Part shown: piece after piece, positions 1 through 64,000 of the stretch
Numbering within the stretch: position 1 is the stretch's first letter
Layout: each line of letters begins with the position of its first letter
NCBI GenBank assembly: GCA_030295235.1
Contig: AP026154.1
Span: 248,001 to 312,000 of the forward strand
Length of the DNA stretch: 64,000 nt
Source: Fistulifera solaris
Taxonomy: Eukaryota
Reading direction: 5' to 3'
The notes under the pieces: model-generated
The model's input: only the letters and a program-made list of their open reading frames with translations
Database searches by the model: none
Told to the model about the DNA's origin: nothing
Position numbers and translations under genes: made by a program

Positions 1-13459: not shown

Positions 13460-14625
13460 GACGATTGAGGACGAATCTTCTCTCAGTGACGAAAGAGTAC
13501 TATTGGCCGAGCTTGATGTGGTTTCCCTCTTTCGCTTTCGTATGCATCTATTCATAGCAGTGTAATATAAAGATTCTAAGACAAAACGAAGAGTTTGTGC
13601 CTCGAGTTTTTCCGATCAAACCGAAAAAAGCACCCATGTCATTCTTCATGTTGAAGCGTCGTCGTTTGGCTCGATTGCCTGTCCGTAGTCCGAAAGCAAA
13701 AGTCTTCCACATTCATGACCGAAACCAGTAGTCGTGGAGTCCCGCCTTCCTTCACTGGAGGAGGGTCGTCGTCTAATGTAAAACTCAAATTCGAAATACG
13801 TGATAGAATCAAATGGAGTTTCTCATTGAAATCATCTTTATCCATATCGTGCTCTTCCCTTTAGACTGGTTTTGTCGACAGAAATATAATGAACACGCAT
13901 TTTGGGCATCCATTCGATGAAAACGGTGTATCACTCATGGCTGAAAACCAGTCGTGGCAAAATTGAGCCAACACTTCAAGCTATAGTAAATTAAAAATGA
14001 ACGCCAAGGCATTAAAAAATTACTAGTAAAGAATCATTCAGCTGCTGTCTTTCAATTTGCTTCACTATTTATTTACATCAAGTTGTGTCTGCAGGGCAGC
14101 TTCACATCTATCAGCAGATTGGAAGGTTGGGAAAGAAAGTCATAGTCGTGTCAGTTAAATTTTCTTACAATAAAGCTTCTAGTGATCAGCAAAAATATCT
14201 ACAGTTTTACGTTAGTAATACGCAGTTGAACACAATAATATGGTCGTTTTGTAAGCCATCACAACATGCAATGCGTTTGGAGGACGCTCCTGTAATTTAC
14301 GGTATTTATCGTGCAACTGAGGTCACTTTACCATCTTCCATTCGATGACACGTCACGAAGATTAACTCGAGGAGCCGTTTTGTGACTTCACGTGCAAAAC
14401 TGCGCCGTCATGCATATTTAACTTTTCCAATCCCACCCGTACTTGTTGTGCCAAATGCTATTGTTGTTCATTTGGTCGCTGTCTCTCTAGTTCATGAATC
14501 AATGCCAAAGCTGACATTGTCCAAAGCTGACGTTTCCCCCATAAAAACCATTGCTGGTTGTGTACAAAAGAGTTGAATTCTGATTGATAGTAGGGATGGG
14601 AGACGCCATGCGCTTCTTTAAAGAA

Positions 14626-17261
14626 TTAAGTCGCGCCCGCGAAGTCAAACTTCCAAATCAGATGGGCATATAAGTAGCATAGAAGCAGCAACAGAAGCGA
14701 TTGGAGCACGGCACGCAAAGAGATGCCGTGCTCACGACGTTCCACAATGTTGTTGGGGACGACCTTGAACAAGGATGGATGAGGCGGTCCAGATCCGAAC
14801 AAATATGCCAATGCATCGTAAGGTTCAACACGTGGTCGGATAGGTTCAATGGTAAATGCTTTAAGCTGCTTTTGGAATGCTTTCATGATACCCATTCGTG
14901 CGGCATAACGATCCGATGTATTCACCACCAACCAAGGATTGTGGTACCCGCTCACCGAAGGGTCCATTCCGGGAAGTGCGGCATAATCTGTGTTACGAAC
15001 AAATTCAGCAAATCGGCCCAAGTTTTCTTCATAGTGGTTGAATGCAACAAAATCGGTAGGATCAATATGCGCTTCGATCTCGTCGAGGCCGTTGTAGAAA
15101 CTCTCGTCTGTCGCATTTGCGCTCAGCCAAGTCCGTAAATCTCTAGCAATTTTCTTGTGGGCTAATCGCTTCCCAAGTGTTTTGGCAATACTGTCGCGGT
15201 CCGTTACAAAAACATTTTACAAAGCAATACACTCTCATTCCGACAATTGTAATCGTACTGACGGAACTCCTCGTATCTTTTCAGTTTCTCTTCTGTCGAT
15301 AACTTGTGCAAGCCCCCATACACAAAATCGCCAGCAGGACCGCGATCCCAGACCACACTAGCGTGACGGGGAACTTGATCTGAATTCCGATACAAGTCGT
15401 CAGGATATTGGAACCGCCCTCGATCCATCCATGGCCTCAGCTGCTGCTCCGGCGTGGGTGGGCGATTGTGTTGCGCTATTTCGACTGAATAGGAGCACCT
15501 CTGGAGAGCATCGCTGATCAGCATTCCGGTAGAAGACTTTCCAGAGCAATCGAGACCTTCCAAATAGAGAATCACTCTGGGCGGTGCCTGATTCATGGCT
15601 TGGTACTGGGCAACAACGGAAGCCATTCTTTCTACTTCTGCATTTATGGATTTCCAGATTCCATTATCCTTTCTCTGTTTTTGCGGACGTCTTCCCGTTC
15701 GAAGAAATGCTTTCAGGCTTTTCAAATCCACAGGGGGCGTCGCTACTTTCGTGTCTTGCATATTGCGCTTGTGCGCAGGCAGTAAGGCTGTTCCCATGAT
15801 GCGACACGCGTTCGAATAATTCTCCAGCTCGTGATCGTAGCGGACTTTGAGTGCAGCCCATTCCTGGGCCTGGAAATATGCCCCTGAGTATGTATATCCA
15901 CAGACGTGACAAAGGCGTGGCTTAGATGCTTGTCGAATGCAATTTCCCGTTAAATTATTCGTTCCTCCAATATGCTGTTCCAAAACGATGAAACGGGGTA
16001 GCTCGTCCAGGATGGAGGGACCATAGGGCGTCACATGCAGCATTACAACGGAACCAATGCGCTGCATTTTATAAGCAGCATACCCGCCACTTCCAGCTCC
16101 AACCACATGAAAGCCAACGTCCGCTAACTGCTTTCTGGTAACACTCGGGTCTTTGCCGTGCCCGATCGCAACTGCTACCTCTCTCGCAAGTCGTAACAAT
16201 TCCGGGTCCAAGTCAGTGTCTTGGTAGACACTAGCACGTTCATGAAATGTCATGATACTCTGTACTGGTTGCCATCGATAGTTGGCGTACTTGAAGGTAT
16301 TGTAGGTCAGTTGTCGACCAAAGCGTGAGCCTTGAAAGGACATGGCGAACGGTAGAATAGCACGTAGCACACCAAACAGTACAATGACCGGACGCGATTG
16401 CTGCTCGAGATGGGGCGCCAGAAAAGCCCCCGAAAGCGGGAGCGCCACATGTTTGGCCGTCCAGTCTGTCGCGTTTCGTGACCAATAACGAAAACATCGG
16501 TTCCCCATTAAGGCACTGCCAAAACGCATTCATTAGATTCCATCAAAAAACATTTTTTTTTGTAAAAACAGCAAGGAGAAGCACTCACCATGCCTCCGCA
16601 AGACCGACTTCGTAGAATCGATTGTCAACCCGCGCCTCCCAGGCCCGCGCCATCGCGAGCACCAATCGAATTGTCCGAGTAAACACCTGCACTTCCGCCA
16701 AGAAGAGTTGAATCGGTCCTCCTCGACCCAGTTGCTTTACCATGCGGACAGCTTGTTTCATTTGGCGTCGTTTTTCGACATCCCATTCCGTCATGAGTTC
16801 CCAAGACTTTTGACACAACACCGTCGTCCCCGCCAATCGGACCAGCAATCGAGACGTTTTCCACCAGTGCCTCTGTAAGATTGTTTCGAAGAAAGAAAGG
16901 AAGAAAGAAAGTAAGTAATTAGTAAGGAGATTGCGGAACGGCACAATCCAGTCAAGCATCCTTTACACAAACTGCTCTCTTTTTACTTACAAATTGATTA
17001 AGTATGTCAATGTAGTATAGACGATGTCGTTTGCCTCTGACTTCTGGCGGTAAACGAGGGGATGTTCGAGGATGCTCATGCGAAGAATGATGCTGTTTCA
17101 TGAAGAGTGCGTAAATGATGTTGATGATCTGTTATAGGATCTGTCGAATACTGCGGAGCGTCTTCGCCGATCAGCTTTTGTCGTTCTTCCGAAGTGCTTT
17201 CATGGCCCACAAAGGAGGGAAGAAACTCACGGGAAGGCTTATCGGTAAGAAGCAAAGACAT
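14626..17261 (-). CDS. polyphosphate kinase 2 (PPK2) domain protein with long N-terminal region and C-terminal hydrophobic helix
   Basis: Walker A ILYLEGLDCSGKSST, PPTPEQQLRPWMDR, Walker B-like VVWDRG and C-terminal PWLVVNTSDRYAAR. Introns at about 16516-16588 and 16872-16990. Homopolymer frameshifts at 15208-15212 and 17096-17098. The 5' exon structure is less certain. Confidence 0.8.
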
Positions 17262-17689
17262 GATTTAAATGCTTATTACTTGCTGTAGAAGATAGTTTGG
17301 ATTCCGATGCTCTTTTCATGAACTTTTTCAAAGGATCGGATTCTGTGCTCATGATGCGAGATGCGAAGGAATGGAATAATGACATGCGATGATGACTTTA
17401 CTGACACAACTGCTTTATCTTGTACAGTCAATCTTATATCTTAATACAGTCAAGAAATCAGGGTTTGAAGTTGTTCTCTTCCTAATACAAAAGAAAATCT
17501 TCAGTAATGATTAGATGAGTAATCCTCTGGACCGGTTCTAAATATGATGGCTAAGTAAAAGTGTACTCGAGGATTGCAAAACATGCTGCCACAAAATTCT
17601 TCGTCCCCATTGTCGATCAAGTCATTCCGAAAGAAAGCATTGTCATTTTCACTTACAAGTTTCCTCATTACTTATTCAATCTCAACTTA

Positions 17690-19113
17690 ATGAATCATCA
17701 AAACGATAAAACACCCGAAAAGAGTAGGGTGATATCACCAGATATTACCGAATCCGTTATTTTTTCATCTTCGGATAGCATCGATGCGCACGACGAAGCA
17801 CGTCCTCTGTCGAAACGAAAGATTCATCACACCTATTCTACAAGCGCGAAAAATGTTTTCGATTCGTTCGAAAAGACTCGATTCAAGGACATCATTGGAC
17901 ACGGCGCAGTCAAGTTGCGATTGGATGAATTGTTGTTGCCTCTCGCCCTGCCCGAACGCATCACGCAGACCGTGTTGAAAGGGATTCGTGCACTGCCAGC
18001 TTCGATCCTTTTGTATGGACCACCCGGATGTGGAAAAGTGAGTATTCAGCAAACGAATTGTGTGTGAAGTGATACGATTAATCGATGTATCTTATCTCAT
18101 TTGATTTCCCTCACTAACATTTCTTTCTGTGTGTGTAACGAACAAAGACTCAACTAGCTAGAGCCATTGCGGGAGAAGCTCGTGCTGCTTTTTATACCAT
18201 TGCGCCGAGCGATGTAATGAGTAAATTCGTAGGAGAATCGGAAGCCGCAATTCGTGACATTTTCCGCAAAGCCTTGTCACAGGCCGAGCACATAGAGTCG
18301 AAATGTGCCGTCATTTTCTGGGATGAAATTGATGCGCTTGGTCGAGCAAGGCGTAGTAGTCACGAAGAAAGTGGCGGTGATGACTCCTCTCGACGAATTT
18401 TAGCGGAATTACTCATGGAGCTCAACAAACTATCAGAGAACAACACGGTACAGCGTGAAAATGGCGGCGACCAGAAGGATAACTCGGTGATCAACGACCA
18501 CCATCAATCCTTCTCCCAGGAAAAAGACGGTAAGCAAAACGCAAATCAAAGCAACCTGGATCTGGAGACTATACGCAGTCCGCGTCTATTGATTGTAGCG
18601 GCCACTAATCGACCGGAAGATTGTGATCCAGCACTCTTGCGACGCTTCGGTATTCGCTGTTTTGTGGGGCCTCCTTCACACAAACACCGCCGTACGATGC
18701 TACAACGAGCGCTAGAAGGTGTTTCGCACACATTACAAGCTTCCGATTTCTATTTGCTGGCCAATTTGACCGACAAGTGGTCGGGTTGCGATTTGCAAAA
18801 CATGGCCCGTGAAGCGGCCATGGCACCCGTGCGCGAATGTATTCGAGCTGCCGTTCTTCGACGAAAGCAAGCCGCACAGCAACAAACGAATGGTACCACA
18901 ATACTAGGTACAAGTTGTCGCCCGGACCAAGAGGCTCACCAGATGATGATGGAAGGCATACTAAACCTTCGACCCATCACGTTGCAGGATTTTGCATTCG
19001 CCATTGATTTTGTTTTAATGAATCAAAACGACGTCCCATCAAGAGAAACCCATTACGATAGTTCGAGTGATGAAGAGGAGAACGATGTCGACGACGAAGA
19101 GGAAGCGGTGTAA
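17690..19113 (+). CDS. meiotic-clade AAA+ ATPase (katanin/spastin/fidgetin/VPS4-like)
   Basis: Walker A GPPGCGK|T split by intron 18038-18147; pore loop MSKFVGESE; Walker B IFWDEID; SRH AATNRPEDCDPALLRRF. Confidence 0.9.
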
Positions 19114-19237
19114 ATGCTCACACCAACAGAGAAAAGAATCACGTAATTGTAGATTGTAACTTGGCTTTGATAATTACACTTGGACTCTCTCTATCCTAAC
19201 TCTAAAAAAGGCAGTTTCTTTCGAAAGCCGGCTGACT

Positions 19238-21115
19238 CTACATCATACCGCCCATTCCACCCATGCCGCCCATTCCTCCCATGGGTGGGCCTCCACCACT
19301 GGGCTCTGGATTGTCCACAATCATACTCTCCGAGGTAGTCAATAGACCTGCCACAGAGGAAGCATCAACGATAGCCGTACGTGTGACTTTGGTGGGATCA
19401 ATGATACCTTGTTCGACCATGTCGCAGTACACGCCATTTTGGGCATCAAAACCGAACGTGACGGGAACGTCAGCTTTGGTCAATTCACCACAAACAACAG
19501 CGCCTTCGTGGCCAGCATTCTTCGCAATTTGCGAAATTGGTGCTCGGAGCGCGCGCATGATAATTTCGACACCAATCTTTTGATCCATATTGGTAGCCTT
19601 ATCGGCAACTTCCTGCAACTTGGTCGAGCAGTAAAGAAGCGCCTTACCACCACCAGGCACGATACCTTCCTCCACAGCAGCCTGAGTAGCATTCAAGGCA
19701 TCAATGACACGATCTTTCTTTTCCTGTACTTCAACATCGGACGCACCACCGACATGAATGACAGCCACACCACCGCCGATCTTGGCCAGTCGCTCTTGCA
19801 GCTTTTCGCGCTCGTAATCACTCTTGGTAGTTTCGATGGAATGACGGATAAGTTCACAACGCTCCTCAATCACGGCCTTGTCACCGGCACCATCTAGAAC
19901 AATGGTGTCATTCTTGGTGATGGTAACCTTTTGCATTTGCCCAAATGTTGGGGCTGGACTTCTTCCAATTTCATGCCCATCTCTTCCGAAATGACGGTAC
20001 CGCCCGTAAGAATGGCCAGGTCTTGCATGGTGGCTTTGCGGTTGTCCCCAAATCCAGGTGCCTTAACGGCACATACTTTAATGCCCGCACGGAGTTTGTT
20101 AACGACCAAAGTCGCCAAAGCTTCGCTTTCGACGTCTTCGGCAACAATGAGGAGGGACGCCTGACTCTTAATAACCTGTTCCAAAAGAGGCACCAGTTGC
20201 TGCAGATTACTGACTTTCTTTTCCACGAGCAAGATGTAAGGGTTCTCCAACTCGCAGACTTGTGTCTTGGCATCGGTAATGAAATACGGGCTAATGAAAC
20301 CCCGATCAAACTTCATTCCCTCCACAACTTCCAATACATTCTCGAGCGTCTTGCCGTCTTGTACGGTAATGACACCTTCCTTTCCGACTCGTTCCATGGC
20401 ATCGGACAGGAGATCACCAATTTCCTTATCCGAGTTGGCACTGATCGTACCCACTTGACTGATTTCTTCCTTGGTACTAATGGGTCGACTGATTTCTTCC
20501 AACGTCTTGACGACCGTTTGCACGGCCAAGTTAATACCACGATACAGATCCAACGGATTCAATCCGGCCGCCACCGACTTGCAACCTTCCGAATAAATGG
20601 CCCTAGCGAGTACGGTGGCCGTAGTAGTTCCGTCTCCGGCAATGTCGTTGGTTTTGGATGCGACGCTCTTGATGAGTTGAGCACCCATGTCCTCGAATTT
20701 GTCTTCAAAATCAATCGCCTTGGCGACAGTGACGCCGTCTTTGGTGATTTTGGGTGGACCGTATGGTTGTTGAATGATGGCATTGCGTCCTTTCGGACCG
20801 AGTGTGACCTAAAGGGAAAAGAAATTGCCATGTAAGAGAGGGAGGATCAGGAACGTCAAAACACGAAAAGGTCGAAATCCAGATTTACAAGAGAAACAAA
20901 GATCCAAATTCCCTCTTGTACGACCGCTACGTAGCAATTCTGCGTACATAAGGAATCTCGAATTCACGATTCCTTACCTGGACCGCATCGGCCAACACAT
21001 CCACACCGCGCAACATGGCGGCACGCCCTTCCACGCCAAATTTGATCTCCTTGGCAAAGCCACGAGAAATAATTCGTGCCTTGCGTGTTTGATGACGAAG
21101 AGTAGAAGTCAACAT
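19238..21115 (-). CDS. HSP60: mitochondrial chaperonin 60
   Basis: Presequence then [27 protein letters not shown] and a GGM tail. Intron 20809-20977. One-base frameshift at 19929-19932. Confidence 0.97.
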
Positions 21116-21162
21116 GATGTTCGGGTAAATGAAAGAGAAAATGGATGGATCAGCAACCCAAC

Positions 21163-21190
21163 GAATGAATGAATGAATGAATGAATGAAT
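21163..21190. repeat. (GAAT)7 microsatellite just upstream of HSP60
   Basis: Seen directly. Confidence 0.95.
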
Positions 21191-21530
21191 GAAAAGTAGA
21201 ATGGTTGAAATAAAAAATTGCGCGAAAGATGGAATGCGAACAAAAACGAACGAACGGTGTACGATCCTCGAGGAAGTTCCACGTCATCACTCGAGGGTTG
21301 TGCGTCACTCAAACGATTGACTGCCTGACGTGACTCGTCGTGGCTTCGTAACGGTACTTAACCGGTACCCACGGAGAACGAGAAAGAAGAACACGAAACA
21401 GCGAAACACACTCGGATTAACAAATAATCAAGCAGAGCGCCCTTTTCAGATTCCAAGTCCAGAGTCGTTGAATGAAAGTTCGTATTCCATTATTATTCTT
21501 GCATTTACAACACAAACAAGATAAGTAAGC

Positions 21531-22124
21531 ATGATTCCGAAAAGAGCAGCGAGCGGCCTTATAAAGACGTCCCTGAAACGATCATTTCCACGTGGTACCG
21601 ATTTAAGAGTTTTGATCAGCGCAAGCGATGATTCTACTTTTGGGTTCTTCTCTACCAACTCCGGAACCTTTCGATCCGTTTCTTCTTCTTCTTCCTCCGA
21701 TTTCTCCAAAACCACAACTACCGCCGCACAAACCAAACTCCACAAATTCATTCCCCGCAAAGCGGCCGTGCAATTGACCGAATCGGCCCGTACCTTTTTT
21801 CGAACCCTCTTGCAACATCCACCCCGCCCGGACATTATCGGTATTTTACTCAGTTATCAACAGGCTGCCGATCAAGTCAAAATGATTTATCATTTTCAAT
21901 TCATCACAACAGTTCCTACTAGGGCGGAAGGGGTTTCGCTCGAGTTGTTGGAAGATGGGTCACCGAAACCGCCCGCGCAAAGTTACAATGACGGATTGCC
22001 CAAATTGTACGTGCATCCGGATGCTTTTTTGAAAGTCTTGGGGGCGACCGTGGATGTAGACTTGAAGACGAAAGAAATTAAACTGCTGGATCGGGAGGGG
22101 AATGAATTGGATCCGGATTATTAG
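21531..22124 (+). CDS. HesB/IscA-like fold protein lacking cysteines, probably mitochondrial
   Basis: AAVQLTESA and LYVHPDAFLKVLGATVD resemble A-type carrier motifs; Arg/Ser-rich N-terminus. Confidence 0.6.
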   Translation: MIPKRAASGLIKTSLKRSFPRGTDLRVLISASDDSTFGFFSTNSGTFRSVSSSSSSDFSKTTTTAAQTKLHKFIPRKAAVQLTESARTFFRTLLQHPPRPDIIGILLSYQQAADQVKMIYHFQFITTVPTRAEGVSLELLEDGSPKPPAQSYNDGLPKLYVHPDAFLKVLGATVDVDLKTKEIKLLDREGNELDPDY

Positions 22125-22240
22125 AATCTGAAGCATATTATTGCTAACCGTATACTCTAGCTCATTTTTTAACTTCTATTTTACTAACGACTACTAAAAA
22201 ACCACAATGAGAACGGATGGAAAGTGCCGCGTTCATGACC

Positions 22241-23404
22241 CTACAACTGCCCCGCTTCCGTCAGCAACGAAAGCATCAATCGTTGCACCAATTCGGCTTT
22301 CGTCCCCGTTCCAGGAATTCCTTTCGCTCGCAAAGCATCTCTCAAATCATAATATCGCATTTCTTCCAAATCCGCTTGTAGCGATTGTACAAAGTAAGGA
22401 TCCGCGTCTTTGTAGGCGGAGTAGTGCGGATTAGTGGCTAGTGTCGAATCGTGAGTTGACGGCAATGGTGCATCATTCTCACTCATCTGTGAAACCCCGC
22501 TTGTTTTTGGCTCTTCTTCACAATTCTTGTCATCTTCATCATCAAACCAATTCCGTTGACTCATATGCAACATGGGCAACACATGAATAATATCACTCGC
22601 ATTTCCTCCCGACGCCAGAAGCAAAGCCCGTTTCATACATTGCTTCGCCGCCAGCACATCCCCTACGGCATCGTAATGCAATCCCAAATAGTACCAGGCA
22701 TTCAATTTCCATAATTTTGGATCCGGTCTTTGCTGCTGTGGTGGACCCGCAATCGACCGCAATTGGGCCCGAGCGACCACGACCCTCAACGGATCCATGT
22801 TTTCAAAGGAAGCACGAAAGAGTTCGTGGGCTATTCGGACCACTTTACGTGTTTCGGATGCCAATAATTGGTCCGTTGTTTCGGCGTTGTATGGAAGTGG
22901 TGTCCAGGTGGACGGAGATGTGAAGTCATCGTCCTGCGACTGGTCCTGTTGGAAGAATCGAGACCGCAATTGACAGGCATACCACCAAATTCGTTCTTCG
23001 GTAGCCGGTTGTCCCAATTTTGTTTCATAAGTGCGTGCACATTGTGCCAATCGATCGGCCGCACTTTTCAAGTCGTGGACATAATAGAGCGCTAAACCCG
23101 CTTGCCATACGTACGCATCGGGTTTCAACGTGTAGACTTGTTGAAAGGCATCGACGGCTTCACGAACCCGCAAGAGTTTTAAATATCCCATTCCTTGTTC
23201 CGTGTATTGATAAATCATTTTTTCGTCGGGTGTCATAGATCGCAACCATTCCTGTTCGGTGTGTTGTGTATTGAGGGCATAATCCTGGGCCCCCGGAACG
23301 GCCGACGTTTGTCCGATCACCACATCCTTAGCGCGTGCCTGACGGCGTTGGGCTTCGTCTCGTCGTTCTTGATCACGGGCACTGCGTGACGTACTGAGGA
23401 GAAG

Positions 23405-23453
<49 letters not shown>

Positions 23454-23590
23454 CGGGAAGTCGAATGACGAGGAAGAAGGAGAAAGGCGTTGATTGTGGA
23501 GTGATGATGTGATAACATCGCGGCGAAGAGCCACAGGAAGAATTTGCAACAAGATGATGAATATAAATGGCACCGGAAAGCTGAAGACAT
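22241..23590 (-). CDS. TPR-like protein with C-terminal SAP domain, probably plastid-targeted
   Basis: Signal peptide plus INA-FL cleavage-type motif; poly-Thr from (GTT)16 at 23406-23453; TPR-like YVWQAGLALYY and AWYYLGLHYDAVG; SAP motif LRDALRAKGIPGTGTKAELVQRL. Confidence 0.8.
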
Positions 23591-23759
23591 GGTTGCGAGG
23601 GTATGTTACAGGCAATTAGAGTCTCAAGTGCAACAAAATTCAAGAAAACGAGTCATAAACATAAAAAGGAACGCATAGGATTGTAGTAGCATGTCCATAA
23701 ATCATCATGAAAATGAACTTTATCACTTACCGTTGCGTTCGTTGTATGGCAGGCGCTGC

Positions 23760-23876
23760 AGGAAAATCTGGAGGAGGGGTTTTTCAAGTTTCCAGAAAAT
23801 CTGGGAATGTGGTAATTTCTGGTACCCAGAAAATCTGGGAGTGTGATGTTTTCACCTTCACAGAAAATCTGGGCGG
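23760..23876 (+). repeat. degenerate 34-bp tandem array, 4 cores (CA)GAAAATCTGG
   Basis: GAAAATCTGG starts at 23762, 23795, 23829 and 23863 (spacing 33, 34, 34). Confidence 0.85.
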
Positions 23877-24018
23877 TAAACATAGGTGCAAAATATTCAC
23901 TCGTCCACATTGCGACAAAATCGCCCTCATCCAAACGACTTTAGATACTATCTTCGACAATATTAATTGACATTTTTACTTTCTTTCCCTTACCAAAATC
24001 AACAAACAACAAAAAAAA

Positions 24019-26961
24019 ATGGAGTCAATAGTCCTTTCGCCACATGCCTTAGTATGGGAAGCCTCGTGTCATGGTTGTTCGTATTATTCTCCCGAACTGC
24101 TCAACTGTTTGTGTGACGACCACACAACGACGAAGAATACTCTTTCCTATTCTCAAATGTACGCATGGGTGTCGCATTTATCACGACAAATTCATGCATC
24201 TTTGTTCAAGAATACTCCAGGAAACACCGTATTCCGACAATATCCGGTGATCGTGTCGATTCCGCAAGGACCTTTGTTACCCATCGTGATCGCCGCCGTC
24301 CATGCCGCCAATCGATATCCAACAGCGAGTGCTATCTTGATTCCTTGTGACTTGACCACGGCAACGACACAATCTACGATTCTGCAATCACTTCGACCGA
24401 CTTTGATATTAGTGGCGAACGAAACGGATGCTTCCATTGTACAACAGCAACTCGATCGGATGAACGCATCATTATCATCGCACGTGCGAAACTATCGTTC
24501 AGATATACCCGTTTGGCAAGCCAGCAAACCTCGCATTGTCAATGTATTACACGAATGGATGATTCCGTTTCAAACCATTGTACAAGAACAAATCCAACAA
24601 CTCATCAATGCACCAACTTGCCAACATTTCCAAGAACAAATTCATGCCTACGATCCCATCCAAGATATAGCACCCCCGGAACGCTTGTCGCACATTGTCT
24701 TTACATCGGGTACATCAGGAACACCAAAAGGATGCTGTTCTTCTCGACAAGCCTTGCAACATTACATTCAATGCAAAAATCAACGGCACCAGATCGATTC
24801 GAAATCCTACGTTGCCTTGGCCAGTCCTTTGTCGTTTGATCCGTGTTTGGGCGATATTTTGGCGACGTGGACAGCCGGAGCAACACTGGTGTTGTTGCTG
24901 TCCTCCAACAAATCATCATCATGGCCCGTGACCCACATTTTGTGCACACCCACGTGGTGGAATCATTACGGCTGGTCGAACGCCGCCTGGCAAGTCATTG
25001 CGTTAGGAGGAGAAGCCATTCCACCAAAGATGCGCACTGGAACCCAATGGCCTCTACATGCGACCTACGGTGTCACGGAAGCCTGTGTGTATCAAACCAT
25101 GGGACCTATTGGCACAGCAGACCTTAAGAATCATGTGGGGACTCCGTTTTCAGGTGTGGCACTTTCGATCGTATCCGAAACAGATTCTTGGGAATTTCTT
25201 ACCCCCACAAGAGTCGGAGAAATTGTCATTTCGGGGACATTGGTCGATCGTTTGTCGGGGTACTGGAATAATGACGATGCTGCCAATCCTAAATTCATTC
25301 AGCACCAGCAAGTTTATTCTTATCGAACCGGGGACCGTGGTTATTTTGACAGTGCCACCAACGATTGGGTGGTCATGGGACGGATCCAAGGACAAGAGGG
25401 CATGGTCAAGTATCAGGGAGTGCGCGTGGAATTGAGCGAAATTGAGAGCGCTCTCTTGCAGGCTGTGGGAATTGTGCGCGATTGTATCGTAGTGGCCCAA
25501 AAGGACGACCAGGATACGAGTACGGCTCACACTTTGGTAGCTTACTTGGTACTAGAAGAGACGTGTCGACGGGAATTGTTGTTGTCGCACTCGGAACCGG
25601 CACCCGCTCTGTTGTGTACTTCCGGCCCTTTATTGACGTTACTGCATGGACGTTGTCAACGAGGCGCGCGAGTCATTCCAACAGCATTTGTGATTGTCCC
25701 AAGTCTTCCCATGTCTCCAACCGGCAAACGAACGACTGTAGGACTCCCGAAAGAATGGTTTCCCATGGATTCTCCCGAGAGTCAATTGCACTTGAGTGAA
25801 TATGGTTTGCCTGTAGGACAATGGTTGGCCGAGTCGTTGCAAGAATGTTTGAACCTTTCGCACCATCGAAGGGTTTTGACCGTCGCCGCCACCTTTGGAA
25901 CCTTGGGCGGAGATTCCTTAGCAGCGACACGCGTCGTTCGTGCATTGTATGCTCATCATGCGTCCGTCGACAATACACGTTTCTTAGGCGGTGACTATGG
26001 AACTTTACCAGGAGATGCGTTTGCACCGGTGCATCTATTGCGGGCACGTAATTTGGGCGCGTATGTGGATTTTCTGATGTCACAAGGTATAGGAACGGGT
26101 AAGACGGACCATTCACCACCAACGGACTCGGCGACATTGAAGGAGGAAAATGCATTACTGACAAGCACACCCGCAAACGGTAATTCGAGTTCCGATACTA
26201 TTTGGTACGACGCGTTGCTTGAAGCACTCCAACAGGGACAGTGCGAAATCGCCAGCGCCTTGTTGCAACTGGGCGCACCCGCACAAGACCCCACTGTCAT
26301 GACTGCTACAACGTCGGGCAAACGAGCCCGCTTGGGCAACATTTCCAGTCGCAACGAACGACGCAAACACTTTCAATCCACACCACTGCATGTGGCCTGC
26401 GTGAAAGGTCGATATTCTATAGTGTCAAGTTTGATTCAAAAAGGAGCGCGTTGGAATATTCCCGATGCCTCGGGTTTGTATCCGTTGCATTTAGTCGCGT
26501 GCAGTCGAACTCATGACACCAGCGAAGAAGAACGATGGAAGTGTTTAGAATGCCTCTTGGCTGCCGGTGCACCCTTGACTATCAAAGATGGCAATCAACA
26601 AAGTTTGTTGCACGCCGCGGCTCGCGCCGGACATACCTTTCTATTGCAACAATTGCTGACACTCTGGCGGAACACGAGTCTCCGCGGCAGTTCCTTGGAA
26701 GACCGTTTGCAATGGCGGGATGTCTGGTCTCGTACGGCCGTCCATTGGGCCGTCTTGAATGGGCACTGGGAGGCTCTCCAGGTCTTGTTGGAAGCCGGAT
26801 GCGATCCCCAACCTTTGCTACCGCACAAGCAGAAACGTTCCAGTGTGGCTTTGGAAACACCCCTAGAAATGAACGATCGCCTTTACCGTCATGACAATCC
26901 TGAATTGCACCAACAAATGCAAAGGCTGCTACAAGAGGCGATGGAAAAACGAGAGAAATAA
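24019..26961 (+). CDS. NRPS-like adenylation domain + carrier protein + ankyrin repeats (AASDH-like A domain)
   Basis: A-domain motifs FTSGTSGTPKG, ASPLSFDP, YGVTE, YRTGD, RVELSEIE and PMSPTGK; carrier motif LGGDSL; ankyrin motifs TPLHVAC, YPLHLVAC, SLLHAAA and TAVHWAV. Confidence 0.9.
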   Translation: MESIVLSPHALVWEASCHGCSYYSPELLNCLCDDHTTTKNTLSYSQMYAWVSHLSRQIHASLFKNTPGNTVFRQYPVIVSIPQGPLLPIVIAAVHAANRYPTASAILIPCDLTTATTQSTILQSLRPTLILVANETDASIVQQQLDRMNASLSSHVRNYRSDIPVWQASKPRIVNVLHEWMIPFQTIVQEQIQQLINAPTCQHFQEQIHAYDPIQDIAPPERLSHIVFTSGTSGTPKGCCSSRQALQHYIQCKNQRHQIDSKSYVALASPLSFDPCLGDILATWTAGATLVLLLSSNKSSSWPVTHILCTPTWWNHYGWSNAAWQVIALGGEAIPPKMRTGTQWPLHATYGVTEACVYQTMGPIGTADLKNHVGTPFSGVALSIVSETDSWEFLTPTRVGEIVISGTLVDRLSGYWNNDDAANPKFIQHQQVYSYRTGDRGYFDSATNDWVVMGRIQGQEGMVKYQGVRVELSEIESALLQAVGIVRDCIVVAQKDDQDTSTAHTLVAYLVLEETCRRELLLSHSEPAPALLCTSGPLLTLLHGRCQRGARVIPTAFVIVPSLPMSPTGKRTTVGLPKEWFPMDSPESQLHLSEYGLPVGQWLAESLQECLNLSHHRRVLTVAATFGTLGGDSLAATRVVRALYAHHASVDNTRFLGGDYGTLPGDAFAPVHLLRARNLGAYVDFLMSQGIGTGKTDHSPPTDSATLKEENALLTSTPANGNSSSDTIWYDALLEALQQGQCEIASALLQLGAPAQDPTVMTATTSGKRARLGNISSRNERRKHFQSTPLHVACVKGRYSIVSSLIQKGARWNIPDASGLYPLHLVACSRTHDTSEEERWKCLECLLAAGAPLTIKDGNQQSLLHAAARAGHTFLLQQLLTLWRNTSLRGSSLEDRLQWRDVWSRTAVHWAVLNGHWEALQVLLEAGCDPQPLLPHKQKRSSVALETPLEMNDRLYRHDNPELHQQMQRLLQEAMEKREK

Positions 26962-27089
26962 AAGGGAAAGCAAATAAATCATTGTCAAAGGAATGATTTT
27001 CTTGAAAAAAAAGAGTATTCATAAACTAGAACATAGAACACACTACTCCTTTTACATTAATTACAGTTCGAGTCACTTTTTCTTTCTGT

Positions 27090-27121
27090 CATGCATGCAT
27101 GCATGCATGCATGCATGCATG
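27090..27121. repeat. (CATG)8 self-complementary microsatellite
   Basis: Seen directly, between two convergent gene ends. Confidence 0.95.
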
Positions 27122-27124
27122 AAT

Positions 27125-27622
27125 TCATTCACTCGTCCCAATTTGGGATCGATGCATGTGTACATTCCTCCATCCATCCATATTTTTGTTTTGCCAAATG
27201 CGAGTTTCTTCATATTGCTTCACTTGCACGGCACCGTTTTCCGAGACAAATTGTACCAAGCGTACATAACTAACGACTGCGGCATGTTGTCCCAATAGGC
27301 GAACATGCGGTCGAGCCATCGTATTGAGACAGCTGGGTGTCGTTTCGGAATGAGGCAACAAATGCGACGGACTCGCTAGAATGCTTTTATTCTTTTTGGC
27401 TGTAGCACTACTGGCACTTTGTTGAAAATAGAACTTGTGGAAATCAGTACCTTCGATCAAATGACCAGCCGCTTCCGGTTCAAAACACGTAATGGTCGAA
27501 TCGACGTATTTTTCGTACGAAACCCAATCATTGCGAGCAATCGCCTCCAACAGTTCGTAATTCGCTTTCATCACATCGTGTACAATGTGTTGATACATTT
27601 CGTGATCAGATGTAATCGACAT
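27125..27622 (-). CDS. stand-alone CaMKII association (hub) domain protein, NTF2-like
   Basis: LLEAIARNDWVSYEKY, TCFEPEAAGHLIEGTDFHKFYF, PHVRLLG, SYVRLVQ, EETRIW and VHMHRS match the CaMKII hub consensus. Confidence 0.88.
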   Translation of the reverse strand: MSITSDHEMYQHIVHDVMKANYELLEAIARNDWVSYEKYVDSTITCFEPEAAGHLIEGTDFHKFYFQQSASSATAKKNKSILASPSHLLPHSETTPSCLNTMARPHVRLLGQHAAVVSYVRLVQFVSENGAVQVKQYEETRIWQNKNMDGWRNVHMHRSQIGTSE

Positions 27623-28045
27623 GTTTGTTGTTGTTGTGAATTGTTTGTTTGTTTGTTTGTTTGTTTGTGAGGCTATAATAGTTAGATTCGATCTTTCTTT
27701 GGGTTGTTGACATGCATTTATTATTTATTCAAAGAAAAAGGGTCATCGGCGCCATCGCATAACTCTCCTCCCACTCCTCCTCGTCGCGCCATTTTCGTGA
27801 TGCGCAACGCATTCATGACTGATTTGCAGTCGTGCTGAAAAACAGACAACACACTTTGGGTCTATACAAAGTAGCCTACCTGGTAGTCTCTAAACATAAG
27901 TTAAATCCACCCCGTACCTGGTGGTGAACGTAAGCAACGAAAGCTTTCTTGACGAACCCAGAAGCTAATAGCTACCGTACCTCATTCAACTGAGTGCTGA
28001 CAAACTGGGACGCCAACAGCATTATTCATAAGTGGAGTGGTTTTG

Positions 28046-28316
28046 GGTCATACAGAAATTCTGAGGACAGTCCAGAAAATCTGGAATAGTTCTTGGTCAT
28101 ACAGAAATTCTGTGGAGGGTCCAGAAATTCTGGACCATCGGTGTTTGAGCCATACCAAGTACAGAGGAAGATCTTTGGAGGTTTGAGAGAAATTCCGAAA
28201 TCGATGTTTGGGGTCATTAAGATAAGATTTTGGGACGTTCCAGATTATTTTTGGAGATGATTGAAGTTGTTCCAGAAAATTCAGGAGCTGGTGTTCTTCT
28301 TCACACAGATAATCTG
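28046..28316 (+). repeat. cluster of CAGA-WWW-TCTG palindromes including a 49-bp-period duplication
   Basis: GGTCATACAGAAATTCTG...GTCCAGAAA(A/T)TCTGGA at 28046 and 28095; GGTCCAGAAATTCTGGACC at 28118-28136; ACAGATAATCTGT at about 28305. Confidence 0.8.
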
Positions 28317-28624
28317 TTACAGTGTTGTTGATGGTCCATCCAGCGTCCGTCAGCATTTGGCTTAATCGCGAGGAAAGACAAAAAAAAAAGACGATGCGAC
28401 GATAATAATTAGAAAAGCGCGATCGGCGGCGAAATCGCAAGCAGTGACCATATTATTATTATGACGGCGGTCATCGGGCATTTTCATTATTTATTCAAAC
28501 AACAAGAAGCAAGCCAGCCAGCTTTTCTTCATCTAATCCTAAAAGACAACTCTCTATAAGGCGTCGCTCTAAAGACTTGTCGTATTATTTGTTTGTTTGT
28601 TTGTTTGGAAATTGCTTTTACGGA

Positions 28625-29767
28625 ATGGCGGAAGCCAACAACAACAACGACGCGGCCGTGACGATTGCACGATTGACGGCGCAATTGAAAAAGTTAAACG
28701 AAGCGAATGGAAAGTACAAACAATTACTGAAATTAGCAAAAGAACGGATTGAAAAACAGGAACAGGAACAACAAGCAACTATTAGTAATAGCAATGCGAC
28801 GACTACCGACACCAAACAAGTCGTCGCCGTTTGTCAACGAATTCAACATGCCGATCAAATATGGGCTTTATTGGAATGGGAAATTGTACCCGAAAATGAA
28901 CATGACGTCTTTTTGTCGGATCATCCTCGTTTTCTGGAATGGAAATCCTTTCCAGAAGAATCGGCTTTGCACGATTTCATTCGTCGGGATACGGGAGAAC
29001 CACTCCCCATACCACCCTATTCGTACAGTCCGGAACAATCCCTTCAAATACAACAAGAAGCACAGGCTCAAGTCGCCGCGGTGACGGAAGAGTTTCGAAA
29101 ATTTCGCATACAAACGGAATTGGCGATGCAACAACAACGTGCCACGAACAGTGAAGCACGGCGGAATCATACCACGCATCCATCACGGGCTACTTCTCAT
29201 CCTCCTCCTACTCCGTCGACACAACAACAACAACAACAGCAGCAGCAACAACAAATAGAACAACTACAAGCCGAATTGCAATTACAGGACACACAATGGA
29301 AACAAGCGTACGATGTTTTGTTGGCGGAAAACAAGGCACTCAAATCGACCGGATCGGAAGCATTGTTGGCATCCCAATGGCGACAACGGTACGAAGCTTG
29401 TTTGAAAGAAAAAGAAGAATTGCACAGTCGATTGCAAAATTTACAAACCGAAGACCGATACGAAGCCAAGTATCGTGATTTGAAAGAATCGTTCAAATTG
29501 TATCGAAAAAAAGCCAAGGAAATTTTAGAACAACAGCATCAACAACAACAACAAAACGAACCGGGATCTTTGTCGTCGTCGTCGTCGTCGTCGTCATCGG
29601 ATGCCAAACTGTCGTATTTGAAAAATCTTTTGTTGCAATACTTTTTGGCGGATGATGATTCGACACGTCGACCGATGGAAGGTGCGATCGGGATGGTGTT
29701 GCAATTCTCACCTGCGGAAACACAACAAATCGAAGCGAAACGAGCCGAAAAGGATTCTTGGTTTTGA
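28625..29767 (+). CDS. GRIP-domain coiled-coil (golgin-like) protein
   Basis: Coiled-coil heptads plus C-terminal YLKNLLLQYF...AIGMVLQFSPAE. Confidence 0.85.
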   Translation: MAEANNNNDAAVTIARLTAQLKKLNEANGKYKQLLKLAKERIEKQEQEQQATISNSNATTTDTKQVVAVCQRIQHADQIWALLEWEIVPENEHDVFLSDHPRFLEWKSFPEESALHDFIRRDTGEPLPIPPYSYSPEQSLQIQQEAQAQVAAVTEEFRKFRIQTELAMQQQRATNSEARRNHTTHPSRATSHPPPTPSTQQQQQQQQQQQIEQLQAELQLQDTQWKQAYDVLLAENKALKSTGSEALLASQWRQRYEACLKEKEELHSRLQNLQTEDRYEAKYRDLKESFKLYRKKAKEILEQQHQQQQQNEPGSLSSSSSSSSSDAKLSYLKNLLLQYFLADDDSTRRPMEGAIGMVLQFSPAETQQIEAKRAEKDSWF

Positions 29768-29881
29768 AGGCAAATAGTAAGGAATGATGATTCTGCTTAT
29801 CGTTTCTCCATGATTTAATTTTGTGAGAGAAGACTGCAAATGAATATTCCTGTCATTATAAAACGCATGTAGCTAGTATTG

Positions 29882-29923
29882 TTCTTCTTCTTCTTCTTCT
29901 TCTTCTTCTTCTTCTTCTTCTTC
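29882..29923. repeat. (TTC)14 microsatellite
   Basis: Seen directly. Confidence 0.95.
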
Positions 29924-29962
29924 TCTTCACCACGATCTCTTCACCCTTTACTTTCGTCGTCG

Positions 29963-30688
29963 TTAATGCACAATATCGGTACTTTCACTGTACTGAATCA
30001 ATACATTCGCATCATACTGCGGAAACGCCTGCGCCAATCGTCGTCCTCGCCAACTCTTGACGGCTTCGGTATAGGGCTTGATGCCCAGATTTTGCATTTG
30101 CGCTCGTGAAAATTGCAACGCTAGGAGTGTGAAGGAAATTGTGCCCAACGGCGGTTCCATCCAATTCCACGTCCAATTACCCGTTTCTAACATGGTTTCC
30201 AGGTCTTCCGGTGGCGGTACATCCATCGTCACATAATCCGTGTTGAACCATTTGGCCGTCCCTAAATCAAAGACCATGGGGATGGCCAAGAATCCGGCCG
30301 AGACGGCTGTCGCAATACCAATATGATACGGAATCGCCAACAAAGCCATGTTTTCTCGGTTTTTCATGCGAATTTGTTCAAAGACTTTCGTGGCTTCTTC
30401 GTACGAAACGCGATCTTGGGTCATGACGTGTCGCTTGACGAGTTCCTGATTCGCTCGTGTATCACCCATGGCGGCTAACGCCACAATGGTCTGATTGTCC
30501 ATTTCTTGAGGCGATCGGGGCATTTGTGCAACTTGTTCGAGTGTCGGTTGACGATATCCCTTTTGTAATTGCAAACGACGAGCATTGACTTTTTTGCGGC
30601 GGCGGGCGAAAAGTGTGCGTGTCGTCGTCATCGTGATACTCTGGCGAGGACAAGACGAAGCCAGGGAAATTGGACGTAATGCGAACAT
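29963..30688 (-). CDS. uncharacterised membrane protein, probably mitochondrial
   Basis: Clean 241-aa ORF with Arg-rich presequence, hydrophobic segments and ETGNWTWNWMEPPLGTISF. Confidence 0.75.
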   Translation of the reverse strand: MFALRPISLASSCPRQSITMTTTRTLFARRRKKVNARRLQLQKGYRQPTLEQVAQMPRSPQEMDNQTIVALAAMGDTRANQELVKRHVMTQDRVSYEEATKVFEQIRMKNRENMALLAIPYHIGIATAVSAGFLAIPMVFDLGTAKWFNTDYVTMDVPPPEDLETMLETGNWTWNWMEPPLGTISFTLLALQFSRAQMQNLGIKPYTEAVKSWRGRRLAQAFPQYDANVLIQYSESTDIVH

Positions 30689-31195
30689 GATAAAAGGTAG
30701 TAGTAATAGTAGTGTGGTTGTACGCAGCGTATAGTTGTTATCAGAAGAAAAAAGCAAAGAGGAATGCAAACAATGGCTCTTTTCGCTAATAAAAATAAGC
30801 ATTTCGTTTGCTTTTTCCTTTTCAACGCACAGCATCACCTTATGTTTTTAAAATTACGTCATCTTGGTCATTCGGAAGCCCGCGCCCAAACGAAAACGGC
30901 ACTGAAACTCCGAGGATCGCCATTTGCTTGCTTGCTTGGCAAGCCTTTGGGCGTCTGCCTATCGTACGCTTCATTTACATGATACTCCATACTCCGTGGT
31001 AGTTCATTATTTAACATAAAACGACAGGAAGCGAAAGGAGAAGAGAAATAATAATAGAACATAGAACAGCCACCAAAGAAACGATCCATTTTCCGAATTC
31101 ATTCATTCTTTCAACCCCTCCGTTTGTATCGTGACTTCGTGCTAACTCAACAATGAGCTAGCTAGCTCTCTACTGTACCAGGTAATGAATGGAAT

Positions 31196-33240
<2,045 letters not shown>

Positions 33241-33440
33241 ATTACATGGTGCCGATCTATCTATCTACTAACCTTATTCTTCTTAAGGCTATTTCCAACA
33301 CCTTCGCAATCTTCCGCCGGATCTTACATCGTACAACCGGAGTAAAGGCTGAACTAGACTAAGAGAGTTTTTCTCCGTCTTTTTTTTATAAAATAAAGTA
33401 GACCTAGACTAGCAACCGGTACTCAGTCGAAAGCATATTA

Positions 33441-34561
33441 CTACCTCCGGGGGGCGATAATAGGCCCACGATGCCCCGTCTAAATTTTTTTTGTACTGAG
33501 ATTCTACGTGAAAATCACGTGGGGGGCCAAAAATTCCGTCGATCTACAATCTACAGCGTTTTCACCCTTATGGGAGGCACCACCATGGTGGTTTTCATGG
33601 ATATATGAACCTTTTATAATTGTAAAAATGTAAAAACTAATTACTTCTCAATACTTTATCACCTTGGATTACTCCTAGTGCCCGGAGATAGCAGCCGGCA
33701 TGGTTTTTCTCTTAGGTTTCAGCCAATAGATGATGCACGACGACAACGGCGGGCCTGAATGCATGTGTCTGTTACCGTCCTGCGGAACAAATTTAGCCTG
33801 CCGTGATCAGTTTTCCATCGTCATTCACTTCATACTAAAATATTCCCTAAAGAAGTCGCCGCTCTGTCCTCGCAGGTACCAAGAGATCTTCGAAACTCCC
33901 TCGGCTGATCCATTTCTTCGTCAACAATGCAACTTTTCAGGGGGCAAGCTTTGAATAGTTTTGTTCAGTGAACAGCTTCGCAAAGTCAAGTAAAACATCC
34001 CCTAAATACAGTCGTTTCCTGTAACAGAGGCTGTGCCTCATTTTCCTAAGGTTGGAGGGTCTCGTGTCGAAGTTTTCAAAAGTCCTTGTCATTGGTTGTG
34101 TCGTTGCTTTAAATCAGCTGTGCTGTAACTAAAACTCCGTAAGAATCCCATCAATAATGCCTACACGGCTGACTGTTGCATTGTTATGTATCAAAAGCTT
34201 TCAAAAAACCGCAAGCAAACGTTTTCTGGCACCTCCATCCGCCGTCGCGATCTCGTCATTGCTCACGGGCGTCCGCCTTCAAACACCACGATCCTCTCTT
34301 CTTCGTTCGCGAAAAATTTCACATTTCACAATACCTTCAGGAGTCGCCTCCATAAGCAATTTGTTTCACTAATTCTTCGTAGCATCCTTCGTTTACAACT
34401 CCGTTGTGGTTCGATGCATCGTTTATTTTGTTGATTGTGTCATGGTGGAATTCGTCGAGTTTCCGTGGGTGTCCTTGCTCCTCTACGTGATCTCACGTAG
34501 AATCTCAGTACAAAAAATTTACATGGGGCATCGTGGGCCTATTATCGCCCCCCGGAGGTAG
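33441..34561. mobile_element. non-autonomous TIR DNA transposon (Tc1/mariner/Stowaway-like), 1121 bp
   Basis: About 80-bp terminal inverted repeats; the first 37 bp are perfect (CTACCTCCGGGGGGCGATAATAGGCCCACGATGCCCC). Flanked by TA at 33439-33440 and 34562-34563. No long internal ORF. Confidence 0.92.
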
Positions 34562-34831
34562 TACTAGAGAAAGTGATACAGACTCGATAAGAAGGTTCAA
34601 AAAAATTGAATCGTGGATCATTTTAGAAGTACTGTAGTATAGTTTCACTGTAGTGGTACTCAGTGTATTAAAAACAGAAACGCTTTTTCTTGCGCGACTC
34701 GAAAAGGGAACGCAGCCACCTCTGGCGACGCAACGCAAAGCCCAAGAACAAGTTTTTCGTTGCTCACAAAGCACAAGCAGCCCGCGCGCTCATAGATCAT
34801 CAATCTTTGTTCTAAACCTTACAACGAAATC

Positions 34832-35311
34832 ATGCATTCGCCCTTCGCATACATTAAGGTGATATTGCTATTGCTATTCCTGGTGAGTCTTGTCTCGCAA
34901 AAACATGCCGCCACTTTCTTTGGCGACCGTGCGACCTTCCATATCTTCTTCTTGAGTTTTGTCAACCGCATCACTACCAAGGAGATAGGTGCCGGTGCCA
35001 CTTACTCATTCAATTTGAGTCAAAATGAGTGGAAGATTTTTAAAGTCACTCCTAAATTCAATATTGACTGCGTTTGCACTGCTTCCTGTGACCAGCCGAA
35101 TAGTATTCTGCACATGTACATGACCTTTGAACGTCGCCCTCGTCTGAACTACAATTGGGATGGGTGGGTTTGTAAGGAAACAGATATGTTCAACACGCAA
35201 ACCTGCGCGGGAGAGATTGCTGAACCGGACGCGACATGTCGTGTTGCCCTCCGCGGTGACACATTCGACCGCCGACACACGCTGTGCTCAATCACTTGCT
35301 TCATTGGATAA
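34832..35311 (+). CDS. small secreted Cys-rich protein with one PPC-like domain
   Basis: Hydrophobic N-terminus; FNLSQNEWKIFKV...CVCTASC...LHMYMTF...CSITC resembles the repeats of the M43 peptidase at 48456-50876. Possible intron starting at GTGAGT, about 34883. Confidence 0.55.
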   Translation: MHSPFAYIKVILLLLFLVSLVSQKHAATFFGDRATFHIFFLSFVNRITTKEIGAGATYSFNLSQNEWKIFKVTPKFNIDCVCTASCDQPNSILHMYMTFERRPRLNYNWDGWVCKETDMFNTQTCAGEIAEPDATCRVALRGDTFDRRHTLCSITCFIG

Positions 35312-36591
35312 ACTCAATTTATCAGACACGAGACCGTTCGTCCGCAATGAAGGTGTTTCTGCTTGAGAAGAAATTAGACTGCTGTGAAGAACAACGAGAT
35401 AATTTATGTAGCAGTTTTGTTTAATAATGTGTCGTCTTCCTATAGGCACCAAGCCAACAAAAGAAGAACAATCGCAAACGTCAGCACTCTCTGCAAGTTG
35501 ACCGAAAAAGCCTTTTATGTCATTGAATGGTTGAGACACGAAGAAAGCGTCTAGCAGGTGTCATGAGAGGCTAACTCATCGCCATGGCTTTGTGCACGGG
35601 TAGTTACGCCGTCAGAGTCAGAAGGCTGCTCATGTTCGAAGCATGTCAAGTTTAATCGACAAGTGCTTACGCCACGGACAAGAACTTGAAAGCATTGACT
35701 CAGGGTCAAAGATGAAGATTTGCTATCAGAAGAGAATCGCTTGAACTTTTCTCCACACTTTTGTAACCAAACTTTTAAAAACATTGAGCCACTTATGGCC
35801 AAACTGTAACGCTTGTCACCAATCGTTTATTCCCGGTACCGGTACCTGGTACAAGACAAGTTGAGGATTGGCGATTCAATCTTGTTTGGTCTCCAATTTC
35901 ATGGTGTCAACTGTTAAGCTTTGCGATTTCGTCGTCATTCACCATCGATCTTCGTCATCGCATCATAATATTCCTTGACATCTTTTGCTCCTGCTTGAGG
36001 GGCGACTCAAGATAGGCGAATAGCCTCGGCTAGCAGAATTTCAATACCGGTACCGCAAAAACGTACTGGTAGTCACATTCAGAATTAAGATCTGTTAGAG
36101 CGATTAAGAATGCTGAAAATGATAGAGAATGCGATCGTGCGATTTACTATCGAGTTCTTGACATCGTCCTGTCAACGACAATGCGAAGCTTGGTGTTTCG
36201 TATTTCTTGTACCGGGGACACTAAATTGAAAACCGAACGCCACCCAATAAGATAATACTACGTAATTTTTTTTATCGGCCACCAGCCGTCATCAAGGCGG
36301 ATTCGTTCACTTTCAACTCTCAAGATTCAAATTGATTTCATGCATGTCTAGGTTCAACATCCAGAATCCATCGATAACATTACCGAGTAACAATGAAAGC
36401 CAAGGAAATTTCCCCTTTGCCAAATATTAATAGACTAGCGGAATAGAAAATAATCGAATTAATAGAACTTCAAAAGGTCTATAGTAGCGATGGAATTAAA
36501 AATATGTTAGCGAAGAGAAATGTGATCTAAGGATGAGCAAAAGAATATGCTGCGAAAGCTGCAGCGCCGTAGCGGAGTGTGTGTGAAGAGT

Positions 36592-37116
36592 TTATAGATC
36601 CATTTCAAAGACACCGTCGTCGTCAGGATGCGTGCGAGCCATGAAACCTGTCACAGACCAATCGTCTTCGTCTGCAGGCCTTGGCTGAACTTCCACAACC
36701 GAGGGAACGTTCACAACGGGTGTCGCTTGAGTTTGAGGAGTGCGAGAACCATGAATAGTACGCAGCCTAGCTTGAATAAAATCGTTAATGTCTGGGTCTT
36801 TGGCTCGTTGTTTCTCCCGAATGCCATTCACCATGAGATAGAACATGTTGAGATCACGGGCTTCCGCAACTTCCTGATCCAGCCGCAACTGAAGCTCCGA
36901 CGAAGTTCTATGAACGTGTGAGGCTGGAAGCGGTATACTGGAAGATCGGTGAGAATCTTCGGATGTGCCGAAATTCAAGGGGGAAGAGTATCCAGTGGAT
37001 TCCATGCTGCCTTGCGAGTTTTTCGTTTGCATGCTCGAGATTATCGTATCTCGGGCGAACGCAACGTTCTTACTCTTCTGATGTGTTGTATTTACGTAAG
37101 TCTCGGCGAAAATCAT
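36592..37116 (-). CDS. uncharacterised small protein
   Basis: 174-aa ORF with HVHRTSSELQL...MFYLMVNGIR and acidic DDGVFEMDL end. Start codon uncertain. Confidence 0.65.
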   Translation of the reverse strand: MIFAETYVNTTHQKSKNVAFARDTIISSMQTKNSQGSMESTGYSSPLNFGTSEDSHRSSSIPLPASHVHRTSSELQLRLDQEVAEARDLNMFYLMVNGIREKQRAKDPDINDFIQARLRTIHGSRTPQTQATPVVNVPSVVEVQPRPADEDDWSVTGFMARTHPDDDGVFEMDL

Positions 37117-37810
37117 TGTTATTGTTCGATAAAAGATTGGATATTCGTTTTATGTTCTTTTGGTTGACAACAACTCGTTGTCTTTGGTCCCTTGATTGTT
37201 TGGTTCCCTGAAAATGGACGGAGTCAGAAGGGTCACGCAGTTTAGTAACGTGTTTTGATCGGGTGATTCCTTCCAGGTTCCGCACCACTCAACTATCCCC
37301 TTTATAGTGCTGTCGACGTCAAGACTAATGAGGATTGCCACCAAAGAGTACAAAGTGCCAATGTGAGGCCCGCTCTCAATTCTTATAGGTCCTCTCCAAG
37401 ACCACCGAACGTTGAAGATTCACTTACAGCCATCCATTTTGTTTCCGGCTTGGCAACACGAGAATTCTCAACACGTGCGGTTCGGACAGTACAAAAATCA
37501 TGACAGCGGTATTCTGCAGACCGACCATATTCGTCATGCCACGTCACACGTAATGAAGGCTCCAAGTACTACGAAACTCACATACAAGAAAGTGGCAAGA
37601 TTTTTTCACTGTTGGCGTCAGAATGTGCATACTCCGCACAAAAGTACTCTTTGAAAACCGGAAGACGACGGAGGGACGTCGTGAAAAATGTCTGTACGCC
37701 CGCCCCCCCACAAAATTCACTGCCAAAATAATGATACCTTCATTTGTTTTCATCTTCCGATGTCACAATAGAACAAAACATTCCTTTTCTTAGTTCATGA
37801 GAAAGCAACT

Positions 37811-39939
37811 ATGATCAACATACGAATCATTGTTATGGATTTTCCATCCCACAGGACTTGGGCAGAGGGATATCAGCGCTGGACGGAGAAACACTCCGAT
37901 CTCTATCAAGTTCGTCTCACACTCATTTCAGGAGAGAAGTGGAAATTTCGCATGTTGAGTGGAGGCGCTACATCGATCGATGACTCTCACAATGAGGATG
38001 ACGATATCATAATCTTGGATGGGATGTTTGACGCCTCTGTCGTAAAAAGCACGCTCGGGGCATCGGAAAGTTCTCGTCTATTTGCACGAGAACCAATTGA
38101 CGACACCGTATTCATCACAAGACCGTGACCAGAAGAAGCAAACTTCGTGGCATTTCGGGATGGTTCACTATCGATCGCTACTCGCCGCAGACGGACTTCT
38201 CTTTAACAGTTATACACAGCTTCGGGACTTTCAAAGGGCTCTGCCTCGCATGTTGAAGGAACAATGCCCTTCCGATGAAATCGATTGGCATTTAGAAAAG
38301 TGTCACCAACTGTTTAGTTCAAAGTGTACATTTCTGCACAACGGACTAGAACTAGAGGATTTGATCAGAATTCCTCTGGATGAAAACGAACCGAAAGCGA
38401 TTGGTAGATATAGAGCACCTATCATTTTGTGGAACGCTCGACTGGAAGAATACAAAGATCCGGGTTCGTTTCTGGAAATGTTAAAACTAGTCAAGAAGGG
38501 ATCCAATGTCAATTTTCAATTAATCGTTCTTGGGACGGACCCTACAAAAGACCAACGATGGTATCAAAAGTTCCACGATGAAGTTGGAGACGAACAGATA
38601 TTGTTTATGGGCTGGTGTAATGATCGAAAAGAATACGCGAAGTATCTTCGCTTATCTGATATTGTGGTTAGTACGGCCCGTCATGAGACCTTTGGTATTT
38701 CTATAGTCGAAAGCGTATTTTGCGGTGCATTGCCGTTGCTTCCGAATCGACTCTCCTACCCCGAACTGTTTTCACCGTCCACATTTGGCGCATACCATTT
38801 GTACGAAAACCCGTTGCACGATGGTGTCACCAAATTAATATCATTGTTGCAAGTCGTTACCGCCCACCCAGATACCGCCAAAGCGATGCAATGCCAAGCT
38901 AAAGAAGCCGTAACACGATTCCGATGGCAAAGCATGGGCCCCTTGTACAACCGAGTGTGGTCAAGTATACTTCTGGGAAAACCGATCGGAGCTCTGAAAG
39001 ATAACGAACCGATTTTGTCCAACAAGGAACAGCTACCTTCCGAAGACAAGATAATTGAAATCACCGATGCTTCCGATCCTCGAGTACAGTTGTACCGTCC
39101 CAAAAGTCTGCGAAACCACGCTTTGTACCATCAACAACTCGAGGCTTTGCAAATTGCTCCTGTATTGCATGGAGGTCGACGTGCCATGGTTCGTATGGTA
39201 GAAGCCATTCAGCTGGGTGCCAACATTCGACCCTTGTCTTTTTTTGACGACGCGTGCCTTAGCACAGTATATAGAACATGGTAGTTCGACCCAGGTACCC
39301 ATTTATACGGTGGACAACATTCGGTTGTTAAATGAAATACGTGGCCAAAGCATCAATTCCGGAGATGCCATTTTATCCATGATCCAATTTCCCATTGCGT
39401 GTCCGATGGAAACCATTCGACCGCCCATATTAATATTGAGTCAAGTCCGGAATGCCGAGAACGTGGGCAGCTTACTCCGCACGGCGTATTGTTTGGGCAC
39501 CATCCAATCCGTGCTGTGCGGAGACCCCATATCCTGGGCGGCGGTCCGAGACAGTCGAGCGGCTCGCTGCAGTATGGGTACTGTCTTTTATCACAAATAC
39601 TATCGCACGGACGACTTGCCAGCGACTTTATTGCAATTGCGACAAGATCAAGGTATGTGTGTGTACGGGATCGAGATTAACGAGCGGGCAGCACCATTGG
39701 AGCACCATGCCGATCACGACGGCGTCAATGACGGAAAATGGGCCATGGTGATGGGCAATGAGGATGCTGGCTTATCCGTAGACGTGGAAGCCGCATGTGA
39801 TAAAATCCTGTATATTCCACAAGCTCACGGCGATTCCTTGAACGTGGGACACGCGGCTGCCATAGCCATGTACGAACTAGGAAAAGGATCTCTCTCGCAG
39901 CCGCTTGTTTCTCACGACGGTCGAGGAGCGTGTCCGTGA
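37811..39939 (+). CDS. GTDC1/QTMAN-like glycosyltransferase fused to SpoU/TrmH RNA methyltransferase
   Basis: SHRTWAEG, KWKFRMLSGG, YLHENQLTTP, ILWNARLEEYKDP and STARHETFGISIVE...LPNRLSYPEL, then VRNAENVGSLLRTA, VMGNEDAGLS and SLNVGHAAAIAMYE. Single-base shifts at A5 38044-38048 and T7 39239-39245. Confidence 0.82.
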
Positions 39940-39984
39940 CAGATACTGTACAACGAAGGCACGTTGCTTTCTTCTGTTTGCATG

Positions 39985-40848
39985 TTATGACTCGACACGA
40001 ATGGGACAATACGCTTGCCGGGCTGGTACTTGCACCAAGGTGCCTTGTGGCAATATCACTCCGGTCAATACTTTTCCGTAACAACATCCGGTATCCAATC
40101 CCAGTGCTTTTGGGTAGGTTTGCAATCCCCGCTTGGCATCATGTCCAAAAATAACTTTGTAGGACGACGATGGGTGTTCCTCCCAAACACGTGCCCACGG
40201 TTGTTGATGGATATCTCGCAAAAGAATCATATCTTGGGGTGATTGTTGCTCCAAGGGTACACCCGGCATGAAACCAGAATGTACAATCATGGTTTGAAAT
40301 GGCTCCAACCATATCGTATAGGGCAATTCGTTCATCCATTGGATGTCTTGGGCCGTCAGTTGACTCGTCCACGCGTACTTATGGTTCTTGTTGTTTTTGT
40401 TGTTGTTGTTGTTCTCATCCTTCTCCTTCGAGGAACCATGATGACGAATAATATACCGTAAGACCCCTTCTTCATGATTGCCGCGTACCATATACCAGTT
40501 CGGTTGTGTTCGAACATGTTGCAGAGCCTGATACGATTTCGGACCTTTGTTGACCAGATCACCGACACATACAATGGCATCAAAGTCTTGCCCGTTGTCC
40601 AGTTGTTGCCGTGCTCGTTCGTACAAATCCACCATTTCGTCATAACAACCATGCACATCGCCAATCACGAGGACTGTGGGATTTTGTTTGGGAAGTGACA
40701 ATATTTGATGGGGTTGCGATGGAGACTGTGTGACGAAAGTGGGAGACGAAGTATCACCGAAACACGTCACGAATGTCGTCGTCGTAACGGCCACGGCCGC
40801 TACGAGTAGTTTGGGTGATCTGTTCAAAGCGCGCACTCGAGAAAGCAT
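39985..40848 (-). CDS. ApaH-like metallophosphoesterase (bis(5'-nucleosyl)-tetraphosphatase / Ppn2-like)
   Basis: IGDVHGC, VGDLVNKGP, VRGNHE, IVHSG, IFGHDA and LDTGCCYG. Confidence 0.92.
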   Translation of the reverse strand: MLSRVRALNRSPKLLVAAVAVTTTTFVTCFGDTSSPTFVTQSPSQPHQILSLPKQNPTVLVIGDVHGCYDEMVDLYERARQQLDNGQDFDAIVCVGDLVNKGPKSYQALQHVRTQPNWYMVRGNHEEGVLRYIIRHHGSSKEKDENNNNNKNNKNHKYAWTSQLTAQDIQWMNELPYTIWLEPFQTMIVHSGFMPGVPLEQQSPQDMILLRDIHQQPWARVWEEHPSSSYKVIFGHDAKRGLQTYPKALGLDTGCCYGKVLTGVILPQGTLVQVPARQAYCPIRVES

Positions 40849-41638
40849 GCTGGGTATTAAATATGTTAACGGTGACCGACGAATAAGGAAAGGGAAGGAA
40901 AGGGAGGGAAATCAACAATACTAGATTCCGCAAATTGCCCGAAATACAACAACACGAACAATAAAAGAAGAAAAAGCAAAATCCAAAATCCGGGTACTCC
41001 GTTTGTTGATAATTTTTCCTCACGATGAGGCCTACTTTATTGTACGTGAGAAATACGTAGACTTATTTTTCGAAGCGATGCCCTGTCCCTCGTCTCCATG
41101 TTTCGATGTCAAATCCAATTCGCTTCTTACTTATTCGAAAAATAGATGTTTTATTGGTAATCGAAAAATAAATGTTCATGAATCGTTACTATTGACTTAA
41201 ATTTATTTGAATCTAAGCGGTTCTGTCGCTCGTGCGAAGTTGATGAACCGACACAAGGAGAAAGAAAATTTTGAAGCGAAAATCGATTAGCAAGAATGAG
41301 ACGATAAAAAAGCCTTTTCTTGTGAGAACGTCTAAAGCGAAGCAAGATGCTTTTGAATATTGTCAGAGAATGGCGTCAGTATGTTTCTCGGCTTTCGGAG
41401 AGCTTTGGTCGGCAATGTTTTCTCTATCGACAATGAATGTTCGAACGTTGGCAAGACCTAAAAGCCGATAAATCGGCACTCTTACCCTCAAGGATCGCCA
41501 AGAAACTGCTCATTTACAAGCCGCATAATCATACGAAAGAGTATTGAGTTGAGAAACAGCAAAAGTTACGCGAAATTCGATTGAAAACGCTAGTTTGATG
41601 TCGATAGCGACGAAAGAAATTTGTTGAGGAACGAAGGT

Positions 41639-42133
41639 TTTGTGCGAACGACGAAACGCGAAAATTTATTGAGAATGGTATTGTGAATTGTGACGTACCA
41701 TGAAAATATGGGCGAGTGGTGTTTTCACGTACCCAGAAAATGTGGGCGTGTGGTGTTTTCACGTCCCAGAAAATATGGGGGTGTCGTGTTTTCACGTACC
41801 CGGAAAATATAGGCGAGTGGTATTTTCACGTACCCGGAAAATATGGGCGGGTGGTGTTTTTACTTACCCGGAAAATATGGGTGAGTCGTGTTTTCACGTA
41901 CCTGGAAAATATGGGCGTGTCCGCATAGGTCCTTGCGTGTCCGTCGTGTGTCGTGTTTTCACGTACCCGGAAAATATGGGGGTGTCGTGTTTTCACGTAC
42001 GTAGTACCCAGAACATATGGGGGAGTCGTTTTCACGTACCCAGAAAATATGGGGGTGTGGTGTTTTTACGCACCCAGAAAATATGGGTGATTGTTGTTTG
42101 TGCGAACGACGAAACGCGAAAATTTATTGAGAA
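41639..42133 (+). repeat. 34-bp minisatellite (11 cores) boxed by perfect 37-bp direct repeats
   Basis: Unit approximately GAAAATATGGGCGAGTGGTGTTTTCACGTACCCA, with cores at 41702, 41736, 41769, 41803, 41837, 41871, 41905, 41970, 42011, 42043 and 42077. TTTGTGCGAACGACGAAACGCGAAAATTTATTGAGAA occurs at 41639-41675 and 42097-42133. Confidence 0.95.
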
Positions 42134-42490
42134 AGACGTCTTCCCATCGCTCGCTTCGCTCGCGAGCAATAAAAATCCAAAAAGCCAAAAAGGTCCACCA
42201 ACATCGAGTGGTTTTCGAAAATTCAAGGGTTGCTAGTATAGACCGTCTATGAACAAATGTTGTTCACTACTACAAAATAAGTTCTTGGCGTCTATACTTT
42301 GTACTAACAACCATTGAATGATCTGTTGAGTTCAGAAACCTTTTCATCCACGTTTTCTTTTCCAGTTTATCCAATTCGATGACCTTGCTGTTTCGGTGGT
42401 CAAGCATCACAAACACAGCACGCTTTCTTCATCAACATCATGGACACCCCATCGTCCTCCTTGTGATGGTCACTTGCTCCCATAGTTTGC

Positions 42491-42573
42491 CAAGAAAATC
42501 TGGGCGTGTGGTGTTTTCACGCTCCCAGAAAATCTGTGTGTTTGATATTTTCGACTTTCCAGAAAATCTGGGT
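42491..42573 (+). repeat. degenerate 34-bp array, 3 cores
   Basis: GAAAATCTG at 42494, 42528 and 42562; the first unit keeps GTGTGGTGTTTTCACG. Confidence 0.88.
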
Positions 42574-42688
42574 GGCGTGGAATTATTCCAAACTCTTGAC
42601 AAAAACAACAATAATCATAACAATAATAATAATAAGAAGAAATAATGCTGATGATTGTCTGCTAAATCGCAGAGCATTTTTTCATGCT

Positions 42689-43750
42689 ATGGCGACTTCC
42701 TCTTCCAATAGAAAAATCAATGACACTGCTTCGACTAAGGCTCCCACATCCATTCCGATCAATTTAGGCAAACCTTCGTTGCGACTGCGTTTGGAGGCCT
42801 ATTACCGATTGGTGTCGCCCCAACAAATTTCCGATGACAATAATAATTGGAGAGATCGTTTCGCGCAAATATGGCAGAAATACGGAGGAACGGTAGAAGG
42901 TGAGCGGCAACTGGCTCGTAAATTGCACAAGAAATACGGGACGCAGGTGTTATTGCAACTTACGGAAGGATCCCAATCGACCACCACCACCACCAACAGC
43001 AACAACAACGAGCAACCCCAATCGTCATCGGATGCTCAACAGCAATACACCGAAGAGTGGTACGAGTTACGGTCACAAGAACGAGACAGTGGTGTGATCA
43101 ATTTTACGAGTAACTGCTTTGATCCAGTGGCGGCTTTACAACAACCGTTACACGTTATGGTGGAAGCTAATCCACCAGCCTTTGCCCTTTCTCAACAACG
43201 GTTAGAACGTGTCGATCAATGTCGACCCTATTTGCCTACTTGTGATCCCCAGTATCGTGCCGCTGTGGCGACAATACGACGCGATGCACCAACGATGATC
43301 CAACGAGCGTCCGCATCTTGTTGGGAAAGCACCGCCATGCCCTCGTACGCAATATTGTATCAAGCCATGCGTTCGAATCAAAAGATTCGTATACTCGTAC
43401 GATATGTGGATGGTATGAGAGGCACTATTACAGGAAAGTTGATGGCGTACGACAAACATTTTAATTTATTGTTGCAACGTGCCCACGAAACGTTCAGTCC
43501 GCGGAGTCTGGTCCAGCATGATGACACACCCGGAGTACGGACCGTGGATCGCGAAATCGCACGCCGCCTCGCTGGAAAATTCCAGCGACGGTCTTTGTCA
43601 CAAGTATTGGTTCGAGGAGACAATGTTGTCTTGGTGTATTGGGCGGCGGAAGAGCAGAGCAGTCACCGGGAGACGGTGTCACGATACCGACCACACGCTC
43701 CGAAAGCCACTTTTGGATCGGTGGGTTTCGCATCCATCATGAAGCGTTAA
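42689..43750 (+). CDS. LSM11: LSM11-like Sm-domain protein
   Basis: N-terminal FTSNCFDPVAAL, Sm1 IRILVRYVDGMRGTITGKLMAYDKHFNLLL, a long insert, then Sm2 RSLSQVLVRGDNVVLV. Confidence 0.72.
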   Translation: MATSSSNRKINDTASTKAPTSIPINLGKPSLRLRLEAYYRLVSPQQISDDNNNWRDRFAQIWQKYGGTVEGERQLARKLHKKYGTQVLLQLTEGSQSTTTTTNSNNNEQPQSSSDAQQQYTEEWYELRSQERDSGVINFTSNCFDPVAALQQPLHVMVEANPPAFALSQQRLERVDQCRPYLPTCDPQYRAAVATIRRDAPTMIQRASASCWESTAMPSYAILYQAMRSNQKIRILVRYVDGMRGTITGKLMAYDKHFNLLLQRAHETFSPRSLVQHDDTPGVRTVDREIARRLAGKFQRRSLSQVLVRGDNVVLVYWAAEEQSSHRETVSRYRPHAPKATFGSVGFASIMKR

Positions 43751-43773
43751 ACTGGGGCATTTTCTTTCAATTT

Positions 43774-44635
43774 CTATTGTTTTCGAGACAAAGGAACTTT
43801 GCGTCGGTACAACTCAGGGTCAGAGGTATGTGGCAACCCTGGGCACGGAATTCCATCATGATCACGATCCAATTTGGCGACATCCCCATACAATGGAAAA
43901 TACCGCTCATACCAACGCAAGGCATCTTCGTACGTAGCGAAATCCGAGCATCCCTTGGAATCTCCCGGGTTCTTGGGTGGTAATTTGGTCGATAAGGACG
44001 GGCGCAACGATTCGAATTCGGTTTCAATAATGGATCGACAATCGTTGGATGATTCGTCCTCGGCACGGCGCCATTCGTCCTTAAGTTCTTGAGAAAACAA
44101 AGCTGGTATGTCGGCATCACGGACGGTAGCATAGTTTCGGAGAAGAAGTTGTGTTTGGATTGATATGAGCGGATTGTTTTTGTTGTTGGAACGAAACAAC
44201 AATACTTTACGAATTCCTCGATCATCCTTCTCCGTAACTGGATACACCCAAACTGCTGTATTGGGTGGTAACAGCTGTTGCAGTTTGGTATAGGTAGATG
44301 TGGTCCGTGTCGGACAACTTCCATTGCTGGTGTATTTTTTGGGAAATTGAAGTCCGGCCAGAGACACCAAGCCGGTCTTTTCTAGTTTAATGATGGTAGT
44401 ATCTTCCATGACTCGCACGACACGATCTGAAATGGTCTTATCGGTGACCGTCGTAGACGAAGAGTCGAGCCACGAAGCGGCCGTGAGAAAGGAAAAATAA
44501 GGCGACGACGAGCGTGGCGGCGACGTGGAAGTATCAGAGGGGAGAATCACTTCGAGGGGCGTCAAAATGAGTGCCTGAGCGGCAGTCATTGAAAGAAAAA
44601 ACAATCAATAAGAGACCTTTGGTTGTCGTCCTCAT
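43774..44635 (-). CDS. signal peptide + degenerate SNase/thermonuclease-like domain + Excalibur Ca-binding domain
   Basis: VVRVMEDTTII, VSLAGLQFP and IQTQLL; C-terminal CSDFATYEDA...LDRDHDGIPC. ATG at 44635 is in frame if one base is removed from the run at 44596-44601. Confidence 0.7.
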
Positions 44636-45023
44636 CTTTTGTGTGTGATTATACCATCCTATCATGGGGCGGGTGCATGAATGGAGGAGCCGATTGGCTT
44701 ATTCCTCGATGATGGTCCTCGGCGCATATTTGGCGCAAAAAACTCGCAAAACAGAGTGCGCGCCAACTATTGACGAAGGATGCGTGACTTATTCGCTGAG
44801 AAGTCGTGACAATGTATAACCGGTACTCATCAATATCCTGTTAGTTCATGGTACGACATCGTTTCAACTCGCATCGATTTTTCGCCGTGGACGACTTTTA
44901 TTCTTGCAATGACAAACAAGGCAATCAAAGACTTTGTTTCATTTTTTCGGTTATTGTTTCAATCAAATTCATCAACACTGAATCGCATTGATTATTCCGC
45001 ATATCAAACACCGAAGAGAAAGA

Positions 45024-45762
45024 ATGGAAGCAACCAATTTGGTCGATTTCGGAAACAAGTTTCAAGAGCGAACGCAACAACTGCAAGCGGCCCAAGCACA
45101 CCTCGAGGAAGTTCGTCAAAAATGGCAAACCAGTCAAGAACTGTTGCAAGAACATGAAACAAAATCAAGGGAAGCTCGGCAGCAGTTACTGCAAACAACG
45201 AGTCGTTGCAATCGAATTGAATGGGAATACAATCAATTGCAGGAGACGGTGCGGGACTGCCAAGAAAAGACCGCAAAATCGGTACAGCAAAAGCAAGAAC
45301 TAGATTTACATCTCCAGGAAGAACAAGAAAACTGGAAACAGAACGTTGAAGGAGCGATCTTGGCACCGCACATGACGCTCACGGATTTGTATCAGAACTG
45401 CTGGGAGGCGCAAGTGCAAGCGAAACAAATGTCGTTACGGGAACGGGAGGACTGCCGCAACGAGTTGCAGCGGCGCATCGATCAAATGAGTCGCGAACGG
45501 ATTTGGCTCGATCAGCAAAAGGTGCAAGTGGAACGCGATATCGAAACGGCTCAACAGCACAATCAGCGACAAGACGAACATCTAGCGCAATTAGCAAAGC
45601 AAGTGCGTGAGGCATTGGAAAAGGTAAAATTGTTTGATGAAAACAGTAGTATTGCTTCATTATTTATCGGGTTCTTCTCACATTAAATTTCGTTATTCTG
45701 TCGATTGGCGACTAATACAGAGAGCGCGATTGCGAGAACAATTGCGTCAATCACAAGACTAA
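45024..45762 (+). CDS. coiled-coil protein
   Basis: Q/E/R-rich heptads; intron 45624-45720 (GTAAAA...CTAATACAG). Confidence 0.75.
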
Positions 45763-46539
45763 CGTCCTCCGACAGCATAAGCAATGCTAACGATCTACTA
45801 GAGAGAGTTCACTACTCTCTGTTCAAATGCTTTCTCAAAATATAATACTGTAATATCTTTGCTGATCATCATGTTTCGTTCAACGAAAAAAATTTACTGA
45901 CCAACCTGACACTGTTGCCAGCTGTTGAGAGCCTAGAGCTCGTCTCTCACTCATGTGCATCGGTACCCAGTCTTTAAGTAAAATTAATCGTTTACATAGT
46001 CACACCCGTTTAACACGAGAAATGGTTTATGGTGTTTGAATGATTCTATGCACACTTTGAATTTCACTATAGTTCCAAGTGTAGGCGACACTCAACAACG
46101 ACTGGTTTTCAGTCATGAATGGCATCTTTGGTTTATCGAAAGGAAACCCCCGAAAATATGTTCACGAATTACTTTTGACAAGGGGAGAGCAACATCTCAA
46201 GGAAGATACTTTTTAATGAGAAACCTTTCTTGATATGCATTCCTGTATGATGTGTTTCGAGTTTTAGTTTTGTCGTAGACCGCCTGGGTAGGTTTTACGT
46301 GGGCATGACTGGTTTAGTCATGAGCCGGGTCCTTCTTTATCAGTCACGGTGCGATGACTATTATGCTCTTGTTGGCGGCCGCTGCCCGCTGCACGTGCAA
46401 AATTTACGGAGTTTTTTTCTCCGTTATTCACGTTGCTCGTTTTACTTTTTGCAAAGCAATACAATTAGAATACTTCTCTATCAGCCCGCGATCGTTTAAC
46501 AAGGTCTGGTCATTCTTAGTGGTGCTGCTCCCTTGCGTT

Positions 46540-48400
46540 ATGGGAAACGAGCCTTCGAAAAAGGTTTTTGGAGGCAAACGCTCCACAGGTAAATTTTATT
46601 GTGTTATTTCGTGCGAGAAGAACTGTCATCAGCCAATTTTGGTTACGCTACTGCGTTTGCTTCATCCCTATTTTTTGCGTCGCTAATTCGTCTCACTTGC
46701 TAATCCATGTCATTGCGTCAACTCGCTCAACAAACAGAGGAGTCTTCGAAAAAGTCGCGCCCTAACTCAAAGCATGTTCACATAGACGTGAAAGAGAACG
46801 AAAAGAAAAAACACCACAAAGGGAAAGAAAATGGAGCAGCTTGAATCCGCAAGTACATTTGGCCAACCTACTGCCCCCATCCAGTTTCGAAAAGTTCATA
46901 CTCCGGTCATGATTACGGATGCCTTGTCGGATGTTCGCGTCAACTATCACATCGACCCCAAAGAACTGGGCCACGGTCATTACGGTGTCGTTCGAAAATG
47001 CATGCATCGAGAAACGGGTGAAGTGTATGCCATCAAGTCAATCCGCAAATCGAAAGTCAACAAAATTGAAGTTTTGAAACGAGAAATTGAAATACTCAAA
47101 GAAGTGAAACACCCGCACATTATTCAGTTGTTTGATGTGTACGAAGATGAACGTTACTTGCATCTCATTACAGAGCTCTGTACTGGAGGAGAATTGTTCG
47201 ATCGGATCATTGCGAAAACACAATCCGCGGAAGGCCACTTCTCGGAGCACGATGCGGCGTTACTTGTGCGAGACATTCTCGACGCCATTCGTTATTGCCA
47301 CGATGAAAAACAAATCGTACATCGAGATCTGAAGCCCGAGAACTTTCTGTTTCTTACTCCTGCCGAAAACGCGCCTGTGAAAATTATCGACTTTGGACTC
47401 TCGCGACATGACGATGCTCACCAAGGGATCATGCAAACGAAGGTCGGGACACCGTACTATGTTGCACCGGAGGTATTACGGCGGGAGTACACGAAGATGT
47501 GTGATATTTGGTCAATCGGAGTCATAACCTATATTCTGTTGTGTGGATATCCTCCATTCTACGGCGATTCAGACACTCAGATTTTTGAAAGTGTCAAAGT
47601 AGGGCGATTCGATTTTCCGTCGCCGGAATGGGATGATATAAGCAAGAGTGCGAAAGCTTTCGTGACCGAAATGCTCCAAAAGGATCCAGACAAACGGTAA
47701 GTCGCGTAAAGTGTATTGCAGCAATGGCGCTTTAAACTCATTCCATGGTTATCGCCGGCGCAATTGTTTATTCAGGCCTGATGCTTCACAAGCACTGAAA
47801 CACAAATGGCTGAAAGAACAACTTGGTGAAACAGAGCCATCGTCGCTCAGAGCATCTACTCTATCGCACGCCAGTCTACGAACAGGAGAGTTTGCAAACT
47901 ATCTTGCAATGAAGAAGCTGCAAAAGGCTGCGTTGGGATACATTGCCACAAATTTAACGCAGGCGGAAGTAGGAACACTCGAAGAGCTATTCAAAGCACT
48001 GGATCGCAATGGATCAGGGACGATATCTTTGACAGAATTGGATGAAGCTATAGCGCAAGGAAACTTCTCCGAAAGTGTCATCAATGAAATCCGAAGGCTT
48101 CGTGTTGATCTAGAGTTATCGGACGAAAGCAAATTAAATTACAAAGATTTTGTCGCCATGACGATGGATCGAAGTTTGGCTCTACGGGAAGACAACATGC
48201 GCATAGCGTTTGAACACTTTCGTCACACCGAAGCCGACTATTTAACTGTGAAAGATTTGGGAGATATTTTTGGTGAAGCTCAAGCGCTCGACATGATGAA
48301 CATCCTAGACACCGACGGTGATGGTCGAGTTTCTTTTGAGGATTTTAACAAGGCCATGGTGAAGAGCATGTCACAGGATGTAAATGTAGGCATTTCATAA
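46540..48400 (+). CDS. CDPK: calcium-dependent protein kinase (CDPK), predicted N-myristoylated
   Basis: MGNEPSK exon 1; introns 46589-46737 and 47697-47775; LGHGHYG, HRDLKPEN, DFG and APE; EF hands DRNGSGTISLTEL and DTDGDGRVSFEDF, with the middle two degenerate. Frameshift at A run 46806-46811. Confidence 0.93.
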
Positions 48401-48455
48401 CACTACTAAATCCGAAATAGCAACAGTTCAATCGTTCGCAGAGTTTGTATTTTAG

Positions 48456-50876
48456 TTATAGTACAGTTTGACTTCGACAGGTGATCGAGAAGTTCTTAAC
48501 AGCAGATGTGCCGTAAACAAATGCAAAGGCTCTTTCCACTACAAGACCGATTGTGCAACTCTTTCTCGACTCACACTGGTAGTTTTCATACACACCATTC
48601 CAATTCATAGATAGAAGCAAGTTTCCATTGCTTCCATCCATTGAACAAGTCACGTAAGACCACTCACTTGAAATTTCCAAATAGAACAGTTTGAATTCAT
48701 TAGCCGCCATCGAAAACGTTGTAGAAGTCACTCCATCTGTTAGTGCGATCGCAGGATTTGCAGAGCAAGTCAACGTGTACTGCATCTTGGACAACGCACG
48801 TATATCAATCAAAGCGACACTGTTGGCTTGCAATGGCCCAAGGGAGCATACCTTCTTTTCCTTGCCGATAACAGCGGAGGAGCAATCTGGAAAGCTAGCC
48901 TTCCAATTCATATACAAGCTCGCATCTCCTTTCATGATCGCCGTACAAGTAACGATTGTCATGGCTTCAGGAGCCTCGAGTGCATATGAATGAAACTCAT
49001 CGTATCCGGCAAGACTTCCGAGTTTCGGAACGTTATCCGACAGTAGAACCCTTTCAGAAATATCTCTATTACATTCTACCGAGAAAAATGAAGTGGCTTC
49101 ATTTGCAAAGACCAATAGCGATGCTTTGTCGGAAAGGGAGGGACCAAGTAAACACCTCGTAGGCTCACCGCCCTCCCATAGGGCGGAGCAGCTAACGCGT
49201 CGTAAGTCAGTATCCCAACTTCCAATCATCGAAAGACTACCCTGGTTCAATGTAACAGTGCAATCAACTGATGCAATGGCTGAAGAGCTAAGATCCATTG
49301 TAAACAACTTGACGCCACCGCTTGCTAAGGCGTGCCCGCCTGATGAGACATTATCCACCAAAGCAACCGAAGACGCAGGGATATTTATCGTTTTACAGAC
49401 GACCGAGAACGAAGGAGCTGTGATGGCTGCGTAAACAAAAGCATGCAAAGTGCCTGGTCCACCAGTTAAGGCACATACATCATTGATTGAATAATACGAC
49501 GAGCCTGCGCAGCCAAAAGTTCCAATATCTCCATTCCAGTTCAAGTAAACGTTTAAACTTCCTTCGTCTGACACAGTACGGCAAATTACTGTCGTGTCGG
49601 CAGATGTGACATCCATAGTGAATGTTCGCATTTGATTCGAGACGAGTCCGAAAGGGCCCGCTAATACACCGTCCTCCAGAACGACGGGATCGTATTCGGT
49701 AGGCGAAACACTCCGATAAGCCCTATAGTTTGCCGCCATGACAACGACTTGACCCGATGTGAACTCAAACATACAAACGTCATCTGAGTAATCCATGAAA
49801 TTGTTTACAGGATCGTTGCCCGGAAGATCAGGGCAAGTATCTGTGTTTGGCCGACAACCCGAATGAAACGAGGATTCCGCTGGAGTATCTGCAACGCCGT
49901 CACCTGCCGGAGAGCAACCACCCGAAAACGTGTGAAAGAGCCCCAACCAGTGTGCAGTTTCGTGCACTAAAGTGTCACCTTCATTGGCAAACTCGTGTCT
50001 GCCTCCCTTAAGAGTATAAGGCTGAACCACTATCCCATCCAATTTTGGAGACGACACATAATTCCAAGGAAATACAGCAAAGCCTTCCGCGAGATTGCCA
50101 CCATAGACAGGATTGGTCAAGAAAATGTTTAATACAGATGCACCGCCCAGTCGGTCTTTCTTCAGTCTAGCCTCTGAGGCTTCGCCAATGGAGACGGACA
50201 TGAGTCGAGGGGCGTACTGACGTAGAACGCAGGCATTGTTGTCATTAACATTGTCAGTAGTTTCTCCTGATAGCTTGTAAGTTTTCGTTCTCCTACCGTT
50301 CTCCACAACTTTAGCCATTGTGAATCGAAATGGGGTATCCACCGAGCATTTTCTATTTTGCTTATCGCACCACGGTTGATTGACATCACAACAGGACTGA
50401 GAAGAAAAGGCGGCGTTTAAATGATTCAAATTGTTCTGTAGTTCTTGATTCGTGATGCGGCGACTAAGGATGAATCCGGAAATAGACCAAGGAATGTGAA
50501 AACAAATAGGAATGGTGATAGTTTCTTCCGTTTCTTGGAAACCTGCTTCCTCGCGATTCTCTCCGAGTTCAAACTGAATGCGGGCTTGTTGTTCGCGACG
50601 GAATGCTTCAAACTTGATTGCTCGCGTTTGCTGCACAAAATCGTCCGGCCCTGGTTCTCGAGTACCACATCCCTGTTTCCCGTGAACGTGTTCTTCTTCT
50701 CCTCCTCCGCCGCCGCCGCGAAGGAATACGTTGGTGAGAAACCGCATCGTATCATCGTGATAATGTGATGCATTGACAGTGAACGACGACAATCCGACCC
50801 AAAACAGCTCGATGGACACTGCCAACACCAGAAAGAGAAGCGGTGTCAACCAGAAAAAAACGCGGAGCTTGCTCAT
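48456..50876 (-). CDS. M43 (pappalysin/ulilysin-type) metallopeptidase with four C-terminal PPC-like repeats
   Basis: N-terminal hydrophobic segment, CGT cysteine switch, HETAHWLGLFHTF, Met-turn NNFMDYS, and four approximately 100-aa repeats (LxDxV...F...V.C...G.L.....W...C). Confidence 0.9.
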   Translation of the reverse strand: MSKLRVFFWLTPLLFLVLAVSIELFWVGLSSFTVNASHYHDDTMRFLTNVFLRGGGGGGEEEHVHGKQGCGTREPGPDDFVQQTRAIKFEAFRREQQARIQFELGENREEAGFQETEETITIPICFHIPWSISGFILSRRITNQELQNNLNHLNAAFSSQSCCDVNQPWCDKQNRKCSVDTPFRFTMAKVVENGRRTKTYKLSGETTDNVNDNNACVLRQYAPRLMSVSIGEASEARLKKDRLGGASVLNIFLTNPVYGGNLAEGFAVFPWNYVSSPKLDGIVVQPYTLKGGRHEFANEGDTLVHETAHWLGLFHTFSGGCSPAGDGVADTPAESSFHSGCRPNTDTCPDLPGNDPVNNFMDYSDDVCMFEFTSGQVVVMAANYRAYRSVSPTEYDPVVLEDGVLAGPFGLVSNQMRTFTMDVTSADTTVICRTVSDEGSLNVYLNWNGDIGTFGCAGSSYYSINDVCALTGGPGTLHAFVYAAITAPSFSVVCKTINIPASSVALVDNVSSGGHALASGGVKLFTMDLSSSAIASVDCTVTLNQGSLSMIGSWDTDLRRVSCSALWEGGEPTRCLLGPSLSDKASLLVFANEATSFFSVECNRDISERVLLSDNVPKLGSLAGYDEFHSYALEAPEAMTIVTCTAIMKGDASLYMNWKASFPDCSSAVIGKEKKVCSLGPLQANSVALIDIRALSKMQYTLTCSANPAIALTDGVTSTTFSMAANEFKLFYLEISSEWSYVTCSMDGSNGNLLLSMNWNGVYENYQCESRKSCTIGLVVERAFAFVYGTSAVKNFSITCRSQTVL

Positions 50877-51193
50877 GATAATGACATCGGATGAAATGGG
50901 TGACAACACAAATCTGTTTGATTGAAGGGTCAAGAAAAATGAGCCAAAGTTGTTGGTTCGGTTTAAAGTTTGAATGGACGTCAACAATGGACAACTCTCC
51001 AATGGAGTATGGCTAAAAATCTTTGAGTCGTTTTTACCTTGACAACCGACAACGAGAAAAATTTAGATAAGCCCCTCAAAGAATGAACTCGAACTCTCAT
51101 GATGTATCAGGGCGAGTCGCGAACCTCTCTGTTGATGACAACAAAAAAGCGGAAACGCCGATGAAGCAATATTTTTCAAAAATAATAATCATC

Positions 51194-52164
51194 ATGACAG
51201 CAAGATCATTGTCGATATTAATTTTATTTATAACTGTCCTATCCTCTTGGGCCGTGCATTTGAGCTGGATCAATGGCATAGCGTACATTCGTGGCTATGC
51301 CGACGAAGAGCAGAAAGTCCTCGAACGTATGTTCGGAGCCAAAGTGCATTTTTGTTACAATCCTACCAAAATGACGAGCGATCAAGACGTCATTGGCTTT
51401 GTGAATGATTTAACACAAGCGGGAACACAAAAATTGGGACGACTGACGCTTGAAGTGGAGTCTTTGGTAAAACATTTGCGACAGGCGCTGCAAAAACGAC
51501 CGAACGAACGCGTCGTACTCATTGCCCATTCCCAGGGCGCCTTGATCACGTACTTGGCCGTACAGCAATTGAATACCACCGAAATTGAGAAACTCGAAGT
51601 ACTCGCTTTTGGTGGCGCGGCCGCCTTGCGCACGACACCCCGCACACCATTCAAACGCTGCATCAATTATTATTCGATCAATGATCCGATTTTGTTTGTT
51701 GTTCCCTCGGCGGCACAGGCATTACGGTCGGGATTGGCGCATGAAGAGTTTTGCTTTCTGTCACCGCGTGTGGGAGATCCAATCGTGGACCATTATTTGT
51801 TGAGCCCTACGTATAAGAGTGCGCTGGAATGGGAGAGTCAACGGTTTCAGAGAGAATACCAAAGCGTCGTGGTCCGGCGCTTGCGAAGTTTCTTTTACTC
51901 CTGACCGCTATCGCAGAATGGATATCGAGCCAATTGCAACGACTTCTCAAAAGTGTGTTGCTGCGGCCGGTGCTGGGTGCGATTCATGCAGTGCAGCAAA
52001 AGATTCAACAAAGTATTCGTCAAATCATAATATGGATGCTGATCTACGTCATTCGACCGATGCAGCTACTAAACAATTTGATTCGTGAGACTGCTCAATC
52101 TTGGAAAGGAGATAAGGTGGATCATTATGTTGCCGTTGATAAACTGGAAACATTTGAAGACTGA
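51194..52164 (+). CDS. secreted or membrane-associated alpha/beta-hydrolase-like protein
   Basis: Signal peptide; nucleophile elbow IAHSQGA; NDP and DH candidates for the triad; frameshift near 51886-51890. Confidence 0.78.
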
Positions 52165-52678
52165 GCGACAGTGAAATAGCTGGATAGTCTTGAACATTGC
52201 TATCATTACGAGCCATGAAACAGTCCGTCGAGTCCTTAATAGTAATTTGTGACGAATTTGGCGGGTGGATGATTTTCAAAAAACTACCGATCCGTTGTCA
52301 TCGCGATCTAGATCCCCAATTTACTTGGCCGGGTAGAAGGCTTCGGATTTACTGACGAGCAGTGTGAAAGAATGAATCTACTACCGTAGTGAAACTGAAA
52401 TCATATCTTAAGCCAGCAGGTGGGCATCTTCTTTCTCGAAGGAATAATGTTCATCTAATGCTTGCAACTAATGATAATCGTGGTCATGGTCATCGTACAC
52501 TGGAAAATAAGAAAGTAAGTTGCTGACTATTTTTTCGTAATGACACAAAAGCAAAGACTCTCCAAACCAGTGAGAATGGTATCTTTTTGGCATGGTCATT
52601 GTTGTGGGTCTTTGGCTCAACGGACGCTCCTTGCTCGTTGCTTGATGCTTAAAATCACATCATGTTCAAACCGACAAC

Positions 52679-53182
52679 ATGAGAGTTCCCACAGAACATT
52701 CACACCGAAATCGTCAAGGCACCACAAGCAAATCAACACACAACCACGATGAAGAAAAGATCAAGAATACGGACAAGCCACGGAGAGAAGAGAGTCCGTT
52801 TTTCTTCTGCGCCCCGACTATTCGTCTGTTTTTACGCATAGAAGAACCGGTTTGGTATCAAGAAAAGGACTTTGCGGCCTTTGAGCGTGAGAATCGAAAA
52901 ACGATTTCTCTTCTCAAAAAATACAAGTTGAGCGAACTCGATGCCGAGCTATATTGCATTGATGGCTTGGAATTCTTAATGTCCAAGTCACTCAACAAAC
53001 GAACCAACAATCGGTTTCGGGACAACCTAATCCGACAAACCATTCTTCGCCATCACCAGCTGCAGAAATGTCACGGAAAATATGACCCAGAACTCTTAAA
53101 AAACATTTCACAGCTCTTCTCTGGTTCAGCTTCCTATCAAGCGCAAATTAAGGCGGCGATTTACCACGTACTAGCTGCCTGA
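52679..53182 (+). CDS. uncharacterised diatom-type protein
   Basis: VWYQEKDF...CIDGLE...DPELLKNISQLFS pattern. Start codon uncertain. Confidence 0.6.
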   Translation: MRVPTEHSHRNRQGTTSKSTHNHDEEKIKNTDKPRREESPFFFCAPTIRLFLRIEEPVWYQEKDFAAFERENRKTISLLKKYKLSELDAELYCIDGLEFLMSKSLNKRTNNRFRDNLIRQTILRHHQLQKCHGKYDPELLKNISQLFSGSASYQAQIKAAIYHVLAA

Positions 53183-54030
53183 GCATTCTCACGCGCCATG
53201 TTGTTCGTCTCCTTAGCGGCTGGACCGCTAAAGTCAGTGGTAGCTCTATTCAGTGAACTCATAATGTAAGATACATGGTTATGTTCCCTGTGATCGGATC
53301 CCTAGAAGTTTTGTTTTGAACTGTCTTGAAAAGACTGTTCAAGGCGATGTTGATTATTACCTGAACAAACTCGGAATTGCTCTATTCAGTGCAAAACAGT
53401 GTTTATAGCAGGCATTTGGAATGCCGCGATCGTTGCTCGTGGATTATTTGCTTCCCTATTTACGAAAAAAGAGCTAGTCGCGTAAAATTTATTATGCTCA
53501 AGTCCACGGACACAATGCACCCTAGTAAAATTGAGCATTCAAAACTCTTCCGAATCAAACTGCTCCCTGGACACCATTCGTGTTTTTAGTTAATGAATTG
53601 AATCATTATAATTGATTTTAACTGTATTTCCGATGTCTGCTTCGATTTCCTAAGTCTTTTCAAATTTACTATAGCCCCAGAGTGTCCGCGACCTTTCACC
53701 ACGACTGCAATTCCAGTCATGAGTATTAATCTTTTTCAGTGCGGCTTCTGCCTAAATACCGATCGTTTTGCTCGACTTGTAAGCTAGTGATGCCTGAATC
53801 GATTTCCAATTATCTTCACCGGCAATGTCAATGCTCGCTTTGGGTTTTAAAGTCGCAATTGGTAGCCCAAATTGTAGACAACCTTTCAACACGACTGCAT
53901 TTCAGTCATGAGTCAAGCTTTTTCTCGCGGTCCGTCTGCCTGACCCATTGCGCGCATTGCATGACAAACTTCGATAAGAAGTTTTTTTTAACAAGCAAAA
54001 CAAAATCATAAGATAAACAGTCTACCGGTA

Positions 54031-55897
54031 ATGTCGTTCCTTATCCTTTCCTTGTCGTCTCTATCACTATCGGCCCAAGCTACCGATAAAGTTCTAACGT
54101 TCCCTCTTGTCCCACATCACGAGATAGCGCGCCGACGTCGAGCACTGACGCAAACAAACCGCTACACCGACGCCGAGGAGGAAGAACGAAGAAATGAGCA
54201 ATATCAAGCTCGATCTATGTCCTTCTTTGGAAGCACCGGAAGTACGAAGAACGATTCTACAGAACAATTAGCCAAGCAGGTTTCTGTGATCTATCAAGGA
54301 TACGGTGTAAGTCGTCTTGCCGACAATAGGTATTGATTTTTATTGGGGTCCTTCAATCTCAAAAATGCTATCCCTCTCCTCACAGACCCATTACGTCGAT
54401 TTGTGGGTTGGCACACCCCCACAACGTCAAACTGTCATTATCGATACTGGATCGGGTGTAACAGCCTTTCCGTGCGCTACCTGTACTCATTGTGGTGTCC
54501 CTGAATATCACGCTAGTCGCTTGTTTCAGCAAGATGATAGTATTACCTTTCGTTTGTTGACTTGTGATGAATGCACCGGGTACCAGACACACTGCGATTG
54601 GCAAGGGAAAACGTGTCGTATGGAAGCTTTGTACGGGGAAGGAAGTTTCTGGTACGCGCAACAATCGGAAGATGTCGCTTATTTAGGAGGCTCGCATTAC
54701 CGACCCGTGCATCAGGATCAAATCGGTAAACCAGTGAGTGACTTGGATCCGACTGCGGGCGCGGCTTTGGCAATGCAGTTACAATTCTTCTGTCAAGATT
54801 TTATCACGGGCCTGTTTGTACCACAGCTGGCGGACGGGATTATGGGGATGGATCGCGATTCATTGAGTTGGGTGCGCCAGATGAAGAAACAAGGAAAAGT
54901 AGATCGAGAAGCTTTTAGTTTATGCTTTGTGCGCGCTCCTAATATTCTAAGGGATGGATCCGAAGCTGGAACAATCAGTTTGGGAGGCACAGATACTCGC
55001 CTGCATCGAACACCCATAGTCTATACCGACCGTTCCTACGTGAAGGGAGGATGGTACGGTGTGCACATAAGAAAAGTTTATCTGCGGGAAGGCGGCGGTG
55101 GAAACTATGTCACGCCGTCTACAAATCACCTTAAGATAATCCCTTTAAAGATTGACGAAAACGCAATGAATACAGGTGACATTATTGTCGATTCCGGAAC
55201 CACCAACACTTTCCTTCACAAAAGCATAGGTGACGCCTTGTATGGTCAATACAAAGAAATGACGGGCCGCGATTGGGATCACGATTGGAAAACTTTGACG
55301 CTGGAAGAACTCGATAGCCTTCCCACCATACTTTTACAGCTTCGGGGCGACGACTCTCGCAACAAACAAGTCGCCGCTGACTTTGGAAAACAGGGTGTCG
55401 TCCCAGGCCTTGTTGGACAACTGGATCCGCAGCATCCTTACGATGTATTGATTGCTATTCCACCCTCCCATTACTATGAATACCGTCCAGATACAGGCAA
55501 AGTCGCAAACCGACTGTTCGCCGATGGGCGAGGAATGAGCATTCTCGGGGCAAATAGTATGATGGGACACGACATCCTGTTTGACTTAGATCACAATATA
55601 CTGGGATGGGCTGAGAGTACGTGCGATTACGATCAATTATTAAAAAGAAACTTTGATGGAGCCTATCCGCCGCAGTGGAAGGAACCCGTCGAAATGACCT
55701 GGCTGGGGGGACGGTCCCATGATGCAGTTTGTAGTGGATTTTTATGCCAACTGTCGTGCACCACTATCATGGTCATATTACTTTTTGCGGCGCATCAGAA
55801 GTTTAAAAAAAGAAAAGCTAATGTGGAACGTCAATTATCTATTGTGGAACTGGAAATGCAAACGCCACCTTCCTTTCGAGATTCGGAGTACTCCTAA
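54031..55897 (+). CDS. A1 aspartic protease with C-terminal TM (plasmepsin V-like architecture)
   Basis: Signal peptide; intron 54307-54385; IIDTGSG and IVDSGTT; CxxCxxC insert; ILGAN; TM near the C-terminus. Confidence 0.92.
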
Positions 55898-57062
55898 GGA
55901 ACCCCTTTCAAGCCTGGAGCGTTAATCTTTTTATAAAATAGACTGCTGAATGCTGAATGGAAGGCTCTTCAGAGAGAGTAGGAGACTAGAGACAAGGTCT
56001 TAGACCTTTTTGGCTTAATACTGTTCATCATACGAAGTACTTGGCCGCTTGGTAGTCTCGAGGCTCGAGATCATACGCTTAAAAGGTTGAGGGTTTAGGT
56101 CTATGGTCATAGTTTGAAATCATCATCCTCGAAAGTTCAGTTTTTACCGGGATGGTCTGGTGTTGATTGTTCATAGCTCATAGTGTGCAGCGTTTAGTTT
56201 CTCCGAGAATCGAGGGCGATATCTTTGTTCCCAGTTCACTCGCTGGTTTCCTTTTATCCAGAAAGCCGAAATGCGAACCAATAACGTCCCAGGTTCTCCA
56301 TTCCTTATCCCCAATTTTTTTCACGCGTTCGTATCAGCTCGAGGAGTTCTTTGACCTATTGCCCCATATCCCAGAAATTGCTAATACGAAATACGAAACT
56401 ACCTACTTCAACTGTCTTCATATCGTATCAAGGGATAGGAAAACGGAAACCGGAAACTGCTTGGAGCTTGGAGCAGAAGACTCTGCGCTCAGCGCTCAGC
56501 GCTCATCAATTAGAGTTCACTAGCCAAAGAATACTCCAGTAGGTAATCTTGATTCTTGATTGGTGCCATCTGTATTCACAACGCTGTTTACCTTTTACCT
56601 TTTACCTCGGTCACAGCTCTATCTCGGGTCACAGATAGTATACTAAGAACACGCTCTGAGGCTCTGAGTTCTGAGTGGGGATTAGGAAAAATACTTCGCA
56701 CTTCGCCGTCTTAACGCTTCGCTTTCATCTTTCATTAAGTGATTGTTGCCTTTCGCAGAGTTTTGGATGTTCGACGAAGGTCATTTCTATAGTAATTAGT
56801 CATTAGAATATCATAGATCATAAATCATCGGAGAAACGTGACTCGTCTTTAAAGTTCGCCTCGGTGCGCTTCGTTCTTCAGGATCAGCTCTCCTACACTA
56901 TCCATATAGTCGACTATCGAACCAAACTCCGATGGACAGTCAGTTTCCGAAGCCTTGTGCCTGCTCAGACACAAGGAACCTCAAGCCCAGTTTACCAACA
57001 GAAATTTGTTCGTCGAAGGCACACAAATAATTGATTTCCTTCGAGTGTCGCCAACATCCAAC

Positions 57063-57737
57063 ATGCTCTCTTCGTCTTTCGCAGCTACCGGTAGCACACT
57101 TGTCCTTGATTTTAAGGACGCAAGTATAAGCAGCCTCTTTTATTCTGAAGATGACTTGGAACCGCTCCCCCTCCACGAGGAAACTGGATGGCCCACTAGC
57201 GATCGGATTCTCTTCGACTTTGGACCGACTCCCATTAGGTGTACCAGTACTGCCGTTGAAAGCGCACCGGTCGTTGCTCCATTCACTAAGCTGATGAACT
57301 GCAGCAAAGAGGATCCAAGTAACTCACTTGGATCCATGAAAAATCCCTTGTCGATGGCTCTCATAATGAATAACCTTGTAAAGGTCAATTCATCAAGGGA
57401 GGAGACGGCCGGCCCGAACAACAACGATGTCGTCTGCTCGCGTGGTAGACGGTTCCACGACCTTCCTGGTTGTGTTCGGTTCCGCAAGATAGTCAACGAC
57501 TACATTCCATCGTACGTATCAGCGTCGAGCCGGGTGGACAAGTCCTCGGTCATTGCGCAGATCATTGACGAGGTGTTGAACCATGAGGACGGCCCCGTTC
57601 GCTTTCTGAAATACCACACATCCACAAAGTCGTGGAATGTCATGGGGAAAGAGCAAATCCGCGATAAAGTCGGCCATGCTCTGAGGGAAGTCATCGAAGA
57701 GATGAACCGAAACGAGCGACTTGCTGCTTGGCGATAG
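57063..57737 (+). CDS. DUF6824-type diatom protein
   Basis: PNNNDVVCSRG...GCVRFRKIV...KSSVIAQII...RFLK...W...RDKVGHALR. Confidence 0.78.
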   Translation: MLSSSFAATGSTLVLDFKDASISSLFYSEDDLEPLPLHEETGWPTSDRILFDFGPTPIRCTSTAVESAPVVAPFTKLMNCSKEDPSNSLGSMKNPLSMALIMNNLVKVNSSREETAGPNNNDVVCSRGRRFHDLPGCVRFRKIVNDYIPSYVSASSRVDKSSVIAQIIDEVLNHEDGPVRFLKYHTSTKSWNVMGKEQIRDKVGHALREVIEEMNRNERLAAWR

Positions 57738-57932
57738 TAGCTATAGTCATAACTTTGTAACTTCTACTTATTAAAATTTCCCCAACTCCGTCAAAACTCT
57801 CTTTAAAATATACCGACATTCTATCTGATCATTAGATGAAAGGAAAAACGTCGTTTAATAGTGAACAAACAGGTAGCTTATACAAAGTGATGTCGACCCG
57901 AACGAAGGGGACCTCCGCCATAGGGAACAATT

Positions 57933-58694
57933 CTATTTTCGCTGCACAATCGCTCCCACTAATGGCGGTGTCGGAGATGCCAATCGCAAAGCGTCTTGCT
58001 GCAGCAAAGAGAGTATTCCGTACGGCGGTTGAGCTGGACTTTGATTGATGACTAGCTTTTCAATTTTGTGTTGCGAAATCAACCCCGAATTGGGATCCAG
58101 AGTGTAGAGTGAAATGCCGTCTACGTGAAGAGGTCGACCCCAAGGAACTTTAGGGACCAATACGGCATTCCAGGCAATTCGAATCGACGAACGGCAAAAG
58201 TCGTAAACCATGCGATGTTGTACCACCGGTTTAGGGGCGAACCAAAACCGACAAAGGTTTGCAGAAAAGAAATCGCCGATTTGTACTTTTCTAATCCTAT
58301 TAATTGAACACCCGACGGGTCTAACACCTCTAGCTCGTCATGATAAATGGAAAAGTCTGCGCGAATTTTGAGTCAGCAAGTCAGATTATTCGGATAATCA
58401 GGTACAAACGTGCTCTTTTGCGTCACTCTCTCACAACATACCTGGCAATTCTGTCAATATATTTTGCATATCCTTTCGTAATGTATCCATGGCACGACCC
58501 AAATGAATCTGAAACTCTTGTCGTTCATCTACAATTTGTTGCAGTACGGTTGGTAAGGGGGCCTTTTCCGGAATCACGGGTGCTTCGCTATTCGTTCGCA
58601 TGGCCGTTTTGTGCTGCCGTTGCGGCGCAATTGTATAAGCCTTTACGTGGGCTATTAAGCATAAAAAGAGGAATAATATTGAAAAGACTTCCAT
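57933..58694 (-). CDS. DUF2358-like (NTF2/SnoaL fold) protein, probably plastid-targeted
   Basis: Signal peptide VKA-Y; LGRAMDTLRKD, then intron at about 58359-58441, DFSIYHDELEVLDP...GLEKYK and VDGISLYTLD. Frameshift at 58244-58247. Confidence 0.75.
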
Positions 58695-59240
58695 GATGAT
58701 TCTTCCTTGCAACTGATTTGTAAACGTATGTGTTCGACAACATCGTTTCGTTGAATCTTTGTGGTCGCTGAACCATCGTCGGTGGAACGTCGCGTATACC
58801 GTGTTTCTTCCGTACTCTCTTGAAAAGTGTACGATGGACTGGCCGTCGTCCCTGAAAAAGGTACTTGAATATAAAAAAACAGTACACTATCGAAGTGACG
58901 CACGTTTTCGGTCCATGCAAATTCAAAACTGATTCTACGGTCAATCTCGTACAGATTCTACGTAGAAGTGAATCCCGATGAAAGTCAGGTCACGCATCCG
59001 ATCTGACTCGGATCGTTCTCTGTGACAAACACTAAGGATAGGGTCCTCCAACAACGACCAAGTGCTCCCTATTCGAAGCAAAGGACCAGTGACCTAGAAC
59101 TAAACTAGACACTAGGTATCCTTTCATTTGAAGAAATGCATTTTTATTAACATTCAACGTATGATAGAGCAAGTCGTTGTGCCACTATTGATAGCAGTAG
59201 GTCAAGTCATGTTCCATTGCTCCCGAATGGAACTGCTAGC

Positions 59241-60629
59241 TTAGATCATCATTGCATCACTTCCCAGTGGCAACGTCCAATTCCATTGACTGGGTCGATA
59301 CTGCTGCAACTCCACACCTGCCATTTGCAATAAAATGCGACTGGCTCGCGCCGATTCGGTATCATGATACTGATCGGACGCGTAGACAACTTTGGCAATC
59401 CGTGATTGAATAATGTACTGGGCACACGCGTGACACGGAAATAAGGCAACATAGATGGTGGCACCCTCACACGATTCTTGGGCATTCAAGATGGCATTGA
59501 CTTCGGCATGACAAACGTACATGTATTTGGTGTGCAAGGCCGACGCGCCTTGTCGATGCCAGGGTAACACGTCGTCGGAACAACCGGCGGGAAATCCATT
59601 GTACCCCAAACCGACAATATGTCGACGGGAATCGACAATACAAGCCCCCACGGTGGTATTGGGGTCTTTGGAACGTTGTGCGGTCAGAAACGCGAGGGCC
59701 ATGAAGTAATCGTCCCACGTGAGTACATTCCGACGTCGTTTGTGCGATTGGATGAAATGGTAACCGGCTTCGCGTTGCATCAATTCCACATGCTCGGCCT
59801 TCCGGTCGGACGACAATGGCGGCACTGGTTGAATTTCTTCTTGTTCCGTTGGATTCAAAGCGGTGCGAAAATCAATTTCCACGAGTGGGGTGGAAGGGAC
59901 GTGTTGCTCCACGTGAACGCCCGCCAATTGCAGCATGATGCGACTGGCCTTTTCCGAGTCTGGATCGGAACCACACGTCGTTGACAAGGCATAGACGACG
60001 GTTGTTATGTCGGACGTTTGTGCAATGACTTTGGCACATTCGTGACAGGGAAAATGCCGTGTATACAATATGGTTCCTGGACCCCGTTTGTGCGGCACAC
60101 GACGATTCAATACCGCATTGGCGACCGCATGCACAACATACGGAGATGGTCCGTGCAACCAATGGTCTTTGGTTGTTTGTTGCCAGGGCAAAACATCATC
60201 GGAACAGTGCATCGGGAAGCCATTGTATCCGATGGCAATGACGCGTTGATCGTGTACTAAACAAGCCCCCGACGGCGTTTCGGGGTCTTTACTACGTCGT
60301 GCCGATAATTCGGCAATCGACATGAAATAATCCTCCCACGAAAGAAACGTTTCTCGTTTTTGACTCGAGGATGTGTCGTATTGGATCGTGTCGTGCAATA
60401 AGGAAGAAATGGCTTGATGATCGGTGAGGGGCTTGCGTGTGAGGGGACGCCTTTGTGAGGAAGATGGTGTAACCAAGAAGACAGTGGGCTGCTGATCTAG
60501 TAATGAAGTTCCGTTGATAGTTGTTTGTGCTCGATCAATCGATTTGTTGTTGGGAGTTGTAGTGTTTTCGTCGTCGTCGCACGAGGAGCAAAAACAACTC
60601 GATCCTCGTTTGTCACCTTTATTATTCAT
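59241..60629 (-). CDS. DCTD: tandem two-domain dCMP deaminase
   Basis: Two copies of W.DYFM..A.L.A.RSKDP...GAC.V...GYNGFP..CSDD.LPW. Domain 1 has HAV/PCHEC; domain 2 has HAE/PCHAC. Confidence 0.92.
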   Translation of the reverse strand: MNNKGDKRGSSCFCSSCDDDENTTTPNNKSIDRAQTTINGTSLLDQQPTVFLVTPSSSQRRPLTRKPLTDHQAISSLLHDTIQYDTSSSQKRETFLSWEDYFMSIAELSARRSKDPETPSGACLVHDQRVIAIGYNGFPMHCSDDVLPWQQTTKDHWLHGPSPYVVHAVANAVLNRRVPHKRGPGTILYTRHFPCHECAKVIAQTSDITTVVYALSTTCGSDPDSEKASRIMLQLAGVHVEQHVPSTPLVEIDFRTALNPTEQEEIQPVPPLSSDRKAEHVELMQREAGYHFIQSHKRRRNVLTWDDYFMALAFLTAQRSKDPNTTVGACIVDSRRHIVGLGYNGFPAGCSDDVLPWHRQGASALHTKYMYVCHAEVNAILNAQESCEGATIYVALFPCHACAQYIIQSRIAKVVYASDQYHDTESARASRILLQMAGVELQQYRPSQWNWTLPLGSDAMMI

Positions 60630-61162
60630 CGTAATCGGAAATGCAGTAATCAACTGCAATGCGAGTATCAATAGAATGTAACGAATAAAAGCACTATGGA
60701 AGATTAATTTACAATGAATGGATTTATTGTATTGTCCTCGCAATCGCATAGTGGGTCGGGTGTGGTTGGAAATGGTGTGTCATTGTCATGCGTCTCTTGA
60801 AATGGATGTCATAATTATTTTTGGTTGCCGCCAAAAACAAACAAACAACGAGGGAACGAAGTTTCACAATGTGCGCTATCGCTGCGACACAAACATAAAC
60901 TGACACTCACACACGAAATTTTCGTTCGTGTTTCGAGGTGATTGGAATTCGATGCAAACCGAGAAAAAAAAGAAAAAACGATGAGCCAACAAAAACGCTC
61001 ATCGTTTCCTTTCATTCATTCATTCCTTCTAAAAGTATATTACAACAATAACAATATACTGTACCTGGTAATAATAACAATTATTATTCGAATCATTTTT
61101 TCGGGCGTGTGCTCTCTGTGATAGACGAAAAGTCGCTCTTAAGTTACTTCTCCGTCCGTAGG

Positions 61163-62113
61163 ATGATGCTTCCCCGAACAAAAGTACCGGTACTTTTCGG
61201 AATGGCTAGCTGCCTCATCGTCGCCGGGGTCGCTTTTCCTTCGGCGCCCACGACACGTCACACCTTCGTCCTACATGCCGACCTCAATGGTTTAGTTGGG
61301 AGTATCAAGACAAAATTCAAGCCACAGCGTATTTTGAAACGACTTCAGAAGGATCCCAATGAAGACAGCATTAGTATTATTAGTCCAGAAGCGGCTCTTT
61401 CGGCGTCACTTTACATGACGCCGGAAACCATCCATCTGGCTCCCTCGGTCAAAGTCACGTGGGAACCGGCGGTAGCGAAGCATTTGTCGGCTCTCCGAGC
61501 TGTCAGTAATCCGCATCGCCCTCTCATGGTTGGCATTGTCGGAATACCGGGTTCCGGCAAAACCACCTCCTGTGACATTTTAGCGCAAATGTTGGGAACC
61601 GAACGCTGTCTCGTCATGCCCATGGATGGATATCATTATACGATAGCGCAATTGATGGAATTCCCGAACGCCGATGATGTCATTTACCGACGGGGTGCCT
61701 GTGATACCTTTGATGCCGTGACGTTGGCAAAAGATCTCGAACGGATTGCGCACGGTCGGGAACCCATGGTCGCCATTCCCGGCTTTGATCATGCCAAGGG
61801 TGATCCGACCCCCAATCAACACCGGTTTGAGCGCACGGCGCACGATATTGTGCTTTGTGAAGGTCTTTATTTATTACACGATCAACAGGGGTGGGAGCAT
61901 ATTCAGAAATTCTTGGATTGGACGATTTATATACAAGCCGATATTGATGTTTGTATGGAACGACTGAAAGAACGCAACAAGTGTATTCCTGGATATACTG
62001 CGGAAGAAATTGCGATTCGCTGTGATGCGGTCGATCGCGTCAATGCCATCTTGGCGGAAGAAACGGCGAGCAAGTACGCGGCGCAAATTGTACAATCGGG
62101 GGCCGTGTATTAA
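61163..62113 (+). CDS. P-loop kinase of the uridine kinase/PRK/pantothenate kinase-like family, probably plastid-targeted
   Basis: Signal peptide plus VA-FP; GIPGSGKTT, PMDGYH, RRGACDTFD, PGFDHAKGDP and CEGLYLL. Confidence 0.88.
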   Translation: MMLPRTKVPVLFGMASCLIVAGVAFPSAPTTRHTFVLHADLNGLVGSIKTKFKPQRILKRLQKDPNEDSISIISPEAALSASLYMTPETIHLAPSVKVTWEPAVAKHLSALRAVSNPHRPLMVGIVGIPGSGKTTSCDILAQMLGTERCLVMPMDGYHYTIAQLMEFPNADDVIYRRGACDTFDAVTLAKDLERIAHGREPMVAIPGFDHAKGDPTPNQHRFERTAHDIVLCEGLYLLHDQQGWEHIQKFLDWTIYIQADIDVCMERLKERNKCIPGYTAEEIAIRCDAVDRVNAILAEETASKYAAQIVQSGAVY

Positions 62114-63281
62114 AGGCAGGGGAAAACGGCAATGAAGTAGGTATGGTTCCAGTGATCTGCAAATCGTGGATTTCAATCCAGCGATTAAGGTTTTCCGGAT
62201 TCTTGTCGGTCGTAAAATGCTTAGGAGACAGGTCAAAATTCCGTCTGGAAGCAAAAAAAAAGGTTGTACGTAGAAGTGGAGCAATGATTCAGTAATATAA
62301 TGTGCAATCACAGTTTTTAGAATTTTTATTTTTTAGTAAATGATACTTTAGTTAAATCATCCTCGTGTTGGATGCCTGCGGCAGGAAATCATCGACACAA
62401 CATCATGCGTCATGCGTCAGCAATTTCCAGTTCCAGTCATTGAGTCACGGAGTCATCAGTCATCAGAGATAAGAGATAAAATAAATAATATTATGATAAT
62501 ATATGATCCTCATCTTCACGATTCCAGAGAATTTTTGATACTTCTTCCCTGTGTCTTTTGTATTGTCTTTGTCATTTTGTCATCGAATTTAGAATTCAGA
62601 CTGTCTTTGCATACAGTATACCCGTCGACAACAATTCTGACCACTAAGTCTTGGTCTTTGGTCGGCGGCAGTTCACTACTTGCAACTTGCAACGTATAAC
62701 GGATTGAGATTACAAACAACGGACTACTGAAGAAAGTGGAAGTGAACCTGCTGGTCTGCTGGCGCTCACTGTCCTCGTCTTCTTTTAATCGATGCATCGT
62801 TTTACCTCCCTTCGCTAATATTTCATTACTCATTCGAGTAATTTGGAAAGAGTCTTGTTTCACGTGATTCATTTATTTGTAACGTCTAAAAATAGAAGAT
62901 GGATTTCAATCGTCGAGCTATCGCGAATCATCAAAGAATAGAATGAAACTGAAGACGTTAGCTGATTACGGTGCGACAGAGTGACGCACTTTTCGCAATG
63001 TGTCCACGTTGTGGAGAAAAAGACCCCACGCCCGACACAAGAGTAGAACATGACTGTAGCGATGTTGTGTAGCGTTCGAGATTGGATGATGATGACGTTG
63101 GTGCGGACGTCTGGCTTGGTACGATTTCGCGACGATTGTTCCTCCTCCCACGTCGTCGGCCGTCGGCATTATTTTTGTGCTCCACCCATCCGAATCTCCA
63201 AAGAAATTTTTCGTGTCCTTGCCCAACCAAGAGTCTTCCAAACGAAATCACCCATCCGTAGGGCTCGTTATAGAACCAACC

Positions 63282-64000
63282 ATGGCGAAACGATACAATG
63301 AGAAACGCGCCAAGCAAGCGATGGACGCCATTGAGCGAGAACTGGACAGTGGCTACGGCAGAACTGACTTTGATGATCTCGCTTCGCAAGACCTTCGCGA
63401 TGCCGCATTGGGCAAAGGAGAAGAAGAGTTGTTTGAAAAGAAATTGAGCAAGGAAGAGAAGAAAGCACGAGCCAAAGCGGCGCGTGAAGCCAAGAAGAAA
63501 GCCAAGTCGGGTGGTGGTGACGACGACGACGCGAAAGAAGGCATCAAACCGGTCGAAAGCACAAATGACGTTACCAAGTTGGAAATGACTCTCGAAGGAA
63601 CTTCGCTAGAAGACAAACGCGACGCCGCTTTGGAGAACTTGTCAAAAGAAAACATTGTGGTCACTTACGAAGCCAAGAAGGGTGTCTTACACGCTACTGC
63701 GCGTGATATTAACGTCAGTGGCGTCACCGTTACATTCCATGGAAAGCCTCTCATTGAAGAAACTGATATTGTTATTAACTACGGCAATCGATACGGATTC
63801 ATAGGGTAAGTTTTGTCGGGTACTTTGCTTGCTTGTTATTCTTGTTCTATGGGTGCTCTGTATTGTGGCTTTTCTTGTTTCTAACCAAGATACTTTACGC
63901 GTATAGACCGAACGGAAGTGGAAAGTCGACCATCATGAAGGCAATTGCCGCTCGTGCTATTCCTATTCCAGAGAATCTGGACATTTACTTTCTGAATGCG
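63282..64000 (+). CDS. ABCF: ABCF-family ATPase, 5' part (runs off the window)
   Basis: Charged N-terminus, VTFHGKPL, YGNRYGFIG|PNGSGKST across intron 63806-63906; no TM segments. Confidence 0.9.

Follow-up and report, generated by a model that had tools for sequence, protein, structure and literature searches.

An adenylation-carrier-ankyrin protein of Fistulifera solaris belongs to a widespread eukaryotic family and may hand a small amino acid to a protein partner

AASDH (ACSF4-U26) consists of an adenylation (A) domain, a carrier (T) domain and a β-propeller, and activates β-alanine. To our knowledge, no acceptor for AASDH has come to light since its activity was described. Single-module NRPS-like enzymes with the layouts A-T-R, A-T-R-R or A-T-TE, PtNRPS1 among them, likewise contain an A-T unit without a condensation domain and occur in diatoms (PMC13194791, PMC7073580). 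These enzymes end in a catalytic reductase (R) or thioesterase (TE) domain. The terminal domain of another A-T protein, Ebony, has an acetyltransferase-like fold. In the available text of PMC10531068, Ebony is a single A-T module with a non-canonical, amine-selecting terminal domain. A diatom enzyme of the A-T-R1-R2 type has been characterised and is distinct from the protein described here, as far as the accessible sections of the article go (PMC13194791), and the available part of PMC7073580, which does not contain the word ankyrin, puts the number of further A-plus-carrier proteins of Phaeodactylum at three. Ankyrin repeats also serve acyl carriers and transferases. According to the excerpts at hand, they recruit the protein substrate in zDHHC17, where they are joined to an S-acyltransferase (PMC9800311), and in ACBD6, where they are combined with an acyl-CoA-binding domain, they engage NMT2, a partner enzyme (PMC7046191).

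The protein described here is a variant of the single-module NRPS-like enzymes in which ankyrin repeats, rather than a reductase or thioesterase, form the end of the chain. The features of the gene are given in Table 1.

Table 1. Features of the A-T-ankyrin gene and its product. Positions are those of the window, the whole 64-kb stretch of DNA that was analysed.
Feature	Positions	Strand	Basis or remark
Single-exon ORF, 980 aa, adenylation-carrier-ankyrin (A-T-ANK) protein	24019..26961	+	One stop, terminal
Adenylation core domain, ~residues 38-457; pocket code DPGLAGTVYK	24130..25389	+	Pfam and motifs
A3 motif of adenylation core	24688-24732	+	
A4 motif of adenylation core	24817-24843	+	
A5 motif of adenylation core	25060-25080	+	
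A7 motif of adenylation core	25321-25335	+	
Adenylation C-terminal subdomain, ~residues 458-576	25390..25746	+	Pfam match below cut-off
Catalytic Lys570 (A10)	25726-25728	+	118/118 aligned rows
Carrier (T) domain, ~residues 598-688; Gly-rich insertion past the Ser helix	25810..26082	+	
Phosphopantetheine site Ser633 in carrier	25915-25917	+	118/118 aligned rows
Disordered linker, residues 695-723	26101..26187	+	pLDDT <50 in full-length model; partly <50 in T-ankyrin model
Ankyrin domain, residues 725-977, six helical hairpins, two basic inserts	26191..26949	+	

A preliminary description of this gene had read it as one uninterrupted frame with complete A-domain motifs, a phosphopantetheine site, at least four ankyrin repeats and no condensation or release domain. 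Most of this reading stands. The frame is open to its single stop. Motifs A3, A4, A5, A7, A8 and A10 (Lys570) were clear, but A2, A6 and A9 were degenerate, and to that extent the motif set is incomplete. In a Pfam scan of the ORF, AMP-binding matched residues 38-416 (E 1.4e-25) and ankyrin models covered residues 786-937 (best E 2.7e-18). AMP-binding_C (18.2 bits against a cut-off of 24.5) and PP-binding (15.7 bits against 20.8) fell below their cut-offs, as did TIGR01733 on the A domain (E 3e-45). The phosphopantetheine site is upheld by the invariance of Ser633, and PP-binding scored above the cut-off in 4/5 relatives scanned (P0471, P0271, P0516 and P0538). The ankyrin part contains five TPLH-type motifs plus an N-cap and forms six helical hairpins in the AlphaFold models, in line with the count of at least four repeats, and the C-terminus of the protein is ankyrin by Pfam as well as by fold. 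The Pfam scan of the ORF identified no condensation, thioesterase or reductase domain, nor the tail of two reductase domains seen in PtNRPS1/ATRR (A-T-R1-R2). A missing upstream module was considered and rejected. The flanking genes lie on the opposite strand (start at 23590 upstream, end at 27125 downstream), and the N-terminal motif is also the starting point of the relatives; the protein is therefore whole.

The nearest named protein was FisN_15Hh150 of F. solaris, 89% identical over residues 200-940, and close relatives with 72-89% identity keep the same reading frame. AMP-binding and ankyrin families were both present in 120/120 rows listed (the best 120 of 581 matches), where the named rows were pennate and centric diatoms. 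A search from distant members reached the choanoflagellate Acanthoeca, and in a further search 96/120 rows among the matches listed combined an A domain with ankyrin repeats. The architecture search across eukaryotes that had been proposed in the preliminary description was productive: besides diatoms and the choanoflagellate, the layout occurs in green algae (Cymbomonas and, as read from its EukProt label, Tetraselmis), haptophytes (Diacronema, Pavlovales), dinoflagellates (Symbiodinium, Polykrikos), amoebozoans (Balamuthia, Soliformovum) and about a dozen chytrid fungi. Condensation, thioesterase and reductase Pfam families were absent from the 120 plus 96 rows listed, whose lengths run to ~2000 aa. 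Relatives of the gene are transcribed, since several of the records are transcriptome assemblies by label. Pattern scans, which can miss members, found 8 loci in prokaryote genomes, all matching the ankyrin part only, and 17 loci in viral contigs, none reaching past residue 651; neither scan found a locus with both parts. This distribution is compatible with patchy retention since an early eukaryote and equally with later transfer between protists.

Databases already list the layout. The ESM Atlas has two clusters of it, both confined to eukaryotes and automatically named, and many database hits are labelled acyl-CoA synthetase; such synthetases are stand-alone ligases, whereas this protein has a fused carrier with an invariant serine. 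No PDB chain with both the A-T and the ankyrin part was among the best 60 matches listed per sequence search. The architecture is apparently unstudied, as the preliminary description had supposed: no study of an A-T-ankyrin protein was found in the open-licence literature, outside which most subscription journals lie, and a search of the same literature for an ankyrin-bearing NRPS in Euglena gave no match. According to the available text of PMC6361889, however, fusions of monofunctional PKS/NRPS domains to HEAT, ankyrin or PPR repeats are frequent in Symbiodiniaceae, which are dinoflagellates. Acyltransferase-ankyrin fusions are described in the accessible part of PMC8283056. In the portions available, PMC10794256 and its four supplement files mention ankyrin only in a transporter table among the matches listed (2 of 12 for 'Ank'), and PMC7557087 and PMC8106346 contain nothing relevant to A-T-ankyrin proteins.

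Conservation was scored over 118 aligned members, chosen by hand and mostly of full length. Ser633, Lys570 and the ankyrin residue Arg954 are invariant (118/118), which indicates selection on the chemistry of the family as well as on a binding surface. Asp274-Pro275 and Tyr358 were each found in 117/118. The Gly-rich insertion after the carrier serine helix is specific to the family. Two C-terminal types could be distinguished. Diatom-side rows carry a basic insert ahead of the last repeat. In 51/62 non-diatom rows the last 50 residues form a conserved Cys tail in which one Arg is invariant and the terminus reads Gly-Gly-x-Gly-x-Thr, the Cys having been part of the search pattern; this tail is absent from diatom-side rows, including the present protein. 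Both types occur in Polykrikos, each as one protein. Two members carry additional domains. P0516 (1274 aa, 2 cluster members) has an N-terminal DnaJ domain and CSL zinc finger, a Dph4-type layout, ahead of the A domain and may be a merged gene call. P0538 (1404 aa) has additional ankyrin repeats, with an OST-HTH/LOTUS domain at its C-terminus.

The resemblance of the A4 region to AASDH, pointed out earlier, was examined with AASDH-type loci fetched by motif scan, of which seven were used (propeller verified in 4/7, assignment by motif and clade in 3/7). Asp-Pro at code positions 235-236, found in 117/118 family rows, was present in 5/5 AASDH-type rows covering this region and in only 16/546 other A domains; judged from these sequences, the likeness of the A4 region is real. 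The AASDH pocket code (DPVQAGLCWK, locus L095) is identical to that of the present protein (DPGLAGTVYK) at 5/10 positions, with an aromatic residue at 331 in both, and differs at the other 5/10, including 239, 278, 322 and 330. The C-terminal PF13570 propeller of AASDH is replaced in the family by ankyrin repeats; Pfam did not find PF13570 in the 980-aa ORF, while the same model scored 384 bits on the AASDH-type locus L075. The protein is like AASDH in layout, but because it has no propeller it is not a member of AASDH. The A cores share a mean identity of 25% with AASDH, less than the 29% with bacterial NRPS rows, a set chosen for being the best hits. Scored with the family profile, the best AASDH row reached 141 bits and the best bacterial domains ~240 bits. 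Among 23 candidates scored in the F. solaris genome, the best PF13570 match had 35.9 bits, well short of the cut-off of 133, and a propeller query gave no match either, so that AASDH was not found in this genome with these queries.

An A-domain phylogeny had also been suggested. The family formed one clade in both trees, comprising 23/55 rows in one (SH-aLRT 97) and 12/30 rows in the other (support 100/98), from which 25 long-branch, partial or redundant rows were left out; Lys2, Ebony and ATRR are not among the named sequences in these trees. AASDH formed a separate clade in each. Nevertheless, a single clade of AASDH plus the family was not rejected by the AU test (p = 0.478), and the two were joined in 26% of 200 bootstrap trees.

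In AlphaFold models the A-T part folds as an NRPS A-T unit, and its best structural matches in a fold search were NRPS A-T units. The ten-residue pocket code was read by motif register against GrsA numbering. The code DP[G/S]xAGTVYK is constant from diatoms to chytrids and amoebae, pointing towards a single substrate. An aromatic residue at 331 is common to the family, the AASDH rows (7/7) and two bacterial rows whose code we take to be a glycine code, and occurs in 122/463 other A domains. The retained Asp235, the aromatic residue at 331 and the variable position 278 suggest a small substrate, although a longer one could also fit, since residue 239 is small. A substrate the size of Gly, Ala or β-Ala has, in our estimate, an even chance of being correct. 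With regard to the chemistry itself, the protein very probably has adenylation and thiolation activity.

The preliminary description had suggested a protein partner for the ankyrin repeats, and their putative binding face is indeed conserved. R954 (118/118), R905 (117/118), W910 (117/118), R869 (114/118), E946 (113/118), N914 (111/118), W903 (107/118) and Q861 (104/118) stand out. The conserved non-scaffold residues are located at repeat positions 3, 5, 10, 13 and 14, which we take from designed-ankyrin work to be the target-binding face. In unrelated ankyrins (123 repeats, 11 sources), W at position 3 (4%), R at 13 (0.8%) and E/Q at 5 (<2%) were rare, while R at 5 (33%), W at 10 (20%) and N at 14 (46%) were common. 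Being basic and aromatic, the groove would suit a small anionic ligand no less than a peptide.

An AlphaFold model of the T and ankyrin domains (residues 588-978), built on 76 family rows, gave a pLDDT of 89.7 and a pTM of 0.85. The ankyrin part makes up 66% of the residues in this chain, and by an arithmetic estimate two independent domains would be expected to give a pTM of ~0.63. We read the higher value, reached across a disordered linker, as a confident placement of the carrier against the ankyrin repeats of the same chain, a docking taken from pTM alone in a model that does not locate the interface. On this evidence the carrier probably docks on the ankyrin domain of its own chain. The top covariation pair was inter-domain, E609-R782 (1.43 against 1.10), in a shallow alignment of 200 rows (effective 126 sequences). 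Inter-domain pairs made up 37% of all scored pairs, without clear enrichment, and charge pairing at 609/782 was not significant (Fisher p = 0.55). A two-chain prediction of the carrier with the ankyrin domain scored 0.00, in a run in which the alignment was unused and the controls were not folded, and counts neither for nor against docking.

We propose that the A domain would adenylate one small amino acid, which would be loaded on the phosphopantetheine arm at Ser633. The loaded carrier would then dock on the protein's own ankyrin domain, as predicted, and the conserved Arg/Trp face of that domain would hold a protein acceptor, or a partner enzyme, that takes the cargo. As a whole, this sequence of loading, docking and hand-off to a protein held on the repeats is tentative, standing just short of even in our judgement. 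If the enzyme is active, the chance that the receiver is a protein is a little better than even. Since the ankyrin domain is predicted to dock its own carrier, it may itself be the terminal module and not only a tether for a partner. If it truly is, carrier unloading would take a new form here, and proteins might be modified in a way not seen before. ACBD6 and zDHHC17, in the parts of those articles available, resemble the proposed role in that their ankyrins bring a protein partner together with an acyl thioester carrier or transferase. They differ in their fatty-acyl cargo and have neither an adenylation domain nor a phosphopantetheinylated carrier, and are analogues, not homologues. A more far-reaching version, an ancient eukaryotic aminoacyl-transfer system in which the ankyrin domain takes the place of the condensation domain and positions a conserved protein acceptor for a novel modification, is somewhat unlikely; if true, an undescribed amino-acid modification of proteins would exist in algae, amoebae, chytrids and choanoflagellates. 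The single pocket code and the few invariant surface residues make both substrate and acceptor directly testable.

The same predicted docking could serve other ends. The ankyrin domain might bind a small-molecule acceptor such as an amine, a nucleotide or an inositol or sugar phosphate, and the enzyme alone would then make a small amide or ester in the manner of Ebony, whose terminal domain is of another kind. The invariant charged residues R954, R905 and E946 could bind or activate such a ligand, and the conserved Cys tail ends most non-diatom members, but not this protein or its diatom-side relatives. The ankyrin sensor domain of RNase L binds oligonucleotide, and this nucleotide-sensing domain was the top match in the ankyrin fold search; it was tied, however, with generic repeats (Z 20.8 vs 20.6), and the search yielded no specific ankyrin relative. 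We also know of no catalytic ankyrin repeat, which counts against this explanation, and we regard it as unlikely. Alternatively, loading of the carrier could switch its contact with the ankyrin domain and so expose or hide a signalling surface, with no transfer taking place. The lack of a release domain in cis and of a condensation match in the genome search agrees with such a sensor, as does the predicted intramolecular contact; in the available text of PMC7046191, the ligand of the ACBD6 carrier modulates its ankyrin module. A covalent thioester with no release step would nevertheless make a poor reversible sensor, no output domain is seen, and the idea is decidedly unlikely.

An RNA or a component of translation could be the acceptor, given an ankyrin face rich in Arg and Trp and the single members fused to LOTUS (P0538) or to the Dph4-type DnaJ-CSL zinc finger (P0516). 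These fusions are only 2/96 of the A-plus-ankyrin rows listed, and stem from short contigs with automatically called genes, where neighbours may have been merged; we give this acceptor very little probability. Only slightly more probable, and still highly unlikely, is that the family functions while this copy is degenerate or inactive. The A core is 7 residues short between A4 and the next conserved motif (37 residues against a family norm of 44, the length in 84/108 rows measured), a deletion common to other Fistulifera-like rows; model confidence is lower over residues 311-370, and the gene was found once in a genome with many paired genes. Against this, the 980-codon frame is uninterrupted and shared by the close relatives, and every invariant family residue is kept.

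Proteins of the window that were scanned (nine plus thirteen) are of housekeeping types, for example a chaperonin, an AAA ATPase, a kinase, a carrier and proteases, and a biosynthetic gene cluster was ruled out on these neighbours. An ACPS-family transferase of 339 aa, of the phosphopantetheinyl-transferase family, is encoded twice in the F. solaris genome. The genome search for a condensation domain, a lower bound, gave no match. The A-T-ankyrin gene was found once, by protein and by DNA search. NRPS-like modules that are single-copy and conserved across eukaryotic supergroups behave as housekeeping enzymes, not as secondary metabolism, and this family is a second case beside AASDH, in tractable microbes.

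Many other genes are paired on paired contigs (C5/C6, C11/C12, C25/C26, C38/C39). C38 and C39 also carry another, distantly related pair of genes with adenylation and carrier parts (L006 and L009), which lack the usual pocket aspartate. Three read runs, X1 to X3, come from one study and were mapped to contigs only. X1 covers genes and spacers equally and behaves as DNA. X2 and X3 cover neighbour genes and not the A-T-ankyrin gene; X2 has a spliced joint at 20806-20976. The chaperonin-60 gene (19238-20835, minus strand) is split over two frames near 19894-20062, a break that may be an assembly error because X1 shows one extra base behind 19928. Convergent with the A-T-ankyrin gene lies a gene for a stand-alone CaMKII association (hub) domain protein of 165 aa (27125-27622, minus strand). 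A short dispersed repeat is present in both spacers (23750-23900 and 28050-28250); read depth over the latter is 222 vs ~20, and the repeat is probably a small mobile-element family.

Follow-up and report, generated by a model that had tools for sequence, protein, structure and literature searches.

The window, a 64,000-nucleotide stretch of Fistulifera solaris DNA, contains a locus at which three overlapping open reading frames (ORFs) on the plus strand (37811-38128, 38046-39284, and 39202-39939) join into a protein of 708 amino acids when two single bases are skipped. Measured from stop to stop, these ORFs span 37772-38128 (ORF1), 38046-39284 (ORF2), and 39202-39939 (ORF3). The first ATG of ORF1 lies at 37811, and ORF2 and ORF3 are each shifted by +1 relative to the preceding ORF. 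The joined reading has the following features.

37811..38047, plus strand: CDS part 1, aa 1-79, start of the QTMAN_N domain; ATG at 37811, in an ORF that opens after the stop at 37769-37771
38044..38048, plus strand: frameshift site 1, an A5 homopolymer with one extra A
38049..39242, plus strand: CDS part 2, aa 80-477, with the remainder of QTMAN_N, the GT4 domain, the linker, and the start of the SpoU N-terminal domain
Within CDS part 2, plus strand: GT4 C-terminal Rossmann domain with HETFGISIVE (E-x7-E)
About 38982-39050, plus strand: linker of about 23 residues, aa 391-413, within CDS part 2
39051, plus strand: start of the SpoU N-terminal domain at aa 414, IIEITDASDPRV, in CDS part 2
39239..39245, plus strand: frameshift site 2, a T7 homopolymer with one extra T
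39244..39939, plus strand: CDS part 3, aa 478-708 and the stop at 39937-39939, with the remainder of the L30e-like domain and the SPOUT domain
About 39417, plus strand: C-terminal end of the L30e-like substrate-binding domain at about aa 535, in CDS part 3
Within CDS part 3, plus strand: SPOUT catalytic domain, about aa 536-695, with motifs N550-G552-R556, N649-E650-G653, and S675-L-N677

Read through as 37811-38047, 38049-39242, and 39244-39936, the three parts supply 79, 398, and 231 codons without a stop. All 708 residues were identical to GAX19770.1 (P0121), a public F. solaris protein, bearing out the original prediction that the three ORFs would yield a protein of about 708 residues if homopolymer bases were dropped. 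The first 79 residues of the read-through were colinear with residues 1-79 of P0001, a stand-in that is 89.8% identical to the reading of this gene. Methionine was absent from the first approximately 60 codons of ORF3, in agreement with the earlier remark that the downstream ORF has no nearby ATG. In the public annotation the gene is FisN_37Lh041, the L-subgenome copy, and its homeolog is FisN_37Hh041; the locus tags were absent from the supplements of PMC5935921. Introns were ruled out as the cause of the shifts because both junctions retain every residue. Elsewhere within the window, we observed an actual intron of about 79 nt (GTAAGT..AG).

The A5 run at 38044-38048 and the T7 run at 39239-39245 are the only homopolymers of at least five bases in the coding sequence, and a check of both against reads had been proposed with the original prediction. 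This check succeeded at site 2, where the T6 reading contradicts the stop-making T7: two zero-mismatch contigs from two runs, X1 record 6 (39048-39339) and X2 record 12 (39190-39541), each omitted one T, as did the homeolog-type contig X1 record 7. Site 1 was bridged solely by homeolog-type contigs, X1 record 3 (8 mismatches) and X2 record 9 (21 mismatches), both of which were one A short. X1 record 1, a contig with zero mismatches, extends only to 38045, inside the A5 run, and so does not bridge this site. Window-type coverage in run X1 was absent over 38046-38188, a gap that we took as a popped assembly bubble and as evidence for neither side. The run contigs may come from the data behind the assembly itself, and the four runs are contigs of uncertain kind, so that neither transcript nor expression can be read from them.

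The identity with GAX19770.1, the location of the shifts in the only two such homopolymers, and the T6 reading in zero-mismatch contigs indicate that both frameshifts are very probably sequencing artefacts, each a single-base over-call. An improbable alternative is that the window copy is a true recent pseudogene with at least one genomic frameshift, leaving the homeolog FisN_37Hh041 as the only functional copy. A5 and T7 do stand in the deposited sequence, site 1 is crossed by no zero-mismatch contig, and one copy could decay in an allodiploid. However, T6 was read at site 2 in two runs, confinement of the shifts to the two long homopolymers is a signature of sequencing error, the 398 and 231 codons downstream of shifts 1 and 2 are open throughout, and the public protein for the locus is the full 708-residue reading. 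We assign a negligible probability to in vivo read-through of the shifts, whether through programmed ribosomal frameshifting or through transcript slippage. The two homopolymers are slippery, but T6 was read at site 2, relatives encode their protein in a single frame, and two programmed +1 events per gene would be unprecedented. With the over-call reading, the assembly contains homopolymer indel errors that disrupt genuine genes.

A QTMAN-like domain and a SpoU domain had been proposed to share one protein, and Pfam searches placed QTMAN_N, Glycos_transf_1, and SpoU_methylase in this reading. The QTMAN_N match is split by the first shift into profile positions 11-75 in ORF1 (18.8 bits, below the cut-off alone) and 83-167 in ORF2 (49.0 bits); in P0001, it reached 75.5 bits against a gathering cut-off of 25. 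Glycos_transf_1 (PF00534) in ORF2 scored 51.7-54 bits across the window pieces and P0001. A model of the full protein had a pLDDT of 91.8, and its residues 1-390 matched GT4 retaining transferases at Z of about 30, with the small-molecule enzymes BshA, MshA, and tetrahydrobiopterin glucosyltransferase among the structural neighbors. A sequence search for a solved GTDC1-like structure gave none, returning only two weak GT4 matches. The E-x7-E motif is a defining feature of the QTMAN/GTDC1 family, and E292-x7-E300 did not vary among the 36 fused rows, in which the glycosyltransferase motifs H-E-N-Q and W-N-x-R-x-E-x-x-K-x-P were also invariant or nearly so. As modeled, the region comprising residues 1-390 is a retaining GT-B/GT4 glycosyltransferase of the QTMAN/DUF3524 family.

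For the C-terminal half, SpoU_methylase (PF00588) in ORF3 scored 91.1 bits against a Pfam cut-off of 29.7. Residues 415-692 aligned with residues 5-266 of the standalone bacterial enzyme P0149, and IIEITDASDPRV aligned with residue 5 of that enzyme (IEITDPADPRL). The original prediction had placed IIEITDASDPRVQLYR, a stretch resembling the N-terminal RNA-binding part of SpoU enzymes, in ORF2, upstream of the second shift, and this position was confirmed. The alignment, together with a match to the whole two-domain fold, identifies IIEITDASDPRV as the genuine N-terminus of the SpoU module. When modeled alone, the C-terminal half had a pLDDT of 92.4 and a pTM of 0.90, and it matched 5kzk (Z 22.9; 250 residues aligned, model residues 1-285) and 7qiu (Z 22.8; model residues 1-278 against chain residues 1-248). 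It also matched TrmH 1v2x (Z 19.4) and the TARBP1 methyltransferase domain (Z 20.4; residues 122-288). The SPOUT catalytic fold was assigned by this structural match of the predicted model. An L30e-like N-terminal domain is present both by fold (5kzk and 7qiu) and by the P0149 alignment, and the Pfam substrate-binding profiles PF08032 and PF22435 gave no match at an E value of 0.1 or better. In the predicted model, residues 414-695 constitute what is a complete bacterial-type two-domain SpoU enzyme, with an L30e-like RNA-binding domain followed by a SPOUT 2'-O-methyltransferase domain.

The SpoU motifs aligned with those of 7qiu. Residues N137, G139, R143, E237, G240, S262, and N264 did not vary in any of the 64 family rows or the 36 fused rows, and the motifs N550/G552/R556, N649/E650/G653, and S675/N677 were invariant or nearly so in all 36 fused rows. 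Both halves of the protein look active, judging from these intact catalytic motifs. A SpoU module without catalytic activity, acting as a mere RNA-binding and dimerizing handle for the glycosyltransferase, is highly improbable: domain recruitment for binding is common in fusions and the methylated target is not known, but the invariance of the SPOUT motif residues (Asn, Arg, Glu, Ser, and Asn) in the 36 fused and 64 family members would be unexpected in a dead enzyme. As for the specificity of an active module, the best NCBIfam model was RlmB (TIGR00186; 80.5-80.7 bits against an equivalog cut-off of 160.15), and TrmH (NF008295) scored 27.2-29.7 bits against an equivalog cut-off of 227. Since both scores fall below their cut-offs, neither specificity can be assigned. 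The nearest solved relatives are 23S rRNA enzymes (YsgA, RlmR, RlmB, AviRb, thiostrepton/nosiheptide-resistance enzymes, and MRM3), and the tRNA enzymes TrmH, TrmJ, and TrmL matched the catalytic domain alone.

Fused orthologues were to be sought in other stramenopiles, and they were found in diatoms, recurring across raphid pennate species. PF12038 and PF00588 occurred together in 16 of 120 matches listed in one search and in 42 of 120 listed in another. Named fused proteins came from Fistulifera solaris (two homeologs), Nitzschia sp. Nitz4, N. inconspicua, Cylindrotheca closterium, C. fusiformis, and one complete MMETSP transcript ORF. The fusion is not confined to diatoms, since two loricate choanoflagellate transcriptomes contain it (Stephanoeca diplocostata P0478 and Didymoeca costata P0246). 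The fused SpoU half has conserved basic motifs, D-x-R-V-x-L-Y-R-P-K-S-L-R and H-G-G-R-R. Every fused protein begins at the first beta strand and lacks an N-terminal presequence, implying that the protein should act in the cytosol or nucleus. We conclude that the glycosyltransferase-SpoU fusion is almost certainly real. It is conserved and is already in databases under an automatic name, the UniRef name of the Fistulifera proteins being QTMAN (tRNA-queuosine alpha-mannosyltransferase). A literature search on GTDC1/QTMAN/DUF3524, SpoU, and queuosine in diatoms found no published study of the fusion, and algae are absent from the titles and abstracts of the QTMAN literature.

On balance, we favor reading the locus as a single intact nuclear gene, from a raphid diatom of the Fistulifera type, with over-called homopolymers; it encodes a predicted 708-residue bifunctional enzyme acting on RNA. 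According to bioRxiv 10.64898/2026.06.28.735034 and PMC11755703, QTMAN/GTDC1 mannosylates Q34 of tRNA-Asp with GDP-mannose and glycosyl-queuosine is described for animals; PMC4029402 mentions diatom TGT homologues as data not shown. By analogy with this family, the diatom transferase might act on queuosine in tRNA, an assignment that we make tentatively. Gene context in bacteria was assessed with the best 80 of more than 600 genome matches to DUF3524. In these 80 loci, a SpoU profile match lay within 6 kb of the DUF3524 gene in three, and a TGT match was found in one. A downstream ORF was available in 69 loci and matched SpoU in none, TGT in 1, ProRS in 2, and Abhydrolase_1 in 11 (Pfam); 75 upstream neighbors were also searched with the SpoU and TGT profiles. 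With no conserved SpoU or TGT neighborhood in these loci, the queuosine link gains no independent support from gene context.

The same fused enzyme could instead serve other substrates. Its SpoU module might methylate an A-loop-like hairpin of rRNA, or some other RNA, and its glycosyltransferase might modify a nucleoside other than queuosine or, like many GT4 enzymes, a small molecule. All of the top solved matches to the C-terminal half are 23S rRNA 2'-O-methyltransferases and RlmB is its best NCBIfam model, the nearest relatives of the glycosyltransferase half are uncharacterized bacterial proteins, BshA, MshA, and tetrahydrobiopterin glucosyltransferase are among its structural neighbors, and TGT is not associated with the bacterial loci (1 of 80). 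We nevertheless regard this alternative as somewhat unlikely. The RlmB score of 80.5 bits is far under the cut-off, an organellar presequence is absent, and, to our knowledge, ribose methylation of eukaryotic cytosolic rRNA falls to snoRNPs and enzymes of the Spb1 type, not to SpoU enzymes. Moreover, QTMAN_N is family specific with its only characterized member acting on queuosine-tRNA, and fusion to an RNA-binding methyltransferase argues for an RNA acceptor.

Returning to the queuosine reading, we infer an RNA substrate, a sugar, a methylated position, and a coupling of two reactions from the observed gene structure, fusion, conservation, folds, and catalytic motifs. SPOUT enzymes are dimers, and the 708-residue protein is therefore probably dimeric as well; it would dimerize through its SPOUT domain. 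The SpoU module would bind an RNA hairpin loop and methylate a ribose, and the tethered transferase would place a hexose onto the same RNA. By family analogy, the hexose acceptor would most likely be queuosine-34 of a GUN-anticodon tRNA. In its most specific form, this proposal has raphid diatoms and loricate choanoflagellates making hexosyl-Q34 and, within a single binding event, 2'-O-methylating a nucleotide close by in that anticodon stem-loop, which, on this analogy, we consider doubtful in its full detail.

If the queuosine reading is correct, glycosylated queuosine would not be an animal speciality. The fusion would act as a Rosetta stone, partnering the widespread bacterial DUF3524 transferases with an uncharacterized bacterial TrmH-like family and hinting at the targets of hundreds of bacterial DUF3524 proteins. 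The fusion predicts this sugar modification, or a similar one, in algae and choanoflagellates and its mechanistic coupling to ribose methylation. Given the position of choanoflagellates as sister group to animals, it is also conceivable that animal QTMAN descends from a fused ancestor that lost the methyltransferase. QTMAN was identified only recently, and the conserved fusion offers a concrete and testable hypothesis. A functional test is feasible, given that genome editing of F. solaris is reported in PMC13276009.

Compared with animal QTMAN/GTDC1 (PF12038 and PF00534), the diatom protein shares the domain pair of QTMAN_N and, after it, GT4 Glycos_transf_1, as well as the retaining GT-B fold, but it adds a complete C-terminal SpoU methyltransferase. 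We take the animal enzyme to be approximately 458 residues long and to lack a SpoU methyltransferase. Among the matches listed, DUF3524 proteins from bacteria resembled the diatom glycosyltransferase half more closely than any animal protein did. Animal GTDC1 was absent among the matches listed in these searches (120, 120, and 150), showing only that bacterial relatives score higher, and the clusters listed from the Atlas were bacterial only, likewise without animal GTDC1. The bacterial DUF3524 proteins (about 360-390 residues) are 30-38% identical to aa 1-390 over their full length, form the nearest Atlas clusters to the glycosyltransferase half, and have HENQLT, WNxRxExDKxP, and E-x7-E as in the fused proteins. 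They differ from the fused proteins in being standalone, without a SpoU fusion, and their function is uncharacterized. In a tree of fused and bacterial proteins only, the two sets fell into separate clades with an SH-aLRT support of 100.

Both halves have bacterial proteins as their nearest relatives. For the C-terminal half, the two-domain SpoU/TrmH "group 3" enzymes, which include YsgA/RlmP (7qiu), RlmR (9h1k/9muj), RlmB (1gz0), the S. meliloti enzyme (5kzk), AviRb, TSR/NHR, and MRM3, match the L30e-like and SPOUT domains as whole chains (Z 21-23), with family profile E values of 5e-40 to 1e-35 and all three motifs in common. In contrast to these enzymes, the diatom module follows a glycosyltransferase in the same chain, reaches no NCBIfam equivalog cut-off, has an N-terminal domain that PF08032 and PF22435 miss, and carries basic motifs of its own. 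Its closest nonfused relatives are the dinoflagellate SpoU proteins P0308 (Gymnodinium smaydae) and P0338 (Polykrikos kofoidii), which are 33-39% identical over the whole module, including its start D-A-R-D-P-R-V-x-V-Y-R. Unlike the fusion, these proteins stand without a glycosyltransferase and possess an N-terminal extension of 70-120 residues.

Three overlapping open reading frames, related by successive +1 shifts, span positions 37772-39939 of the plus strand.

ATG at 37811, plus strand: ORF1, matching Pfam QTMAN_N profile positions 11-75
38046-39284, plus strand: ORF2, matching QTMAN_N profile positions 83-167 and then Glycos_transf_1
39202-39939, plus strand: ORF3, matching SpoU_methylase (91.1 bits)
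38044-38048: A5 run (site 1)
39239-39245: T7 run (site 2)

Both runs are located inside the ORF overlaps and are the only homopolymers of at least five bases in the 2.1-kb coding sequence. Joining 37811-38047, 38049-39242, and 39244-39936 yielded a stop-free reading of 708 residues (79+398+231), which is identical at 708/708 positions to GAX19770.1 (P0121), the F. solaris hypothetical protein FisN_37Lh041. Identity was 87.6% to its homeolog FisN_37Hh041 (P0122) and 89.8% to P0001, a fused relative. These findings confirmed in every detail the original prediction that the three ORFs join into a protein of about 708 aa, and the Pfam analysis matched all three expected domains. Introns as the cause of the shifts are excluded since no residue is absent at either junction.

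We compared Logan contigs from four small sequencing runs of one organism with the window over 37600-40100; the assembly itself may have been built from these runs, and it is a guess whether they represent RNA or DNA. At site 2, one T fewer is present in each of two contigs that have no mismatch to the window, X1 record 6 (39048-39339) and X2 record 12 (39190-39541), and also in the homeolog-type X1 record 7. Because two zero-mismatch contigs each omit one T, the T7 run is an over-call. Site 1 was bridged by homeolog-type contigs only (X1 record 3, with 8 mismatches, and X2 record 9, with 21), both reading A4. The zero-mismatch X1 record 1 stops at 38045 within the A5 run, and no window-type contig covering 38046-38188 was found among the compared Logan contigs. 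The A5 run is very probably an over-call as well, and the two frameshifts are very probably ordinary assembly errors, with site 1 less certain than site 2. Since the contigs spread evenly over intergenic DNA and the kind of run is a guess, they are uninformative on transcripts. We also observed that, upstream of the start codon, the homeolog-type X1 record 2 omits 102 nt within 37683-37786 (ends AA..CT); rather than an intron, this gap is an indel that distinguishes the two subgenome copies.

Elsewhere in the window, a CDPK-like gene at 46792-48397 (plus strand) has separate protein-kinase and EF-hand ORFs, linked through a canonical GTAAGT..AG intron of about 79 nt (47697-47775), an example of the genuine intron form in this genome. 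A Cpn60/TCP-1 chaperonin gene at 19241-20808 (minus strand) is present as two overlapping ORFs (profile positions 8-314 and 332-489) with a surplus of about 90 nt between them; the split is probably an intron, with a frameshift as a possible alternative. A calcineurin-like metallophosphoesterase gene at 39985-40911 (minus strand) is convergent with the fused gene, and their stop codons are only 45 nt apart, a spacing that forces an overlap of the 3' UTRs.

An AlphaFold2 model of P0001 from an 84-row alignment had a mean pLDDT of 91.8, with residues 403-410 as the only low-confidence internal segment. Residues 1-390 form a GT-B fold that matched retaining GT4 enzymes at Z 25-31 (sucrose-phosphate synthase, BshA, MshA, and the mannosyltransferases PimA and PimB'). 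Modeled alone, the C-terminal 295 residues (pLDDT 92.4, pTM 0.90) matched two-domain SpoU enzymes over their whole length: 5kzk (Z 22.9, 250 aligned, rmsd 3.0, model 1-285), YsgA 7qiu (Z 22.8, model 1-278 versus chain 1-248), RlmB (Z 22.0), 2i6d (Z 21.8), AviRb (Z 21.2), and a nosiheptide-resistance enzyme (Z 21.2). The one-domain tRNA enzymes TrmH, TrmJ, and TrmL fit only residues 122-288 of this C-terminal model. By BLASTP, residues 415-692 of the window's protein align with a standalone bacterial enzyme of 278 aa (its residues 5-266), with the alignment opening at IEITDASDPRV versus IEITDPADPRL. The SpoU module starts at about nt 39051, within ORF2, and because the alignment opens at residue 5 of the standalone enzyme, the earlier assignment of an ORF2 peptide to the N-terminal part of a SpoU enzyme was right. 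A presequence is absent in all fused proteins, whose first residues form the first beta strand.

In 36/36 fused rows, H92, E93, Q95, P99, K215, P217, H291, E292, and E300 of the glycosyltransferase half and N550, G552, R556, N649, E650, G653, S675, and N677 of the SpoU half are invariant, and the motif positions beside them are nearly so. We take these invariant residues to be catalytic from the GT4 and TrmH/RlmB literature. The L30e-like domain carries the basic-rich fused-clade motifs D-x-R-V-x-L-Y-R-P-K-S-L-R and H-G-G-R-R. Comparing the window protein with P0001, P0002, P0003, P0011, P0012, P0400, and P0401, we also observed a conserved C-terminal tail, H-D/N-G-x-x-x-C-x (window 39913-39936; HDGRGACP, HDGKAACT, HDGLAACT, HNGWGACV, and HDGCAECK), in diatom fused proteins that is missing from choanoflagellate ones.

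PF12038 and PF00588 occur together in 16/120 relatives of ORF2 and, by our own count, in 42/120 of a second search, in each case among the matches listed. Fused proteins include both homeologs of F. solaris, those of Nitzschia sp. Nitz4 (700 aa), N. inconspicua (779 aa), Cylindrotheca closterium (774 aa), and C. fusiformis (737 aa), and a complete MMETSP transcript ORF (706 aa). Exhaustive phmmer with P0001 against 1.84 billion representatives recovered, at the 50% level, five fused representatives of full length (P0242-P0246) as well as fragments. This is a genuine, conserved fusion. One of the five, P0246, is a complete transcript ORF recorded as coming from the choanoflagellate Didymoeca costata; P0020 is recorded as coming from Stephanoeca diplocostata, and all three domains are present in P0478 (754 aa), a member of the same cluster. 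Both choanoflagellates are siliceous and loricate. Another fused relative, the Logan-contig protein P0393 (879 aa), shows a Myb DNA-binding domain that separates QTMAN_N from the glycosyltransferase domain; a metagenome gene call that ran through an intron may account for it.

A quick maximum-likelihood tree of the glycosyltransferase half contained 74 rows, none dropped: 36 fused proteins chosen from those found, 36 bacterial proteins chosen from several hundred, P0294, and P0021. Fused proteins formed one clade (SH-aLRT 100) apart from the bacterial proteins (100), and the two choanoflagellate proteins paired (98) outside the diatom-like clade (84). This topology is consistent with the fusion having arisen once and argues against simple diatom contamination of the choanoflagellate data. 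It is worth noting that this distribution parallels that discussed for diatom-like silicon transporters, which PMC5100055 describes as shared by loricate choanoflagellates, possibly via ancient transfer.

The 708-aa protein is already public as a single entry, named automatically in UniRef as tRNA-queuosine alpha-mannosyltransferase, and a metagenome pipeline labels relatives doubly as SpoU/glycosyltransferase. Our literature search, with a scope that left out the original QTMAN identification paper, found no paper on the fusion. The fusion offers a testable Rosetta-stone hypothesis.

The only characterized QTMAN_N member transfers mannose from GDP-mannose to Q34 of tRNA-Asp (bioRxiv 10.64898/2026.06.28.735034; PMC11755703). 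An alpha-mannoside product fits the retaining GT4 fold of the glycosyltransferase half. The tethering of this half to a complete RNA-hairpin-binding methyltransferase points to RNA as the acceptor, and since no targeting peptide is present, that RNA would be cytosolic or nuclear. On these grounds, we tentatively favor a bifunctional tRNA enzyme, a reading that we would place somewhat short of an even chance.

Counter-evidence to this tRNA reading is substantial. Among the best 80 of >600 matches to DUF3524, the bacterial standalone relatives of the glycosyltransferase half, a SpoU gene was nearby at only 3/80 loci and a TGT gene at only 1/80, indicating linkage to neither. The SpoU cases were L036 and two Desulfuromusa MAGs, L023 (2948-8592) and L038 (2377-8096), both with the order DUF3524, prolyl-tRNA synthetase, 409-aa ORF, and SpoU. 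Separately, an alpha/beta-hydrolase gene lies immediately downstream of DUF3524 in 11/69 bacterial loci (L011, L014, L018, L021, L032, L037, L044, L064, L065, L071, and L072), mostly of Saprospiraceae and nearly all on the same strand, likely reflecting lineage synteny. Further counting against the tRNA reading, the best NCBIfam model for the SpoU half was RlmB, at 80.5 bits and far under its 160.15 cut-off. Both halves are closest to uncharacterized bacterial proteins among the matches listed, and all solved structures close to the SpoU half are of 23S rRNA enzymes.
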